The position numbers were made by a program, and so were the translations under genes. A model generated the notes under the pieces. That model saw only the letters and a list, made by a program, of their open reading frames with translations, was not told the origin of the DNA and ran no database searches. From Clostridia bacterium (GTDB lineage Bacteria; Bacillota; Clostridia; UBA1212; DUPL01): a stretch of DNA of 64,000 nt. The stretch is taken from assembly GCA_050951325.1 (NCBI GenBank), contig JBMNIW010000003.1:224001-288000 (forward strand), in the 5' to 3' direction. Shown piece after piece: positions 1 to 64,000 of the stretch. Each line of letters begins with the position of its first letter. Positions within the stretch are counted from its first letter, which is position 1.

Positions 1-1810
1 CAACACTTATTTCAAGACTTGCAAAAAATCCACCTTTTCCTTCGTAGTACAAGGGGATGCCACAACTTGCGAAAACCTGTCTGAATATGTCAGCCTTTTC
101 TGACACCGATCTCATCAATATGACAATATCCTTGTATTGAATCTTCCGCATGGTCTTTTCACGCTTGTCATAGACCATAAAACCATCCTCAAAGAGCTTT
201 CGGATTTTGCTTGCTATCAGCATGGCTTCAAGATATGTGTTTTCTTTGGTGGAGTCCTTGTTTTCAATTATCAAAAGCTCGCATTCCGAGTTGTACGCAT
301 CATCGTAATATGTGGCACCATAGTTCAAGTACTCACTCTCTACATAATCCATCTCTGCAGTCTTTTCATTCATAATCCTGCTGAATATATAGTTTACACT
401 GCCAACAACATCTCTTCTGCTTCGGAAGTTTTTATACAATCTGACAAGTTTGTTCTTTTCCGTATTTACACTGTATTCGTGGTACTTGTTCAAGAATAAA
501 TCAGGACGCGCCTGCCTGAAACTGTATATGCTCTGCTTTACGTCTCCCACATGGAAAATATTATTCCCTCTGGCTATTACCTGCAGAATTGTTTCCTGGG
601 TCAGATTCGTATCCTGGTATTCATCTATGTATATTTCCTCAAACTTCTCCCTTAATTTAAGGGCAACATCTGTAGGAACTATTCTGCCATTCTCTTTTTT
701 GGCAAGTATGTTAAGAGCAATATGATCCATATCGGAAAAGTCAAATATTTTTCTTTCCTTCTTGGCGTTCTGAAACTTTAAATGAAAATACTTTACTAGC
801 CAAACCAGCCTGCGGATATCCTTGTACACAAGCTCCATATCTTTCATGGCTGCATCCTTAGAGCCACCAAATATTTCGCTTACAAGCTTGCCCAACTCCT
901 TTTTCAGTGTGTCCCTTCTTTTCTTTATCAGAACCGCCTTTTCCCTGTCGTCTTCTTTGCCCACTCTTCCCAGTCTGACAAAGGAAAAAGAATTCATTAT
1001 CTCAAATGCCTCTTCCCAAGAAGCATTTTTACACATGCTGCACAAATCACCCAGCATCTCAACATCAATACCAAGAGCATCAAGATAACCGGAAACACCG
1101 AATTCTTCGGCCATGGCTTTTGTCCTCTTTGCTTCGGACAAAAGACTTTCCAGGGTGATCTCAAGATACTCAAGAGCTTCCTTTCCCCATATGGTTTCTC
1201 CGAAATCCTTGTATCTTTTGGGATTCAGTATCTTCTTCTGCTCATCAAGCCATTCAAAGGGATAAGGAAAACTTTGTATGAAAGAATGAAGATTAAGAAT
1301 TATGCTTTTTAGATTGTCATCTGTTTTTGAACCGCCGTATGTTTCGACCAGATTATGAAAATGAGGGTCCTTCTTTTCGTACCATTTTTCAAGAACATCA
1401 TCGAGAACCTCCTCCTTAATCAAAAGGGTTTCATTGTCATCCGCCACCCTGAAGGAAGAGTCTATTCCGCTTTCCCTGAAATTGCTTTTAACAACATATT
1501 GACAAAAAGAACTTATGGTTGATATGTGAGCCTTGCTCAGAAGAGCCTGCTGCTCTAGAAGTCTTCTCGGATTGTCTGAATCTTTTAATCTTGATTGTAT
1601 GGATGCATATATTCTTTCCTTCATTTCAGAAGCCGCATCTCTTGTGAAGGTGACAATTAAAAGCTTGTCCACATCAATATTGTCATCCAATATTCTTTTA
1701 ATAATTCTTTCCACTAATACAGATGTCTTACCAGAGCCTGCGGCAGCCGCAACCAACAGATTTTTACCTCTATGATTTATCGCTTCCAACTGTTCGTCTG
1801 TCCAAGCCAT
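1..1810 (-). CDS. addA: ATP-dependent helicase/nuclease subunit A, 5' part (runs off window start)
   Basis: Manual translation from ATG at 1810 gives MAWTDEQLEAINHRGKNLLVAAAAGSGKT..LIVTFTRDAASEMKERI, then later YMYIDEYQDTNLTQE (UvrD/AddA motifs). Absent from the ORF track because no stop lies in the window. Confidence 0.9.
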   Translation of the reverse strand, partial: MAWTDEQLEAINHRGKNLLVAAAAGSGKTSVLVERIIKRILDDNIDVDKLLIVTFTRDAASEMKERIYASIQSRLKDSDNPRRLLEQQALLSKAHISTISSFCQYVVKSNFRESGIDSSFRVADDNETLLIKEEVLDDVLEKWYEKKDPHFHNLVETYGGSKTDDNLKSIILNLHSFIQSFPYPFEWLDEQKKILNPKRYKDFGETIWGKEALEYLEITLESLLSEAKRTKAMAEEFGVSGYLDALGIDVEMLGDLCSMCKNASWEEAFEIMNSFSFVRLGRVGKEDDREKAVLIKKRRDTLKKELGKLVSEIFGGSKDAAMKDMELVYKDIRRLVWLVKYFHLKFQNAKKERKIFDFSDMDHIALNILAKKENGRIVPTDVALKLREKFEEIYIDEYQDTNLTQETILQVIARGNNIFHVGDVKQSIYSFRQARPDLFLNKYHEYSVNTEKNKLVRLYKNFRSRRDVVGSVNYIFSRIMNEKTAEMDYVESEYLNYGATYYDDAYNSECELLIIENKDSTKENTYLEAMLIASKIRKLFEDGFMVYDKREKTMRKIQYKDIVILMRSVSEKADIFRQVFASCGIPLYYEGKGGFFASLEISV

Positions 1811-1816
1811 TAACAA

Positions 1817-2800
1817 TTACTCCTGATTTTTTTGTAATAACACTTCAACAATGGATTCCTTAATGTAATTAGCGTATAGCAGCTGGTAACTTTCGTCAGT
1901 CAATTTTCTCTCGTCTTCCCTATTAGACAAATACCCAATTTCCACCTTGACAACATTGCCCTTAGACCAGTTCAAAAACGTAATGTCATTTGCAACCTTA
2001 ACACCAGACTTTGGAACACCAAGGCCATTTGAGAGTTTGTTCAGCAAGGTTTCTGCAAAAACCTTGGTTGATTCGCTGGTGGTAAATCTCGGAATATATA
2101 CCTGCACGCCGTTATCCATAGGATTATTGGATGAGTCACAGCTTATGCTTATAACGAGATTGCAGTCGTATTTGTTCAAATAGTCCGCCCTTTCGCGGTT
2201 GCTCATGGAATGATCAGAACGCTGTCTTGGCATGACAACAGTAGCACCCTCAAGTTCAAGTGCAGATTTAAGCTTCATCGCCACTTTTAAATTTATTTCA
2301 TAGTCATATGTACCGGAATATACACCTTGGTGTCTTTCATTCATTCTTTCTGTCAAAACCTTGGATTGTGGAGCAATAAACTCTGATTTTCTGTCGAGAT
2401 TCATTTGACCATCGGCATCAATACCTATTGAATATCCTTTTAATCTGTCTGGCTCAAAGGCTTCGCTGTCAACAAATGTGGTGCTGTATACATAACCATA
2501 CACACCATTGTACAGAACCTTGTACCAAATACCTTTTTCAACGACAGTTAGAGCACTGACGGAATCCAGTGAATACATTATTGGATATGTAAAGCCGGGG
2601 CCTTTTCTAATAGTTAAATAGTTGTGACTTGTCGGAATAATCATGGCAGAATCCATGTGGAACAGTTCTTTTTTTACGTCACTGCCAGATGTTCCGCATA
2701 TCAAAAGCACAGAGAAAACAAAAACAAATATGAATTTGATAAACACTCTTTTTCTACTATGTAATTCAAACATAACTGCCCTCTCAAATAAACCAGTCAC
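1817..2800 (-). CDS. SH3 plus N-acetylmuramoyl-L-alanine amidase (Amidase_3)-like protein with degenerate Zn site
   Basis: N-terminal TM/signal, SH3b-like LTIRKGPG..WYKV..GYV, then an Amidase_3 scaffold (NLKVAMKL, SNRERA, VEIGYLSN). Confidence 0.8.
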   Translation of the reverse strand: MTGLFERAVMFELHSRKRVFIKFIFVFVFSVLLICGTSGSDVKKELFHMDSAMIIPTSHNYLTIRKGPGFTYPIMYSLDSVSALTVVEKGIWYKVLYNGVYGYVYSTTFVDSEAFEPDRLKGYSIGIDADGQMNLDRKSEFIAPQSKVLTERMNERHQGVYSGTYDYEINLKVAMKLKSALELEGATVVMPRQRSDHSMSNRERADYLNKYDCNLVISISCDSSNNPMDNGVQVYIPRFTTSESTKVFAETLLNKLSNGLGVPKSGVKVANDITFLNWSKGNVVKVEIGYLSNREDERKLTDESYQLLYANYIKESIVEVLLQKNQE

Positions 2801-2892
2801 TAACTTCCATAACCCGCTTAAATTATATCATATAATTATATTTTTACAAGCAAAAAAAAGCCACGCATAAAGCGCAGCTTTTAATCTATTAA

Positions 2893-3966
<1,074 letters not shown>

Positions 3967-3994
3967 TTAATTTGTCATAAAAAACAATATATAA

Positions 3995-4987
3995 TCAGAC
4001 AAGTTTTTCAAGTATTTTCTCCTGTTCCTTCGGTTCCCTTTCACTGCCTGGAAGCACACAGTAAAGAATAAGAAGGCAAAGCATGGTCAGTGAAAAAACA
4101 TATTTGTAAATATATGGCAGTTCAAGAGGTGTAAAGAAGCCTTCTATCAATGCGGATATTACCAGTATGGGTATGCAGCCGACTATAAGTTTCACCGCAT
4201 CCATACCTTTTGTAATCAGGGCATCTTTCCTGGATATCTTGCCCGGATTAATAAGAGAGTAACCAATAATAAGTCCTGCAGTCCCGCTGACAAAGATTGC
4301 AAAAAGTTCAGACACACCGTGAGGCAGTATCAACGACCAGAAGAATACCGACTGTCCCCGATGCAGGTAAACTCCTGCCAATGCTCCCAGCATAAGACCA
4401 TTGTAGGCAAGTATGTAAATGGTGCCTATTCCAAAAGTTATACCCAAAGCAAAAGCCATGAAACTTACCCTCAAATTGTTCGTGCCTATCATGGATGCGA
4501 AATAGGTGCCAATAGATGTGGTAAACTCGTCATATTGTCCTTCCTGTCTTGAACCTTCCAGAACCTGCCTTGGCAGGAACAGCAAGGCATTGTCCAGACT
4601 TATTGCAGTCACAATATAGGAAAAAGCAAATGCAACAACAAAAATCAGCGTAGCAATAACAAATGCTTTTATATACCTCCTAAGCAGCTTGGGAAAACCT
4701 GTGGTAAATATCTTAAAATTGGACGATACCTTTGATTCTGGTGACGAATATATGAAGGAGTGAGCCTGCCCAACCAGCCTGTTAAGGTAATTGGTTGTGG
4801 CACATTCTCCAAAATATGTCCTTGAGTATGCCAAATTGTTGGCCGCCTTGTTGTAAAGCGTGACAAACCTGTCGATTCTGTGTTTGTCAATGTTTTGCTT
4901 TTCAGATATCTTTCTGAAAAGCTTCAACTCCGATTCAAGCTCTTTCCATGCATTTCCGTTGGCTTTAACGAACTCCTGCTCATTCAT
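3995..4987 (-). CDS. Stage II sporulation protein M-like (DUF95) membrane protein
   Basis: YLNRLV, NNLRVSF, NGLMLG, ILPHGVSE, IEGFFTP motifs; typical MoxR-locus member. Confidence 0.85.
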   Translation of the reverse strand: MNEQEFVKANGNAWKELESELKLFRKISEKQNIDKHRIDRFVTLYNKAANNLAYSRTYFGECATTNYLNRLVGQAHSFIYSSPESKVSSNFKIFTTGFPKLLRRYIKAFVIATLIFVVAFAFSYIVTAISLDNALLFLPRQVLEGSRQEGQYDEFTTSIGTYFASMIGTNNLRVSFMAFALGITFGIGTIYILAYNGLMLGALAGVYLHRGQSVFFWSLILPHGVSELFAIFVSGTAGLIIGYSLINPGKISRKDALITKGMDAVKLIVGCIPILVISALIEGFFTPLELPYIYKYVFSLTMLCLLILYCVLPGSEREPKEQEKILEKLV

Positions 4988-5050
4988 ATGATTCGCCTCT
5001 TTATGATATTGATATAAAATTTTGGGTGTGCTAATATAATAACATTAATT

Positions 5051-5941
5051 ATGGAAGGTATCAACAAAAACAAGGAAGGTAATATGACTTTGAAGAAAAA
5101 TGTCTACATAGAAACCCACGAGAATGTAACCATAGAATATGAGACAGCGAACCTGGGCTCCAGGTTTCTTGCCCGCCTACTCGATGAAGTCATTGTCTAT
5201 GCCGCATTGATAATCACGGTAATTATCCTGTCATACACAGTATTTGAAAACAGCAGTCTAAACCTGTCCAATATAGTTGACAGCTGGAACATCTTATACG
5301 TTATCGCCATAGTGTACATTGTTACTTTCATACTAAAATATTTCTACTTTGTAATTTTTGAAATGACAATGAGGGGCCAGTCTCCAGGGAAAAAGGCAGC
5401 GGGTTTGAGAGTTGTATCCACAACAGGCGAGCCAATTATATTCTCTGCTTCCTTGGTGCGCAATCTGCTCAGGATTGTGGATGATTTACCTGCAAACTAC
5501 CTGGTAGGTGCCGTATTCATAATGTTCAATAAAAAATCCCAAAGACTTGGCGACATTGCCGCCAACACCATGGTTATAAAAACCAAGGAAAATACAAAGT
5601 TCACAAAACAACTTGAACAAATGCTTCAGGATGAAATCAACAAAGAAGTAGACATGCAGGAAGTTTTGGACAAGTATCTCGAGTCATCCGAAAACATTAA
5701 ATCCCCTGACGAAACAATACCGGAAGAAACAAACGCCACAATCTCAAAGCATGAATATGAGATTCTATCCGAGTATCTTGCTCAGAGGGAATTCATACAC
5801 GATTCAAACATATGGGATGTGAAACTGTTCAACTACTTCTTCAGAAGAGTCAATGCCCAGATACCGCAAAGAATGTATTACGCATATGTAATCCAATTCC
5901 TGATAGGCGTTGAAAGGTATAACAGGCAGTTCTATACGTAA
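5051..5941 (+). CDS. RDD family membrane protein
   Basis: GSRFLARLLD, GQSPGK, RNLLRIVD, QRLGDIAANT motifs. Confidence 0.9.
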   Translation: MEGINKNKEGNMTLKKNVYIETHENVTIEYETANLGSRFLARLLDEVIVYAALIITVIILSYTVFENSSLNLSNIVDSWNILYVIAIVYIVTFILKYFYFVIFEMTMRGQSPGKKAAGLRVVSTTGEPIIFSASLVRNLLRIVDDLPANYLVGAVFIMFNKKSQRLGDIAANTMVIKTKENTKFTKQLEQMLQDEINKEVDMQEVLDKYLESSENIKSPDETIPEETNATISKHEYEILSEYLAQREFIHDSNIWDVKLFNYFFRRVNAQIPQRMYYAYVIQFLIGVERYNRQFYT

Positions 5942-5942
5942 C

Positions 5943-7253
5943 TCACAGAGCCCCGGATCTCTTTATATCCAGATATCTGCAAACCGCTTCCAAGGATAGC
6001 TTGTCGGGCTCCACATCGGAGCTCATTATTCCATTTTTCTTTAATACGGCTCTTATCTTGTCTCTTTCACCAACCAACTTGACACCAGCGGACTTCAGGT
6101 ATACATCATCCAACTTCTCAATATCCATATTCGCAATGTCATCCACTCTTGGGTCTTTAATGGTTATGGCATATACCAAATGATTTGAAAGATGAGTATT
6201 TACGGCATTTGCAAATCTTAATGCTTCATCCACATTGAAAAGCTCTGTGAAAATAAAAACAAGGGTTCTCCTTCTCTGCTTTAGCTTGAAGGTTTTAATG
6301 GCATTGTCATAATCCGCACTGGTCTCCGTATACTCCACATTATACAAATTCGAAGCAATGGTTTCGAAGTTGTTCTTTCTGGGAGCAACATACCTTCTTA
6401 CCTTGTTGTCAAACACCATAAGACCCACATTGTCTCCGCCATGCGTGCAGTAATCAGCCAACAGAAAAGCACTGTTTATTGCATAATCCAGCTTCTTTAT
6501 GTTTTTATACTCTGAATTCATGACCCTGCTGGAATCTATCATAATAAATATATATTGATTCTTTTCAGGAACGTAAGTATTTACAATAAGCTCATGTCTT
6601 CTTGCCGTGGCTGCCCAGTTGATAATATTGTAAGGGTCCGACTGCACATATTCTCTCAAGCTGTCAAACTCACCACCCTGCACATTTCTTCTAGTCTTCT
6701 TTATGCCATGAAGAAACATGTTCATGTTGAGAGCGCTGATTCTGTAATCGGTAAGGGCTTTCATATTGGGGTAAACCTTGTATTTCTCATCGCTTCTTAT
6801 CTTGGTCTGCCTTTGTATGAAACCAAATATCCCCAAAGTTCTTACATATATATTCTCAAAACACACCTCTCCCCTTTTCATAGGGGTCACCTGGTATTTA
6901 AAAATCTCCTGGCCGTGGGCGGGTACCCATTTGGCTTCCATGGGCAAGGTGTGTTTGAAATGTTCGGGCACGGAGTCCGTAACAGACACAAGAAGAGGTA
7001 TTGGGCTGTTGTTCCTTACAATTATCTCCACGTCATTTTCAGCACCAAGGCTTAATTTTGTATTCAGCTCCCTATGGACCTCAAAAACTTCAGGTTTTGG
7101 AGTCTGTACAATGTCCACCACAACAAGGCTTGCCAAAACCAGGTTGACCAGTGTGAATGCCACAACTGCAAAAGCCCAGCCTGCAAACCCGGCAACAAGT
7201 ACAAGAACTCCTCCTGCAAGTGATAAATATATGAGTCTTTTGGTAAAAGTCAT
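5943..7253 (-). CDS. DUF58 (vWA-like) protein, MoxR partner
   Basis: EFDSLREY, INWAATAR, IDSSRVM, VFIFTE motifs; N-terminal TMs. Confidence 0.9.
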   Translation of the reverse strand: MTFTKRLIYLSLAGGVLVLVAGFAGWAFAVVAFTLVNLVLASLVVVDIVQTPKPEVFEVHRELNTKLSLGAENDVEIIVRNNSPIPLLVSVTDSVPEHFKHTLPMEAKWVPAHGQEIFKYQVTPMKRGEVCFENIYVRTLGIFGFIQRQTKIRSDEKYKVYPNMKALTDYRISALNMNMFLHGIKKTRRNVQGGEFDSLREYVQSDPYNIINWAATARRHELIVNTYVPEKNQYIFIMIDSSRVMNSEYKNIKKLDYAINSAFLLADYCTHGGDNVGLMVFDNKVRRYVAPRKNNFETIASNLYNVEYTETSADYDNAIKTFKLKQRRRTLVFIFTELFNVDEALRFANAVNTHLSNHLVYAITIKDPRVDDIANMDIEKLDDVYLKSAGVKLVGERDKIRAVLKKNGIMSSDVEPDKLSLEAVCRYLDIKRSGAL

Positions 7254-7265
7254 TTTGTTACTCCT

Positions 7266-8213
7266 CTATCTAGGCACCTCTATTTTTCTAATAAACGCAT
7301 TCAAAACCGTATCAGGATCAAGACCGTCAACTTCCGCCTCCGGTTTCAATATTACCCTGTGTCTCAATACCGGCAGAGCTATATCCAATACATCCTCAGG
7401 AGTTACAAAATCCCTTCCATTCATGGCGGCTGTGGTCTTTGCACACAAAAGCATGCTGATGGAGCTTCTTGGGGAACCACCCAGGATTATGGCAGGTGAT
7501 TTTCTGGTTGCATTTGATATTGAAGTTATGTAGTTGATAACTCCGTCCTCACAAATAACTCTGCTTATCTCTTCCCTGCACGTCACCAGCTCCTCATAAG
7601 TCAGGCATGTTTCAAGACTTTCAACTTCCTTATGGGAACTCACAAAACCCTCCTTGTATTTCTTAAGAAGGTTGTTCTCATCTTCCTGGGAAAAATACGT
7701 AATATTAAGTTTCATAAGGAATCTGTCCAGCTGTGCTTCTGGCAGCGGATACGTTCCTTCATATTCGATGGGGTTCTGTGTTGCCATTACAAAGAACGGA
7801 TCTCCCAGTTCCATTGTCTCTCCATCTATTGTTACATGGCCTTCTTCCATGGCCTCCAGCAAGGCAGACTGGGTTTTGGGAGGTGTCCTGTTTATCTCAT
7901 CAGCCAAAAGTATATTGGTAAAGATGGGACCTTTTTTTAGATAGAATTCAGTCTTTTTCAAGTCAAATACTTTTGTGCCGATAATATCAGTTGGCATTAG
8001 GTCAGGAGTAAACTGCACCCTTTTGTACTCGCAATCCACCGTTTTTGCAAGTGCTTTGGCAGACAGGGTTTTGCCAAGACCGGGCACACCTTCCATAAGC
8101 ACATGTCCGCCAGTCAAAAAAGCAACCACAAGATGCCTTACAAATTCGTCCTGTCCAATAAGAACCTTCGATACCTCATTTATAATCTGTTCTGATTTTT
8201 CCTTAACAAACAT
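7266..8213 (-). CDS. MoxR family AAA+ ATPase
   Basis: EGVPGLGKT, RVQFTPDLMP, LADEINR, TQNPIEYEGTYPLPEAQLDRF. Confidence 0.96.
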   Translation of the reverse strand: MFVKEKSEQIINEVSKVLIGQDEFVRHLVVAFLTGGHVLMEGVPGLGKTLSAKALAKTVDCEYKRVQFTPDLMPTDIIGTKVFDLKKTEFYLKKGPIFTNILLADEINRTPPKTQSALLEAMEEGHVTIDGETMELGDPFFVMATQNPIEYEGTYPLPEAQLDRFLMKLNITYFSQEDENNLLKKYKEGFVSSHKEVESLETCLTYEELVTCREEISRVICEDGVINYITSISNATRKSPAIILGGSPRSSISMLLCAKTTAAMNGRDFVTPEDVLDIALPVLRHRVILKPEAEVDGLDPDTVLNAFIRKIEVPR

Positions 8214-8214
8214 A

Positions 8215-9255
8215 TTAGAGCTCCCTTCTAATCTTCTCTATTTTTTCAATATATTTTTTAATATCTCCTTTTTTCAGCATATTTTTGTTCTCATACAACG
8301 AAAACAGCTTGTCAAATCCCAATTCACAAAGTTTTTTGTCTGAAAGCATTTCATCTCTAATTGAGTCATTGTACTGTCTGTAACCCAGATAATGGGCCAC
8401 ATCCCCAAGCAAAGCCTCCATGTGAACATCAAATACAATCTGGGGCGAATTCACCCTCTTGTATAAATTACCGAGAGCATGAACATTTTCCGTTTCGTTC
8501 CTTTTAATGGTTGAGTAAACAGGTTCAACCTTTCCAAAGCGCACGCCCTTGTAAATCATCCAAAGGATTGCAGTAATAGCAATCTGCACCATCAAAAGTG
8601 TAACACCCATGCCGTATACATCGACGCCTCCTGATGCCGACACTCCAACATGGTAATACTCATTAATGGCAACAGTCTTGTACCTGCCTTTTTTTGCAAT
8701 CTCCCCGATTAGCACAAGGCCGTCCGTTGCATACGAATGTTCCTTCTTCATGTAACCGTTTAATATTCTATCTCCATGGGGAAACAAGTAGATCCTTCCG
8801 CCTTTTCCATCCTCAAACACATACTCTTTGTAGTACATTTCTTCCGTTGAGTTTATGGACTCTTCCATGTCCTCTACAATATCCTTGTACATATTAAATT
8901 CATTTTCCTCAATGAAGAACAGAAAGCTGCTGCCCTTTTTAACATGTTCCCTTATGGCTTCAATCTCAAAATCATCAATCAAATAATTAAGTGAAGGCAA
9001 AAGAGAAACACTGAGGCTTTCATCAGGGGTGAATCTTGCATATTTCCTGAAAATTTCCGTCTCATACAGATTCGTTCGCCTGCCGTATTCCTTAACCGAA
9101 AGATAAAAAGCCTTCGCACCTCCATCTTTTACCGAATAGGCGGAATTTGAAAGGTTTTCAAACTGCCGGTCATCATCGGAGATGAGAGAAATTGCCACAA
9201 AAAACAAAACAACAAATACAACACCAAGCACAACAAATCTCAATCGATTATTCAT
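8215..9255 (-). CDS. DUF4350-like membrane protein (start adjusted to MNNRLRF)
   Basis: N-terminal TM, SAYS..GAKAF, INEYYH, second TM followed by RFG; position in the MoxR operon. Confidence 0.7.
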   Translation of the reverse strand: MNNRLRFVVLGVVFVVLFFVAISLISDDDRQFENLSNSAYSVKDGGAKAFYLSVKEYGRRTNLYETEIFRKYARFTPDESLSVSLLPSLNYLIDDFEIEAIREHVKKGSSFLFFIEENEFNMYKDIVEDMEESINSTEEMYYKEYVFEDGKGGRIYLFPHGDRILNGYMKKEHSYATDGLVLIGEIAKKGRYKTVAINEYYHVGVSASGGVDVYGMGVTLLMVQIAITAILWMIYKGVRFGKVEPVYSTIKRNETENVHALGNLYKRVNSPQIVFDVHMEALLGDVAHYLGYRQYNDSIRDEMLSDKKLCELGFDKLFSLYENKNMLKKGDIKKYIEKIEKIRREL

Positions 9256-9260
9256 CGTTC

Positions 9261-9947
9261 TCACCTTCCTCCAACCCCCCCCGAAAGGTCGTAGTACAAA
9301 CGCTCCCATTCCAAAAGCTCTTTCATGCCTATATCCCTTTTTCCATACCAAATGTAGTAAAAGGCTTCGAAGAAAGGCTCGCTAGCCTTTGCGATTTCGG
9401 AGTCATTTGCGGAAAGTTCCCTGAAATACTGCCTGTTTGTTTTAAACTTCTGAATCCGTATAAGTTCCCGCTCGTTGAAATTGATAAGCAAAGCCAGGAA
9501 GAAATATCTGAAAGACAATCTGAACTCTTTTATTCTCTTGAATTCCAATGCTAGTCTCAATGGTTCGCTGGGAGTTTTCGTGAACTCCTCAAGCTCGTCT
9601 GAAATATCTTCCTTCTTGAACCTGAATCTTTTACTTTTGATGATTTTCAAAACAAGCTTGACAAGAAAGAAAACCAAAGCCCCGACAATCAGAATTGCCA
9701 AAACATTAATAATCACCCTTGCAACAGGACCCAGTTTGAGGAATTTGCTGCCAAGTGAACCCAGATTAACTCTGCTCAGAATCTCAAAAATCAAATCTGA
9801 AATAAAGTCCATTATCTTTTGCAGTATTTCACCAATAGTCCTAAGGATTTTTTGTAAAAACTTAAACTCTCCAACTTTTTCAGGTTGGAATTCCGGTTGG
9901 GACAATACCTCCTCAATAACACGCTGGGCAAGTTCACGATCGTTCAT
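9261..9947 (-). CDS. DUF4129 domain membrane protein
   Basis: VLSQPEF N-terminus, TM, KTNRQY and IWYG C-terminal motifs. Confidence 0.75.
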   Translation of the reverse strand: MNDRELAQRVIEEVLSQPEFQPEKVGEFKFLQKILRTIGEILQKIMDFISDLIFEILSRVNLGSLGSKFLKLGPVARVIINVLAILIVGALVFFLVKLVLKIIKSKRFRFKKEDISDELEEFTKTPSEPLRLALEFKRIKEFRLSFRYFFLALLINFNERELIRIQKFKTNRQYFRELSANDSEIAKASEPFFEAFYYIWYGKRDIGMKELLEWERLYYDLSGGVGGR

Positions 9948-10882
9948 CCTGCCACCTCTCTATCCTTGCCGAACGTGATTCTATCACTTTCGCCTGCAAC
10001 CAAATCACCCAGTTTATTCATAAATTCTATCATTCCCGTTTCGTGCTTCAGGTAAATATACAACTGTGTGGTATGGATGTAAAGTATTGGATGCAAAACA
10101 CTCGATATAGACATAATCAGTGCAGCCAGAATCCGGTTCACCAAAGGATCGTTGAAGATCAGGAAATTATTCAGTGAACGTATGACAAAAGGCAGGGCAG
10201 CGCAGAAAATGACACCAAAGCATATGGGCCAAAAAACTTTCTTTACCCTTCCCTTTGTCATATTCCACGAAAGACTTAATGCCTTGAAGCAGTCAATTCT
10301 TTCAATACTTATTGCATGAGGAATGAAATACAGTCTAATCATAAAATAAACGACAGCGACAATTAATGCAAGGGCAACCTGCGCTCCAATTATTACTTTT
10401 ATTACTCCAAAATCCATAAAGCTGGACAAAAAGGTTAACGCCACTACAAAAGACACAATATTGTATATAAAACCTGTGACAAACGAAACAATAAACAGAT
10501 AAAGAATATACCAAAGGAGGCGTTTGAAACCGTAGGATATTGCCTGTTTTGCAGTGTAGTCAACTCCGTTTACAAGCTTTTCATATGTATGCTTGATAGT
10601 ACCCAGAGAAACTGCATGCAGTATGGTGGCATTGTAAAAACTGTATAGAATTATGCCCAGATAAAGAAGCATGATTTTTATTAAACCCATCTCAAAGTCC
10701 TCCGTCAGCATCATATAGGTCATGTTGTCCACAAAGTTTCCTATGTCAAGAAGGAAAAAAATCAAAAAAGTGACAGGTATATGGAAGAACAAAGTCATGC
10801 CCAAAAAAGTCTTAAGATTCTGTCTATAATACTCAACGGCATAGTCCAAATAATCGCCGCTTTTCAACCTGGTTTTATACAT
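9944..10882 (-). CDS. Multi-pass membrane protein of the MoxR locus
   Basis: Several hydrophobic segments, ALSLSWNMTKG motif, overlap with the next gene. Confidence 0.7.
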   Translation of the reverse strand: MYKTRLKSGDYLDYAVEYYRQNLKTFLGMTLFFHIPVTFLIFFLLDIGNFVDNMTYMMLTEDFEMGLIKIMLLYLGIILYSFYNATILHAVSLGTIKHTYEKLVNGVDYTAKQAISYGFKRLLWYILYLFIVSFVTGFIYNIVSFVVALTFLSSFMDFGVIKVIIGAQVALALIVAVVYFMIRLYFIPHAISIERIDCFKALSLSWNMTKGRVKKVFWPICFGVIFCAALPFVIRSLNNFLIFNDPLVNRILAALIMSISSVLHPILYIHTTQLYIYLKHETGMIEFMNKLGDLVAGESDRITFGKDREVAG

Positions 10883-10900
10883 AATAAAATCTCCTTTATT

Positions 10901-11413
10901 CTAATCTCCCCTACCTGTCAACTCACCCTGCATCAGCATTCCTGGAAATCCCAGCTGCGATACAGCTTCATACAACACAATAGCAACAGAGTTGGAAAGA
11001 TTGAGCGACCTGTAATCCTTCAACATGGGGATTCTTATACACCATTCATAGTTAGCCTGTAAAATTGATTCGGGAAGCCCTTTGGTTTCCTTCCCAAACA
11101 CAAGATAATCTCCGTCCTTGTACTCAACTTCCTTGTATGTTCTTTTTGCCTTTGTAGTGCAAAAATAAAAAGTTCCACCGTTTGACTTCCCAACTACCTC
11201 TTCAAAGGAATCATACAACCTTATATCCATATCGTCCCAATAATCAAGACCCGCTCTTTTCAAATGTTTGTCGGATATCGAGAACCCCAAAGGACCCACC
11301 AAATGCAAAGTCGCCCCTGTACATGCACAGGTTCTGACAATATTTCCAGTATTCTGAGGTATTTCAGGTTCAACCAACACAATATTAAATGCCATGCAAA
11401 CCCTTCTTTTCAA
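10901..11413 (-). CDS. trmL: tRNA (cytidine/uridine-34 2'-O)-methyltransferase
   Basis: EPEIPQNTGN, RAGLDYW, FGKETKGL, RSLNLSNSVA. Confidence 0.95.
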   Translation of the reverse strand: MKRRVCMAFNIVLVEPEIPQNTGNIVRTCACTGATLHLVGPLGFSISDKHLKRAGLDYWDDMDIRLYDSFEEVVGKSNGGTFYFCTTKAKRTYKEVEYKDGDYLVFGKETKGLPESILQANYEWCIRIPMLKDYRSLNLSNSVAIVLYEAVSQLGFPGMLMQGELTGRGD

Positions 11414-11467
11414 ATATAATACTTTAAAATTATACTACATGGAAATATTATTCACAAGTATAAAAAC

Positions 11468-11502
11468 AGAATCGGCAGACGCTTTACGCATCTGCCGATT
11501 CT
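11468..11502 (-). terminator. Intrinsic terminator after the bactofilin gene
   Basis: Inverted repeat AGAATCGGCAGA..TCTGCCGATTCT followed by a T-run on the minus strand. Confidence 0.7.
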
Positions 11503-11540
11503 ACTTGGACAATATATCAATATTCTTCGAACTTACACTG

Positions 11541-12173
11541 TCATATCGCATCTTCTGCGAGCACTCCGCCTATATGGGTATTATCCTTCACAACCTTGAT
11601 CGTTCCGTCAACTATTGCGCCTTCCTGAATTGAGAGGTTTTGTGATTCAATATTTCCATATATTACAGCACAATCCCCCAAGGTTGCAGTGTTGTGAACC
11701 AAGGCGTTTCCTCCCACTTGTCCATTCAGTTCTAGTGATTGGCAAACAATATCACCTTTCAATACTGAACTGTCAGATATTTTTACCATTGTTTCACTCT
11801 TTATATTTCCAACAACATTTCCATTTAGAATCTCAACAGATTTTCCGGTAATATCTCCTTCAACTTCACCCAATATAATTACATTGTTATCGCTTGTAAT
11901 ATTTCCTTTCACAGTCCCATAAACCTTAATGTTACTGTTACTGGAAATTGAACCATTTAAAATTGTCTCCTTGGATATAACGGTATCTGTATTGTTTCCA
12001 TTATTCTCTCCTCTCATTTTTCGTTCCCTTTTTTCCTTCTCCTTAAACTTTTTTTCTTCAACTTCGTTTACCCGTTCGACTTCTTCTGTAATTGTTTCAG
12101 TTCTAAAGATGTCGTAACCTGCAATTAACGCCAATCCTTGCCCCAATAAATTCTTCGACTTAGCATGTCTCAT
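11541..12173 (-). CDS. Bactofilin (polymer-forming cytoskeletal protein)
   Basis: TVISKET..GSI..IKVYGTVKGNI beta-helix repeats ending in LSIQEGAIVDG; AAGGAG RBS. Confidence 0.88.
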   Translation of the reverse strand: MRHAKSKNLLGQGLALIAGYDIFRTETITEEVERVNEVEEKKFKEKEKRERKMRGENNGNNTDTVISKETILNGSISSNSNIKVYGTVKGNITSDNNVIILGEVEGDITGKSVEILNGNVVGNIKSETMVKISDSSVLKGDIVCQSLELNGQVGGNALVHNTATLGDCAVIYGNIESQNLSIQEGAIVDGTIKVVKDNTHIGGVLAEDAI

Positions 12174-12241
12174 AGCTCATTCTCTCCTTATTCTCTTTAG
12201 ACTCTTCGCTTATATTGTAATACTTATTTTGTTCTTAATGG

Positions 12242-12279
12242 GGGCAATTATAGTGCAAAAAAGGGCAACATAAGGGCAA
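12242..12279. promoter_or_regulatory. Four helically phased G(G/T)GCAA direct repeats upstream of the bactofilin gene
   Basis: Copies start at 12242, 12253, 12263 and 12274 (spacing 11/10/11). Confidence 0.5.
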
Positions 12280-12282
12280 TCT

Positions 12283-14598
12283 TTACGCCAATCCACACTT
12301 TCTGGCATAAATTATAGCTTCATTTTTGTTTTTCAAGTTTAAAATTTTTAATATTTCAGCCATTAGATACTTTACCGTCCTTTCACTAACATAAAGTTCT
12401 GATGCCACCTCTTTGTAAGTTTTGCCCTCCGCTACAAGAGTAAGAACTGCTATTTGTCTCTGAGACAACATCGATACAGGATCAAATTGCGACTCAAGTT
12501 CCTCTGCCACTTGTAATGCAGTCTCCTGTGATAAAACCGAACCATTGGCAATAATGCTGCTGAGCTCCTGAATGAACTCGTTTGGATTCAGACTCTTTAA
12601 AAGATATCCTGAAGCACCATTCTTGATTGCATCAAAAAGATTCTTTTCATCATCCGACATACTTAAGATAACAATAATCACATGGGGCTTTTCACTTTTA
12701 ATGAGCTTTGTTGCCGTAAGTCCGTTGCACTTTGGCATTTGAAGGTCCATAATCACCACATCCGGCTCCACCAAACGTACCTTTTTCAATGCATCAATGC
12801 CGTCTCTTGCTGTTGCAACAACTTTATATCCATGTTCTGCAAGCAAGCTTTTTAACCCTTCCATAAACAAAACATGGTCATCTGCAATCAAGACCCTAAG
12901 CTTTTCTCCGTTATCCACTTCCATTCCTGCCACATTGACAGGAATGGATATGCTGACAACGGTACCCTTGCCAACGCTGCTTTGAATACCGAAGGATGCA
13001 CCTATGTGTCTTGCCCTCTCATTCATGACATCAATACCGAAAGAATCCAAACTGATACAATCTGGATCAAAACCTACTCCGTTGTCCTCGATGCTGACTA
13101 TCAGTTCCTTGGATTTTTTCCTGAAGGTAATCTTTGCATAATCTGTTTTTGCATGTTTCCTAACATTAGTCAGTGCCTCTTGTATGATTCTGAACAGCTG
13201 CACCGAGGTGGCAATGTTGATGTCTTCATCAACAACCATGTCTGGGTTTTCCACATCCACCCTTATATCAAAACTATTATTGTAATGGGCTAAAAATTGA
13301 TTCAAGGCATAAAAAAATCCTTCTCTGAACAAAGCGGAGCTTTTCATCTCATGAATAAACTCCCTAACTTCCTGGTTCGCTTCCCTGACAACGGATATCA
13401 GACTCTCAATGGTTTTGCCCGCAACCGTCAGATCACCAGTTTCAACCTTGTCTTTTATCATCAAAAGCTGCAAATTGGCATAACTTAATATTTGACCCAA
13501 TGAATCATGCAGTTCCCTGCTCAGTCTCTCCCTTTCCTCAAGCACAGCCAAAGCCTGCTTTTTTTGCTTGAGCTCTGCCTCCGCCGCCTTCGTTTCTGTA
13601 ATATTATGAATAACAACGGTATACCCCATATCCTTCTTGTCATTGCTGAGCGGTGACAAAAACGCCTCGTAGTATTCGTCTCCATACATAAACTCACAAT
13701 AATTTGAATCCTTATTCAAACACATGTTGTGAAGCTCAGGCACTCTTGCAAACACCTCTTTTACCTTTTTCCCAGCAACATCCTTTATTCTAATATCAAA
13801 CAGATTTTCTGCTGCATCGTTCAAATCCATTATCCTGTTCAAATTGTCAATTATAACAACACCGCTGTTCAAATTGTCAATTACTTTCTGCATATTGACA
13901 GGAATAGTTTCCTGTTCCTTGTTAAAGAAGACAAGACTGTATGTAAGAAAAACAAGACTTATGGATACCGGAGTCATGTCATAGTAATTGAACAAAGCAA
14001 AATTAGTAATGATACAATAAACCATAAAAACAGTCAGAGCTGTCAGAGATACCATAATGGCAATTCCCTTAAATCTGTATAATAACTTCCTGTGTAAAAC
14101 AGCTTTTAGTAAAAGTATTGCCGATGCCACAACAAGAGATACACCATAAGCAGTGATAATCCAATACCACAAACCGGCTTCGAATCCTAAAGAAGGATAC
14201 TTGCCGGATGTATTGAGCCACATGTTTTCATATATGTACTTTGACCCCATTATATTCAGCAGGTCGGTAACCAAATTTGGGATGAACAGAAGATATAAAC
14301 GCCAGTCTTTGGTAGTTTTTACCCTGCCAGTTAACTCCAGTGCCCAAATAAACAAAATGGTAGCTGATTTAACTCCCACAAAGTCATTTGCTACAAGGTA
14401 CCAGAACTTTGCCCAGAAAAAGCTTTTGGTTGACACTTGAAATGCAAATCCCGCACACCAGATAGTTACCGCAATCTGTGCCAGCAACCACATAACGTTC
14501 AACTTGCCCGGCCTGTATATAGAATGTACAATTGTGAGTATTGCTATCAATGCTCCGACTATGTAGATCCATACGTTGGGATTGTAAATAAACTGCAT
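12283..14598 (-). CDS. Hybrid 7TM-PAS-HisKA_3 histidine kinase fused to a receiver domain and LuxR HTH
   Basis: 7TM N-terminus, PAS, ERERLSRELHDSLGQ, QEALTNVRKHA, DNGVGF, then LIADDH..MDLQMP..GYLLK, then LSQRQ..GKTYKEVA..SERTVK. Confidence 0.9.
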   Translation of the reverse strand: MQFIYNPNVWIYIVGALIAILTIVHSIYRPGKLNVMWLLAQIAVTIWCAGFAFQVSTKSFFWAKFWYLVANDFVGVKSATILFIWALELTGRVKTTKDWRLYLLFIPNLVTDLLNIMGSKYIYENMWLNTSGKYPSLGFEAGLWYWIITAYGVSLVVASAILLLKAVLHRKLLYRFKGIAIMVSLTALTVFMVYCIITNFALFNYYDMTPVSISLVFLTYSLVFFNKEQETIPVNMQKVIDNLNSGVVIIDNLNRIMDLNDAAENLFDIRIKDVAGKKVKEVFARVPELHNMCLNKDSNYCEFMYGDEYYEAFLSPLSNDKKDMGYTVVIHNITETKAAEAELKQKKQALAVLEERERLSRELHDSLGQILSYANLQLLMIKDKVETGDLTVAGKTIESLISVVREANQEVREFIHEMKSSALFREGFFYALNQFLAHYNNSFDIRVDVENPDMVVDEDINIATSVQLFRIIQEALTNVRKHAKTDYAKITFRKKSKELIVSIEDNGVGFDPDCISLDSFGIDVMNERARHIGASFGIQSSVGKGTVVSISIPVNVAGMEVDNGEKLRVLIADDHVLFMEGLKSLLAEHGYKVVATARDGIDALKKVRLVEPDVVIMDLQMPKCNGLTATKLIKSEKPHVIIVILSMSDDEKNLFDAIKNGASGYLLKSLNPNEFIQELSSIIANGSVLSQETALQVAEELESQFDPVSMLSQRQIAVLTLVAEGKTYKEVASELYVSERTVKYLMAEILKILNLKNKNEAIIYARKCGLA

Positions 14599-14666
14599 AT
14601 GTCACCTTACCTTCTCTAATCATTCAATGAATTTATCATATCCTTTAAAACCAGTATAAAAACCTA

Positions 14667-14702
14667 AAAACACCTTAACGAATACTGTTTAAGGTGTTTT
14701 TT
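14667..14702 (-). terminator. Intrinsic terminator after the Gfo/Idh/MocA gene
   Basis: AAAAACACCTTAA..TTAAGGTGTTTTT hairpin. Confidence 0.7.
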
Positions 14703-14708
14703 ACAAAT

Positions 14709-15911
14709 TTAACCAGGCTCGCCCTTAATCCATTTCTGCCTAACCATTTCAAATACAGAGTTCGGTATATCTTCATTACTTACTAAGTATCGGATATCGT
14801 CATTTCTGTACTTATCTCTTTCTTCCTTCAGCCTCAGGTTCGGTACCACCTGTGGAGCATTTCCGTTTAATATTGACCTATAAGCCAGGATTCCAGGCAT
14901 ACACATGTCTACAGCTTGATACACGTCAATTGAGTTTTTCCTTGCATCATCATCACCCAATATCTGTCTGACAAAATAGTGAGTGGTGAAGAAATCGCCA
15001 CCACCATGGCCTGCACCTTCTGCATCCTTGATTGTGAACTCAGGCACATACCTGACATGTTCTCCTACACAGTTCCTGTCGCCTTCAAGATACACATGCA
15101 AGTTACCAAATTCCCATCTGTCCGTCTCCATGCTTCCCTTGGAACCATACATCTGGTAGTTGATGCTTCCAGGCTCTCTTTTCAATCCGCCATGGATGCT
15201 TTTAACCATTGCACCGTTTTCAAGCATTACAATTTCCATGCCCGCAGTGCCTGCCTTTGTTCCCAGTTCCCTCATAAACGGCATGTTTCTCGTCTCAAAA
15301 CCCACAACAGAAACCGGTCTCAAGCCAGAGGCAAACAAAATGGGACCCAAAGAGTGTGTGCAGTAGAAAGTCGAATACATCGTATTTCTCCAGTGTTCCC
15401 TCTCACCATAGGTGATCTGGGGCCATATCGAGGAACAGTCGTGTATATACTCGCCTTCTGCATGCATGAGTTCTCCAATATCGCCTCTTTGATACCTCTG
15501 CCTCATTTCAAAGGTTGTGTTAAAGTAGCAGTAGTTTTCTGCGTATTGATATACTTTCCCCGACCTTTCAACTGCCTCGACAAGCTCCACTGCTTCTTTC
15601 AACGTGGCACAGGTGAGAACCTCGCTCATAACATGTCTTCCCGACTCAAGACAACGTATTGCATAAGGAGCATGTTCATTTGCGTAATTTGCCAGAACAA
15701 CGGCATCCATGTCGCATTGTATAAAGTCATCAAAATCAGCAAAAAGCTCCACCTTGACGCCGTGTTCTGAAGCAAGGCTTCTGCACTGTTCAAGCAGCGG
15801 CTCATATTTATCACACACCGCAACCAGACTTGCATCCGGATGATCAATGGCCTGACGAATCATTGTCATGCCCCTATACCCGCCAAAGACTCCAATTTTT
15901 ACTTTAGACAT
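14709..15911 (-). CDS. Gfo/Idh/MocA family NAD-dependent oxidoreductase
   Basis: Rossmann N-terminus, HVMSEV, AENYCY, GEYIH, THSLGP, GHGGGD. Confidence 0.88.
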   Translation of the reverse strand: MSKVKIGVFGGYRGMTMIRQAIDHPDASLVAVCDKYEPLLEQCRSLASEHGVKVELFADFDDFIQCDMDAVVLANYANEHAPYAIRCLESGRHVMSEVLTCATLKEAVELVEAVERSGKVYQYAENYCYFNTTFEMRQRYQRGDIGELMHAEGEYIHDCSSIWPQITYGEREHWRNTMYSTFYCTHSLGPILFASGLRPVSVVGFETRNMPFMRELGTKAGTAGMEIVMLENGAMVKSIHGGLKREPGSINYQMYGSKGSMETDRWEFGNLHVYLEGDRNCVGEHVRYVPEFTIKDAEGAGHGGGDFFTTHYFVRQILGDDDARKNSIDVYQAVDMCMPGILAYRSILNGNAPQVVPNLRLKEERDKYRNDDIRYLVSNEDIPNSVFEMVRQKWIKGEPG

Positions 15912-15935
15912 AAATCTCCACCTTTATGTTTTTTA

Positions 15936-16448
15936 TCAATCCAATACCAGCGTAGGAGGAGCATATACTCTTGCACCAAACTCTTGGTTAAGCTGATACA
16001 GACCTTTTGATTCTTCAGCATACAACTCGTATTTTCTAATAAGTTCGTCCGTGTTCTTTTCCTCTTCCATTTGCTCCTGGATGAACCAATCGAGGAATTG
16101 CATCGTTCTGTAATCCTTGACGCTTGCCGCCTTTTCATAAATATTGTTGATGGATGCTGTAACAAAAAGCTCATGCTCATATGCACCAACCAATGGATCC
16201 TTAAATGAATTGAACACAAGATCAGGCTTTGCTATAGCCTCAAGCTCAATGGCTTCTCCATTGTTCAACAAGTACCTTCTAAGCAACATGGCATGGTCAA
16301 CCTCTTCCTGTGCCTGGATATAGAACCAGTTGGCAAAACCGTCGAGATTGTTGTAGTCGTAGTAATCAGCCATACTGAGATAAAGATATGACGAATACAA
16401 CTCCTTGTTTATTTGCTCATTAAGTAGTCTTTTAACTTCTTCATTCAT
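15936..16448 (-). CDS. ftnA: Non-heme ferritin
   Basis: QINKELYSSYLY, QEEVDHA, HE, FLDWFIQEQMEEE ferroxidase residues. Confidence 0.93.
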   Translation of the reverse strand: MNEEVKRLLNEQINKELYSSYLYLSMADYYDYNNLDGFANWFYIQAQEEVDHAMLLRRYLLNNGEAIELEAIAKPDLVFNSFKDPLVGAYEHELFVTASINNIYEKAASVKDYRTMQFLDWFIQEQMEEEKNTDELIRKYELYAEESKGLYQLNQEFGARVYAPPTLVLD

Positions 16449-16480
16449 AAGAACTCTCCTCCTTTTTGTATATGCACATA

Positions 16481-19400
16481 TTATACCATATTTTTCTTCC
16501 TTTTCATGTAGAATTTATAACTTATCGAAAACAATATGATAAGTATTAAGAAAACCCCACAGCATATTGCAGTAATCAGAACCGGATCCACCTTCTTTTT
16601 GAAATCTCCAACTTCTACGAAACACCGGTCAATAAACTCTCCATCCTCAGTCATGACTGTAACAACAGCAAAACCATAATCAAGCGCCGTAACAACCCCA
16701 TTATCAATGCTTGCCACCTCGGCATTGTCAACAGACCAAACAATATTCCTGCCTTCAATGCCCTCTGGATGGAATACTGCATTCAGCTTGAATACCTCAC
16801 CAATATTCATCTTCCTGAAGTTCTCATTCAGCACCATGTCTCTAATATCTCCGGATTTCATGGCAAGATAGCTTATCTCATCCACATCAAGCTCCCGTTC
16901 AAACAAGTAAACCTCATCAATTGCACCACCAAACGGTAATGAAGCATCCGCCAACGCTCCAATAGCCAAATCTCCATCCACATCCTTGAACCTTCCAACA
17001 GCGGTGGTGGATGCCAGCTCACCATTTACATATGTCATTATCCTGCTCTGATTGATTATAAAGGCAAAGTGGTTCCAGGTATCCACCATGGATGACATGT
17101 TTACCTTCAACGCCAGATCTCCCACATCCGGTGAGAATACAAGCAGATTTCCGTCTTTTGAATAAATCTCAAAATGTCCCGCTTCCTTTGGACCTTTGGC
17201 AATAATTACGCCAAATCCGCTCAAATCCGAAGGCTTGAGCCACATGGATATGGTAGCACCATCCGACACATAAAAGTCGGACATTCCCACGTAAACATTA
17301 CCAAGCTTGTCAAAATCAAGAGCACTGCCTGATACGCCTTCTGTCCATTCGGCTTTTGCAATAACACCCGGCTCTTCATATTTTCCACTCAAGTCATGAA
17401 CGCAATCTCCTTTCCCTTCATCAAAGCTCCAATATCCAGCAAGGCTTTCATGCAAATAGAATTTCCTTCTTGCTGCCTGATTCCCAGTATATGTGTTGTC
17501 TCTTGCACCCAAAACCAGCAGACTGTATCTCTTATTACTTTCAAAATCCATATCCGAGGTTTTAATTGTAACAGTCCGCAAATCCTCCGCAAGACTTATG
17601 GAATTAATCTGAACATCAAAATTAAATGCGTAGTTTATCTTATCTTCAGCACTTTCCTTGTTCATATCCTTGTTGTATCTAACAACCACTGTATTTCTGT
17701 CCACAACCTTTACAGAAACAGCATACGGTCTTTCTGTATCAGGCTTTGTAGTTACAGTAATCTTTTTTGAAGCCTTGGACTCATTCATGTTGTAATCTAC
17801 CGCCACCACATAAAATGTATACTCGGTGTTTTCGTCAAGTCCTGTTACTGTATACGTTAGGTAATCGGAACCAACAAAATCCACAAGCACATCATTCATA
17901 TAAATATAATAGCCCATGACTTTCTTGTCATCCTTTGCACTCCTCCAACTAAGGGTTACGGAACTGGATGTTGATTTTGCTTCCAGCTTGGGAACCTGTC
18001 CCGGAGCTTTCTTGTCATCCGCATCTGATAGATTGAAGGCATCAAATCCATCAACCCCGTCAGTCATATTGACTTCAATGGTTTTGGATTCACCCGGTTC
18101 AAGCCAGAAATAGTTGTCTTCACACCAGAATACATCCGACACCTTTGAGTTTTTAAAATTGACAGACACTGCAGGCACGTTTCCAGTATTCTTTACAGTA
18201 AAACGGTTTCCTGACACGCTATACTCAAGAGTTGTTCTTGGCAGTGTGAAAAGACTCCCCTTAATCCTGTCAAAATTCATGAATGTGTAGCTTCTTATGG
18301 GCTCATCACCATCTTTGACAAGGTCAATCACTATAAACAACGGAGATGAATCCGCCTCCTTTTCAGTTAAATAGAAGTCCCCAATATGCTTGTTGGTTCC
18401 TACTCCTCCACTGCCACTAAACTCCTCGCTCTTAACGACATTCAGGAATTTATCATATGCTTTTACAATAACCTTCCACGATGAATTCTTTAAATCCCCA
18501 TTGTCATCCAAAATATATATTGGAAGATTAAAATCTTTTTGCTGCTTGTCATATGTATTGTATCTGTCAAAATGCCCCGTTGCCATTAAAGTTCTATTGG
18601 CATCCTGGACAAAATAGTGGGCGATTTTGGGAACTCCATACCAGTCAACTGTACTCCAGCTTGCGCCAGGGAATACGTCATTAAGCTTGTAATATGCAAT
18701 TTTCGTAACGTTTGGGAAGTTGATTCTTGCATTCTGTATCGGCAGATATGTTGCCATGGTCTGGGCTAGCTGCGTGCCGATAACAAGGTCCTTTAAAGAC
18801 TTAACATTAAGAAAATAACTTGCATAATGCATGAGGGTATCCACATCATGACCGTGGGGCGACTCGTTCCATCCCAAATTACCATTGAAAGTGGCGGTAT
18901 GATGAGCTATTGTTCCTTCAGGATCTATTGGCCATTTTTCCATTTCCTCCTTGGTGGCATACCTGGCAATGGACTCTAGATTCATCATCGAATCAAGTCC
19001 GTACTCATGCAGATTAAGATAAAGCCTGTTGGCATACGCTGTAATGTAGTGTTCAGGAGACTGTCCGCCCCAGTGGATATGGTCATGACCCATGCCCGCT
19101 CCTCCAGGACCTCCATCCTGACGGTAGAAGGTACGGGTTCCGTCATATTCATATGTAAGTTTTCCAATATTGTTGAGCGTCACGCTTTCAAAAGCACCAG
19201 CACCTTCATTTCCACCGCCATAAATAATCAAAGACGGACGGTTCCTAATCCTCTTTGTATTTAGTATAACGGTCTCATAAAACACATTGGCAGGCTGTGA
19301 ATCATGACTGTCCCAGCAGCTGGGCCATTCCTGATAAACGGTAATTCCATATTCATCACACAAATCATAAAAATCATCCGTCTCAGGCATTCCTCCACCC

Positions 19401-20617
19401 CAGGCTCTCAAGAAGTTAAGACCCTGCTCCTTTGCCCTTCTTAATATCCTGTCATAATCCTCCCTTGTAAACCGCATAAGAGCATCGATTGTACACCAGC
19501 CAGCACCTTTCATAAACAGCTTCCTTCCGTTTATGACCACGGTCCTGTTGTACATGCTTTCCGTTTCACCCGTCGGGAAAGGATCAAGTACAAGCTCTCT
19601 AATGCCAAAAGAAGTTTTGGAATATGTAACCTCTCCCGAATCTGATTTGAAAGACAACTCCAGTGTATATAAGTTCTGCTCCCCATAACCATTAGGCCAC
19701 CAGAGTTTGAATTCTGGCATGTCAAATCTCAATCTAACATTGGCATCCTTGCCCTTTTCACCATTTATATTGTATGTAAAAGAGAAGGTTTTCCCTTGGA
19801 AATTCTTTGGTTTTATGGTGCCTGTCAACACACCTTTCATTGAAGCATCCTTATCCACCGCTCTTAGATCGATGCTAAGATCCATTGTTCCTTTTTTGTA
19901 CGAATAAGTGGCTATGAATGGAGAATCGAATTCAACATCGGGCAAATCCGAAATTTCAACAGAGTTCCAAATACCCATCGGAGGTATTATCGAATAATGC
20001 CATCCGTAAGAACAGTTGAACACAACTGTCTGTTGCCATGGCAGGACCGGCTTCAATACAACTGCAAGTTCATTTTGTCCAATTTTTATGCTGTCTGTAA
20101 CATCAACCTTTGGTCCTCCAAACATTCCCTGATGGCTTGAAATCCTCTTGCCATTCAGATATACGTCACATCTGTCTGCAACCCCATGAAAATACAGTTC
20201 CACATTCTTTTTTGATCCGCTATAACTAAACGTCTTTTTTAAATACCAGGTCTTTTCCGTCTGAGCTTTGGCAGCAAAGTCATTCTTTCCCATATACGGA
20301 TCCTTTATAACTCCCGCCTGATGCAGACCATGCAAAATGCTGCCTGGAACATTTACCTTGTACGCATTGTCCCATTTATCCATACCCTTGTCAGTAAGAA
20401 GCCACTCTCCATCCAAAAGGATGCTCTTTGCCTGAACTCTTGAAACCAAGTCCCCTTCCTTCAATGTAACGATATCAGGCTTCTTGTCCATAGGAGATGG
20501 CCCAGGTTTCAAATACAAATCCTTTTCCCTGTCTGCAAGACTTCTTGCAGACACCTGTCCGTACATAGATGCCGTCAACAATGCAAAACAAAGCACCAAC
20601 ACCACAAGCCTTACCAT
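16481..20617 (-). CDS. Membrane-anchored GH2 (beta-mannosidase-like) glycosidase with FN3, LamG and Ig-like domains
   Basis: Signal peptide, WWPNGYGEQNLY, RAWGGG..FYDLCDEYG, GGNE acid/base, HEYG nucleophile region, FN3, LamG, Big_2, C-terminal TM with basic tail. Confidence 0.88.
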   Translation of the reverse strand: MVRLVVLVLCFALLTASMYGQVSARSLADREKDLYLKPGPSPMDKKPDIVTLKEGDLVSRVQAKSILLDGEWLLTDKGMDKWDNAYKVNVPGSILHGLHQAGVIKDPYMGKNDFAAKAQTEKTWYLKKTFSYSGSKKNVELYFHGVADRCDVYLNGKRISSHQGMFGGPKVDVTDSIKIGQNELAVVLKPVLPWQQTVVFNCSYGWHYSIIPPMGIWNSVEISDLPDVEFDSPFIATYSYKKGTMDLSIDLRAVDKDASMKGVLTGTIKPKNFQGKTFSFTYNINGEKGKDANVRLRFDMPEFKLWWPNGYGEQNLYTLELSFKSDSGEVTYSKTSFGIRELVLDPFPTGETESMYNRTVVINGRKLFMKGAGWCTIDALMRFTREDYDRILRRAKEQGLNFLRAWGGGMPETDDFYDLCDEYGITVYQEWPSCWDSHDSQPANVFYETVILNTKRIRNRPSLIIYGGGNEGAGAFESVTLNNIGKLTYEYDGTRTFYRQDGGPGGAGMGHDHIHWGGQSPEHYITAYANRLYLNLHEYGLDSMMNLESIARYATKEEMEKWPIDPEGTIAHHTATFNGNLGWNESPHGHDVDTLMHYASYFLNVKSLKDLVIGTQLAQTMATYLPIQNARINFPNVTKIAYYKLNDVFPGASWSTVDWYGVPKIAHYFVQDANRTLMATGHFDRYNTYDKQQKDFNLPIYILDDNGDLKNSSWKVIVKAYDKFLNVVKSEEFSGSGGVGTNKHIGDFYLTEKEADSSPLFIVIDLVKDGDEPIRSYTFMNFDRIKGSLFTLPRTTLEYSVSGNRFTVKNTGNVPAVSVNFKNSKVSDVFWCEDNYFWLEPGESKTIEVNMTDGVDGFDAFNLSDADDKKAPGQVPKLEAKSTSSSVTLSWRSAKDDKKVMGYYIYMNDVLVDFVGSDYLTYTVTGLDENTEYTFYVVAVDYNMNESKASKKITVTTKPDTERPYAVSVKVVDRNTVVVRYNKDMNKESAEDKINYAFNFDVQINSISLAEDLRTVTIKTSDMDFESNKRYSLLVLGARDNTYTGNQAARRKFYLHESLAGYWSFDEGKGDCVHDLSGKYEEPGVIAKAEWTEGVSGSALDFDKLGNVYVGMSDFYVSDGATISMWLKPSDLSGFGVIIAKGPKEAGHFEIYSKDGNLLVFSPDVGDLALKVNMSSMVDTWNHFAFIINQSRIMTYVNGELASTTAVGRFKDVDGDLAIGALADASLPFGGAIDEVYLFERELDVDEISYLAMKSGDIRDMVLNENFRKMNIGEVFKLNAVFHPEGIEGRNIVWSVDNAEVASIDNGVVTALDYGFAVVTVMTEDGEFIDRCFVEVGDFKKKVDPVLITAICCGVFLILIILFSISYKFYMKRKKNMV

Positions 20618-20650
20618 ATCTTTATCCTCCTTAATATCTGTGAAAGGTTT

Positions 20651-21616
20651 TCATTTCTTCTTCCTGCTTCCAAGGGTCAGAAACAGAACAACACCCGCAA
20701 TAACAACCGTTCCTCCAATAATTACTGGTACCAAATATGTATTGTCCTTGTCCTTTTTGGGAGATTGGGTTTTTGCTGTGGATGTGGCTTTGGGAACCTC
20801 TGTCTCCTCAGCAGTAGTTGTAGGCTCAGGAGTTGATTCGGGAGATGGTATAACATCAGGTCTTGGAGTCTCGCCTTCGGGATATGTCTCCTTAATCATG
20901 TCCATTATGGTTTTTGAGCCTTCTTCAGGATTGTCATGCAAAAGAGCTATTAAGTCAGCATCAAAAGCGTAATTTGCCAGTATGGCCTCATCTATCTTTC
21001 CAAACAGCTTTAGATCGCCTTCAACCAGGGCACCAAAGGCAATCACGCTGTTTCCTACAGACGACACAAGTCCAATATCATACTCCTTGGAGTATGCTTC
21101 CTTGCCGTTCAAATACAATTTCTGATACCTGCCATCAAAGGTTGCTGCAATATGAAGCCATTGGCCAACCTCAAGCAGCGGCTCTTCCACCTCTATCGCT
21201 TCACCTAAGTCAAAGGAGTATACCTTGAGCTGCCATTTGTCTTCGATAGCCATGAAGAATATCTCAAAATGCCCAGGCACTTTAGTATCCTTTGCCATGA
21301 CTATTTGATATGGGGGTGAACCGGGCACATCCTCATCAAGATAAACCCAGGCTGCCATTGTAAAACGCTCAAAATCACAGTTGATAACATCCGTTCTTAT
21401 GTCAGCAGCACCATCTGTAACATCAAGGGCTTTTCCAACTTTGCCATCAGAATAATCATAATCATCATAATAATTGACATCCAGTCTTTCTTTTGAGTAC
21501 TCCCTTCCGTGTCCATTGAAACTCCAATAATATATCTTGTTCCCATACTCTTCGGAAGAAACGGAAATCATGGACATTAAAAAAACAAGAGCAAGTATAA
21601 GTAGAAATCTTTTCAT
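20651..21616 (-). CDS. Surface LamG (ConA-like lectin) protein with Pro/Thr linker and C-terminal TM
   Basis: Signal peptide MKRFLL, FTMAAWV, WLHIAATFDG..LYLNG, GKIDE; start overlaps the upstream stop (ATGA). Confidence 0.85.
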   Translation of the reverse strand: MKRFLLILALVFLMSMISVSSEEYGNKIYYWSFNGHGREYSKERLDVNYYDDYDYSDGKVGKALDVTDGAADIRTDVINCDFERFTMAAWVYLDEDVPGSPPYQIVMAKDTKVPGHFEIFFMAIEDKWQLKVYSFDLGEAIEVEEPLLEVGQWLHIAATFDGRYQKLYLNGKEAYSKEYDIGLVSSVGNSVIAFGALVEGDLKLFGKIDEAILANYAFDADLIALLHDNPEEGSKTIMDMIKETYPEGETPRPDVIPSPESTPEPTTTAEETEVPKATSTAKTQSPKKDKDNTYLVPVIIGGTVVIAGVVLFLTLGSRKKK

Positions 21617-22494
21617 GCTGTCACTCTCCTCCTTTTGAATAAAACTACCGAGCATGCAATTGTAGCGCTTGCCATAACTAAAGACACCAGCGACAATCCG
21701 GTCTCAGGTTGAGGTTCAGGTTCTGTCTCAACTCCTGCAAGACTCTTTATGTCGTTTTCATTCAAGGCTTTGTTGTATACTCTAAGATCACTTATGAAGC
21801 CTTCAAATCCAAACATCTGCTCAACCAAAAGGCCAAGCATTACAGCTTCTCCAACACCATCTGCAACAGAGCCTTGTATCTCAATGGTTTTCATGTTTTC
21901 CCCGTCAACATAAAAGTTTGCAATTTGTCCATCAAATATTATTGCAATATGATGTAGCTCGTTATCATGGATATGTATGCCGGATTTCAAGTCTCCCAGA
22001 CTTGGAGCAAATAAGTTCAAATACCCGCTTTCAAGATACACTTCAAAATGACACTCTTCATCTTTTCTGCCTTTAGCAAAAAGAATCTCATAACCTTCAA
22101 AAGGAGCACTCTTTACATACATAGCTATGGTAAAGTTTGAACCTATGTTAACGTCCCAGTTATGCCTGTAAATGACCGCTCCTCTTGTTATAGAAATTCC
22201 TTTATGACCGTCTACTGTTTCAAAGGCCACACCTGCATCAGGTAGTATAAAATCCCCCGCACCTTCCACACTGTTGGTGCCGTCAGACTCCAGCTTCCAA
22301 TGCGAAATCAATCCTTTGTCAGCAGCATCAACAGCCAGTGTCAGCGACATGGTTACAAGAATAATTAAACCAAGTGAAAGCAACTTCTTAAAAGAATATC
22401 CGAACAGGGCTATACCTCCTTGAAATCTCTTATGCTTTATATTTCCTCTCCTTTCAGTTAAACCTATTTTTATATATATGAGAGTAATTGTCAA
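21613..22494 (-). CDS. Surface LamG protein with QPETG sortase-like anchor (start uncertain)
   Basis: FTIAMYVK, HHIAIIFDG..FYVDG, SDLRVYNKAL; QPETG, hydrophobic stretch, KRRR tail. A strong RBS near 22415 suggests a later start. Confidence 0.8.
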   Translation of the reverse strand: MTITLIYIKIGLTERRGNIKHKRFQGGIALFGYSFKKLLSLGLIILVTMSLTLAVDAADKGLISHWKLESDGTNSVEGAGDFILPDAGVAFETVDGHKGISITRGAVIYRHNWDVNIGSNFTIAMYVKSAPFEGYEILFAKGRKDEECHFEVYLESGYLNLFAPSLGDLKSGIHIHDNELHHIAIIFDGQIANFYVDGENMKTIEIQGSVADGVGEAVMLGLLVEQMFGFEGFISDLRVYNKALNENDIKSLAGVETEPEPQPETGLSLVSLVMASATIACSVVLFKRRRVTA

Positions 22495-22510
22495 TACCTT
22501 CTAAGCAACA

Positions 22511-22546
22511 AAAAAACTCCTCATACCGTACGGCATGAGGAGTTTT
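22511..22546 (-). terminator. Intrinsic terminator after adhE
   Basis: AAAACTCCTCAT..ATGAGGAGTTTT hairpin. Confidence 0.75.
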
Positions 22547-22560
22547 CACATTCAGTTTGC

Positions 22561-23844
22561 TTATTCACCATAGTAAGCGTTCAGGTACATTTGACGCATC
22601 TCGCTCATAAGGGGGTATCTTGGATTTGCGCCCGTGCACTGGTCATCAAAGGCCTGTTCCACCATGTCATCAAGTTTTGCAAGGAATTCCGATTCATCTA
22701 TTCCATAATCCCTGATCGTCTTCTTGATGCCTACCTTTTCCTTCAAATCATCTATCGCCTTAAGGAGATTCTCAAACTTTTCATCATCATTCTTTCCTTT
22801 TATACCAACGAAGTTTGCAATCTCAACGTATCTGTCTTTTGCATGTGGATATGCATACTGCGGGAATGTACCCATCTTGACAGGTTTCTCAACGCTGTTG
22901 AATTTTATAACTTCCTTAATCATGAGTGCATTTGCAACACCATGAGGCAGGTGGAAGAACGCACCAAGTTTATGTGCCATTGAGTGGCAGATTCCGAGGA
23001 ATGCGTTTGCAAAAGCCATGCCGGCTATTGTTGATGCATTAGCCATCTTCTCCCTGGCCTCCACATCCTTGCTGCCATTTTCATAAGCTCTTGGCAGGTA
23101 ATCGAATATGAGCTTTATGGCGGTGAGTGCCAGTCCGTTCGTGTAGTCGGTTGCCAACATGGATGCATATGCCTCAAGGCTGTGAGTCAATGCATCTATA
23201 CCCGATGCAGCGGTCAACCCTTTTGGCATCGACATCATCAGGTCTACATCGATGATTGCCATGTCAGGCAGCAGTTCGTAGTCTGCAAGAGGATACTTGA
23301 TGCTGGTCTTTTCGTCGGTTATAACAGCGAAAGGAGTAACTTCCGAACCAGTACCAGCGGTGGTTGGAATTGCAATGAAGTATGCCTTCTCTCCCATCTT
23401 GGGGAAAGTGTAAACCCTCTTTCTGATATCCATGAACACCATCGCCATGTCATGGAAGTCAACATCCGGATGCTCATAGAGAACCCACATGATTTTCGCA
23501 GCATCCATTGCAGAACCTCCACCTATTGCAATAATGCAGTCAGGTTCGAAGGAACGCATTGCAGCAGTACCCTTTAACGCATTCTCAAGAGTCGGATCAG
23601 GCTGCACATCATAGAAGGTTGTATGATTTATACCCATCTCGTCAAGTTTGTCGGTAACTACCTTTGTATAGCCATTCTTGTACAGGAAACCGTCCGTAAC
23701 TATGAACACTCTCTTCTTGTTCAAAACTTCCTTGAGTTCCATCAAGGCGACAGGCAGGCAACCTTTCTTGAAATAAACCTTTTCAGGGGTCCTGAACCAA
23801 AGCATATTCTCTCTCCTTTTTGCAACAGTCTTAATGTTAATCAA
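22561..23844 (-). CDS. adhE: Iron-dependent alcohol dehydrogenase half of AdhE (split gene)
   Basis: RRENMLWFR, GGGSAMDAAK, PTTAGTGSEVT, DALTHSLE, HSMAHKLG, DDQCTGANPRYP. Confidence 0.9.
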   Translation of the reverse strand: MINIKTVAKRRENMLWFRTPEKVYFKKGCLPVALMELKEVLNKKRVFIVTDGFLYKNGYTKVVTDKLDEMGINHTTFYDVQPDPTLENALKGTAAMRSFEPDCIIAIGGGSAMDAAKIMWVLYEHPDVDFHDMAMVFMDIRKRVYTFPKMGEKAYFIAIPTTAGTGSEVTPFAVITDEKTSIKYPLADYELLPDMAIIDVDLMMSMPKGLTAASGIDALTHSLEAYASMLATDYTNGLALTAIKLIFDYLPRAYENGSKDVEAREKMANASTIAGMAFANAFLGICHSMAHKLGAFFHLPHGVANALMIKEVIKFNSVEKPVKMGTFPQYAYPHAKDRYVEIANFVGIKGKNDDEKFENLLKAIDDLKEKVGIKKTIRDYGIDESEFLAKLDDMVEQAFDDQCTGANPRYPLMSEMRQMYLNAYYGE

Positions 23845-23876
23845 GATGCTTTACTCCGACGTTTTCGGATACGGAG

Positions 23877-25151
23877 TTACCTCCCCATGAACCACAGCCC
23901 AAGTGTAAGGGATGGAGCAAGCTTGAAGTTGTAAAGGTCACCTATTCCACCATGGGAGGATGGAGTGTTGACAAGTATTCTGCAGGTTTTCATTCTGCGT
24001 GCAAAATTCTCAAGCTTTTCTTTTTCAGCAGCTTCATTCAGGTATATTGAAGCGGTGTGGCCAAGTCCTCCGTCTTTAACCAGCACACTGGCCTTGTCAA
24101 GAGCATCCTCGAAGTTTTCAGCTCTGTACATTGCAAGTACCGGTGACAGCTTCTCGTAAGCAAATTCTTCATTCAAGGATACATCGGTAACTTCACCTAT
24201 CAGTATCTTTGCATCAGCAGGTACTTCGATTCCTGAAAGTTCTCCAATCTTGTGAGCGGACTGGCCAACTATTTTGGCATTCAAGGAACCATTTATAATT
24301 ATAGTCTTTCTAACCTTGTCAATCTCATTATCGCCAAGGATGTAGCATCCTCTTTTTGCAAACTCCTCTTTTACTTTGTCATAAATACTGTCAAGAACAA
24401 TAACCGACTGCTCGGATGCGCAAATCATTCCATTGTCAAAAGTCTTGGAATGTATAATTGAGTTGACTGCAAGAACCAAATCTGCAGAATCGTCAATTAT
24501 TGCAGGAACGTTTCCTGGGCCAACACCTATAGCAGGTTTACCTGAGGAATATGCCGCCTTGACCATGCCGGGACCACCTGTTGCAAGGATAAGGTCGCAG
24601 TTGGCCATTATGTAGTTTGTCATTTCCAGTGATGGAACGTCTATCCATGCAATAATGTCTTCAGGAGCACCTGCCTTCACTGCAGCTTCGTATACGATTT
24701 TAGCAGCCTCGATTGTGCATTTCTTCGCTCTTGGATGAGGACTGATAATTATGCCATTTCTAGTCTTCAATGCAATTAAAGCTTTGAATATTGCAGTTGA
24801 TGTAGGATTGGTGGTTGGTATTACTGCCGCAAGTACTCCTACCGGTTCTGCAATTTGCACAATACCAAAAGATTCATCCTCTTGGATTACTCCACAAGTC
24901 TTTACATGTTTGTATGCATTGTATATATATTCGGAGGCATAGTGGTTTTTAATAACTTTGTCTTCCACAACGCCCATTCCGGTTTCTTCAACAGCCATCT
25001 TTGCAAGAGGTATTCTTTTCTTGTTTGCAGCCATTGCCGCTTCATAGAAAATTCTGTCTACCTGCTCTTGCGTAAACCCAGCAAACTTTTCTTGTGCTTC
25101 TTTTACTTTCGCCAGCTTTTCAGTTAAAGCTTCTATGCTGTTAATAATCAT
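23877..25151 (-). CDS. adhE: Acetaldehyde-CoA dehydrogenase half of AdhE (split by frameshifts)
   Basis: PTTNPTST, ATGGPGMV, FDNGMICASEQ, EKLSPVLA, LAPSLTLG; AAGGAGG RBS before ATG at 25151. Confidence 0.9.
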   Translation of the reverse strand: MIINSIEALTEKLAKVKEAQEKFAGFTQEQVDRIFYEAAMAANKKRIPLAKMAVEETGMGVVEDKVIKNHYASEYIYNAYKHVKTCGVIQEDESFGIVQIAEPVGVLAAVIPTTNPTSTAIFKALIALKTRNGIIISPHPRAKKCTIEAAKIVYEAAVKAGAPEDIIAWIDVPSLEMTNYIMANCDLILATGGPGMVKAAYSSGKPAIGVGPGNVPAIIDDSADLVLAVNSIIHSKTFDNGMICASEQSVIVLDSIYDKVKEEFAKRGCYILGDNEIDKVRKTIIINGSLNAKIVGQSAHKIGELSGIEVPADAKILIGEVTDVSLNEEFAYEKLSPVLAMYRAENFEDALDKASVLVKDGGLGHTASIYLNEAAEKEKLENFARRMKTCRILVNTPSSHGGIGDLYNFKLAPSLTLGLWFMGR

Positions 25152-25197
25152 AATCTTTTTCCTCCTTGTCACTTGTAAATAAATAACAATCCAAACT

Positions 25198-25303
25198 TTG
25201 TTATTTATTTAACAATATTATATGTTCTGCCTATACAGGTGTCAATACAAGATTGTTAAGAATTTATCATTCTTGTATGTCCTATTTGTTAATCTTTTAA
25301 CAA
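25198..25303 (-). promoter_or_regulatory. adhE sigma-A promoter with three Rex boxes
   Basis: TTGACA (25245-25240), 17 nt, TATAAT (25222-25217). Three 18-bp TTGTTA..TAACAA-type palindromes at 25198-25215, 25253-25270 and 25286-25303. Confidence 0.85.
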
Positions 25304-25365
25304 TGTCGTTTTTATATAAAACTGTTTAATTTGATTAACAAAACTTGCACTTCCTCCACTATAGC

Positions 25366-25392
25366 AAAAAACCCGCCAAAATTGGCGGGTTC
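25366..25392 (-). terminator. Intrinsic terminator after the phosphotransferase gene
   Basis: AAACCCGCCAA..TTGGCGGGTTT hairpin. Confidence 0.75.
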
Positions 25393-25405
25393 TCAATATT
25401 TCCAT

Positions 25406-26134
25406 TTAATAATATTCAACAACATTAATAAGGTCATGGAACTTGTCCTTCTTGCCATGCATGCTTGCTGCTACAATTGGCAGCCATTTCTGAACATAGG
25501 CTTTTGGAGTGCAGGTGAATTCACAGAATTTGCTTAAGTAAAGTTCCGCCAGTTCTTCATTCTCCATTCTAAGAATTAAATAAGTGTTTGCCACATCCGC
25601 ACTTGCATTACCCAGAAGCGCATTCTCCCACTCCAGAATAAATACTTCCTTTTCATTCTTTATTACATTGTTAAAATTGTAGTTCATGTGACAAAGTTTT
25701 GTGTGTTTTGGCATTCCCTCAAGACGTGCCAATAATTCATATTTATTGACATCGTCAAGCTCGGGGTTTGAATTTATAAGGGAAGACAGCTTTTCATAAA
25801 GACTGTCAAGACCCTCAACTCTTGCAACATGAATTTCAATCTGAATATCCACAAACTCTTCCACAAGTTCCTCTTTTTTATCTGGATTAAGAAAAATAAG
25901 GTCGTTGTATGTTTGTCCTTCGACATAATCCATAATTAAAGCCCATCTGCCGTCTATCAATGAGATTTCACGCAGTTCAGGAACATTTATTTTGGCTTCC
26001 TCAACAATGGTGTGATTCAACGCCTCACCAAGTACCCTTCTTTTTGGCACATGTTCCTTGAAGAGTTTTACAACCCTTCCGTTTTCTACATAAACATCAG
26101 CAATCTTGCTTCTACTTGCACAATCCATAGCCAT
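25406..26134 (-). CDS. Aminoglycoside/choline phosphotransferase (APH)-family protein with degenerate catalytic motifs
   Basis: VVKLF, VPEL, IMDYVEG, LCHMNYNFNNV, ILEWENA..GNASADVA. Confidence 0.75.
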   Translation of the reverse strand: MAMDCASRSKIADVYVENGRVVKLFKEHVPKRRVLGEALNHTIVEEAKINVPELREISLIDGRWALIMDYVEGQTYNDLIFLNPDKKEELVEEFVDIQIEIHVARVEGLDSLYEKLSSLINSNPELDDVNKYELLARLEGMPKHTKLCHMNYNFNNVIKNEKEVFILEWENALLGNASADVANTYLILRMENEELAELYLSKFCEFTCTPKAYVQKWLPIVAASMHGKKDKFHDLINVVEYY

Positions 26135-26219
26135 CTTCCTTTCCGATTATCTCTACTATATTATACCATACAAAATTCTTCGTTCCAACAATAAAAAAAG
26201 AGCACACATCCACGTGCTC

Positions 26220-27356
26220 CTAACTATTGATAAACAACTTGTTAATCAGAGGTTTTTTTATGCTTACAGCTTTAAATGGACACAATTCCTGACAGCAGTA
26301 GCATCTAATGCAATGAACTAAGTCAACCTCAGCGCATTTGCCCTTTTCAACAGTGATTACTTTTGCGGGGCAGCATTTTGCACATTCGCCGCATGACTTG
26401 CAAAGCTTTTTATCAAATACAGGTTTGGGGCTAATGATATTCGTAAGCCATTTGCCCAGCCTGCCTTTAAAAAAGTAAAGGCTCTTAGATTCATGGTAGT
26501 TTATTATAAAATCCTTTACTTCACACTCCTCTAAATCCTCCCCTAAAATCTCAACTTCCTCATGACTTGCAGGACACAACCCCCTCCTTATGGCATTTCT
26601 TAGTACGGGAATTCTCATAATATCAGCCTTGATTAGGGTTGCAGCAATGCTATCAACCTTAAAAGGATCATCCCCTGCTATTATCAAGTCCATCTTTTTA
26701 GGATCACCTGCGGTAGGTCCGTCCTTCTCCATGCCCACTATTGCATCAATAATATTTATCTGTGGATCTGCGGCAAGACAAATGTCGATAATACAGTTTG
26801 CAAAGCTGTCATAGTCAGGCATATTGAAATGGTATTCAGCCTTCTTCAATCCTGCAATACAGCCAAACATGTTCTTTACACTTCCAGTATACGCCATCAT
26901 GCCATGGGTCTTCAATTTTGCAATATTGACAACAAGGTCAGCATTGACTATAGGGGTGATAAGATTCATCCTCTTTATGTACTCATTGTCCTCGCATTCA
27001 ACTTCAGCTTCAGTCAAATCATAGTTCAGCAAAGCACCAGCCATTTCAGCTGCTTCTTCTATCCCTGTAGTTTTGTAGATTCCCTTAAGTATTTTCTTGT
27101 CATACAAGCCTCCAGGACTTTCTGCAATCAAAACCTTTGCACCGCTCTCTACAAACAACCTTGCCACTGCATATACAAGAGATGGATGTGTTGTTGCAGC
27201 CTCCTCTGGTTTCTTTTTTGCCACCAGATTAGGCTTGATGCATACATTCAATTCGGGCTTTAAATACTTGTCATAACCCAAATGCTGAAACATCTCTTTT
27301 ATCTTTTCATAGACTACTTCATAGTCATATGTATCACATTTCTGAACATATACCAT
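26220..27356 (-). CDS. DUF362 protein with C-terminal 2x[4Fe-4S] ferredoxin domain
   Basis: IKPNLV, ATTHP, KLKTH, GSVKNMFG, DGPTAG; two CxxCxxCxxxCP motifs. Confidence 0.9.
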   Translation of the reverse strand: MVYVQKCDTYDYEVVYEKIKEMFQHLGYDKYLKPELNVCIKPNLVAKKKPEEAATTHPSLVYAVARLFVESGAKVLIAESPGGLYDKKILKGIYKTTGIEEAAEMAGALLNYDLTEAEVECEDNEYIKRMNLITPIVNADLVVNIAKLKTHGMMAYTGSVKNMFGCIAGLKKAEYHFNMPDYDSFANCIIDICLAADPQINIIDAIVGMEKDGPTAGDPKKMDLIIAGDDPFKVDSIAATLIKADIMRIPVLRNAIRRGLCPASHEEVEILGEDLEECEVKDFIINYHESKSLYFFKGRLGKWLTNIISPKPVFDKKLCKSCGECAKCCPAKVITVEKGKCAEVDLVHCIRCYCCQELCPFKAVSIKKPLINKLFINS

Positions 27357-27996
27357 TATATCCACCCATGTTATCTTTAATAATTTCGGCAAGACTCCGT
27401 ATAGCCTTTGCCCTGTGGCTTATCCTATTCTTCTTGTAGCTATCAAGCTGTGCAACGGTACAACTCTCTTCAGGCAAATAAAATACAGGATCGTATCCAA
27501 ACCCGTTGCAGCCAACTGGTTGTAAAGATATATAGCCGTGAAGTCTTCCTTGTGTGGAAAATATCTTTCCATCGTCACGTATTGCAGCAATGGAACATTC
27601 AAAATATGCTTTTCTATTTTCGTTTGGAATGCCTTCCATCTCCATCAAAAGTTTCTTTATATTATCCTCATCTGCAGCGTCATTTCCATCTACTGATGCG
27701 TATCTTGCAGAATATATTCCAGGCCTTCCTTCAAGAGCATCAACACAGAGACCAGAATCATCCGCAATCACCAAGTATGGTAATTGCAGTATTCCGCTCT
27801 TTTTAACAACATCAAATATTCCTTTTGCCTTGATATATGCGTTTTCAGAAAATGTAGTGCCATTTTCCTCCGGAAACTCGTGAACACCAGCATCCTTTGC
27901 GGATATAACTTCTGCAGAAACTCCGCAATCCTTTAGGATGCTTTGCATTTCACGAACTTTGTTATTGTTTTGTGTGGCCAAAACTACCTTAAGCAT
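27334..27996 (-). CDS. rdgB: dITP/XTP pyrophosphatase
   Basis: ATQNNNK, ADDSGL, PGIYSARY, GFGYDPVF, KNRISHR. Confidence 0.95.
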   Translation of the reverse strand: MLKVVLATQNNNKVREMQSILKDCGVSAEVISAKDAGVHEFPEENGTTFSENAYIKAKGIFDVVKKSGILQLPYLVIADDSGLCVDALEGRPGIYSARYASVDGNDAADEDNIKKLLMEMEGIPNENRKAYFECSIAAIRDDGKIFSTQGRLHGYISLQPVGCNGFGYDPVFYLPEESCTVAQLDSYKKNRISHRAKAIRSLAEIIKDNMGGYNGICSEM

Positions 27997-28802
27997 TATT
28001 TTGCTCCATATATTACTTTGCCAAGAACATCGTTTATTGGAACGGGTCCTATTGCTCTGCTGTCTTCACTGTGATTTCTATTGTCGCCCATGCAGTAAAT
28101 CTCGCCTTCTTTAACCACAATTCTGGTCAAATCTCCATCACCCATGGAAGGAGGAACAAGATTTTTGTATGTTATCGGGCTTGCACTGTTGACATAATCC
28201 TCTTCAAGAAGTTCGCCGTTTCTGTAGAGTTTTCCATCCTTTATTTCAAGTACATCTCCCGGAACTCCAATAACTCTCTTTATCCAATATTTATTTGACT
28301 TTTCTGTTTTGAAGAACTTCTGGGTAATCATGTTGTACTTTACCGACTCCTTAATTTCAGTAAAGAAATTTCTTTTTTCCAGAGTAGAATCAAATACAAC
28401 TATATCTCCATGTTTGGGCTTGCCAAAGATGTACGGCATTCTGGAAATGAAAACCACATCCCCCTGTTCCAGAGTTGGATACATGGACCTTCCAAATACT
28501 TCGCTTGCCCTAATTACATACGAATTGATAATTATAGCTATGAAAAATGCAAGAACAATTGTCCATACCCAGCTCATTATGCTTTTCAACACTTTCATGT
28601 ACGAAAGTGTAACCGATTTAACTTCAACCGTCTCTTTTTCCTCTTCCGCCAACTCTTCCGTATTTTCATTTTCATCAACGGCATCTTCACCAATATCTTC
28701 GGCTGGACCTTCATCTACCGTTTCGTTATTTTCCAATTCTCTGGAGATTATTGACTCTTCCTCAAAAGACTCAAATCCGCTTGACATATTCTCTTTCTCC
28801 AT
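27996..28802 (-). CDS. lepB: Signal peptidase I with acidic N-terminal extension
   Basis: GRSMYPTL, IKRVIGVPGD, MGDNRNHSEDSR. Confidence 0.93.
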   Translation of the reverse strand: MEKENMSSGFESFEEESIISRELENNETVDEGPAEDIGEDAVDENENTEELAEEEKETVEVKSVTLSYMKVLKSIMSWVWTIVLAFFIAIIINSYVIRASEVFGRSMYPTLEQGDVVFISRMPYIFGKPKHGDIVVFDSTLEKRNFFTEIKESVKYNMITQKFFKTEKSNKYWIKRVIGVPGDVLEIKDGKLYRNGELLEEDYVNSASPITYKNLVPPSMGDGDLTRIVVKEGEIYCMGDNRNHSEDSRAIGPVPINDVLGKVIYGAK

Positions 28803-28824
28803 AACATTTTCCTTTCATCACAAA

Positions 28825-29346
28825 CTATTTTTCATACAAAGATTTTATACAACCACAGTATTTTTGTCTATACAATCTCATTTCCCGGGCCTGTTTCTGA
28901 CCTTCTCTAAAACCTTTGGAAAAATCCCTGTATACAAATATCAAATCGTTTTTATCTGCAAATCTTTCTCCAATTTCCTTAATCATCTCATGGTCCTGAT
29001 AAGGACTAACCAAAAGCGTAGTGGTGAAATGGGTAAAACCCTTTTCCTTTGCATAATTTGCTACCCTTTCTAGTCTTATAGTATAGCACATTTTGCACCT
29101 TGATTTTCTATCCTGCTCATATTTTTCCCATTTTTCCATATCAAAATCATCCACACAAACAAGAGGTACATCCTTGTTTTTCAAAGCTATCTGAGCATTC
29201 TCCATCCTTCTTTGGAATTCATCATAAGGGTGAATATTTGGATTTGCAAACATGCCTGTAATTTTGCAATCCTTGAAAGTTTCCCTTATGTCATCTATAA
29301 CATACAGGCTGCAAGGTCCGCAGCATACATGTAAAAGCAGGTTCAA
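28825..29346 (-). CDS. queH: Epoxyqueuosine reductase QueH
   Basis: LLHVCCGPCS, NPNIHP, RCKMCY, TTLLVSPYQ, YRQKYCGC. Confidence 0.93.
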   Translation of the reverse strand: MNLLLHVCCGPCSLYVIDDIRETFKDCKITGMFANPNIHPYDEFQRRMENAQIALKNKDVPLVCVDDFDMEKWEKYEQDRKSRCKMCYTIRLERVANYAKEKGFTHFTTTLLVSPYQDHEMIKEIGERFADKNDLIFVYRDFSKGFREGQKQAREMRLYRQKYCGCIKSLYEK

Positions 29347-29348
29347 TT

Positions 29349-30404
29349 TTATTCCTCCTTGAGCAAATCAAAAATTTCAAGCTGTTGACTGCTTTCATGA
29401 TCATGAGGAATCCCAAGATGAGTATACGCAGAATGTGTCGCAATCCTTCCTCTTGGTGTCTTTGCAAGAAACCCAAGCTGAATAAGATAAGGTTCGTATA
29501 CATCCTCAATTGTTGTAATTTCTTCACCCGTTGCGGCAGCCAACGTCTCCAGTCCTACAGGTCCTCCATCAAACTTTAATATTATCGTACTTAAAAGATT
29601 TCTATCCACATGATCTAGACCCAGCTTGTCGACTTCAAGTGAATCCAGACTCTTTATTGAAATTTCGTGCGTTATGTCTCCATCGCCTTTTATCTGAGCA
29701 AAGTCTCTAACTCTTCTAAGCAGTCTGTTTGCTATTCTTGGAGTACCCCTTGACCTCAAAGCAATTTCTTTTGCCCCATCATCATCTATTTTAACACCAA
29801 GAATACCGGCAGATCTTTTAACTATAGAGGCTAGCTCCTTCACGGTATACATCTCCAGCCTGCTTATAACACCGAACCTGTCTCTTAATGGTGCAGTAAG
29901 CAAACCTGCCCTTGTTGTTGCTCCTACCAATGTAAATCTTGGGAGATCAATTCTCAATGACCTTGCAGCAGGTCCTTTGCCCATAATAATATCGAAAGCA
30001 AAGTCCTCCATGGCAGGATAAAGAATCTCCTCAACTGTTCTGTTCAATCTGTGAATCTCGTCAATGAACAAAACATCAAACTCATTCAGGTTTGTAAGTA
30101 TGCCGGCCAAATCCCCAGCCTTCTCTATGGCAGGCCCTGATGTAATTCTTAAGTTTACACCCATTTCACTTGCAATAATGCCAGCCAGGGTGGTTTTTCC
30201 AAGTCCAGGCGGTCCGTAAAGCAGCACATGATCAAGAGGTTCGCTTCTTTGTTTAGCAGCTTCAATGAATATGGAAAGATTATTTTTTATCTTCTCCTGT
30301 CCTATATATTCACCAAACCTCTTCGGCCTAAGACTGCTTTCATCAATGTCATCAGCTGAAATGTCCGGAGAAACTATTCTTTTTTCCTCATTAAAATCAA
30401 CCAT
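29349..30404 (-). CDS. ruvB: Holliday junction branch migration ATPase RuvB
   Basis: [37 protein letters not shown]. Confidence 0.98.
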
Positions 30405-30416
30405 TGTGCCTCCCTA

Positions 30417-31019
30417 TCAACCATGCATGTTCCTTAATGCCAGTTTGACCGTCTCTTCAAGAGTCAGACCTTTCTGATAAACTTTTCTTACTGCGCTGGC
30501 AGATTCTTTTGCACTGTAACCAAGAACCATCAATGCAGAAATTGCATCCTTTTCAATATTGCCCTCTATCATGACACCAACTGTTTCTGCTGTTTCGATT
30601 TGATCTATATCCATGCTTTTCTTTATCTTGTCTTTCAGTTCCAGTATGATTCTCTGAGCCAACTTGGGACCTATGCCTTTGCTTTTTGCAATGGTCTTGT
30701 AATCTTCTGTAGCCACCGCAAGACCAAGCTCAGACGATGTAAGGGTAGAAAGCACATTGAGAGCCATCTTGGGCCCCACTCCGCTAACGGTTATCAGCAT
30801 CTCGAAACTTGAAAGCTCTTCCCTTGTAGCAAAACCATACAATGTTATTTCGTTTTCCTTTACATTCATGTGGGTATGAACAGTCACTTGCCTGTTTGTC
30901 TCACCCAACGCGGCTACTGTATTCATCGAAACATTTATTTTAAAACCAATTCCACCTACTTCAACAACTACATAGTCCAAACCCTTGTGAACCAAATTCC
31001 CTTTTATAAACTCAAACAT
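30417..31019 (-). CDS. ruvA: Holliday junction DNA-binding protein RuvA
   Basis: LYGF, VSGVGPKMAL, GIGPKLAQRIILELKDK. Confidence 0.97.
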   Translation of the reverse strand: MFEFIKGNLVHKGLDYVVVEVGGIGFKINVSMNTVAALGETNRQVTVHTHMNVKENEITLYGFATREELSSFEMLITVSGVGPKMALNVLSTLTSSELGLAVATEDYKTIAKSKGIGPKLAQRIILELKDKIKKSMDIDQIETAETVGVMIEGNIEKDAISALMVLGYSAKESASAVRKVYQKGLTLEETVKLALRNMHG

Positions 31020-31075
31020 GGCATTTCCTTTCTAATATTTATCAGAGAATATAATACAGCCTGCAAGAAAATTTA

Positions 31076-31576
31076 TCAAATCCTTTTTGCAGTAAGCAGC
31101 GAATGTGCATGACAAATAGCCACCGCCAATGCATCCGCCGCATCGTCCGGCTTTGGTATCTCATTAAGATTTAATATAATCTTGATCATTTGCTGCACCT
31201 GTCCCTTTGCTGCTCTTCCATAACCAACAACCGCCTGCTTTACCTGAAGCGGCGTATACTCATATACAGGCAGATCCTTAGCGGAAGCGCAAAGAACACA
31301 AACTCCCCTTCCCTGGGCTGCCGCTATTACAGTTTTTGCATTGGTGTTGAAAAACAAATCCTCAATGCTGCAGCAATCCGGCTTGTACATATCTATTATC
31401 TTCTTAAGTTGCACGTCTATCTTCTTCAATCTGTCTGAAAAAAGTTCTTTTGCATCAGTCCTTATGACACCATAGTCAATAGGCTTGAAACTGTTGTTCT
31501 TGTATTCAACAAGACCATAACCAACTATAGCAAATCCCGGGTCAATCCCTAATATAACCAATACAAAACACCTCAA
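31076..31576 (-). CDS. ruvC: Crossover junction endodeoxyribonuclease RuvC
   Basis: ILGIDPG, EYTPLQVK, PDDAADALAVA. Confidence 0.97.
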   Translation of the reverse strand: MRCFVLVILGIDPGFAIVGYGLVEYKNNSFKPIDYGVIRTDAKELFSDRLKKIDVQLKKIIDMYKPDCCSIEDLFFNTNAKTVIAAAQGRGVCVLCASAKDLPVYEYTPLQVKQAVVGYGRAAKGQVQQMIKIILNLNEIPKPDDAADALAVAICHAHSLLTAKRI

Positions 31577-32463
31577 TTTCTTATTCCTCTGCAGCGATCT
31601 TCCGGACTTAACTTAACTCCTTTTTCAGGTACACCTTTTCCAAACAGATTCCACAGCCATTTGCACGAAAGCTCCATCCAGGGTTCTGCAAGTGGTTCAA
31701 GATTAAATTTGTTCGCATATGTGCAATGATTAGCCAGTGAAAGACCATGCGCTCCATCCTGAAATACATGCAGTTCAAATGGAATATTGTAATCTGCAAG
31801 TCCTTTTGCAAACAACAATGCGTTTTCCACAGGCACAGCATTATCCATAAATGTATGGAACAAAAATGTCGGCGGTGTATGTTTGCCTATATTCTTCTCA
31901 CACGAAGCCTTTACAAGCATGTCCTTCAATCCTTCATATCCATCCAGTAAAGTATTTATACTTCCTCCGTGGGTATATGTATCTGCAGATATTACCGGAT
32001 ATCCCAGAATCAGTGCATTGGGCCTGTTTTCTCCATTCAAACATCCAGATGCTTCCTGTATCTCAGGATCGTTCCACCTGGTTCCAAGCATAGCAGTTAA
32101 ATGTCCACCAGCAGAAAAACCGCAAACAGCAATCTTGTCCGGATCAGTATGCCATTTTTCAGCATTCTCTCTGATTATCTTCATTGCTTTTGACAACTCG
32201 ACAAGTGGTGCTGGATATCTCGCATGCTCGCCTACTGAGTATCTCAAGACAAAAGCGTTGAATCCGTTTGCAAGATAAGACAGGGCTATAGGTTCTGCTT
32301 CCCTGTCAGATGTCATTTGATATCCTCCACCAGGACATACCAAAACACAAGGCCTTTTGGATGATAAAAGGATTTCATCCGACTTGTCCTGGATATAAGT
32401 TGTTAGATGAACCCTTTTGTCGTTTGTTAGGTATATTTTTTCTACTAGCATAATTTCCCCCAT
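31573..32463 (-). CDS. Alpha/beta hydrolase (esterase, BD-FAE-like)
   Basis: PGGGY, GFSAGGH, D..VP, GAHG catalytic triad motifs. Confidence 0.9.
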   Translation of the reverse strand: MGEIMLVEKIYLTNDKRVHLTTYIQDKSDEILLSSKRPCVLVCPGGGYQMTSDREAEPIALSYLANGFNAFVLRYSVGEHARYPAPLVELSKAMKIIRENAEKWHTDPDKIAVCGFSAGGHLTAMLGTRWNDPEIQEASGCLNGENRPNALILGYPVISADTYTHGGSINTLLDGYEGLKDMLVKASCEKNIGKHTPPTFLFHTFMDNAVPVENALLFAKGLADYNIPFELHVFQDGAHGLSLANHCTYANKFNLEPLAEPWMELSCKWLWNLFGKGVPEKGVKLSPEDRCRGIRN

Positions 32464-32622
32464 TAATTGTTATCATAAATAGTATATCACTTTGCTAAAA
32501 ACTTCTCAACACAAACCAGTATTTAACATATTTGAAATCATTTTGTGTTTAAAAGCGAAACTAGTTGACATAATATATATGGTGTGCAAAAAATTTGCCT
32601 CAAAAATTTTGCATTTTACCTA

Positions 32623-32651
32623 TTGACAACCAGCATCAGGATATGTATAAT
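32623..32651 (+). promoter_or_regulatory. Consensus sigma-A promoter of the tRNA pair
   Basis: TTGACA, 17 nt, TATAAT. Confidence 0.85.
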
Positions 32652-32684
32652 AAACAAGTCAACGTTGTTGACACATTAAAGAGT

Positions 32685-32758
32685 GCGGGTGTAGTTCAAT
32701 GGTAGAACATCAGCCTTCCAAGCTGATTGCGAGGGTTCGATTCCCTTCACCCGCTCCA
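32685..32758 (+). tRNA. tRNA-Gly(TCC)
   Basis: GCGGGTG/CACCCGC acceptor stem, TCAGC-CT-TCC-AA-GCTGA anticodon arm, GGTTCGA T-loop, encoded CCA. Confidence 0.97.
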
Positions 32759-32762
32759 ATTT

Positions 32763-32839
<77 letters not shown>

Positions 32840-32842
32840 CAA

Positions 32843-32880
32843 AAAGACTGATTCCAATACAGAATCAGTTTTTTTATTTT
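32843..32880 (+). terminator. Intrinsic terminator of the tRNA operon
   Basis: ACTGATTC..GAATCAGT hairpin followed by a long T-run. Confidence 0.8.
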
Positions 32881-33069
32881 CTTTTTTATCTTAAATCTTT
32901 GTATTCAGGCATTTTTTGCATTTATCAACTACACAGACAAAAGCAATCACGGCTAGAACACCTCTCCGAAGGCAAACATTTGCTCCTTGTCGTTTATTAT
33001 GCACCCAACTACCCTACTCTATTTGAAAACGTAAAAAGTTCATGGATATAAAATGTAAATTTGTGTAAT

Positions 33070-33132
33070 ATAATCGATATGTTACCAAGAACTAGTTATG
33101 TGGAGACGGTTAGCCTGATGTCTAGAAAATAA
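33070..33132 (+). pseudogene. Orphan 3'-end remnant of a 23S rRNA m5U methyltransferase (rlmD/rumA-like), a known integration target
   Basis: Translates IIDMLPRTSYVETVSLMSRK*, matching the RlmD C-terminal DMFPxTxHVETVxLMSR motif. A degenerate CNPTTL-like trace lies near 33000. Confidence 0.7.
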
Positions 33133-33270
33133 AGCTCGGAAAGCTTTTAAAATGCTAAGTTTCATAAAATGAAAGTAATTCTATCAACTCGACTTAAACC
33201 CTTGATATGCGTTCACGAAAACATATCGGGGTGATTTTTTGTAGTAAAAATATGCCTGAAATTAGGTAGA

Positions 33271-33337
33271 GTTGAGTTGACAGATTAGATAACGGGCGTT
33301 TATCTTAGGGTTGAGGAGACAGCAAAGATGAAAGATT
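33271..33337 (+). repeat. 67-bp direct repeat, copy 1
   Basis: 57/67 identical, ungapped, to 36838-36904. Confidence 0.85.
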
Positions 33338-33536
33338 CGGCCTAATACATATTTTAGAACTTTAAAAAAGCATATAAATATTAATGTAGATTGTATGCGA
33401 TTACATATTATGGTAAGATAAAAAAGACAGATTAGAAAATTACAGGATTGAGGAAATAGCACTAATATTTATAATAGCTAATAGCAGAATAAATGTTGCT
33501 TGGTTCAACAATCACTTGATATGGAGAAGTGTACAC

Positions 33537-33935
33537 ATGAGATTTTTTGATATATTCAAAAAGAAAGACAAAAAAGATACAGACATAGAGAATAGTTTAA
33601 ATGATTACTTTCATAAATTAGAAAAATATAAAAAGCTCAATAAAGGCGAAGTGGGCTCCATACCTGATGTGGATCTAAAAACAGCTGTCATGAGTTGGAT
33701 ACGGGGTAAGTTCAATGAAGATTGGACCAACCAATATGAAGTAATTGAATCTCTTCCAAAGCCTTGCCGTCATGTATATGCGTGTTGTACTGTCATCGAT
33801 GAAGTTAGTAATGGCGGCCTGAATCAGTTGTTTTTTAATTCAACAGGACAGTTTGCGCATGGAATACAAACTTTATTTCAATCCCACCGAGATATTGACA
33901 ATAATCGCTCCATCATCATTCTTGATTGGCAGTAA
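33537..33935 (+). pseudogene. Truncated DUF4375/DMP19-like protein
   Basis: EVSNGGLNQLFFNSTGQ motif, then an abrupt switch to unrelated sequence near 33855. Confidence 0.65.
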
Positions 33936-34145
33936 TTATGAACTTATAGTAGACAAAGCATTGCAGATATCTATAGCTGGCATTTTTACGGAAGAACTCA
34001 AACGCCTGAAAATTGGTGTACTGCAACATATGTTTTAAGAGAAGATAATTATGTGACATACAATCTTAGTGGTCCTATGGCCAATTATATTGTACCTCAT
34101 AGAGAGTTTTACCTTGGGAAGAACAGTTTTCTAAGGCTTATTTAG
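33856..34145 (+). pseudogene. 5'-truncated, frameshifted hypothetical gene fragment
   Basis: KLYFNPTEILTIIAP.. in one frame continues as YSWHFYGRTQTPENWC..* in another frame. Confidence 0.45.
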
Positions 34146-34204
34146 ATTGAGAATAGCCAGCATCTATTGATATTATTACGACACTTTATGTGAGAGGTGG
34201 TACT

Positions 34205-35485
34205 ATGTTATTTAACTTTATTAAAAAATCTAATGCAGAGATAACCATAGTGAAAGAGATAGACCGCCATAACTCAGACTGGGGAGGAAAAGGGATAATT
34301 TTTTATGTGAAAAATGGCAAAGGTCTTTTATCTATGAAATATGGTTATTTAGATAATGATGCATTAGCTGCGTTAATTTTTGGAGATATTCCATTGATAA
34401 AATTTCATGAAAAAGGTTCATATTTCTGCCCAACTTGCGAAAAGCTTGTTGCAGCAGGTTATGGACTGAATATGAGCGATCAGCAAGTTATATCAGAATT
34501 ACATGATATATTGAATAAGAAATTTGTTTCGTTAGAGGAGTCAGTAGAAAATCTTAAACCTCTTCTGGGATTATTGCAAACAGGATATTATGCACTTGTT
34601 GATAGTGAATTATGTCCTACAGATGGAAATGGGAATTTCTTTTGGAAGCTAAATAATAAACCAGATTATAACAAAGCATCTTGTCCGATTTATGGAGGCG
34701 ATGGGAGATGGAGCGAAGTAGTTCCATATTATATTTTGCCTACACAACCACCAAGTCATTATGATCCTAAGCAGGCTGAGTTCTATAGTGGTATAGATGA
34801 CTATAGAGCAGTAGCGTATTATATGGGAGGATATCTGTGTGCATTGCTTGATGGACATCATAAGGCTGTAGCAGCTGCCATAGAAAAGAAAAAAGTAAAA
34901 ACGCTTGTTATAGTTCCTACCACATCCATATCCCTACCAAATGATAAGCAAAACTTCAAAGGTGGAATATTTATTAATGGAACTTTTATTAGCCAGGAAG
35001 AGTTGATTATACCTGTTTCAGAATTAATGACATCATTTAAATTTAATCAGCTTAAGAAAGAAGAAACAGAAAAATATCTGTCATTATATAATAGCGACTT
35101 TGACCTAAATTACGGTTGGCCTCAGGAAATATTGGAAACAGAAAAGAGTTTCCCGGATGCAATAACAGTTGCAAGACTGCAATGGGCAGGTGATATCTCA
35201 GACGAAAGATTGGATCGAATACTCTTAAATAAGGAATCTATATCTGATAAGGATGCTTTAAATATTACAGTTGCTTTATATTATACAAAAAACCCGCGAT
35301 TTAAAGAAATGGCCTTTTACTTCTGTAAGAATTATTCTTTTGCATCTGTTTGGTATGAGATATATGAATTACTTGCAAATGTTATAGATGAAGAAGTTGA
35401 AGATTTCTTTGTTGACTATCTTGTACATGACGAAAAGAGGTATCCAGAGATAAATAAAATAATCGACAATTATTTTTCATATTGA
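34205..35485 (+). CDS. Hypothetical protein with CxxC and ParB/Srx-like DGHHK motif
   Basis: Long AT-rich ORF with GAGGTGG RBS; FCPTCE and LLDGHHKA motifs. Confidence 0.75.
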   Translation: MLFNFIKKSNAEITIVKEIDRHNSDWGGKGIIFYVKNGKGLLSMKYGYLDNDALAALIFGDIPLIKFHEKGSYFCPTCEKLVAAGYGLNMSDQQVISELHDILNKKFVSLEESVENLKPLLGLLQTGYYALVDSELCPTDGNGNFFWKLNNKPDYNKASCPIYGGDGRWSEVVPYYILPTQPPSHYDPKQAEFYSGIDDYRAVAYYMGGYLCALLDGHHKAVAAAIEKKKVKTLVIVPTTSISLPNDKQNFKGGIFINGTFISQEELIIPVSELMTSFKFNQLKKEETEKYLSLYNSDFDLNYGWPQEILETEKSFPDAITVARLQWAGDISDERLDRILLNKESISDKDALNITVALYYTKNPRFKEMAFYFCKNYSFASVWYEIYELLANVIDEEVEDFFVDYLVHDEKRYPEINKIIDNYFSY

Positions 35486-35574
35486 TAATTATGCTCTTAT
35501 TTCGGTGTAACTATATATTGTAGAACTATAGTTACAGCGATGTATATGTCCACGCGAACGGCGGTTTTTTAAAA

Positions 35575-36729
35575 AGTTTCACATTATATCTGAAAGCGGC
35601 GTCTTGATCACGCGCTTGCTGAAATTGCCAGCGGAAGAAGAGCGATAGATGTGGTGCTTGAATACGGTTTTGATACCTATGCTGGGTTTTATAGGGCATT
35701 TGTAAAAATGTATGGTTGTTCTCCAAAAAAGTATCTAAGCATTTATCAAAACACATACCAATTAAACCGGAGGTGGCAAAATTGTATACTGAAAGAGAAT
35801 TACGAAAAGTTTTGGAGAATTGGGATATCGATAAAGATCTGCCAATTAGCGATATCTTTATCATGGATGGGGCAAAAGTATCGGGAAATGTCTGGACAGT
35901 TGGTAAAGAATATATCCTCAAAGCTGGCGACCGGGAAAAGATATTTAAAAACCTTAATATTTCTAAAGCACTTCATAAACAGGGTTTTACTTCTTCCCTT
36001 CCAATACCGACAAAAACCGGCTGTGAGTATTTGGAAAACAATGAAATTTTCATTCTGACCCAAGTATTAAAAGGTAATCCACTTCCCAAGTCCGATAGAT
36101 TTGGAGATAATTGCATGAAGTTTGGCGAAAAATACGGTAAAAGCATTGCACGACTTCATAAAGCTTTGAAGGCTATACAAAAAGACATTTTGCCTGATGA
36201 AGTGAACCTGTATAAAAATGTAACGGTATGGGCACTGCCGAATGTTAAACAACAGAAAATGCAGTGGGGTATGGAATTTGACGAGTACTTTTTTGACGAC
36301 TATATTAAAAACTTTGGTAAACTTTATGATAGACTGCCAAAACAGCTTATTCATGGTGACCCCAATCCCAGCAATATCCTGTTTGAAGATGATGAGATAA
36401 GTGGATTTATTGACTTTGACTTAAGTGAAGTAAATGTGCGCTTGTGGGATGTCTGCTACTGTGCAACCGGAATTTTGTCTGAAGCTAGCGACGAGGCTTA
36501 TGAAAAATGGTTAGATATACTCTGCGGTATTCTGCATGGTTATGACCTTGAGGGTAAACTGACTCAGGAAGAAAAACAGGCTGTGTTTTATATAATCTGC
36601 TCCATCCAGATGATTTGCATTGCATACTTTGAAAGCTATGATAAATTCAGAGAACTTGCAAATACAAATCGCAAAATGCTGCAGTTTATTATTCGAAATA
36701 AAGAACACTTTGATAATATTTTGAATTAG
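35575..36729 (+). pseudogene. AraC-HTH plus phosphotransferase fusion, 5'-truncated with nonsense codon and frameshift
   Basis: YI*KRRL..EYGFDTYAGFYRAFVKMYGCSPKKY (AraC end), frameshift near 35750, then APH motifs IHGDPNPSN and FIDFD. Confidence 0.8.
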
Positions 36730-36837
36730 CGCTCACGGTAGTGGGCGTTTTTCTAATATTATGTGGAGATAAATTGACGTGTTCCCCTAAACGACTGTTT
36801 TTCATAAATCACCGAAAAACCCTTTGATAGTAATAGG

Positions 36838-36904
36838 GTTGAGTTGGCAGATTAGATAACAGGCTTTTTTCATAGGGTTAAGGAGACAGAATAGATGTAA
36901 AATT
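36838..36904 (+). repeat. 67-bp direct repeat, copy 2
   Basis: Matches 33271-33337; preceded by TTATGTGGAGA and an IDVFP*T rlmD-like trace at 36759-36793. Confidence 0.85.
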
Positions 36905-37003
36905 TATACCTGTAAAGCATATTTAATTATCAAAAGAATTGATTCAGTTAAAAAATGATTACTGAATGATATTTAAATGAACTTTATGCTGGTCTTCCAA
37001 CTA

Positions 37004-37498
37004 TTAGTGAAGAAGCATTGAAAAGTTTTTCAAAATCAAAAATTGATAATTGTTTGACTCCCAGGGAAAGGATATTTTAGAACTAATCGCCAATGGATTT
37101 TCCCAACTGCCGAACACGGTGCTGCTTTGTACATCGTTAATAATCGCATATTCCAGAACATCGGCAAGACCTTCGTCAGTTACATCAATTATAATGTTGT
37201 ACTTGAGTGCAAGGTTACCCTTGTTCTGAACAGCAAGATAAGCCACCTTTGTCTTGCCTGGCTCCCATAATCCATCATCGATTTCATTGAAAACATCTCC
37301 TTTTCCATTGGCTATGGAGACATATCCGTCCCCCTTATCCATCAGGAGGTCAATCTTCAAGTTTCCGGCGATAATTCTGTTAACACCGGATGTTGCTGAG
37401 TCGGTGAACCAAGCAAGTGTAGTGCCGATTAGTAATGAAACGCAAATCAGCAAGGAAACAAAGCTAAGCAGTAACGATTTTCTAGTTTTGTGTTCCAT
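37004..37498 (-). CDS. SipW-class signal peptide (TasA/CalY-like) protein, probably C-terminally truncated
   Basis: GTTLAWFTDS..NRIIAGNL, WEPG, NKGNLALKY; the final residues look unrelated. Confidence 0.7.
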   Translation of the reverse strand: MEHKTRKSLLLSFVSLLICVSLLIGTTLAWFTDSATSGVNRIIAGNLKIDLLMDKGDGYVSIANGKGDVFNEIDDGLWEPGKTKVAYLAVQNKGNLALKYNIIIDVTDEGLADVLEYAIINDVQSSTVFGSWENPLAISSKISFPWESNNYQFLILKNFSMLLH

Positions 37499-37737
37499 TT
37501 TTCAAACTCCTTTCTCATTAAAAATTAGGGATAGATACTCCCTTCCCAAATCTTTGTGCTTTAGAACATTATGAAATAATTCTTAACAAATTATAATCAC
37601 TATTTGTAATGATTCTTTAATGCGATGGAATAATACTTTAGTATGAAATTTAAAAACCTCACCCAAATTAAATAAAAAATCTACGGTTTACATATTGCTC
37701 ACAGATGGTATAATAGGGTAACCTAAAATAAAGGTGG

Positions 37738-39009
37738 TTGGATATGGAAAAGAAACTGACAAATAAAACGCTTCTTTTCATACTGCTGGCAGTTCCTGCT
37801 CTTTTTCTTTTGACAGGTTTGGTGCGTGCAGTAGTAAACAATAAAATGCCAGCTTTGGCAGAGGACCTTACACGTATTGTTTTATCGAGAGCAAATCTTT
37901 TCACTGACTTTATAGAACTCGGAGGAGTTGAAGCCGCCCTGCTAAATGTTGCAGTAGTAGCTTTGTTCAATCTACTTCTCATATACATATACAAACTGGA
38001 GATTAACGGATTTACCATCGCTGCATATTTTACAGTCATAGGATTTGCTTTCTTTGGAAAGAATCTCTACAACATCTTCTCCATTTATATAGGAGGACAC
38101 TTGTACGCCAAACTAAAAAGGATTCCTTTGAAAAATGTCATTATTCCCCTGATGTTTGCAACAGCTTTGGCACCTGTGATAAGTGAAATCAGCTTTGCAA
38201 GCATAATCCCCTCTCCCCTAAGTTCCATAGTAGCCCTTCTTGTAGGCATAATCATCGGCTTAATTATTATTCCTGTATCCTCACATATGCTTAGATTCCA
38301 CGACGGATACAACCTGTACAATATAGGTTTTACTGCAGGAATAATTGGCACATTACTTACAGCATTTCTAAGAAGCTTTGGCGCATCCGTGGAGCCGGTA
38401 AGCATTATCTCCGATTCAAATCATCCAATCATAATATGGCTTTTATTTACCATATTTACTTCAATGCTAGCTCTCGCTCTTTTAATTAACATCAAAGCGT
38501 TCAAGGAATACAAGAAAATACTTTCAAAGGGAGGAAGGCTCGTTACAGACTTTACAAACTCTGCCGGCTATGCTGCTACTTTTTTGAACATGTCGGTTAT
38601 GGGACTATTGAGCCTGGTTTATGTTCTTGCAATAGGCGGCGTTGTAAATGGTCCTGTTCTTGCTGGAATATTTACAATAGCAGGATTTTCCGCATTTGGA
38701 AAGCATCTTAAAAACTGCATCCCAGTCATGTCCGGAACAATTCTGTCCGCATTGATTTTTGGCTACGAGCTTTCAGAAACAGCCATTATTGTATCAGTCC
38801 TTTTTTCCACCACACTTGCACCAATTGCAGGCAAATTCGGTCTATTATGTGGCCTTCTTGCAGGAGTTACACACATGGCGGTCGTCACAAATGTGGGATT
38901 TATCCATGGTGGAGTGAATCTTTACAACAACGGTTTTTCCGGAGGAATTGTTGCAAGCGTTCTTGTGCCTATTATTGAGACTTTCAGAAAGGGTGACAAG
39001 GATGATTAA
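37738..39009 (+). CDS. DUF1576 multi-pass membrane protein
   Basis: Duplicated motifs GFAFFGKN/GFSAFGKH, HDGYNLYNIGF/HGGVNLYNNGF, TALAP/TTLAP. Confidence 0.85.
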   Translation: MDMEKKLTNKTLLFILLAVPALFLLTGLVRAVVNNKMPALAEDLTRIVLSRANLFTDFIELGGVEAALLNVAVVALFNLLLIYIYKLEINGFTIAAYFTVIGFAFFGKNLYNIFSIYIGGHLYAKLKRIPLKNVIIPLMFATALAPVISEISFASIIPSPLSSIVALLVGIIIGLIIIPVSSHMLRFHDGYNLYNIGFTAGIIGTLLTAFLRSFGASVEPVSIISDSNHPIIIWLLFTIFTSMLALALLINIKAFKEYKKILSKGGRLVTDFTNSAGYAATFLNMSVMGLLSLVYVLAIGGVVNGPVLAGIFTIAGFSAFGKHLKNCIPVMSGTILSALIFGYELSETAIIVSVLFSTTLAPIAGKFGLLCGLLAGVTHMAVVTNVGFIHGGVNLYNNGFSGGIVASVLVPIIETFRKGDKDD

Positions 39010-39346
39010 CGAGCCTAATAAGATCGCAATGATTTTAAGTGGAATTGTTTCGGTGCTCCTGGAGCGAGGACATGGAAATATCGACGTTAGTATTAAAAGA
39101 GATGATAAGAGCACTACCATAATTATAATTCAGCGTCAAGCCACATATACAGATACCTTTATAGAATGGTTAAAAAAAGGCCTTAAACCGAGACGCAAGG
39201 GTGTTGTAGAGGAATATTACTGGAGGCTTGCGGATATGAATTTTGAAAGCGATAATCTTAATCTTGTTGGTGCATTAATCGATGAGTCAGAGGTACAACT
39301 AAAGGACAATGTGTTGAGAATAAAAGTGGCGAGATATATAGGTTAA
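39002..39346 (+). CDS. Small hypothetical protein coupled to the DUF1576 gene
   Basis: Overlapping start; EEYYWRL and LVGALID motifs. Confidence 0.7.
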   Translation: MINEPNKIAMILSGIVSVLLERGHGNIDVSIKRDDKSTTIIIIQRQATYTDTFIEWLKKGLKPRRKGVVEEYYWRLADMNFESDNLNLVGALIDESEVQLKDNVLRIKVARYIG

Positions 39347-39488
39347 AACCTCTATTTGGCACTGCAAGAATATTTGAATTTGCCATTCCCACTATTTTTG
39401 ATATAATTTATGCGGCCCAAAAGTTTATGTGCTGTGTTCATCATAAACATTTTGTTCCACATTACATTATATTGACGCTGTCACAAAG

Positions 39489-40544
39489 GTGGTTTTCATG
39501 TCTAATTCAAGCACATATCAAAAATGGGCAGATGTTGTAAAAGGAATAGGAATTCTTACAGTAGTAATAGGTCACTTCGACGAAATGCCCATAAACCATT
39601 ATATCTACTGGTTCCATATGCCATTGTTTTTTATTATCAGTGGCTACTTTTTTAAACCGGTCGAAAACTGGGAGTAATTCCCGACATTATTAAAAAAATA
39701 TACACTCCGCTTATTAGTCCCCTATTTTTCCTTTCTAATATCAATAACCGCTATTAGGTATGCATTTCATATTTTGCAAAAAAGAATGACTCTGCAGTGG
39801 CTTTCTGAAGATATTGTACGCCTTCTTCTAGGGGGCAGATTTATTGGTGGTTTTTATGCTCCCATCTGGTTCGTTACAACTTTGTTCTTTACATATATTG
39901 CTTTTAATCTAATTGTATTACTTCTTAAAAGTGATGCCAACAGGCTGCTATTAATAGGAATACTATACATTGTTGCGCATATAGAATCATGGCTTAACCA
40001 AAGCCATAACATAATAGTGCCATTAAATCTTGATGTCACCTTGATATCACTCTCATATTTTGCCTTTGGTTACTATGCCAAGAGAATATTAAGTAAAATC
40101 TCCAAACCTGTTTTTTTAACAAGCAGCCTGATAACTATAGCTATTTATACAGGTATCTTTTTTGACAAATACAACTATACTTTTGGAATGAAGGGTCTTA
40201 ACTACCATCATATTTTGCTAGACTTTACTGTTCCAACAGCAATTTCTGTTACTTTTATAGGGTTGTCTCAAATGATTTCAAAATATAAAGCAACTGATAT
40301 ATTAGCATATTTGGGAAAAAACTCCTTGGCAATAATGTTCATACATATGTTGCCAACTGTTTTCCTGCAACCGATTTTAGGATATGGAGTAATCACCCAT
40401 ACAATAATAGGCATTGTAGTTCCATTGCTTGCGACTCACTTGATTTTAAATCGTTTCCGACTAACCAGGTTTCTATTCTTAGGCAAGAGGTCACCAGCTC
40501 CGTCCAAAGTAAATTTAGAAACTACTGAGGCGGCACAAGAATAA
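39489..40544 (+). pseudogene. Acyltransferase-3 (OafA-like) interrupted by an in-frame TAA at 39675-39677
   Basis: DVVKGIGILTVVIGH..FHMPLFFIISGY, stop, then the same frame continues KKYTLRLLVPYF..WFV..GKNSLAIMFIH. Confidence 0.85.
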
Positions 40545-40557
40545 AAGCAATATATAA

Positions 40558-40594
40558 AAGAAGACCGAAATTTTTAGTTGAATCGGTCTTCTTC
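40558..40594. terminator. Bidirectional terminator between convergent genes
   Basis: AAGAAGACCGA..TCGGTCTTCTT hairpin. Confidence 0.7.
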
Positions 40595-40601
40595 TGTTAT
40601 T

Positions 40602-41393
40602 TTACTTTATATACATTTTCGCCAATACATAGGATACAAAGCTTTTAGGGAGCAATCTCTCAAGAAATACAAATACCTTATACCTGTGTCCTCCGATATA
40701 AAAAGGTTTTAGTTTCCGTTTTGTAGCTACTTTATAAATCAACCACCCCATATATTCAGGCGACATGCCATTTTCCTCATCACGCTCCATGCCGGAAATG
40801 GTATTGGATATGATTCCGCCATACACATCGTCTCCTGTTTCATTTTTTCTTCTTGATGAAGTAAAATCGGTTTTAACATCTCCGGGCATTATTGCACAAA
40901 CCTGAATATTCCCAAATTTCCTTACTTCATTTCTTAGCGACATGGTTAGAGCATTAACTGCTGATTTGGAAGCTGAGTAAAAGGCTTGGAATGGGAGCGG
41001 AAAAGCAGCTGCCACAGAGCTGACATTTATAATTTTTCCTCCCTTCTTGCGCATTATGCCCAGTGCACATTTTATGCAGCGCACCATGCCAAAAAAGTTT
41101 ACGTCAAACTGGTACTTAGCTTCCGACATTTCAGTAAACTCGACAGCACCGGATATACCTGAACCGGCATTGTTAACAAGGATGTCAACTGCACCAGTTT
41201 CAGCAACAATTTTATCAAAAGCCGCATTGACGGATTCTTCGTTCGTAAGGTCAGTGCTTATGTAATTGACACCTGCAAGGTCTCCAGCCTTTCTGCTAAG
41301 ACCGTATACATTATACCCACCCTCCAGAAAAAACTTTGCTGCATAATAGCCAATGCCACTGGAGGCTCCAGTAATCACAACCGTCTTCTTCAT
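40602..41393 (-). CDS. SDR oxidoreductase, putative 3-ketodihydrosphingosine reductase
   Basis: TGASSGIG, NNAG, YSASK, PGDVKTDFT..R, ERDEENG; ATG directly follows the SPT stop codon. Confidence 0.75.
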   Translation of the reverse strand: MKKTVVITGASSGIGYYAAKFFLEGGYNVYGLSRKAGDLAGVNYISTDLTNEESVNAAFDKIVAETGAVDILVNNAGSGISGAVEFTEMSEAKYQFDVNFFGMVRCIKCALGIMRKKGGKIINVSSVAAAFPLPFQAFYSASKSAVNALTMSLRNEVRKFGNIQVCAIMPGDVKTDFTSSRRKNETGDDVYGGIISNTISGMERDEENGMSPEYMGWLIYKVATKRKLKPFYIGGHRYKVFVFLERLLPKSFVSYVLAKMYIK

Positions 41394-42593
41394 TTAACAA
41401 TCACAACCATTCTTAACACTCTTGTTAATAACCGAGTGTATAATATCCATTGCTTCGTCCAGCAGTTCATATGTATGAGTTGCCATCAAGCTGATTCTAA
41501 GCAGGCAGTTGCCATCAGGAGCTGCCGGCGGAAGAACAGGATTTAAATAGACACCTGCATCGTAAATTTCCTTTGCTCTTATGAGTGTTGTCTCAAAATC
41601 ATATGTATAGAATGGGATAATAGGTGTTGTATATACGGATTCTCTGACCGGAATTCCCCTTTCCTTAAGCCCATTTCTCATGTATAGCGCCAAATCCGAC
41701 AATCTAGAAACCAGCTCGGGATTCTTCTTTATAACACGTAATGCTGCCAAAGCCGCCGCACATGATGCGGGTGGAATTGAGGCTGAGAAGATAAAAGGTC
41801 TTGAGTTGTGTTTAATATACTCAATAACATACTTGTCCGATGCCACAAAGCCACCGAGACTAGCCAGAGATTTGCTAAATGTACTCATTATTATATCCGT
41901 CTCCTCTGTCAGCCCAAAGTGTTCCGCCGTTCCCCTGCCACCATTTCCAAGAACACCAAATCCATGGGCGTCATCCACCATAGTGACTGCATTATACTTC
42001 CTGGCCAACTCAACAATTTTGGGAAGATTACAAATATCTCCACTCATGCTGAACACACCATCTGTGATAATAATCTTGCCGGCATCCAGAGGAAGCTTTG
42101 CAAGGCACTGCTCCAAATCCTCCATATCGTCATGTTTGTAGCGGACGGTTTTGCCAAAACTCAACCTGCACCCGTCGTATATGCTTGCATGATTCTCCCT
42201 GTCACTAATAATATAGTCGTGTCGCCCTACAATGGCACTAATAATGCCGAGATTTGTCTGGAAGCCCGACGGAAATGTGCATGCAGCTTCCTTGCCAACG
42301 AATTCAGCCAACTCTTCTTCAAGCTGTAAATGCATGTCCAAGGTACCATTTAAAAAACGAGATCCGGAGCAACCTGTACCGTATTTTTCAATAGCTTTAA
42401 TAGCCGCTTTCATAACTTCAGGGTGAGTTGTGAGTCCAAGATAGTTGTTTGATCCCAGCATAATTCTGCGCTTGCCTTCCATTATTACCTCCACATCCTG
42501 CCGGGATTCCAAGTGGTGGAAATATGGATAAATTCCTTTTTCTTTTACTTCGTCAACTTTAGTGAAACTTGCGCATTTCTGATAAATTCCCAT
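41394..42593 (-). CDS. spt: Serine palmitoyltransferase-like alpha-oxoamine synthase
   Basis: GIYPYF, GSNNYLGL, GSRFLNGTLD, NHASI, DDAHG, TFSKSL (PLP lysine), RPFIFSAS; GGAGG RBS before ATG at 42593. Confidence 0.8.
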   Translation of the reverse strand: MGIYQKCASFTKVDEVKEKGIYPYFHHLESRQDVEVIMEGKRRIMLGSNNYLGLTTHPEVMKAAIKAIEKYGTGCSGSRFLNGTLDMHLQLEEELAEFVGKEAACTFPSGFQTNLGIISAIVGRHDYIISDRENHASIYDGCRLSFGKTVRYKHDDMEDLEQCLAKLPLDAGKIIITDGVFSMSGDICNLPKIVELARKYNAVTMVDDAHGFGVLGNGGRGTAEHFGLTEETDIIMSTFSKSLASLGGFVASDKYVIEYIKHNSRPFIFSASIPPASCAAALAALRVIKKNPELVSRLSDLALYMRNGLKERGIPVRESVYTTPIIPFYTYDFETTLIRAKEIYDAGVYLNPVLPPAAPDGNCLLRISLMATHTYELLDEAMDIIHSVINKSVKNGCDC

Positions 42594-42702
42594 GTACACA
42601 AACCTCCAAAGATAGTAAAATCTACAATACTTGTGCTATTATACCATACGAGGTTTGAGATGTTAACAATTATTTTAATATAATGTTCACAACCTTCTGA
42701 TA

Positions 42703-43026
42703 CTATTTGCGAGTTTGCTCATCTAGCCATTTCAAATACGCAAGACTTCCCAACTCCACATCTACAAGAAGAATTTCTGGTGTTTCATAGGGGTGTATTT
42801 CCTTAAGTTTCTTTTCTAATTCAGGATATAACTCCTTTCTTGTCTTTAACAAAACCAATACTTCATCTTCACGACAGAGTTCACCTTTCCATACATAATG
42901 ACTCTTTATCTTTATTTCCTGTACACATGCCGCCAACTTACATTCCAGTATCTCGTCTATTACTGGTTTTACCTGCTGCTCATTAGCAAATGTAGTCAAA
43001 ACAATTCCATATTCGCTCACAATCAT
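42703..43026 (-). CDS. cutA: Divalent-cation tolerance protein CutA
   Basis: LAACV, SHYVWKG, HPYETPEI, YLKW. Confidence 0.92.
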   Translation of the reverse strand: MIVSEYGIVLTTFANEQQVKPVIDEILECKLAACVQEIKIKSHYVWKGELCREDEVLVLLKTRKELYPELEKKLKEIHPYETPEILLVDVELGSLAYLKWLDEQTRK

Positions 43027-43111
43027 TCCTCCTCACAATAATTAAACACATATTATGATACAACAAAAATATAGAAATAAAAACCTGCATAATCCTATCA
43101 ATATAGTATAA

Positions 43112-43297
43112 TTTATCATCAACTCAAAAAGAGATGAAGCCAAGACATTATTGGAAGACTCTTTTGCTCGTCAGGCTGCAGGAACATTCGACAAGGAATA
43201 TCTGAAGGAGACAATGCCGAAATATTACGCATTGTTAAAGCCTGAAACAATCGAAGAAGTCAGACAGGCAATGGAGCATTTTGCTTCCACGTTATAG
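43112..43297 (+). pseudogene. Start-less 3' fragment of a small helical hypothetical protein
   Basis: Open frame ..KRDEAKTLLEDSFARQAAGTFDKEYL..LLKPETIEEVRQAMEHF..* with an upstream in-frame stop and no start or RBS. Confidence 0.5.
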
Positions 43298-43358
43298 AAG
43301 AAAACAAGCGTAGGTACATCCGCTTTTTTCATTGTACCTTCCGCTATGTAAATGGCAT

Positions 43359-44285
43359 TCATAACTGGATTATCTGCCTCCAGTTTTGATTAGGATCTGA
43401 AGATGAATATTTCGCATCCCCTGCAGGATACAACAGCACATAATATTTACCGTTGGTATACCAAATGGAGCCTTTGTGAGGGGGATTCTTCCAGACAACA
43501 GGTCTTGCAATCCAGTCAACATCTGCATCTGTCCAAACTCTGGAGGTATCCACCTTTACATATCCCGCGTTATGTTTTTGATGTGCTTCCTCCAGTGTCG
43601 GGTCGCTTTTGCAAAAGATTTGCTTAAATAAGTTGATTCGGCAATAATATAAACTCCAGTATGATCCCTGTACAATGTTCCTGGAGTAAGGAGCAGACCT
43701 CCATTCAAGACTGGCTGCTTCATGTTTTGTAGCTTGCCATGAACCAGACAAATAAATCTCCGCTCCTGTCTCATCATCCTTTAACACCAAATCTCCTGCT
43801 TCATATCCATACTCCGGCTCTTCCCCTTCCTCATCCTTTCCAAGAAAGACAAGAGGTCTGGCTGTCAGGCTGTAGCTGTACTTTTCTTCTCCTTCTCTAA
43901 ACACATGCACCTTAATATCCACAAAGGGATTGTTGTCTGCATGCTCAAACTCCAAACCAATTTTAGCAGAACCATAATATGCAGAATCAAAAACCAATCC
44001 ATTGGATGTAACAAGATATCCATCCTGCATAGTATACTTAACACCATCCAATACGATGGATCTTCCTTCATCAGTTACTTCAAAATGAGTGGATAGTCTT
44101 ACCCTGCCAGCCAAATAGTCCGCAATATTCACGGCAATAGACTGGTCTTCCGCAACAGAGACAGTCCTGTTGTATATTCTCAACACCGGACTTACTATCG
44201 CCACAACACATGCAATAAATATGGTCAACAACGTAAGTGTAACCATTACTTCTACAAGAGTATAACCTCTGTTATTCCGTAGCAT
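43359..44285 (-). CDS. Prepilin-type N-methylation protein (PilW/PulJ-like)
   Basis: NRG/YTLVEVMV class III signal. Confidence 0.85.
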   Translation of the reverse strand: MLRNNRGYTLVEVMVTLTLLTIFIACVVAIVSPVLRIYNRTVSVAEDQSIAVNIADYLAGRVRLSTHFEVTDEGRSIVLDGVKYTMQDGYLVTSNGLVFDSAYYGSAKIGLEFEHADNNPFVDIKVHVFREGEEKYSYSLTARPLVFLGKDEEGEEPEYGYEAGDLVLKDDETGAEIYLSGSWQATKHEAASLEWRSAPYSRNIVQGSYWSLYYCRINLFKQIFCKSDPTLEEAHQKHNAGYVKVDTSRVWTDADVDWIARPVVWKNPPHKGSIWYTNGKYYVLLYPAGDAKYSSSDPNQNWRQIIQL

Positions 44286-44577
44286 AAACTTTCAACCCTC
44301 CACTCTGTTTAACAACGACGGGTATTTCATATTCCTTATCTATTTCCCCATGTATGCTGAAAGTAAATGTAAGATTGTCAACATCAGTCAAACTCTGACC
44401 AGTCTCAATATCCGCAACACTCTGGCTTGTCTCCTCATTTCTTTCATGAGCTCTTTCTGCAATATTAAGTGAAGTCTGCACCATTACCGTGACCGACGCA
44501 AGCAGTACTGCAAACAAAACCAGACTTACAATTACCTCTACCAATGTTTCGCCTTTACTGTTCCTAATGTACTTCAT
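44272..44577 (-). CDS. Prepilin-type minor pilin (PilV-like)
   Basis: SKG/ETLVEVIV signal. Confidence 0.8.
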   Translation of the reverse strand: MKYIRNSKGETLVEVIVSLVLFAVLLASVTVMVQTSLNIAERAHERNEETSQSVADIETGQSLTDVDNLTFTFSIHGEIDKEYEIPVVVKQSGGLKVYATE

Positions 44578-45277
44578 TTTGATGCACCCTTACAAATATT
44601 CTGTCAAATTCCCGCCAATCAATATGCTTGGAATGCAAAGGTGATAGGTTCAAATCTCTAATACTGCTAACAGGATTTGTTCTCCTTTCACACTCGGCCT
44701 TTCTTTCGCCTTTGGCACTAAAGGTATATTCCAAAGCAAGCTTGTATTCCTCTCCATTATGCCTTGTGGTAAATGAAATGGCAACTTTCTCAATTTCCAA
44801 GTCGTACCTCTCTAAAACATCATACATTCTACCACTCTTATGCTGGTAACTCTGAAACTTAATCAATTGAATACCACTTAGCTTGATTTGTACATTGTCA
44901 TATTCAACATCATCATAAGGGGTACTGTTTTTCAGTAGAGTAATATTGCAATCCAACACAATTTCCGCTGGAACATCAACAAGCTCTTCTGTGTTATTCT
45001 CTCCGTTATTATGAGTCGCTCCAATTAAACCTATATAATTAATTATCTCATACCCAAAACCTTCGTCACCCACAATCTCCTTGCTGACAACTTCAGCTGC
45101 GGATTTCGCGTAGTAGTAGACTTGTTTGTTGGTATGATTCTTAATGGATGTGCTCGACAGCATGCTTGCTGCTGTAAGCACGCTGGCCCCTGCTATCAGA
45201 AACACCATCGATATAATCACCACAAATATTATTGAAGCACCTGAATTGTTGCGTATATACTTCATTGTCTTACTCAC
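44564..45277 (-). CDS. PilX-like minor pilin
   Basis: NSG/ASIIFVV (no Glu at +5), QVYYYAKSA motif. Confidence 0.7.
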   Translation of the reverse strand: MSKTMKYIRNNSGASIIFVVIISMVFLIAGASVLTAASMLSSTSIKNHTNKQVYYYAKSAAEVVSKEIVGDEGFGYEIINYIGLIGATHNNGENNTEELVDVPAEIVLDCNITLLKNSTPYDDVEYDNVQIKLSGIQLIKFQSYQHKSGRMYDVLERYDLEIEKVAISFTTRHNGEEYKLALEYTFSAKGERKAECERRTNPVSSIRDLNLSPLHSKHIDWREFDRIFVRVHQNEVH

Positions 45278-45845
45278 TCTCTCTCCGGGATTCCGGTCGT
45301 TCTTGCTCCATAGAATCCTATTTTCTTTTCTTCCCTTGCTTCCTTTGTCCTGTTTTCAACATCAGTAAAGTTTCCATCCCCATATCCAAAGGCATCTACC
45401 TTGTCAGAGTAAAAAACGGACAAAACCTTTCCCGTAGCAATATTGTATTCAATAAGGATGGCGTTGTTAAGAACACTTGTGTCCATTATGTATCCATCAA
45501 GGATCCTGCTTACATTCTCCTTGCTGGTAACGTACACAATGTTTCCTGTATTGTAGTATTTATCTCATCATCATAGAAATTCTCATCATCAGTTATCAGG
45601 TTTTCAAGATTGACATCTCCATCATAAGGCAAATCATTAAGAAGTCCGGCGATACTTTTTTGGGTAAGACTGTTGGTTGCGGCAACATAAAGAGTTCTGG
45701 CGACACTATTTCTGTTCCTGCTCTCAGAGTATTTATAGTATTGCACTACTGAAGGAACGGCTATCGCTGCTATTATCGCTATGATGGTAATTACAACAAT
45801 TATCTCAACCAGAGTAAACCCCTTTTTCATGATGTTCATCGCCAA
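45274..45845 (-). pseudogene. Prepilin-like gene split by a 1-bp frameshift near 45560
   Basis: KKG/FTLVEIIVV signal; ..DDEI frame switches to KYYNTGNIVYVTSKE.. of the 45274-45537 ORF. Confidence 0.7.
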
Positions 45846-45958
45846 CTTCTATTTTTCTGTAAGTATACTTAAGTATACTAAAGAAATCACTTAATTTCAA
45901 GGTTCTCACAAATGCATACATTTTTTCATACATTATATAGAGGAAAAGAGGTGAAATT

Positions 45959-46474
45959 ATGAAATTCAGTTTCAAGAGGAATACCAAAAAATTTGCCGAA
46001 GTAGTTTCTAAAAGAAACCCTGGAGCCTATGCGGATATTTTAGGCGACAGAGAACACCAGAGCATAGTGGGACGGGTAGATTTCTATCAGGTAAGAAACG
46101 GTGTTCTGCTGGTTGCGGAAATACATGGTTTGCCAACAAAACCAGACATTTGCGCCAGCAAGGTTTTTGGATTCCATATACATGAGGGTGAAGAATGTTC
46201 AGGCGACAAGGAAGATCCGTTTAGAAACGTAGGAATGCACTACAACCCTGACAGATGCACCCATCCGCAGCATGCAGGAGACCTTCCGCCACTTTTTGAG
46301 AACAACGGATACGCCTGGATGGCATTTTACACAAACAGATTCAGATTGTTTGAGGTTATTGGGCGTACAATAATTGTGCATCAACTGCCCGATGACTTCA
46401 CAACCTCTCCCTCTGGAAGTGCTGGCGCAAAAATAGCATGTGGAGAGATAAAAAGGTATATCCCACGCAAGTAA
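45959..46474 (+). CDS. Cu/Zn superoxide dismutase family protein
   Basis: GFHIH, HYNP..HPQHAGDL, IIVH..DD, ACG. Confidence 0.9.
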   Translation: MKFSFKRNTKKFAEVVSKRNPGAYADILGDREHQSIVGRVDFYQVRNGVLLVAEIHGLPTKPDICASKVFGFHIHEGEECSGDKEDPFRNVGMHYNPDRCTHPQHAGDLPPLFENNGYAWMAFYTNRFRLFEVIGRTIIVHQLPDDFTTSPSGSAGAKIACGEIKRYIPRK

Positions 46475-46539
46475 TTGCTTGATATAAATAACAAAGAGGC
46501 TTGCATATCTGCTTGCCTCTTTGTTATGCTTTATCATGA

Positions 46540-48816
46540 TTATTGCCTTCCAGTTCTATAGACTTCAAACTCCGCCAGTTGGAAAAGATAGCCGTCAGGC
46601 GACGATTCCACCTGAGTCATCTCTTTTGAAACCACCCTTACATATCGTGCATCAACTGCATCAAACTTTAAAACTCTTGCAATGGTTGAAACAGCACCGG
46701 ATTCCTTTAGTTCATACACCTCTGTCCAGTCTTTTTCATCCAACGAAACCTCAACAACAAGATGTTTTGGGAAGTAATAGCCCGTATCCTGCCTTGGATA
46801 CAATACCACGGTATCAATGTTAAACTTCTCACCCAGGTCAATCAGTACCCACTCTTCAGCATAAGGGTCGGTCATGTGACGCCCTGTCTGTGTGGTCCAG
46901 CCTGAATGCGTATTGGTTGCCTTAATCATGCCATCATTTATGTGTTTTCTCATCCATCCCCACTGGGGTGCTTCCAAAGATGATGACGTCTTAACCCTCT
47001 TGTTAAGCGCTACATTATACTCTGGTATAAGGGTCTTGTCTTTTTCCCATACCCTCTGATATTTTGGCAGTGTACCATCATCATTGTAAATCTCAATTTC
47101 ACATATCTCGGCAATATATATATCCGAAACCTTTACAGCCTCATCAATACGTATTTTCACATATCTGGCCTTTACAGTATCAAATGTATAACTCAGCTCT
47201 TTTCTCTTTTCCCAGGTATCAGACAAGATTTCTTTGTAATCTTTTCCGTTGGTTGAGTACAGTATCGTAAACTTCCTTGGAAAGTACTGTCCGTTTCTTT
47301 CCTCGTCTCCGCTGGTAACGGGATACAGGTCCACCCTGTTAATATCAACAGCCCTCTTAAGATCCACCATTATATAAATCTCTTCGTCTCCTGCTCCTTC
47401 ATATCTCCATCCTCTGGAACGGTCGGTGGACACCCTGTTTCCGTCGACCGCCTTGTAATTAAAGTATCCATCGTATCCGCGGGAGAAGTTGGAGTAAATT
47501 GGTTTATCCAAAGCCAGATTCACATCCGCATCCTGATATTCTTTATGTAAAGTCACACCTTCTGAAAGTCTATACAGCCTGAAACCGCCTGCAAGAAGCT
47601 CACACTGGAAAATTCCATCTGTTATGGTTACCTCCTCTTCCTCCCCACTGGTTACATCCATCAAACTTTCAACACCGTTGAGCTTTAGAGCAAGGGTTGC
47701 ATCCTTGTTAAAATTCTTGTTAACAATCATAAGATAGTTTCTCTTTGTCTTTCTATCCACCATTAAGGAAACAAGAAAATCCTTTTTGTCAGTAGCTTCC
47801 ACATGCCAGCCAGGTTCAAGCATTTTCGTTGAAGCATCCTGTCTTCCATTATGATATATCTCAACGGCATCAAGCTTTCCTAGAATGCTGCTCACCTTCT
47901 TTATATCCCTGTTTATCTGCGCCACACCATCAAAGAGATCCGTTTTCTCGCCTTCTGGTGAAATAATGGCAAGAGTGAAATCCTCACCTCTTTCCACAGG
48001 TGTTATCCAGGTAAAATACTTGAGATTTTTGTAACCATATGCAAGCGCTGCAGATGTATGGTACCTAATCTCATTTGCATTCGTCCTTCTGAACTTGTCA
48101 AGTACACCAACAGATTGGATGTAAAGGGCGGTATCCACATTGTACTTAAGACCAACTTCCCTAACAAAGTTCATATTTCCAAACATCTGAGGAATGGAGC
48201 CAGGCTGCAAGGCAAAGGGATACTGGTCGTAGGAAAGGTACCTTACATTTTCCCTACCCGCAGAGCTTATCCAGTCTTCCGCATGACCTCTTGGGTCAGG
48301 CAGCGCTCCCATAGGAAGCATGTTTAACTGCGATATACATCCCGGGTGCTCTTCCGCCATGATTTTTGCAACTCTTCCAAACGGATTTGCATTATGTGGC
48401 TCGTCAAGAAGCAAATATCCCACTACGCATTCATTGTCCTTGTACCTTCTTACAAGCTCCCTAATTTCTTTATCCGATTTCTTTTCAATGCCAATCCAGT
48501 CTTTGTCTGCAATTGTTATCTTCAAACCCTTTTCATTACACAATCTTAAAGTTTCCCTGATTGTATCCTCGTCTGTAAAAATCGGATCGGTTCCCCACTC
48601 GAGCAAATCAATACCAGCCTCAACCAAATAATCGAACTGCTCTTCAGTGGTAAAACCTTTCATCGGAGGCCAAAAAACAGAAATGACTATTTCTCCTGCG
48701 CCATAACCTTTAACCTCTTCCTCCTGATCACCATCCGTGGGTTCCTTTTTACCGCATGAAAAAAGACCCAAACACAAAAAAACCACCACGACCAAAAGCA
48801 TAATCCGTTTTTGCAT
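46540..48816 (-). CDS. Lipoprotein with putative clan GH-A glycosidase barrel and two F5/8 type C (CBM32) domains
   Basis: Lipobox LFSC, LLDEP, SYDQYPF; two NxAL..DG..IDL..LYP..ARYV..E repeats. Confidence 0.75.
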   Translation of the reverse strand: MQKRIMLLVVVVFLCLGLFSCGKKEPTDGDQEEEVKGYGAGEIVISVFWPPMKGFTTEEQFDYLVEAGIDLLEWGTDPIFTDEDTIRETLRLCNEKGLKITIADKDWIGIEKKSDKEIRELVRRYKDNECVVGYLLLDEPHNANPFGRVAKIMAEEHPGCISQLNMLPMGALPDPRGHAEDWISSAGRENVRYLSYDQYPFALQPGSIPQMFGNMNFVREVGLKYNVDTALYIQSVGVLDKFRRTNANEIRYHTSAALAYGYKNLKYFTWITPVERGEDFTLAIISPEGEKTDLFDGVAQINRDIKKVSSILGKLDAVEIYHNGRQDASTKMLEPGWHVEATDKKDFLVSLMVDRKTKRNYLMIVNKNFNKDATLALKLNGVESLMDVTSGEEEEVTITDGIFQCELLAGGFRLYRLSEGVTLHKEYQDADVNLALDKPIYSNFSRGYDGYFNYKAVDGNRVSTDRSRGWRYEGAGDEEIYIMVDLKRAVDINRVDLYPVTSGDEERNGQYFPRKFTILYSTNGKDYKEILSDTWEKRKELSYTFDTVKARYVKIRIDEAVKVSDIYIAEICEIEIYNDDGTLPKYQRVWEKDKTLIPEYNVALNKRVKTSSSLEAPQWGWMRKHINDGMIKATNTHSGWTTQTGRHMTDPYAEEWVLIDLGEKFNIDTVVLYPRQDTGYYFPKHLVVEVSLDEKDWTEVYELKESGAVSTIARVLKFDAVDARYVRVVSKEMTQVESSPDGYLFQLAEFEVYRTGRQ

Positions 48817-49001
48817 AATAACACACTCCGAACAATTTTAAAATTAATATATGATAATTATAATATTATTTTACTTTTTGTAAATAATATAAAGGGGAGA
48901 ATACCTCCCTAATCAAAACATTTCAGTACTGTTCAATATCTCAATAATGCTTTTTTAACTCAATTCATCAAAATAAAAACCCACAAACTGTGGGTTTTTT
49001 C

Positions 49002-50714
49002 CTAGCATAAATTGCTTTTCACTATTTCAACCAATTTTTCTTCAACACTTTCAATCGGCTCCTGGATGGTGAAGCTCTTGTCCCTTGCCGTTATCTCACA
49101 GACATTATTCTTGAGATTTCTCGGACTCACAATTACCCTTACAGGCACACCCAAAAGGTCTGCATCGGAGAACATGACTCCGGCACTAACATTTCTGTCG
49201 TCATATATAACCTCTATACCCTTTTTCATAAGGTTCTCATACAATTTGTCCGCAAACTCCTTAACATTGGGTTCGTCGGAGCGTAGAGCACAAATGTGTA
49301 CCTGCCATGGACTTATTGACATGGGCCAGATTGGACCGTTTTCATCATGATGAACCTCTGCAACGGAAGCAATCAGTCTTCCAACACCTATGCCGTAGCA
49401 GCCCATGATTGGATTTCTTGGCTTGCCGTCACTGTCAATGTATTCCATGCCCATGGACTCGGTGTACTTGGTTCCAAGCTGGAATATATTGCCCACCTCT
49501 ATGCCTCTTTTTACTGTCAAAGACTTGTTACCGCATTGAGGACAAATGCCCCCTTCTACGGCCTTTGCTAAATCATGGAATTCAACATCCTTCAAATCTC
49601 TTGCAAAGTCAAGACCGACATAATGGTAATCTTCCACATTGCCGCCAGTGACCATGTTGTTGGTGTTCTCAAGACTCTTGTCAAACAGTACTATTATTTC
49701 ACCACTTAGGTTAACCGGACCTGTAAAGCCGGGAACGATACCTTCGCCTTCCTCAATATCTGCAGGATGTATCTCAAATCCAAGATAATTCCTTACTTTT
49801 GTTTCATTGACATCCAAGTCTCCACGTATAAACACAACTATTATTTTGTCATCAATATTTCTTCTGTACATAACCGCCTTGCAAGTCTTCTCCTTGGTTA
49901 TTCCGAGAAAATCACACAAGGCTTCTATTGTCTTTGTGGCAGGAGTGCTGACCAGCTCCAGCTCTTTTGATACTTCATCCCTTGTATTCTCAACAATGGA
50001 CTCGGCAGCCTCCATGTTTGCCTTGTAGTCACACTCTGTGCACAGAACCACCGTGTCTTCTCCGACTGGTGTGAGAAGCATAAACTCATGGGATATGTTT
50101 CCACCCATCATACCAGGATCGGAGCTTACCGCAACCACATCAGGAATGCCGGCACGTGCAAAAATCCTCAAGTACGCCTCATAACATCTTTCGTAATACT
50201 CTTCCAAATCCTCCTGGGATGTGTGGAAGGAGTATGCGTCCTTCATAGTGAACTCCCTGACACGAATTAGTCCTGCTCTTGGACGGGCTTCGTCTCTGAA
50301 CTTGGTTTGTATCTGGTAAACCATGAATGGATACTTCGTATAGCTGTTGCCATACTCCTTTACAAGATGCACGCATGCTTCCTCATGAGTCATGCCGAGA
50401 ATGAGCTTCTTTTCGTTCCTGTCAACGAACCTGGCAAGCTCCTTGCCCACAGATTCGTATCTGCCCGACTCTTCCCAAAGGGATGCAGGCATAACCACAG
50501 GAAACAATACTTCCTGTCCATCTATTGCATCCATCTCTTCGCGAATTATTCTCTCAACCTTGTGTGCAATTCTCTTAAGAGGCATGAATTGCGAATATAT
50601 TCCGTTTGAAACCTGCTTCATATATCCTCCGCGTATCATCAAAGCATGAGAATCGATGACGCAATCGGAAGGCCTTTCCTTAAACCTTTCCCCTACAAGT
50701 CTGTCCAACTTCAT
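49002..50714 (-). CDS. proS: Proline--tRNA ligase
   Basis: GMTHEE, KFRDEARPRAGLIRVREF, YbaK-like INS domain, EVGNIFQLG, MGCYGIG. Confidence 0.97.
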   Translation of the reverse strand: MKLDRLVGERFKERPSDCVIDSHALMIRGGYMKQVSNGIYSQFMPLKRIAHKVERIIREEMDAIDGQEVLFPVVMPASLWEESGRYESVGKELARFVDRNEKKLILGMTHEEACVHLVKEYGNSYTKYPFMVYQIQTKFRDEARPRAGLIRVREFTMKDAYSFHTSQEDLEEYYERCYEAYLRIFARAGIPDVVAVSSDPGMMGGNISHEFMLLTPVGEDTVVLCTECDYKANMEAAESIVENTRDEVSKELELVSTPATKTIEALCDFLGITKEKTCKAVMYRRNIDDKIIVVFIRGDLDVNETKVRNYLGFEIHPADIEEGEGIVPGFTGPVNLSGEIIVLFDKSLENTNNMVTGGNVEDYHYVGLDFARDLKDVEFHDLAKAVEGGICPQCGNKSLTVKRGIEVGNIFQLGTKYTESMGMEYIDSDGKPRNPIMGCYGIGVGRLIASVAEVHHDENGPIWPMSISPWQVHICALRSDEPNVKEFADKLYENLMKKGIEVIYDDRNVSAGVMFSDADLLGVPVRVIVSPRNLKNNVCEITARDKSFTIQEPIESVEEKLVEIVKSNLC

Positions 50715-50734
50715 ACATATACCTCCAAAAATAA

Positions 50735-50985
50735 ATATTAAAAAAACCCCAATCTGATAATCAGCTTAGGGCGAACATTCATAGTCCGTGGTACCACCTA
50801 ACTTCGGTATTTCCGCACTCATTGTACCCTGTAACGGGAGTTCCCGGTGATATTTACTGGAATACCAAGGGTATTCGTTCCAAATCACAGCTCAAAGACG
50901 GGTTCGATATCTCCCTGATTCAGGCTTGCACCAACCGCCTTCTCTCTACAATCACAAGAAATATCTACTGCTTCTCATCAAAGCC
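50735..50985 (-). ncRNA. T-box riboswitch with Pro specifier upstream of proS
   Basis: Minus strand shows AGTA and AGAGA/GGTGC stem I motifs, GAA-CCC specifier, T-box AGGTGGTACCACG, then a terminator hairpin with T-run. Confidence 0.9.
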
Positions 50986-51085
50986 ATTGATTATTCAATT
51001 ACCAATAATATATACCACAAAAAAATAGTTTAGTCAATAAATTAAGGGCATGTCCATAATAGACACGCCCTGAATTATCTTTGTA

Positions 51086-53707
51086 TTACTTGTTAGCAAT
51101 TGCGGACCTTGCAGCTGCAAGCCTAGCAATCGGAACACGGAATGGTGAGCATGAAACGTAAGTCAGGCCAACCTTGTGACAGAACTCGATGGAGGATGGA
51201 TCTCCGCCGTGCTCTCCGCAAATACCAAGCTTGATATTGGGATTTGTCTGCTTGCCAAGACCTACAGCCATCTCAACCAGTTTGCCCACACCTGTTACAT
51301 CCAGTCTAGCCGTTGGATCTGACTCGAATATCTTGGCATTGTAGTAGTCCTCGAGTATTCTACCAGCGTCGTCACGGCTCAAACCGTAAGTCATCTGGGT
51401 CAGGTCGTTGGTTCCGAAGGAGAAGAAGTCTGCATCTTTTGCAATCTCGTCAGCAGTCAGACATGCTCTTGGAATCTCAATCATGGTACCTATCTTGTAC
51501 TCAACATTGACTCCGCTTTCAGCTATAATCTTGTCAGCAGTTGTCTTAATTACATTCTTCACGAATTTAAGCTCTTTTGATTCACTTACAAGAGGAATCA
51601 TGATCTCAGGAACCACATTCAAGCCTTCCTTGGTAACATTGATAGCTGCCTCGATGATAGCAGTTGTCTGCATGATTGCAATCTCAGGATATGAAACTGC
51701 AAGACGGCATCCTCTGTGGCCAAGCATTGGGTTGAGCTCATGCAGGTTGTCTATTCTAGCCTTAAGCTCGCTTACAGATATGCCTACAGCCTCTGCCAGC
51801 TCCTTGATTTCTCCTTCATCCTGAGGTACGAACTCATGTAGTGGTGGATCAAGCAGTCTGATGGTTACAGGCAGACCATTCATAGCCTTGAATATGCCTT
51901 CGAAGTCCTGTCTCTGCATTGGCAGGATTTCCTTCAAAGCATCCTTTCTCTGCTCTTCGTTGTTTGCAACAATCATTCTTCTGAATGCAAAGATTCTGCC
52001 TTCCTCAAAGAACATGTGCTCAGTACGGCAAAGTCCGATACCCTCTGCTCCAAAGCTTCTTGCAACTTCAGCATCCTTTGGTGAATCCGCATTGGTACGT
52101 ATTCCAAGGGTTCTGAACTCGTCAGCCCAAGCCATAAGGGTTGCAAAGTCTCCAGTAAGCTCTGGATTCTTGGTAGCAATCTGTCCAGCATATACATTAC
52201 CTGTGGAACCGTCAAGGGAGATCCAGTCGCCTTCCTTGTATACATTGCCACTCTTGTCTGTGAAGGTCTTTCCTTCTTCATTTATAGTGATTTCTGAGCA
52301 TCCTGCAACGCAGCATCTTCCCATGCCTCTTGCAACAACCGCAGCGTGGCTGGTCATTCCGCCTCTTCCAGTGAGGATACCCTGTGAAATATTCATTCCT
52401 TCAATATCCTCAGGTGATGTCTCAAGCCTTACAAGTATAACCTGCTCAACACCACTGTCAAATGCATTCTTTGCATCTTCAGCTGTGAAGTAGATTCTAC
52501 CTGTTGCAGCACCTGGTGAAGCCGGCAAACCCTTTGCGATTGGAGATGCCTTCTTCAATGCATCAGGATCAAAGGTTGGGTGCAGAAGTGCGTCAAGCTG
52601 TTTAGGATCAACCTGCATTACAGCCTCTTCCTTTGTGATGAGACCTTCATTAACCAGGTCAACAGCAATCTTTAAAGCAGCCTGAGCGGTTCTCTTACCG
52701 TTTCTTGTCTGCAGAATAAACAGTTTTCCTCTCTCTATAGTAAACTCAAGGTCCTGCATGTCCTTATAATGGTTTTCAAGCTTCTCAGCTATATCCATAA
52801 ACTGCTTGTACACATCCGGATTAACTTCCTTCAAATGAGATATTGGCTCAGGAGTTCTGATACCTGCAACAACGTCCTCACCCTGAGCATTCATTAGGAA
52901 CTCGCCGTAAAGCTCGTTATCACCAGTGGATGGATTCCTTGTAAATGCAACACCAGTACCAGAGTCTTCTCCCATGTTGCCGTAAACCATTTCCTGAACG
53001 TTGACTGCAGTACCCCATTCGCTTGGAATGTCATGCATTCTTCTGTAGTAGATGGCTCTTTCGTTATTCCAGGATTTGAAAACAGCTTCAACCGCATTGA
53101 TAAGCTGGGTCTTTGGCTCCTGTGGGAAATCTTCGCCCATTTCTTCTTTGTAGAGTTCCTTGTACTTCCTAACAACTCCCTTGAGATCTTCTGCGTCAAG
53201 CTCAGTGTCAAGAACAACACCTTTTGCTTCCTTGGTACCATCAAGAATTTTGTCAAACTTGGGTTTCTCTATTCCCATAACAACGTCTGAAAACATCTGG
53301 ATGAATCTTCTATAGCTGTCATATGCAAATCTTTCATTGCCTGTCAGCTTTGCAAGTCCTTCAACAACTTCGTCGTTTAGTCCCAGATTCAAAATTGTAT
53401 CCATCATGCCTGGCATTGATGCTCTTGCACCGGAACGAACTGAAACAAGGAAAGGATTGTTGGGATCGCCAAACTTTTTGCCAACCATTTCTTCAGTCTT
53501 GGCCAAAGAAGCATATATCTCATCAATAATCTCCGGAGCTATGGTTTCATCGTCTGCATAGTACCTTGTACATGCTTCAGTGGTAATTGTAAAACCATTT
53601 GGAACCGGCAATCCTAGAGATATCATTTCAGCAAGGTTAGCGCCTTTGCCGCCAAGCAAATTTCTCATACCAGCATTGCCTTCAGTAAACAAATATACGT
53701 ATTTCAT
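51086..53707 (-). CDS. ppdK: Pyruvate, phosphate dikinase
   Basis: LGGKGANLAEM, SMPGMMDT, GGMTSHAAVVARG, SFGTNDLTQ, GICGEHGG. Confidence 0.98.
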   Translation of the reverse strand: MKYVYLFTEGNAGMRNLLGGKGANLAEMISLGLPVPNGFTITTEACTRYYADDETIAPEIIDEIYASLAKTEEMVGKKFGDPNNPFLVSVRSGARASMPGMMDTILNLGLNDEVVEGLAKLTGNERFAYDSYRRFIQMFSDVVMGIEKPKFDKILDGTKEAKGVVLDTELDAEDLKGVVRKYKELYKEEMGEDFPQEPKTQLINAVEAVFKSWNNERAIYYRRMHDIPSEWGTAVNVQEMVYGNMGEDSGTGVAFTRNPSTGDNELYGEFLMNAQGEDVVAGIRTPEPISHLKEVNPDVYKQFMDIAEKLENHYKDMQDLEFTIERGKLFILQTRNGKRTAQAALKIAVDLVNEGLITKEEAVMQVDPKQLDALLHPTFDPDALKKASPIAKGLPASPGAATGRIYFTAEDAKNAFDSGVEQVILVRLETSPEDIEGMNISQGILTGRGGMTSHAAVVARGMGRCCVAGCSEITINEEGKTFTDKSGNVYKEGDWISLDGSTGNVYAGQIATKNPELTGDFATLMAWADEFRTLGIRTNADSPKDAEVARSFGAEGIGLCRTEHMFFEEGRIFAFRRMIVANNEEQRKDALKEILPMQRQDFEGIFKAMNGLPVTIRLLDPPLHEFVPQDEGEIKELAEAVGISVSELKARIDNLHELNPMLGHRGCRLAVSYPEIAIMQTTAIIEAAINVTKEGLNVVPEIMIPLVSESKELKFVKNVIKTTADKIIAESGVNVEYKIGTMIEIPRACLTADEIAKDADFFSFGTNDLTQMTYGLSRDDAGRILEDYYNAKIFESDPTARLDVTGVGKLVEMAVGLGKQTNPNIKLGICGEHGGDPSSIEFCHKVGLTYVSCSPFRVPIARLAAARSAIANK

Positions 53708-53774
53708 ACATTACCTCCATACATTATTTTATATTTTCCATCTATATCATCAATAAATAATTGATATTGGCATA

Positions 53775-55157
53775 TTAAAAATCAAACTTTCCTTCAAACC
53801 ATGAAATTAGTTCATCAATTGCAACTCTTGTCTGCTCCATTGTGTCCCTATCCCTGATTGTCACTTTGTTATCTTCAAGTGAATCAAAGTCAAAGGTGAC
53901 ACAGTAAGGAGTACCAATCTCATCCTGTCTTCTATATCTCTTGCCGATGCTGCCTGATTCATCAAATTCGCAGTAGAATTTTGTTATGAGAGTCTCATAA
54001 ACCTTGTATGCCTCATCGGAAAGCTTCTTTGAAAGAGGCAGAACGGCAACCTTGACGGGCGCAAGGTATGGATGGAATCTAAGTACAGTCCTTACATCGC
54101 CATCAGGCAGTTCTTCCTCTTCATACGCTTCGCAAAGGAATGCAAGAGTTACCCTGTCAGCACCAAGGGAAGGCTCAACACAATATGGAATGTATTTTTC
54201 ATTGGTTTCAGGATCAAAGTATGACATGTCTTCCTTTGTATACTCCATATGCTGCTTGAGGTCGTAGTCCGTTCTATCAGCTATGCCCCACAACTCTCCC
54301 CATGCAAAGGGGAATTTGTATTCAAAATCCGTTGTAGCCTTGCTGTAGAACGCCAGCTCTTCAGGACTGTGGTCCCTGAGCCTAAGATTTTCATCAGCAA
54401 TACCCAAATCCAGAAGCCACTTGTGGCAGAAGGTTCTCCAGTACTCAAACCATTCCAGATCGGTTCCAGGTTTGCAGAAGAACTCCAGTTCCATCTGCTC
54501 AAACTCTCTGGTTCTGAACGTAAAGTTTCCAGGAGTTATTTCATTTCTGAATGCCTTTCCTATCTGGGCAACGCCAAAAGGTATCTTCCTTCTGGTGGTT
54601 CTCTGTACGTTCTTGAAATTGACGAATATTCCCTGGGCTGTCTCCGGCCTCAAGTAAATCTCTGCCTGGGAGTCTTCAGTAACACCTTGATACGTTTTAA
54701 ACATCATGTTGAACTTTCTGATATTCGTAAGGTTTGCAGAACCACATTGAGGGCATCTTACATCGTTATCCTTGATGTATTGGGCAAGCTGTTCATCTCC
54801 CCAGCCATCCACATTTATTTCCTCGCCCTGTTTATTAGCCCACTCTTCAATAATTTTGTCTGCCCTGCCTCTTGCCTTGCAGTTTTTGCAGTCAATGAGC
54901 GGGTCGTTAAATCCGGCTACATGGCCAGACGCCTCCCATACTCTGGGGTTCATCAGAATAGCGCAATCAACACCAACATTGTACTTGCTTTCCTGGACAA
55001 ACTTCTTCCACCAGGCTTTCTTTACGTTGTTCTTCAGCTCCACACCCAGGGGGCCGTAGTCCCAGCTGTTTGCAAGACCACCGTAAATATCCGAACCCGG
55101 GTAAATAAAGCCTCTGTTTTTACAAAGAGCAACGATCTTCTCCATTGACTTCATCAA
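53775..55157 (-). CDS. glyQS: Glycine--tRNA ligase (alpha2 type)
   Basis: [47 protein letters not shown]. Confidence 0.97.
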
Positions 55158-55165
55158 ATTTCCTC

Positions 55166-55405
55166 CTACTTAATGCCTTCTTTTTTTCTAACATAGTTGA
55201 CCTTGCCTTCAAGCACTTCATATATGGCAGTTGTCAAACTCTTTCTGTTTTCATCCTTGATACTGTCTTTCATGATTTTGTCCCTGTCAAGTCTGCTTTG
55301 TGAACCAGCAGTTACTTGTCTGGCTCTTTTAGAGACCATCATTACCAGCGTATATCTATCTCCTGACTTATCCAATAATTCTGCAATTGGAGGTTCAATC
55401 ATCAT
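55166..55405 (-). CDS. rpoZ: RNA polymerase omega subunit
   Basis: [14 protein letters not shown]; downstream of gmk. Confidence 0.92.
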
Positions 55406-55423
55406 AACTACTTCACCCTTTCC

Positions 55424-56020
55424 CTAAACAAGATCATATTTCTGCAATATCCCCTTATTTCTGAAACTCCTCCGTCTTTCTGCATGTATGATTTTTCTAA
55501 GTTCGCAAACCGCATTCTCTATCTTGTCATTGACAATTACATAGTCGCACATGCCGAACTGCATAAGTTCATGTCTTGCTGCATTTAGCCTTGCTCTTAT
55601 CTGCTCCTCGGTTTCAGACTCCCTGTTTCGTATTCTGAACTCAAGGTCCTGAAAAGAAGGCGGCAGCAAAAACACCGTAACTGCTTCTTCCTTAAAATGT
55701 TTTTTAATGGCTTGGGCACCAGGCAGAGTAATGTCAAGTGCAATATCCTTTCCTTCCTCCAGGTGCTTCTCCAAGGCAAAAATCGGAGTTCCGTACTTGT
55801 GACCGCAATAAACATCCCATTCTAGAATTTCATTATTGGCCAGCATTGTATCGAATTCATCCTCGCTACGGAAGTAGTAGCTTTTGCCTTCGACTTCAAA
55901 AGCCCTTTTGGCTCTGGTTGTTACAGACACAGAGTATCCTATGCTCTTGTCCTCTTCCAAAAGCCTGCTTAAAATCGAACCTTTCCCCACACCGGAAGGT
56001 CCGGATATGACAATAATCAT
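55424..56020 (-). CDS. gmk: Guanylate kinase
   Basis: [24 protein letters not shown]. Confidence 0.96.
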
Positions 56021-56313
56021 TCAGGAATAACCTCCTTGTCTTCATCGCAATCGCCTTCGTTGTTAATTCTGGCTGCAATGGTTTCAGGTTGAACAGCGCT
56101 TAATATGACATGATCGCTGTCGGTTATTATTACCGCCCTGGTGCGTCTGCCATTTGTAGCATCAACACACATGGACCTTTCTTTTCCCTCCTGCACTAAT
56201 CTCTTTATTGGTGCGGAGTCAGGACTTACCACAGCAACTATCCTATTTGCAAGCATCATGTTTCCATACCCAATGTTCACAAGCTTCATGTTAACCTCCA
56301 TACCACTACTCAA
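56017..56313 (-). CDS. remA: Extracellular matrix regulator RemA (DUF370)
   Basis: [35 protein letters not shown]. Confidence 0.93.
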
Positions 56314-57199
56314 TGTTTTGAATCTGCTCCCTGAATTTCTCTATCTCGCTTTTTAAAGCAATCACATTCTCAGTTATTTCAATACTGTTTGTCTTGGAGC
56401 CAATTGTATTCACTTCCCTGTTCATCTCCTGAACCAGAAAGTCCAGAGTTCTTCCCGCAACTCCGCCATCTGAAAGAATATTTCTTCCCTGCGTTATGTG
56501 GCTGTCAAGCCTTGCAATCTCCTCGTCAATATTGCATTTGTCTGCAAACAATGCAACCTCTATAGCAATTCTTTCATCAATCATATCCACAGGTTGCGTT
56601 AGAAGTTCATCAAGTCTCTGTTCCAGCTTCTTCTTGTATTCAATTGGCACCTGGGGACTTTTCTCTTTGATTTCAGCAAAACATTTCTCCATGTTGGCAA
56701 GTATATCCAGCAAGTTTTTAGATATTGCACTGCCTTCTTTTTCCCTCATTTCAACAACATTCAGAAGTGCCTGCTCACAAGCCACACCAAGAATCTCCCA
56801 TATTTTCTCCGTATCAACTTCATCATAAACTATAGTGTAGCTTTCAGGAAACTGTAAAATTGTAGAGGTGGTAACATCATTGTCAAGGCCGAACTTTTCA
56901 GATAGCGCCTTCATGGATTCAAGCAGTGAAACAATCAAATCCTCATTAAGGACAACCGTATTTTGCTGTGTTTTGATATTGTATGAAGTAATGAATATAT
57001 CAACTTTTCCTCTGGTAATATGCTTTTTAACCAGTTTGTGAATCTTTTCCTCAAGGGAAATCAAATCTCTTGGCATTCTCACATTTATATCAATATACCT
57101 GTGGTTTACCGTTTTAATTTCTACAATAAAACGCCGCTCACCATCAGAATATTCACCCCTGCCAAAACCTGTCATGCTTCTTAACATATATACCCCCAA
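56306..57199 (-). CDS. yicC: YicC/YloC family endoribonuclease
   Basis: [50 protein letters not shown]. Confidence 0.95.
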
Positions 57200-57277
57200 A
57201 TATCATAAACACAAGGATGACACAACAAAAAAGTTGCATCTGTAGTATTATACCACAATGTCAAATAAAAACAATAC

Positions 57278-58039
57278 TTAGCATTCAAACTCATATGCAA
57301 TGCAGCTTGTCACATACAAGGAAGCGGTTTCTGTTCTAAGTATTCTTTTCCCTAAAGTAACGGGTATAAAGCCACTTTCTTCAGCTTCACCAGCCTCCTG
57401 CCTTGATATACCGCCTTCAGGCCCAATAAGTACATCAAAACTCAAGTCTTCCTCTTTTTCAATACTGCCAATAAACTTCTTCAAATGAAGCTCATTCTCA
57501 TTTTCATAAGGCATGATTTTAAATTTGCCTTTTGAATGCTTCAAAAATTCCTTGAAAAAAACAGGTGGCAAAACCTCTGGAACCTTTGCCCTTCCACACT
57601 GCTTTGCAGCCTCAAGGGCAATCCTGTTCCACCTGTCCACCCTTTTTCTAACATCCTTCCCCTCAATTCTTACAATAGTCCTCTCCATGATTACAGGAAC
57701 AATCAAAGATGCACCAAGCTCCACATTCTTTTGAATAATTAAATCCATCTTGTCCCCTTTGGGAAGCCCCTGGTAAAGAACAACTTCCACATTCAATTCA
57801 GTATCCATTTTGGTTCTTTTATTAATAATTGCAACAATCCTGTCTTTTAATATTTCATCAATCGTACAATCATATAAAAACCCTTCAGAGGAAATCATAA
57901 TATTATCGCCTTTTGAATGCCTCAAAACATTGGCAATATGATTCACATCACTGCCTGTAATCTCAACCGTATTCTCTTTTATCTGCTCTGGTAGAACAAA
58001 GAATCTTCCCACTAAAATCACCTGTTGAAAATTGAACAA
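57278..58039 (-). CDS. rsmE: 16S rRNA m3U1498 methyltransferase
   Basis: HIANVLR, QKNVELG, EAAKQCGR, IGPEGG, LGKRILRTETA. Confidence 0.95.
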   Translation of the reverse strand: MFNFQQVILVGRFFVLPEQIKENTVEITGSDVNHIANVLRHSKGDNIMISSEGFLYDCTIDEILKDRIVAIINKRTKMDTELNVEVVLYQGLPKGDKMDLIIQKNVELGASLIVPVIMERTIVRIEGKDVRKRVDRWNRIALEAAKQCGRAKVPEVLPPVFFKEFLKHSKGKFKIMPYENENELHLKKFIGSIEKEEDLSFDVLIGPEGGISRQEAGEAEESGFIPVTLGKRILRTETASLYVTSCIAYEFEC

Positions 58040-58096
58040 CCTTTATTTTACCAAAAATTCTGCATAAAGTAAAACACGGAACATACGTTCCGCATT

Positions 58097-59155
58097 TTAC
58101 TTTACAACCTTGTTCGCATACTCTTTTAACAACCTTACATACACCTTGTAATTCTCAAGCGACACATCCGGCGGAGTCTGGTGATCCACCCCTATAATTA
58201 CTTTTCCTTTTATACAGCTTGGAAGAATTCTTTCAAACTCTCGCCGCATGGCTTCCTCTCCAAACTTCATGCACATTTTGTCAAAATGTCCTAAAAAAGT
58301 CATCTGCGGCTGTTTTTCTATGTAAAGACTTACATCCACACCCGCCTGCCTCTCAAGAGGCAGCATGCCGTCTGCATCAACTGAGGCATACCAGTCAACT
58401 GCCTCTGTTATGTCTCCGTCACTATCTATGATTACAGGTATATCGCACCTTTTTATAACCGGGATAATCTCCCTGTAATATGGTGCAAGGAATGTGTCAA
58501 ACATGTCCTTGGATATCATGGGGCCCTTGTTGTAGCTCATGTCTTCTGCAAAGGTCATGAAATCAAACCTGAAGCTATTCCCTATAAACTCAAATAGTTT
58601 TTTCAGCCATGAAACATAGTCCTCACACATTTCATGCAATAGCTCATCATTGTCATAGAAACTGTACAGATGTTCCTCTATTCCAAAAAGTTCTCTCGGA
58701 TACCAAAAGAATCCCTCAACGGTGCAGAAATGAACATAATCGCCTTTCTGTCTTGTTTTTTCAAGCCAATCAAAATGCTCCTTGGACACTATTTTCGTCA
58801 CATCGGGAAACATTGTAGGCTTTATTCTCTCATAATCTTCCCTTGACTTCATTATGCCGGTTCCATGAGGCACTGCAGCAGGGGTCATGGCAGTCCTTAC
58901 AGGAAAATATGTCTGAATGCATTTGTCAAGACCAAAATAGTCCTGCAGCTCTACATAACCCGCATTCTCTCTGGGAAGGCCTTCACTTATCCACCTCGCT
59001 ACCGTAAGATGCCACCAGGGAGCCCACTCCATTACCGGCAGCCTGTCTATTTCCTTCCCTCTTATCAATTTCCCTATTCTTTCACTTGCGGTCATATCAT
59101 TTACTCCTCTTAACAAAACTAAATATATAATATACCCGAAAGAAAAGGAATACAA
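58097..59155 (-). CDS. Uroporphyrinogen decarboxylase (URO-D/MtaA) family protein
   Basis: AEDMSY..PMIS, DSDGD, GHFDK, DHQTPPDV; true start probably MTASE. Confidence 0.85.
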   Translation of the reverse strand: MYSFSFGYIIYLVLLRGVNDMTASERIGKLIRGKEIDRLPVMEWAPWWHLTVARWISEGLPRENAGYVELQDYFGLDKCIQTYFPVRTAMTPAAVPHGTGIMKSREDYERIKPTMFPDVTKIVSKEHFDWLEKTRQKGDYVHFCTVEGFFWYPRELFGIEEHLYSFYDNDELLHEMCEDYVSWLKKLFEFIGNSFRFDFMTFAEDMSYNKGPMISKDMFDTFLAPYYREIIPVIKRCDIPVIIDSDGDITEAVDWYASVDADGMLPLERQAGVDVSLYIEKQPQMTFLGHFDKMCMKFGEEAMRREFERILPSCIKGKVIIGVDHQTPPDVSLENYKVYVRLLKEYANKVVK

Positions 59156-59157
59156 GA

Positions 59158-60750
59158 CTATCCTTCCAAATCCCTTTTGTTAAACCCTGCAAATCCTGCC
59201 CAAATCAATACAAATGCAATAACCGTTATTAAAACCAGATTTAAAGGCTTCATCTCGTCCACCGGCAATTTGGGAGTATATCCATAAGGGGTAAGTTTTT
59301 TGGTCCATTTGGGCAGCTTTAGCAAATTACCCATATACTCAGTAAAGAAGCAATATCCAAGATACACCCAAACAGCGCTCGATGCTTTTGGCAGGCAACC
59401 TACAAAAAAGACAGCAATACCCAGCAGCAATAACGCAGCAGGCATGTATACAAGCCCGTTAGCAAGCATTCTTCCTAAAGATAGCGGGCTGTCCATAACA
59501 GCACTACCGGAAGACCACAATCCAACAACAGCGGCAAACTGCATAATAAAGGCAAGAATTGCCGAAGAAAACACATAGCAGGCAAGATAGCTTTTTCTTG
59601 ACACGGCTCTTGCCATAATATGCTCGTTTCTTCCCCTTATTTCTTCTCCTCTAATCTTTAAAACCAGCTGAAGTACCGGTACAAGGCCGCACATGGCCAG
59701 AATAACCAGTATCAATGTAATAAACTGTTCTGTCATAGTATAATCAGCATTCTGAGGAAGCATAAGCTTGAACATTTCATTAGTTTCAAAAAAGGAGTCC
59801 AAGTCACCCAACACTGAACCATAGGAAGCGCCCAGCACATAAATACCAACAAGCCATGCAATAGTGGAGGTTCTTGATATTCTAAGCACCAGACCCAAGG
59901 GACTTTGCAAAAATCTTGTAGCATGCGTCCTTCCAGGCTTTGAGGCAACAAGACCTGCTCCATGGTCCCTGACAGAATTTAGATAAAGTGCCACACCAGC
60001 AAACACTAAAGATATTAATACCAAAAGTATAATCATTAACCAGTTATTCTTGTAATATGGATAGGTGCGGTAAGCAACTCCCATAGGCGACAGATATGAC
60101 AAAGCTTCGCTGCCTAAGTCTCCTGCAGCACGCACAAGGTAAGAGACTATCATGAATGTAAAGGAAAATCCTACAACCCCCAGATTGGTCTCAAAAACCT
60201 GGGCAAACAAAGCAGTTATGGCAGCATAACAAAGTCCTGACATACCCAAACTAAACCCATAAACCAGCGAGCCATTAAGACCCATAGTATCTGAATTCAA
60301 AGCAAATATGCCCACTCCTGTCAGTACTGCAATTATCAAATTTATCCCTATGGCAACAACAAAAGTCGAAGCTAGGTTAGCCAATCTTCCCACAGGTTGA
60401 GACATGACAACTTCTAGCCGCCCCAGTTCCTCATCCTTTCTTGTATGTCTGGCAACAAACAATATATTCATTATTGCCACAGATACAATTGAGAACAAAA
60501 GCATTTCATGGGCATACATGATATCTTGTGTGTATGTTTCGCCATAAACAGGCCCAATCATGGCCACCATAGCATGATTTTTCAGTGTCTCGGCCATGAT
60601 GTCCCTTTCTTCCTGCGTCGGGAACATTTCACCAAAAAAGACGGAGAATATTAAAGTCAGGCCAATTATTGAAACAAGCCAGACTAAAAGTCTTATCCTG
60701 TCCCGTCGCAATATAAATCGAATAAGTCTTTTTGTATTGTGTACCAGCAT
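59158..60750 (-). CDS. ABC exporter permease (tetronasin-resistance TnrB3-like)
   Basis: Duplicated halves LRRDR, TRKDEELGRLE/RGEEIRGRNE, RAAGD, FNKRDL. Confidence 0.85.
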   Translation of the reverse strand: MLVHNTKRLIRFILRRDRIRLLVWLVSIIGLTLIFSVFFGEMFPTQEERDIMAETLKNHAMVAMIGPVYGETYTQDIMYAHEMLLFSIVSVAIMNILFVARHTRKDEELGRLEVVMSQPVGRLANLASTFVVAIGINLIIAVLTGVGIFALNSDTMGLNGSLVYGFSLGMSGLCYAAITALFAQVFETNLGVVGFSFTFMIVSYLVRAAGDLGSEALSYLSPMGVAYRTYPYYKNNWLMIILLVLISLVFAGVALYLNSVRDHGAGLVASKPGRTHATRFLQSPLGLVLRISRTSTIAWLVGIYVLGASYGSVLGDLDSFFETNEMFKLMLPQNADYTMTEQFITLILVILAMCGLVPVLQLVLKIRGEEIRGRNEHIMARAVSRKSYLACYVFSSAILAFIMQFAAVVGLWSSGSAVMDSPLSLGRMLANGLVYMPAALLLLGIAVFFVGCLPKASSAVWVYLGYCFFTEYMGNLLKLPKWTKKLTPYGYTPKLPVDEMKPLNLVLITVIAFVLIWAGFAGFNKRDLEG

Positions 60751-60759
60751 CTTACCACC

Positions 60760-61653
60760 TTACCCTTCATAATGGCGCATAAAGAGCTCTTCCAATGTAA
60801 TCGGCATGCTTTCAAGACGAACAATCCCAAAATTTGCAATGTACTCCATGACATGCCCAATGGTGTCGGATTCTATCTGTACAAGATACCCTTCATCCTT
60901 TTTTGATAAGCCAAGCACACCATCAATGGATTCAAGCCCCAATAGTTCCTGTCTTGTCTCCACATATATATCAGTTCTCGTCAGATGGCGAAGTTCCTTA
61001 AGAGAACCAGACTCAATTATCCTCCCCTGCCTTATAATACTTACCTTGTCACACAGCTTTTCCACTTCCGAAAGTATGTGACTGGATAAGAGCACACTCT
61101 TTCCTTCGTTTTTTACTTCCTTTACGCATTTTTGAAACACTTTCTCCATCAATGGATCAAGACCGGATGTAGGCTCGTCAAGAATGTATAAATCCGCATC
61201 CGATGCAAAAGCTGCAACAAGAGCAACCTTCTGTCTGTTTCCTTTTGAATACGTTCTACACTTTTTGGAAGGATCGAGGTCAAACATTTCAATAAGTTCG
61301 TCTCTTCTGGATTTTGAGTTGTTTCCTCTCAAACTTACAAACAAATCAATGACTTCACCACCGGTAAGATTGGACCACAAATTCACCTCACCTGGCACGT
61401 ATGCAATGCGCTTATGTATCTCTACCGCATCTTTCCATGAATCCATCCCGAAGATGCTTGCCTTTCCGCCTGTTGCCTGCAAAATACCTAAAAGAATCCT
61501 TATGGTGGTTGTCTTGCCTGCGCCATTAGGTCCAATAAAACCATAAACCTCTCCGCTTTTTACCTCCAGGTTCACCTTGTCAAGAGCTGTGAAATTTCCA
61601 AACTTCTTCACCAGATCTTCCGTTTTTAATATAACCATAAACATCCTCCTCAT
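60760..61653 (-). CDS. ABC transporter ATP-binding protein
   Basis: GPNGAGKTT, YSKGNRQK, ILDEPTSGLD, SSH. Confidence 0.95.
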   Translation of the reverse strand: MRRMFMVILKTEDLVKKFGNFTALDKVNLEVKSGEVYGFIGPNGAGKTTTIRILLGILQATGGKASIFGMDSWKDAVEIHKRIAYVPGEVNLWSNLTGGEVIDLFVSLRGNNSKSRRDELIEMFDLDPSKKCRTYSKGNRQKVALVAAFASDADLYILDEPTSGLDPLMEKVFQKCVKEVKNEGKSVLLSSHILSEVEKLCDKVSIIRQGRIIESGSLKELRHLTRTDIYVETRQELLGLESIDGVLGLSKKDEGYLVQIESDTIGHVMEYIANFGIVRLESMPITLEELFMRHYEG

Positions 61654-62273
61654 TTATAAAATATGGTTTTCAAATCATCAATGTATTCATAAAACTCGTC
61701 CCACAAGGGCTGAACATCCATCTCATTAAAATTTGTGCCTTTCAGTCTTTCAGTAAGCTCCATCTCATATCCCGATATCATAAGCTTGATATACCTAATA
61801 ACTTTTTCTTCCGTAAAATCACTTCTAAACAATGATGTATCTATATTCCTGAAAAGCTTCCCATACCCAACCCCACTTATTTCCTTTATCCTTCTTTTCA
61901 AGTTCTCAGGCAACCCTTCCATATCGCTGTTCAAATATACATTTGCCATGAAGTTAAAGATATATGGTCTTTTTTTGTACGCTTCAAACTTCACCCTGCT
62001 TATAATCTTCCATTTCTCAAGAAAATCCGTTTCATTTTCATCAATTTTGTCCACATATTCCCTCTTTATATACTCAATACCTTCTTCAACAAGATATATA
62101 TACAAATCCTTTTTGCTGTTGAAATAGAAGAAAAGCATTCCCTTTCCAATACCTGCTTCCTTGACAATCCTGTTGGTCGACGCATTATCATACGTATTCC
62201 TGGAAAACTCGTTGTATGCAGCTTCCAATATCCTCTTCTTCTTTTCCGGATTCAGCTTTAAAAACTTGTCCAC
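61650..62273 (-). CDS. TetR family transcriptional regulator
   Basis: ASTNRIVKEAGIGKGMLFFYFNSK HTH. Confidence 0.93.
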   Translation of the reverse strand: MDKFLKLNPEKKKRILEAAYNEFSRNTYDNASTNRIVKEAGIGKGMLFFYFNSKKDLYIYLVEEGIEYIKREYVDKIDENETDFLEKWKIISRVKFEAYKKRPYIFNFMANVYLNSDMEGLPENLKRRIKEISGVGYGKLFRNIDTSLFRSDFTEEKVIRYIKLMISGYEMELTERLKGTNFNEMDVQPLWDEFYEYIDDLKTIFYK

Positions 62274-62290
62274 CTATTACCACCTCCATT

Positions 62291-62338
62291 CATAGACCGT
62301 CTTGGTCTATGGTAACATAATAGACCATGGTGGTCAAT
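62291..62338 (-). promoter_or_regulatory. tetR-ABC promoter with two tandem TAGACC-N5-GGTCWA operators
   Basis: CATAGACC-N5-GGTCTATG (62291-62311) and ATAGACC-N5-GGTCAAT (62320-62338) overlap TTGACC-17-TACCAT on the minus strand. Confidence 0.8.
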
Positions 62339-62414
62339 AGTTTTTACATAAAAAACCTTTAAAAACCAAAAATAAATGGTATAATAGTTGGAATAAAAAA
62401 AAGGAGGGGGAAAA

Positions 62415-64000
62415 TTGTTTTTCTTTGATGGTTCCTTTGGCACATACTATAAACAAATAACAAAACAGGATACATTGCCCGAGCATGCAAATATAAACAA
62501 CCCGGACATCGTATTCAAAATTCACAAAGGGTACGTAAACGCAGGCAGCAACGCAATAACCACCAACACCTTTTGTGCAAACTCATTAGCCTTCTCAACC
62601 AAAGAGGAAATTGAAGACTGCATAAAAAGAGGGTATGAAATTGCTAAAAAAGCTGCAGGCAACAACACTATGGTATTTGCCGATATTGGGTATGTTTACG
62701 ACAACTCCAACGAGATCTTTGACAATCCACAGGAGGAATACCTTTTCATTGCAGATACTTTCCTTAAGCTTGGGGCAAAAAACTTTCTGTTTGAAACGTT
62801 TGCAGAGTACGAAGTCGCAAAGCATGCAATGAAATATATCAGGCAGCATGACAAAGACGCAACAATCCATATTACCTTTGCAGTTTCACCGGACGGACTT
62901 ACAAGCAAAGGTCTAAACTATATTGATTTGATTAAAAGTGTAGTAAAGGACAATCTGGCAGATGGGACGGGACTAAACTGCATCTGCGGACCTGCCCATA
63001 TAAAGCAATTGATGGCTCAATTAATACAAACAGAAAACATTAACTTAAAACTCATAGCCATGCCCAACTCAGGCTACCCCTCAAGAGTTGACAACATGTA
63101 TTTTTATGATAATAACTCAAGCTATTTCGCAAAAGTTATGGCGGAAATCGCAGACCTTGGAATTTCTATACTTGGAGGCTGCTGCGGAACCAGCCCTGTT
63201 CACATAGAAAGAATGATTGATTATTTAACAAACAAGAAGGCGTCCATCCTTAATACAAACGACATAGGAAAAAGAAAAGAAAAAGATAACGAAGAAGTAA
63301 AAAGAAGTGTATTTTCGCAAAAGCTTGAAAAGGGAGAAAAGCCTATAGCAGTGGAACTGGATCCACCCCTTGACACGGATATCGGTTTTCTTGTTTCCTC
63401 TGCACAGGAGCTTAAGAAGCACGGAGCAGACGTGCTGACCTTCGCAGACTCCCCTCTTGCAAGAACAAGAGCCTGCAGCTTCCTTACAGCATCAAGAATC
63501 AAAAGGGAAGCGGATGTTGATGTTATGCCTCATATGACCTGTAGGGATAAAAACAATATAGGTATATCCTCAACCCTTATAGGTGGAGCAATTGACGGGA
63601 TAGGAAATATTCTCTGTGTAACAGGAGATCCGGCTAGCCACGGTACAAAGGGAGTATTTTCCTTCAACTCCTACAATCTTATCGAATATGTAAACAGGAT
63701 GAACAGTGAATACTTCAAATCCACCCCCTACTTCATAGGGGCCGCCCTGAACACAAGCGCTCCCAACTTCAAAAACGAGCTTGCAAGAGCTTTGAAGAAG
63801 GAAGAGATGGGTGCAAACTTCTTCATGACCCAGCCCATCTATTCAAAGGAGAACATAAAAAACTTAAAGGAGGCAAAAAAATCTCTTAATTCATACATCC
63901 TTGCGGGTATCCTGCCTTTTGCCAGTTACAAGAATGCTCTGTTTTTGAACAACGAGGTTTCAGGCATAGAGATACCAAAAGAAGTTTTGGATTCTCTGGA
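62415..64000 (+). CDS. yitJ: Bifunctional homocysteine S-methyltransferase/methylenetetrahydrofolate reductase (runs off window end)
   Basis: AAGGAGG RBS then TTG; FDGSFGT, TNTF, LFETF, GLNCICGP, GGCCGT, then VELDPP, ADSPLAR, HMTCRDKN, VTGD, MTQP. Confidence 0.9.
   Translation, partial: MFFFDGSFGTYYKQITKQDTLPEHANINNPDIVFKIHKGYVNAGSNAITTNTFCANSLAFSTKEEIEDCIKRGYEIAKKAAGNNTMVFADIGYVYDNSNEIFDNPQEEYLFIADTFLKLGAKNFLFETFAEYEVAKHAMKYIRQHDKDATIHITFAVSPDGLTSKGLNYIDLIKSVVKDNLADGTGLNCICGPAHIKQLMAQLIQTENINLKLIAMPNSGYPSRVDNMYFYDNNSSYFAKVMAEIADLGISILGGCCGTSPVHIERMIDYLTNKKASILNTNDIGKRKEKDNEEVKRSVFSQKLEKGEKPIAVELDPPLDTDIGFLVSSAQELKKHGADVLTFADSPLARTRACSFLTASRIKREADVDVMPHMTCRDKNNIGISSTLIGGAIDGIGNILCVTGDPASHGTKGVFSFNSYNLIEYVNRMNSEYFKSTPYFIGAALNTSAPNFKNELARALKKEEMGANFFMTQPIYSKENIKNLKEAKKSLNSYILAGILPFASYKNALFLNNEVSGIEIPKEVLDSL

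Follow-up and report, generated by a model that had tools for sequence, protein, structure and literature searches.

Bacterial sphingolipids are placed mainly in Bacteroidota and some Proteobacteria in the literature consulted, and the ability to make sphingoid bases is rarely credited to Gram-positive bacteria. The serine palmitoyltransferase (SPT) of Sphingobacterium multivorum (SmSPT; PDB 3A2B, 8GUH) and other CFB-type SPTs are soluble enzymes of about 400 aa. The 3-ketosphinganine reductase (KdsR) of Bacteroides thetaiotaomicron, BT_0972, belongs to the classical SDRs; it is about 265 aa long and has a TGxxxGxG motif, an S-Y-K triad and an NADPH-type arginine. According to PMC9278070 it reduces free 3-ketosphinganine in E. 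coli, and its locus tag lies about 100 numbers from BT_0870 (PMC10865984, PMC9278070). In the Spt-bCerS-CerR pathway of Caulobacter, an SPT likewise acts first and a keto group is also reduced, and the order proposed in PMC11087976 and PMC11324152 places N-acylation before reduction. The capnine (sulfonolipid) pathway, like that of sphingolipids, pairs an SPT-like synthase with an SDR that acts after it (PMC11211663, PMC13692747); according to the latter source, its cysteate fatty acyltransferases (CFATs) form a clade of their own and share about 30% identity with SPTs.

The window, i.e., the whole stretch of 64,000 nt that was analysed, carries on its minus strand a two-gene operon encoding a PLP-dependent alpha-oxoamine synthase and an SDR (Table 1). 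This operon is confirmed as first described. The genes do not overlap, and the TAA of the synthase gene directly abuts the ATG of the SDR gene (TGT TAA ATG AAG, zero spacer). The open reading frame of the synthase was listed as 41394..42599 (-), with a GTG start and 401 aa, and the in-frame ATG at 42593, which gives the shorter protein of the preliminary description, is the likelier start because it stands 9 nt past a GGAGG. All of the motifs reported previously were found in the translations: GIYPYF, GSRFLNGTLD, NHASI, TFSKSL and RPFIFSAS in the synthase, and PGDVKTDFTSSR and ERDEENGMSP in the SDR.

Table 1. Features of the operon and its immediate surroundings (positions are those of the window).
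Feature	Position	Strand	Details
SPT-type PLP-dependent alpha-oxoamine synthase	41394..42593	-	399 aa; domain, family, PDB, tree and active-site matches
Classical NADPH-type SDR, predicted 3-ketosphinganine reductase	40602..41393	-	263 aa
Shine-Dalgarno sequence GGAGG	42603..42607	-	9 nt before synthase ATG; read from sequence
Promoter-like site TTAACA-17-TATAAT with TG extension	42638..42666	-	11/12 matches; consensus match only
Intrinsic terminator, 13-bp hairpin then U-rich tract	40556..40595	-	-19.7 kcal/mol, z = -6.3
cutA (CutA1 family)	42703..43026	-	PF03091, 109 bits; directly upstream of the synthase gene

A terminator had been noted after the gene pair, and the hairpin found there was not equalled in folding by any of 200 shuffled sequences. 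The consensus scan, which allows loops of up to 8 nt, missed it, since its loop has 14 nt. No riboswitch or other RNA element was matched in an Rfam scan of positions 39000–44000. Gene annotation of the locus agreed with the earlier statement that bio, tdh and ACP genes are absent from its surroundings, and likewise placed no acyl-ACP synthetase or ceramide synthase gene adjoining or near the operon. Other neighbours in the window are pilin-like genes, a split Acyl_transf_3 gene, a DUF1576 gene and an APH-family kinase.

Sequence of the operon is present in RNA libraries. In six metatranscriptome runs, each from a different study, 62–98% of its sampled words are present, and contigs from four of the six bridge the synthase/SDR junction, although such contigs can include DNA and cannot prove one single transcript. 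Those of runs X15 and X16 span 41037/41058–43159 and pass from cutA through the promoter-like site, so that transcription may also begin further upstream. The cutA gene, a context gene outside the conserved cassette, is thus possibly co-transcribed with it. Fourteen DNA runs holding operon sequence were all flagged as possible sources and were left out as support. In all four runs with contigs the bins 39501–39667 and 40002–40168 lacked cover, as did everything below 40670 in X17 and X20; missing contig cover is not evidence and does not serve as a control for contaminating DNA.

Every computational test that was run favours the reading of the two genes as an SPT and a reductase. The synthase matches PF00155 (188.5 bits), as a fold-type I PLP alpha-oxoamine synthase, and its top match among NCBIfam models is NF047600 (SPT, CFB type) with 550.7 bits. 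The BioF/Kbl-related model reached 400.6 bits, BioF 389, Kbl 385 and CqsA 197, while the alpha-proteobacterial SPT model gave 323. Among PDB entries, SmSPT was best (441.7 bits, aligned over residues 5–388), ahead of Sphingomonas SPT (287), a Kbl/BioF enzyme (275), the cysteate acyltransferase structures 28EH and 7U7H (246–248) and CqsA-type enzymes (108). A 102-row tree puts the synthase inside a 94-row SPT clade (SH-aLRT 96) and leaves E. coli Kbl and BioF and their relatives outside. Profile scores, PDB scores and tree all place the synthase nearer to SPT than to Kbl, BioF, ALAS, CqsA or CFAT, and the previously noted likeness to SPT rather than to Kbl or BioF therefore stands.

Within the SPT clade, the synthase belongs to a group from Clostridia, Izemoplasmatales/Acholeplasmataceae and some Bacteroidales, which forms the sister clade to the typical Bacteroidota SPTs (SH-aLRT 99). 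It is 48–54% identical to those enzymes and is encoded in an operon with a reductase, an arrangement rare at the sampled Bacteroidota loci (see below). The 640-bit equivalog cut-off of NF047600 is not reached, but this says little, as only one of 101 sampled Bacteroidota genomes passes it and most score 440–520 bits. The cut-off of the KdsR model (NF049977) is considered below; given the strictness of both, a score below either is no argument against membership.

Seventeen active-site positions of SmSPT, named in PMC10196870 or read alongside it, were mapped onto the synthase, and 16 are identical. The SPT residues present are N49, G77, S78, F80, L81, N82, H135, S182, D207, A209, H210, T238, S240, K241 and F269, of which K241, H135, D207 and H210 align with K244, H138, D210 and H213 of SmSPT. 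The sole mismatch is Ile for M271, a residue that touches the substrate through its main chain, and Ile is found at this position in all 28 typical Bacteroidota SPTs examined. The residues at the serine hydroxyl/carboxylate site (N52, G80, S81, H138, S243 and K244 in SmSPT numbering) are all retained, and these six are invariant in 47/47 Firmicutes and 16/16 Bacteroidales cassette proteins. Kbl-type proteins depart from SmSPT at G80, S81, L84, N85, A212 and S243; where they read S-V-R-F-I-C, the synthase reads G-S-R-F-L-N.

The best NCBIfam match of the SDR is KdsR, at 224.6 bits and end to end over positions 3–267 of 267; the next-best KdsR match among the SDRs of the genome scored 121 bits. 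A resemblance to BT_0972 had been proposed, and the family assignment agrees with it, although the match is weak, exceeding the generic model PRK06179 by just 21 bits and falling short of the cut-off of 400. None of five typical SPT-bearing Bacteroidota genomes passes this cut-off either: their best SDRs score 124–205 bits, in each case below the SDR of the operon. The protein carries TGASSGIG, R34, NNAG and the triad S126/Y139/K143, and TGASSGIG, R34, N99, S126, Y139, K143 and PGDxKTxFTxxR are invariant in 28 cassette SDRs, as befits classical SDRs. R34 is taken by us to be a marker of NADPH use. In its sequence features the SDR is like BT_0972, and differs in adjoining the synthase gene. A structure model (pLDDT 94.2) gave its best TM-score with human 17beta-HSD1 (PDB 1FDT; TMq 0.90), an NADP-dependent reductase of lipophilic ketones, and the match takes in the C-terminal helices. 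With 24% identity, the two proteins are alike in fold and lid only, and no function is assigned on this basis.

The SDR type is not strictly tied to SPT, since 18 of 347 sampled Clostridia genomes lacking the synthase still hold a cassette-type SDR; this is a further difference from the BT_0972-type KdsR. The SDRs of three such genomes (G030, G031 and G299) nest within the cassette SDR clade, and for those of G031 and G299 KdsR is the best family. The neighbours of the latter two encode a copper ATPase, DUF2975, LigT, LeuRS, a transglutaminase-like protein and proteins of unknown function, and include no lipid gene.

The two genes are linked across lineages and have co-evolved. Eighty related loci from Clostridia, Izemoplasmatales/Acholeplasmataceae and Paludibacteraceae were surveyed, and an SDR homologue adjoins the synthase gene in 66 (57 directly downstream, 6 divergent, 3 cut by the end of the locus); the SDR tree shows the same groups as the synthase tree. 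Clustering of 1950 ORFs from these loci yielded no third conserved gene: apart from antisense artefacts, nothing but the synthase and the SDR recurs across lineages. No acyltransferase was found in the cassette at any of the 80 loci, nor any homologue of 12 flank genes of the window or a CutA homologue beside the cassette. Lineage-specific neighbours do occur, namely malate/lactate dehydrogenase, LD-carboxypeptidase, a PfkB kinase with an indigoidine-synthase-A-like protein, TetR with an ABC/FtsX transporter, and 2-hydroxyacid dehydrogenase, none of them a lipid enzyme. The flanks differ even between relatives that are 89% identical.

The synthase gene was detected in 51 of 398 sampled Clostridia genomes, and in one of 45 sampled genomes from the order to which the window belongs. 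Among synthase-positive sampled Clostridia genomes (two surveys combined), the SDR is adjacent in 28/50 and present anywhere in 40/50, and the remaining 10/50 have no cassette-type SDR at E <= 1e-35. The synthase-SDR operon was seen at one of 29 sampled Bacteroidota loci (L102–L130). Candidate carriers in culture are Peloplasma aerotolerans M4Ah (L049), 'Candidatus Clostridium radicumherbarum' WILCCON 0202 (L051) and Oscillospiraceae bacterium WX1.

The host is a spore-forming anaerobe from biogas reactors and, unlike the bearers of typical Bacteroidota SPTs, a Spo0A-positive, LpxC-negative monoderm. In its genome, which is 96% complete, the synthase is the sole alpha-oxoamine synthase match. 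A search of the genome for orthologues of BioB, BioC and Tdh found none; the top BioB-like match scored 46 bits, and the best Tdh-like protein is 28% identical and encoded elsewhere. For later steps, PF03798 (eukaryotic CerS) had no match in the genome. PF13444 had none either, and was likewise silent in the Caulobacter control, so it says nothing about bCerS. The families NF047601 and NF047602 were considered as ceramide synthases and rejected, both being MscS channel families. Two DAGK_cat kinases are present and are uninformative, because matches to this family occur in 13 of 14 control genomes.

These results support reading the pair as an SPT and a 3-ketosphinganine reductase. The enzymes closely resemble the first two of the Bacteroides-type sphingolipid pathway, so the host probably makes sphinganine-like bases. 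We infer which substrates the enzymes use, what they make, in which order they act, and whether the base then stays free, is N-acylated or receives a head group. The operon would be a self-contained two-gene unit for a sphingoid long-chain base, likely converting serine and a long-chain acyl thioester to 3-ketosphinganine and then to sphinganine. At Lys241, a homodimeric SPT-type PLP enzyme would take up L-serine as an external aldimine. Condensation of the serine with acyl-CoA or acyl-ACP would release CO2 and give 3-ketodihydrosphingosine. The SDR, probably translationally coupled to the synthase and NADPH-dependent, with a C-terminal helical lid as in steroid/retinoid reductases, would then reduce the 3-keto group to yield sphinganine.

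Other readings start from the same two proteins. SPTs also use Ala and Gly, though inefficiently (PMC10196870), so homology does not fix the amino-acid substrate. With Ala, Gly or Thr, or with a short or unusual acyl chain, the same chemistry would lead not to sphinganine but to a 1-deoxy- or nor-sphingoid base or to a diffusible amino-alcohol signal. The standing of the cassette synthases as a distinct sister clade with 48–54% identity to typical Bacteroidota SPTs, the occurrence of cassette-type SDRs without a synthase and the absence of ceramide genes near the cassette would suit this, whereas the complete serine site and the low scores of CqsA-type autoinducer synthases argue against it, and we regard it as unlikely. 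The Caulobacter order, in which some acyltransferase would N-acylate 3-ketosphinganine first and the SDR would be a ceramide reductase and not a KdsR, appears rather improbable. A free and an N-acylated 3-keto substrate are indistinguishable from sequence, and the KdsR match lies below its cut-off; however, the best family of the SDR is the Bacteroides-type KdsR, for which reduction of the free ketone is described (see above), and the cassette is tight and free of an acyltransferase at all 80 loci. The locus also differs from the Caulobacter pathway in lacking ACP and acyl-ACP synthetase genes, and its synthase matches the alpha-proteobacterial model far less well than the CFB-type model.

That the synthase is a CFAT and the SDR a 3-ketocapnine reductase is very improbable. 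Both pathways share the arrangement of synthase and SDR, but the solved cysteate acyltransferases score nearly 200 bits below SmSPT, with which the synthase aligns end to end and shares almost the entire active site, and the synthase falls outside the CFATs, which are a clade apart. A housekeeping role as Kbl (glycine C-acetyltransferase) or in biotin synthesis as BioF might be suggested by the lack of any other alpha-oxoamine synthase in the genome, and public annotation names close homologues '8-amino-7-oxononanoate synthase'. This is scarcely credible given that the Kbl and BioF models fall 150–165 bits under the SPT model, the tree separates the synthase from both E. coli enzymes, the Kbl signature residues are absent and the search for the partners BioB, BioC and Tdh found no orthologue in the genome. 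An SPT followed by a 3-ketosphinganine reductase is the reading favoured here.

The history of the cassette is less clear-cut. In the free tree, Bacteroidales cassette copies nest among Clostridia, and a single Firmicutes clade is not rejected by the AU test (p = 0.156; the group was named after the tree had been seen). A tentative and rather doubtful proposal is that an old, self-contained spt-reductase cassette, sister to the Bacteroidota SPTs and moving between lineages, is common to Clostridia and wall-less Bacilli (Izemoplasmatales, Acholeplasmataceae). By means of it, monoderms with neither an outer membrane nor known bacterial ceramide genes would make sphingoid bases, used free or finished by undescribed enzymes.

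Sphingolipids were initially said not to be a recognised trait of Clostridia. This holds for the literature searched, where no paper describing an SPT from Clostridia, Firmicutes or Gram-positive bacteria was found (taxon tables such as that of PMC11334938 may list Firmicutes Spt homologues), but the gene itself is not rare. To the preliminary description, the present analysis adds evidence from RNA libraries, counts across the class, the caveat of the orphan SDRs and the strictness of the NCBIfam cut-offs.

Should the predicted function hold, the capacity for sphingoid-base synthesis would extend to about one in eight of the Clostridia species sampled and to relatives of Acholeplasma and Izemoplasma. 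Acholeplasma axanthum contains sphingolipids; a literature search for these returned no confirmation. The list of sphingolipid sources in gut, rumen and digester communities would then change, together with the taxa to which sphingoid lipids in anaerobic habitats are attributed, and the view of bacterial sphingolipids as mainly an outer-membrane feature would be challenged. The cassette appears in metatranscriptome assemblies from anaerobic digesters.

The operon is real and well delimited. The synthase stop codon directly abuts the start codon of the SDR gene (junction TGT TAA ATG AAG), as given in the preliminary description, and the terminator placed there behind the gene pair is present as a hairpin with a folding energy of −19.7 kcal/mol (z = −6.3; none of 200 shuffled sequences was equally good). 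It escaped a consensus terminator scan because its loop is 14 nt long. The synthase start proposed earlier, the ATG at 42593, is favoured because a GGAGG motif stands 9 nt upstream of it, and all of the protein motifs quoted for the two genes were found in the ORF translations.

Positions of the operon, its signals and neighbouring genes in the window
Feature	Position	Strand	Remarks
Promoter-like sequence, TTAACA-17-TGnTATAAT	42666..42638	(−)	11/12 consensus matches
SPT-type synthase ORF	41394..42599	(−)	ORF list; 401 aa from GTG, 399 aa from in-frame ATG 42593
SDR ORF	40602..41393	(−)	ORF list; 263 aa, downstream of synthase
Terminator hairpin	40595–40556	(−)	13 bp, U-rich tail; 3′ of SDR stop
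APH-family phosphotransferase	35716–36729	(+)	
DUF1576 multi-pass membrane protein	37738–39009	(+)	
Acyl_transf_3 membrane acyltransferase	39489–40544	(+)	Convergent with operon; split in two ORFs
Acyl_transf_3, N-terminal ORF	39489–39677	(+)	62 aa
Acyl_transf_3, second ORF	39774–40544	(+)	256 aa; profile positions 113–320 of 326
Small genes (4–5)	43359–45845	(−)	Directly upstream of cutA; two match prepilin motif N_methyl
Cu/Zn superoxide dismutase	45959–46474	(+)	Sod_Cu, 85 bits
758-aa protein	46540–48816	(−)	Two C-terminal F5/8 type C (galactose-binding-like) domains

The synthase carries an Aminotran_1_2 (Pfam) domain and its best NCBIfam match is the Bacteroidota-type (CFB type) serine palmitoyltransferase (SPT) family NF047600, at 550.7 bits. 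The next families are BioF/Kbl-related (400.6 bits), BioF (389.4), beta-proteobacterial SPT (387.3) and Kbl (384.8), with lower scores for alpha-proteobacterial SPT (323.2), ALAS (261.3) and CqsA (197.3). Among solved structures, Sphingobacterium multivorum SPT (SmSPT) gave 441.7 bits over residues 5–388, and other matches were to Sphingomonas SPT (287), a BioF/Kbl enzyme (275), cysteate acyltransferases (246–248) and Kbl (240–256 bits). The synthase falls under the NF047600 equivalog cut-off (550.7 versus 640 bits), which carries little weight because only one of 101 sampled Bacteroidota genomes passes it; most best matches in that sample score 440–520 bits, and cassette homologues from ten other organisms 476–582 bits.

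Seventeen active-site positions of SmSPT, most of them named in PMC10196870 (R82 was included because it is flanked by two of these), were transferred by alignment to the window synthase. Sixteen are identical (N49, G77, S78, R79, F80, L81, N82, H135, S182, D207, A209, H210, T238, S240, K241 and F269, window numbering). The sole mismatch is I268 for SmSPT M271, a residue that works via its main chain, and Ile is found here in 28 of 28 typical Bacteroidota SPTs. Kbl-type proteins deviate at six of the mapped positions. Besides the window synthase, the host genome has no alpha-oxoamine synthase match, and E. coli BioB, BioC and Tdh queries found no convincing counterpart there (BioB reached 46 bits, BioC had no match, and Tdh matched with 28% identity at a different locus).

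A synthase tree of 102 rows was rooted with E. coli BioF (every second Bacteroidales cassette locus was omitted, 16 out of 31, as were duplicates L090–L094). It places the synthase in a 94-row SPT clade (SH-aLRT 96), apart from Kbl and BioF relatives. The earlier reading of an SPT-like rather than Kbl- or BioF-like enzyme is borne out by profile scores, active-site residues and phylogeny alike. Within the SPT clade, a 64-row cassette clade (99) contains every Firmicutes sequence.

The SDR is of the classical type (adh_short, 155.7 bits), with TGASSGIG and NNAG motifs and an S126/Y139/K143 triad. R34 is placed after strand 2, and an arginine at this point in classical SDRs is a mark of NADP(H) preference. 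Across 28 cassette SDRs, the catalytic and cofactor residues and the PGDxKTxFTxxR and MExDExxG segments are invariant or nearly so. The likeness to the 3-ketosphinganine reductase KdsR (BT_0972 type) suggested previously stands as far as the family is concerned, since NF049977 is the best NCBIfam match and aligns end to end (positions 3–267 of 267). Its score, 224.6 bits, does not reach the cut-off of 400 bits and exceeds that of generic PRK06179 by only 21 bits. The window SDR nevertheless stands out from the runner-up of the host genome (121 bits), and none of five typical SPT-bearing Bacteroidota genomes has a KdsR score above it (best scores 124–205 bits). An AlphaFold model (28-sequence alignment; pLDDT 94.2, pTM 0.92) gave its top TM-scores with human 17beta-hydroxysteroid dehydrogenase 1 with NADP (TMq up to 0.90), and its best Foldseek E-value with 3M1A, an uncharacterised Streptomyces SDR. 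This structural likeness is unspecific and fits a predicted NADPH-dependent reductase of a lipophilic ketone.

What the analysis establishes for the operon is its anatomy, its family placement, its residues, its linkage and its occurrence in RNA libraries; it very probably encodes a predicted Bacteroidota-type sphingoid-base pathway in a monoderm Clostridium. In the best-supported reading, for which we infer substrates, product, step order and the fate of the base, the PLP synthase would condense serine with a long-chain acyl thioester to 3-ketosphinganine, and the coupled SDR would then reduce this to sphinganine with NADPH. The eukaryotic CerS domain has no match in the host genome.

The two genes are linked well beyond this genome. 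In 80 related loci from Clostridia, Izemoplasmatales, Acholeplasmataceae, other Bacilli, Paludibacteraceae and other Bacteroidales, with synthase homologues 50–89% identical, the spt-SDR synteny survey proposed earlier found an adjoining SDR homologue (tblastn) in 66: in 57 a full ORF follows the synthase gene immediately in the same orientation (gaps from −130 to +120 nt), in six it stands upstream and divergent, and in three it is cut by the locus end. None was found by tblastn in the other 14, among which L034 ends too early to judge. Beyond the pair, the 80 loci share no gene across lineages, and 12 flank genes of the window were without a counterpart in all of them, 89%-identical relatives included. 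In a random Bacteroidota sample, the SDR lies beside SPT in only one (L124) of the 29 best SPT loci (L102–L130).

All 51 cassette SDRs fall in one clade (100) of a 68-row SDR tree (13 of 25 Bacteroidales rows omitted). Its sub-groups match those of the synthase tree, and the pair has therefore travelled together, by descent as well as by exchange. In the synthase tree the Bacteroidales cassette sequences (100) take a nested position next to Clostridia, suggesting transfer across phyla; since an AU test leaves one common Firmicutes clade unrejected (p = 0.156), this may have run from Firmicutes to Bacteroidales or the reverse. In three Paludibacteraceae/Bacteroidales genomes (among L044–L083 and L124), the cassette synthase, at 491–500 bits, is a better SPT candidate than all other synthase matches, which score 280–330 bits. 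Izemoplasmatales loci (L023–L036) carry a TetR regulator and an ABC/FtsX-type transporter before the cassette and a D-2-hydroxyacid dehydrogenase after it, which may be a lineage-specific operon extension.

The window's GTDB family consists of this genome alone, and in its order the synthase occurs in one of 45 genomes, its own. An even sample of class Clostridia gave synthase matches (E ≤ 1e-100) in 57 of 398 scored genomes, 51 of them at least 57% identical to the window synthase (its own genome counted), and SDR matches (E ≤ 1e-35) in 59; these genomes are related to one another and the counts are not independent. When both tables were combined by hand for the 50 synthase-positive genomes besides the window's, the SDR adjoined in 28 (19 divergent, five downstream, four upstream on the same strand), was distant or on another contig in 12, and was not found at E ≤ 1e-35 in 10. 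Single in-frame TGA codons in two synthase homologues (G104:C33:1004-2188 and G393:C41:70390-71565) could be due to pseudogenes, sequencing error or recoding.

The main evidence against a strict reading in which this SDR equals a KDS reductase is the occurrence of SDRs of its type apart from the synthase. Of 347 genomes in which no synthase reaches 57% identity, 18 carry such an SDR; two of these 18 have a synthase-like gene (50–53% identity), and another two (G030, G031) are members of the window's order. Four orphan SDRs were retrieved (G030:C27, L151; G031:C1, L152; G299:C3, L153; G058:C7, L154), 47–48% identical to the window SDR; no SPT-like gene was found in these four genomes. Three of the four nest inside the cassette clade, and the two that were scored have KdsR as best family (225 and 254 bits) and neighbours unrelated to lipids.

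Six metatranscriptome runs from six studies contain 62–98% of the operon's sampled words. Contigs of four runs were placed on 39000–44000, and all four bridge the synthase/SDR junction (X15, 41037–43159; X16, 41058–43159; X17, 40772–41929; X20, 41132–41494). RNA libraries from four studies contain the operon, which is short of proof of transcription, as strand and single-transcript status are not readable from such contigs and DNA carry-over is possible. The long X15 and X16 contigs, from two studies, span cutA too, and cutA, synthase and SDR genes may share a transcript. Position 43159, where both contigs stop, is a short way upstream of cutA and next to two weak promoter-like sites (43174..43147 and 43127..43100); it hints weakly at the end of a transcript there.

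The host genome (3.08 Mb, 12 contigs, 96% complete), to which the window belongs, encodes Spo0A (250 bits; cut-off 200) and has no LpxC match, and the nearest cassette homologues belong to MAGs labelled Clostridiales or Acutalibacteraceae, making 'Gram-positive anaerobe' a fair description. Identical DNA occurs in RNA runs from biogas fermenters and bioreactor sludge. Acholeplasma axanthum may contain sphingolipids. No paper describing the cassette was found in literature searches on Clostridia, Firmicutes, Oscillospiraceae or Gram-positive SPT. Firmicutes, Bacillota and Clostridia are not mentioned in the text of PMC11334938 covered by a term search, PMC11211663 gives reductase homologues of low homology in 12–14% of Firmicutes genomes, and a linoleic-acid preprint (10.1101/2025.09.11.675017) detected SPT, within its data, only in E. 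coli and B. thetaiotaomicron.

The cassette flanks are ordinary chromosome, with genes for RuvB, prolyl-tRNA synthetase, pyruvate phosphate dikinase, pilin-like proteins, Cu/Zn superoxide dismutase (in an organism from anaerobic digesters) and CutA. The small genes upstream of cutA look like minor-pilin genes of a type IV pilus or pseudopilus. The 758-aa protein begins with a lipoprotein-like signal (by eye), and a large N-terminal portion is without Pfam match. The APH-family and DUF1576 genes lie downstream, on the strand opposite to the operon, and have no homologues adjoining the cassette in related loci. Within the split Acyl_transf_3 region, X15 and X16 contigs depart from the window sequence just before 39686 (loose ends), and this junction is therefore strain-variable or rearranged.
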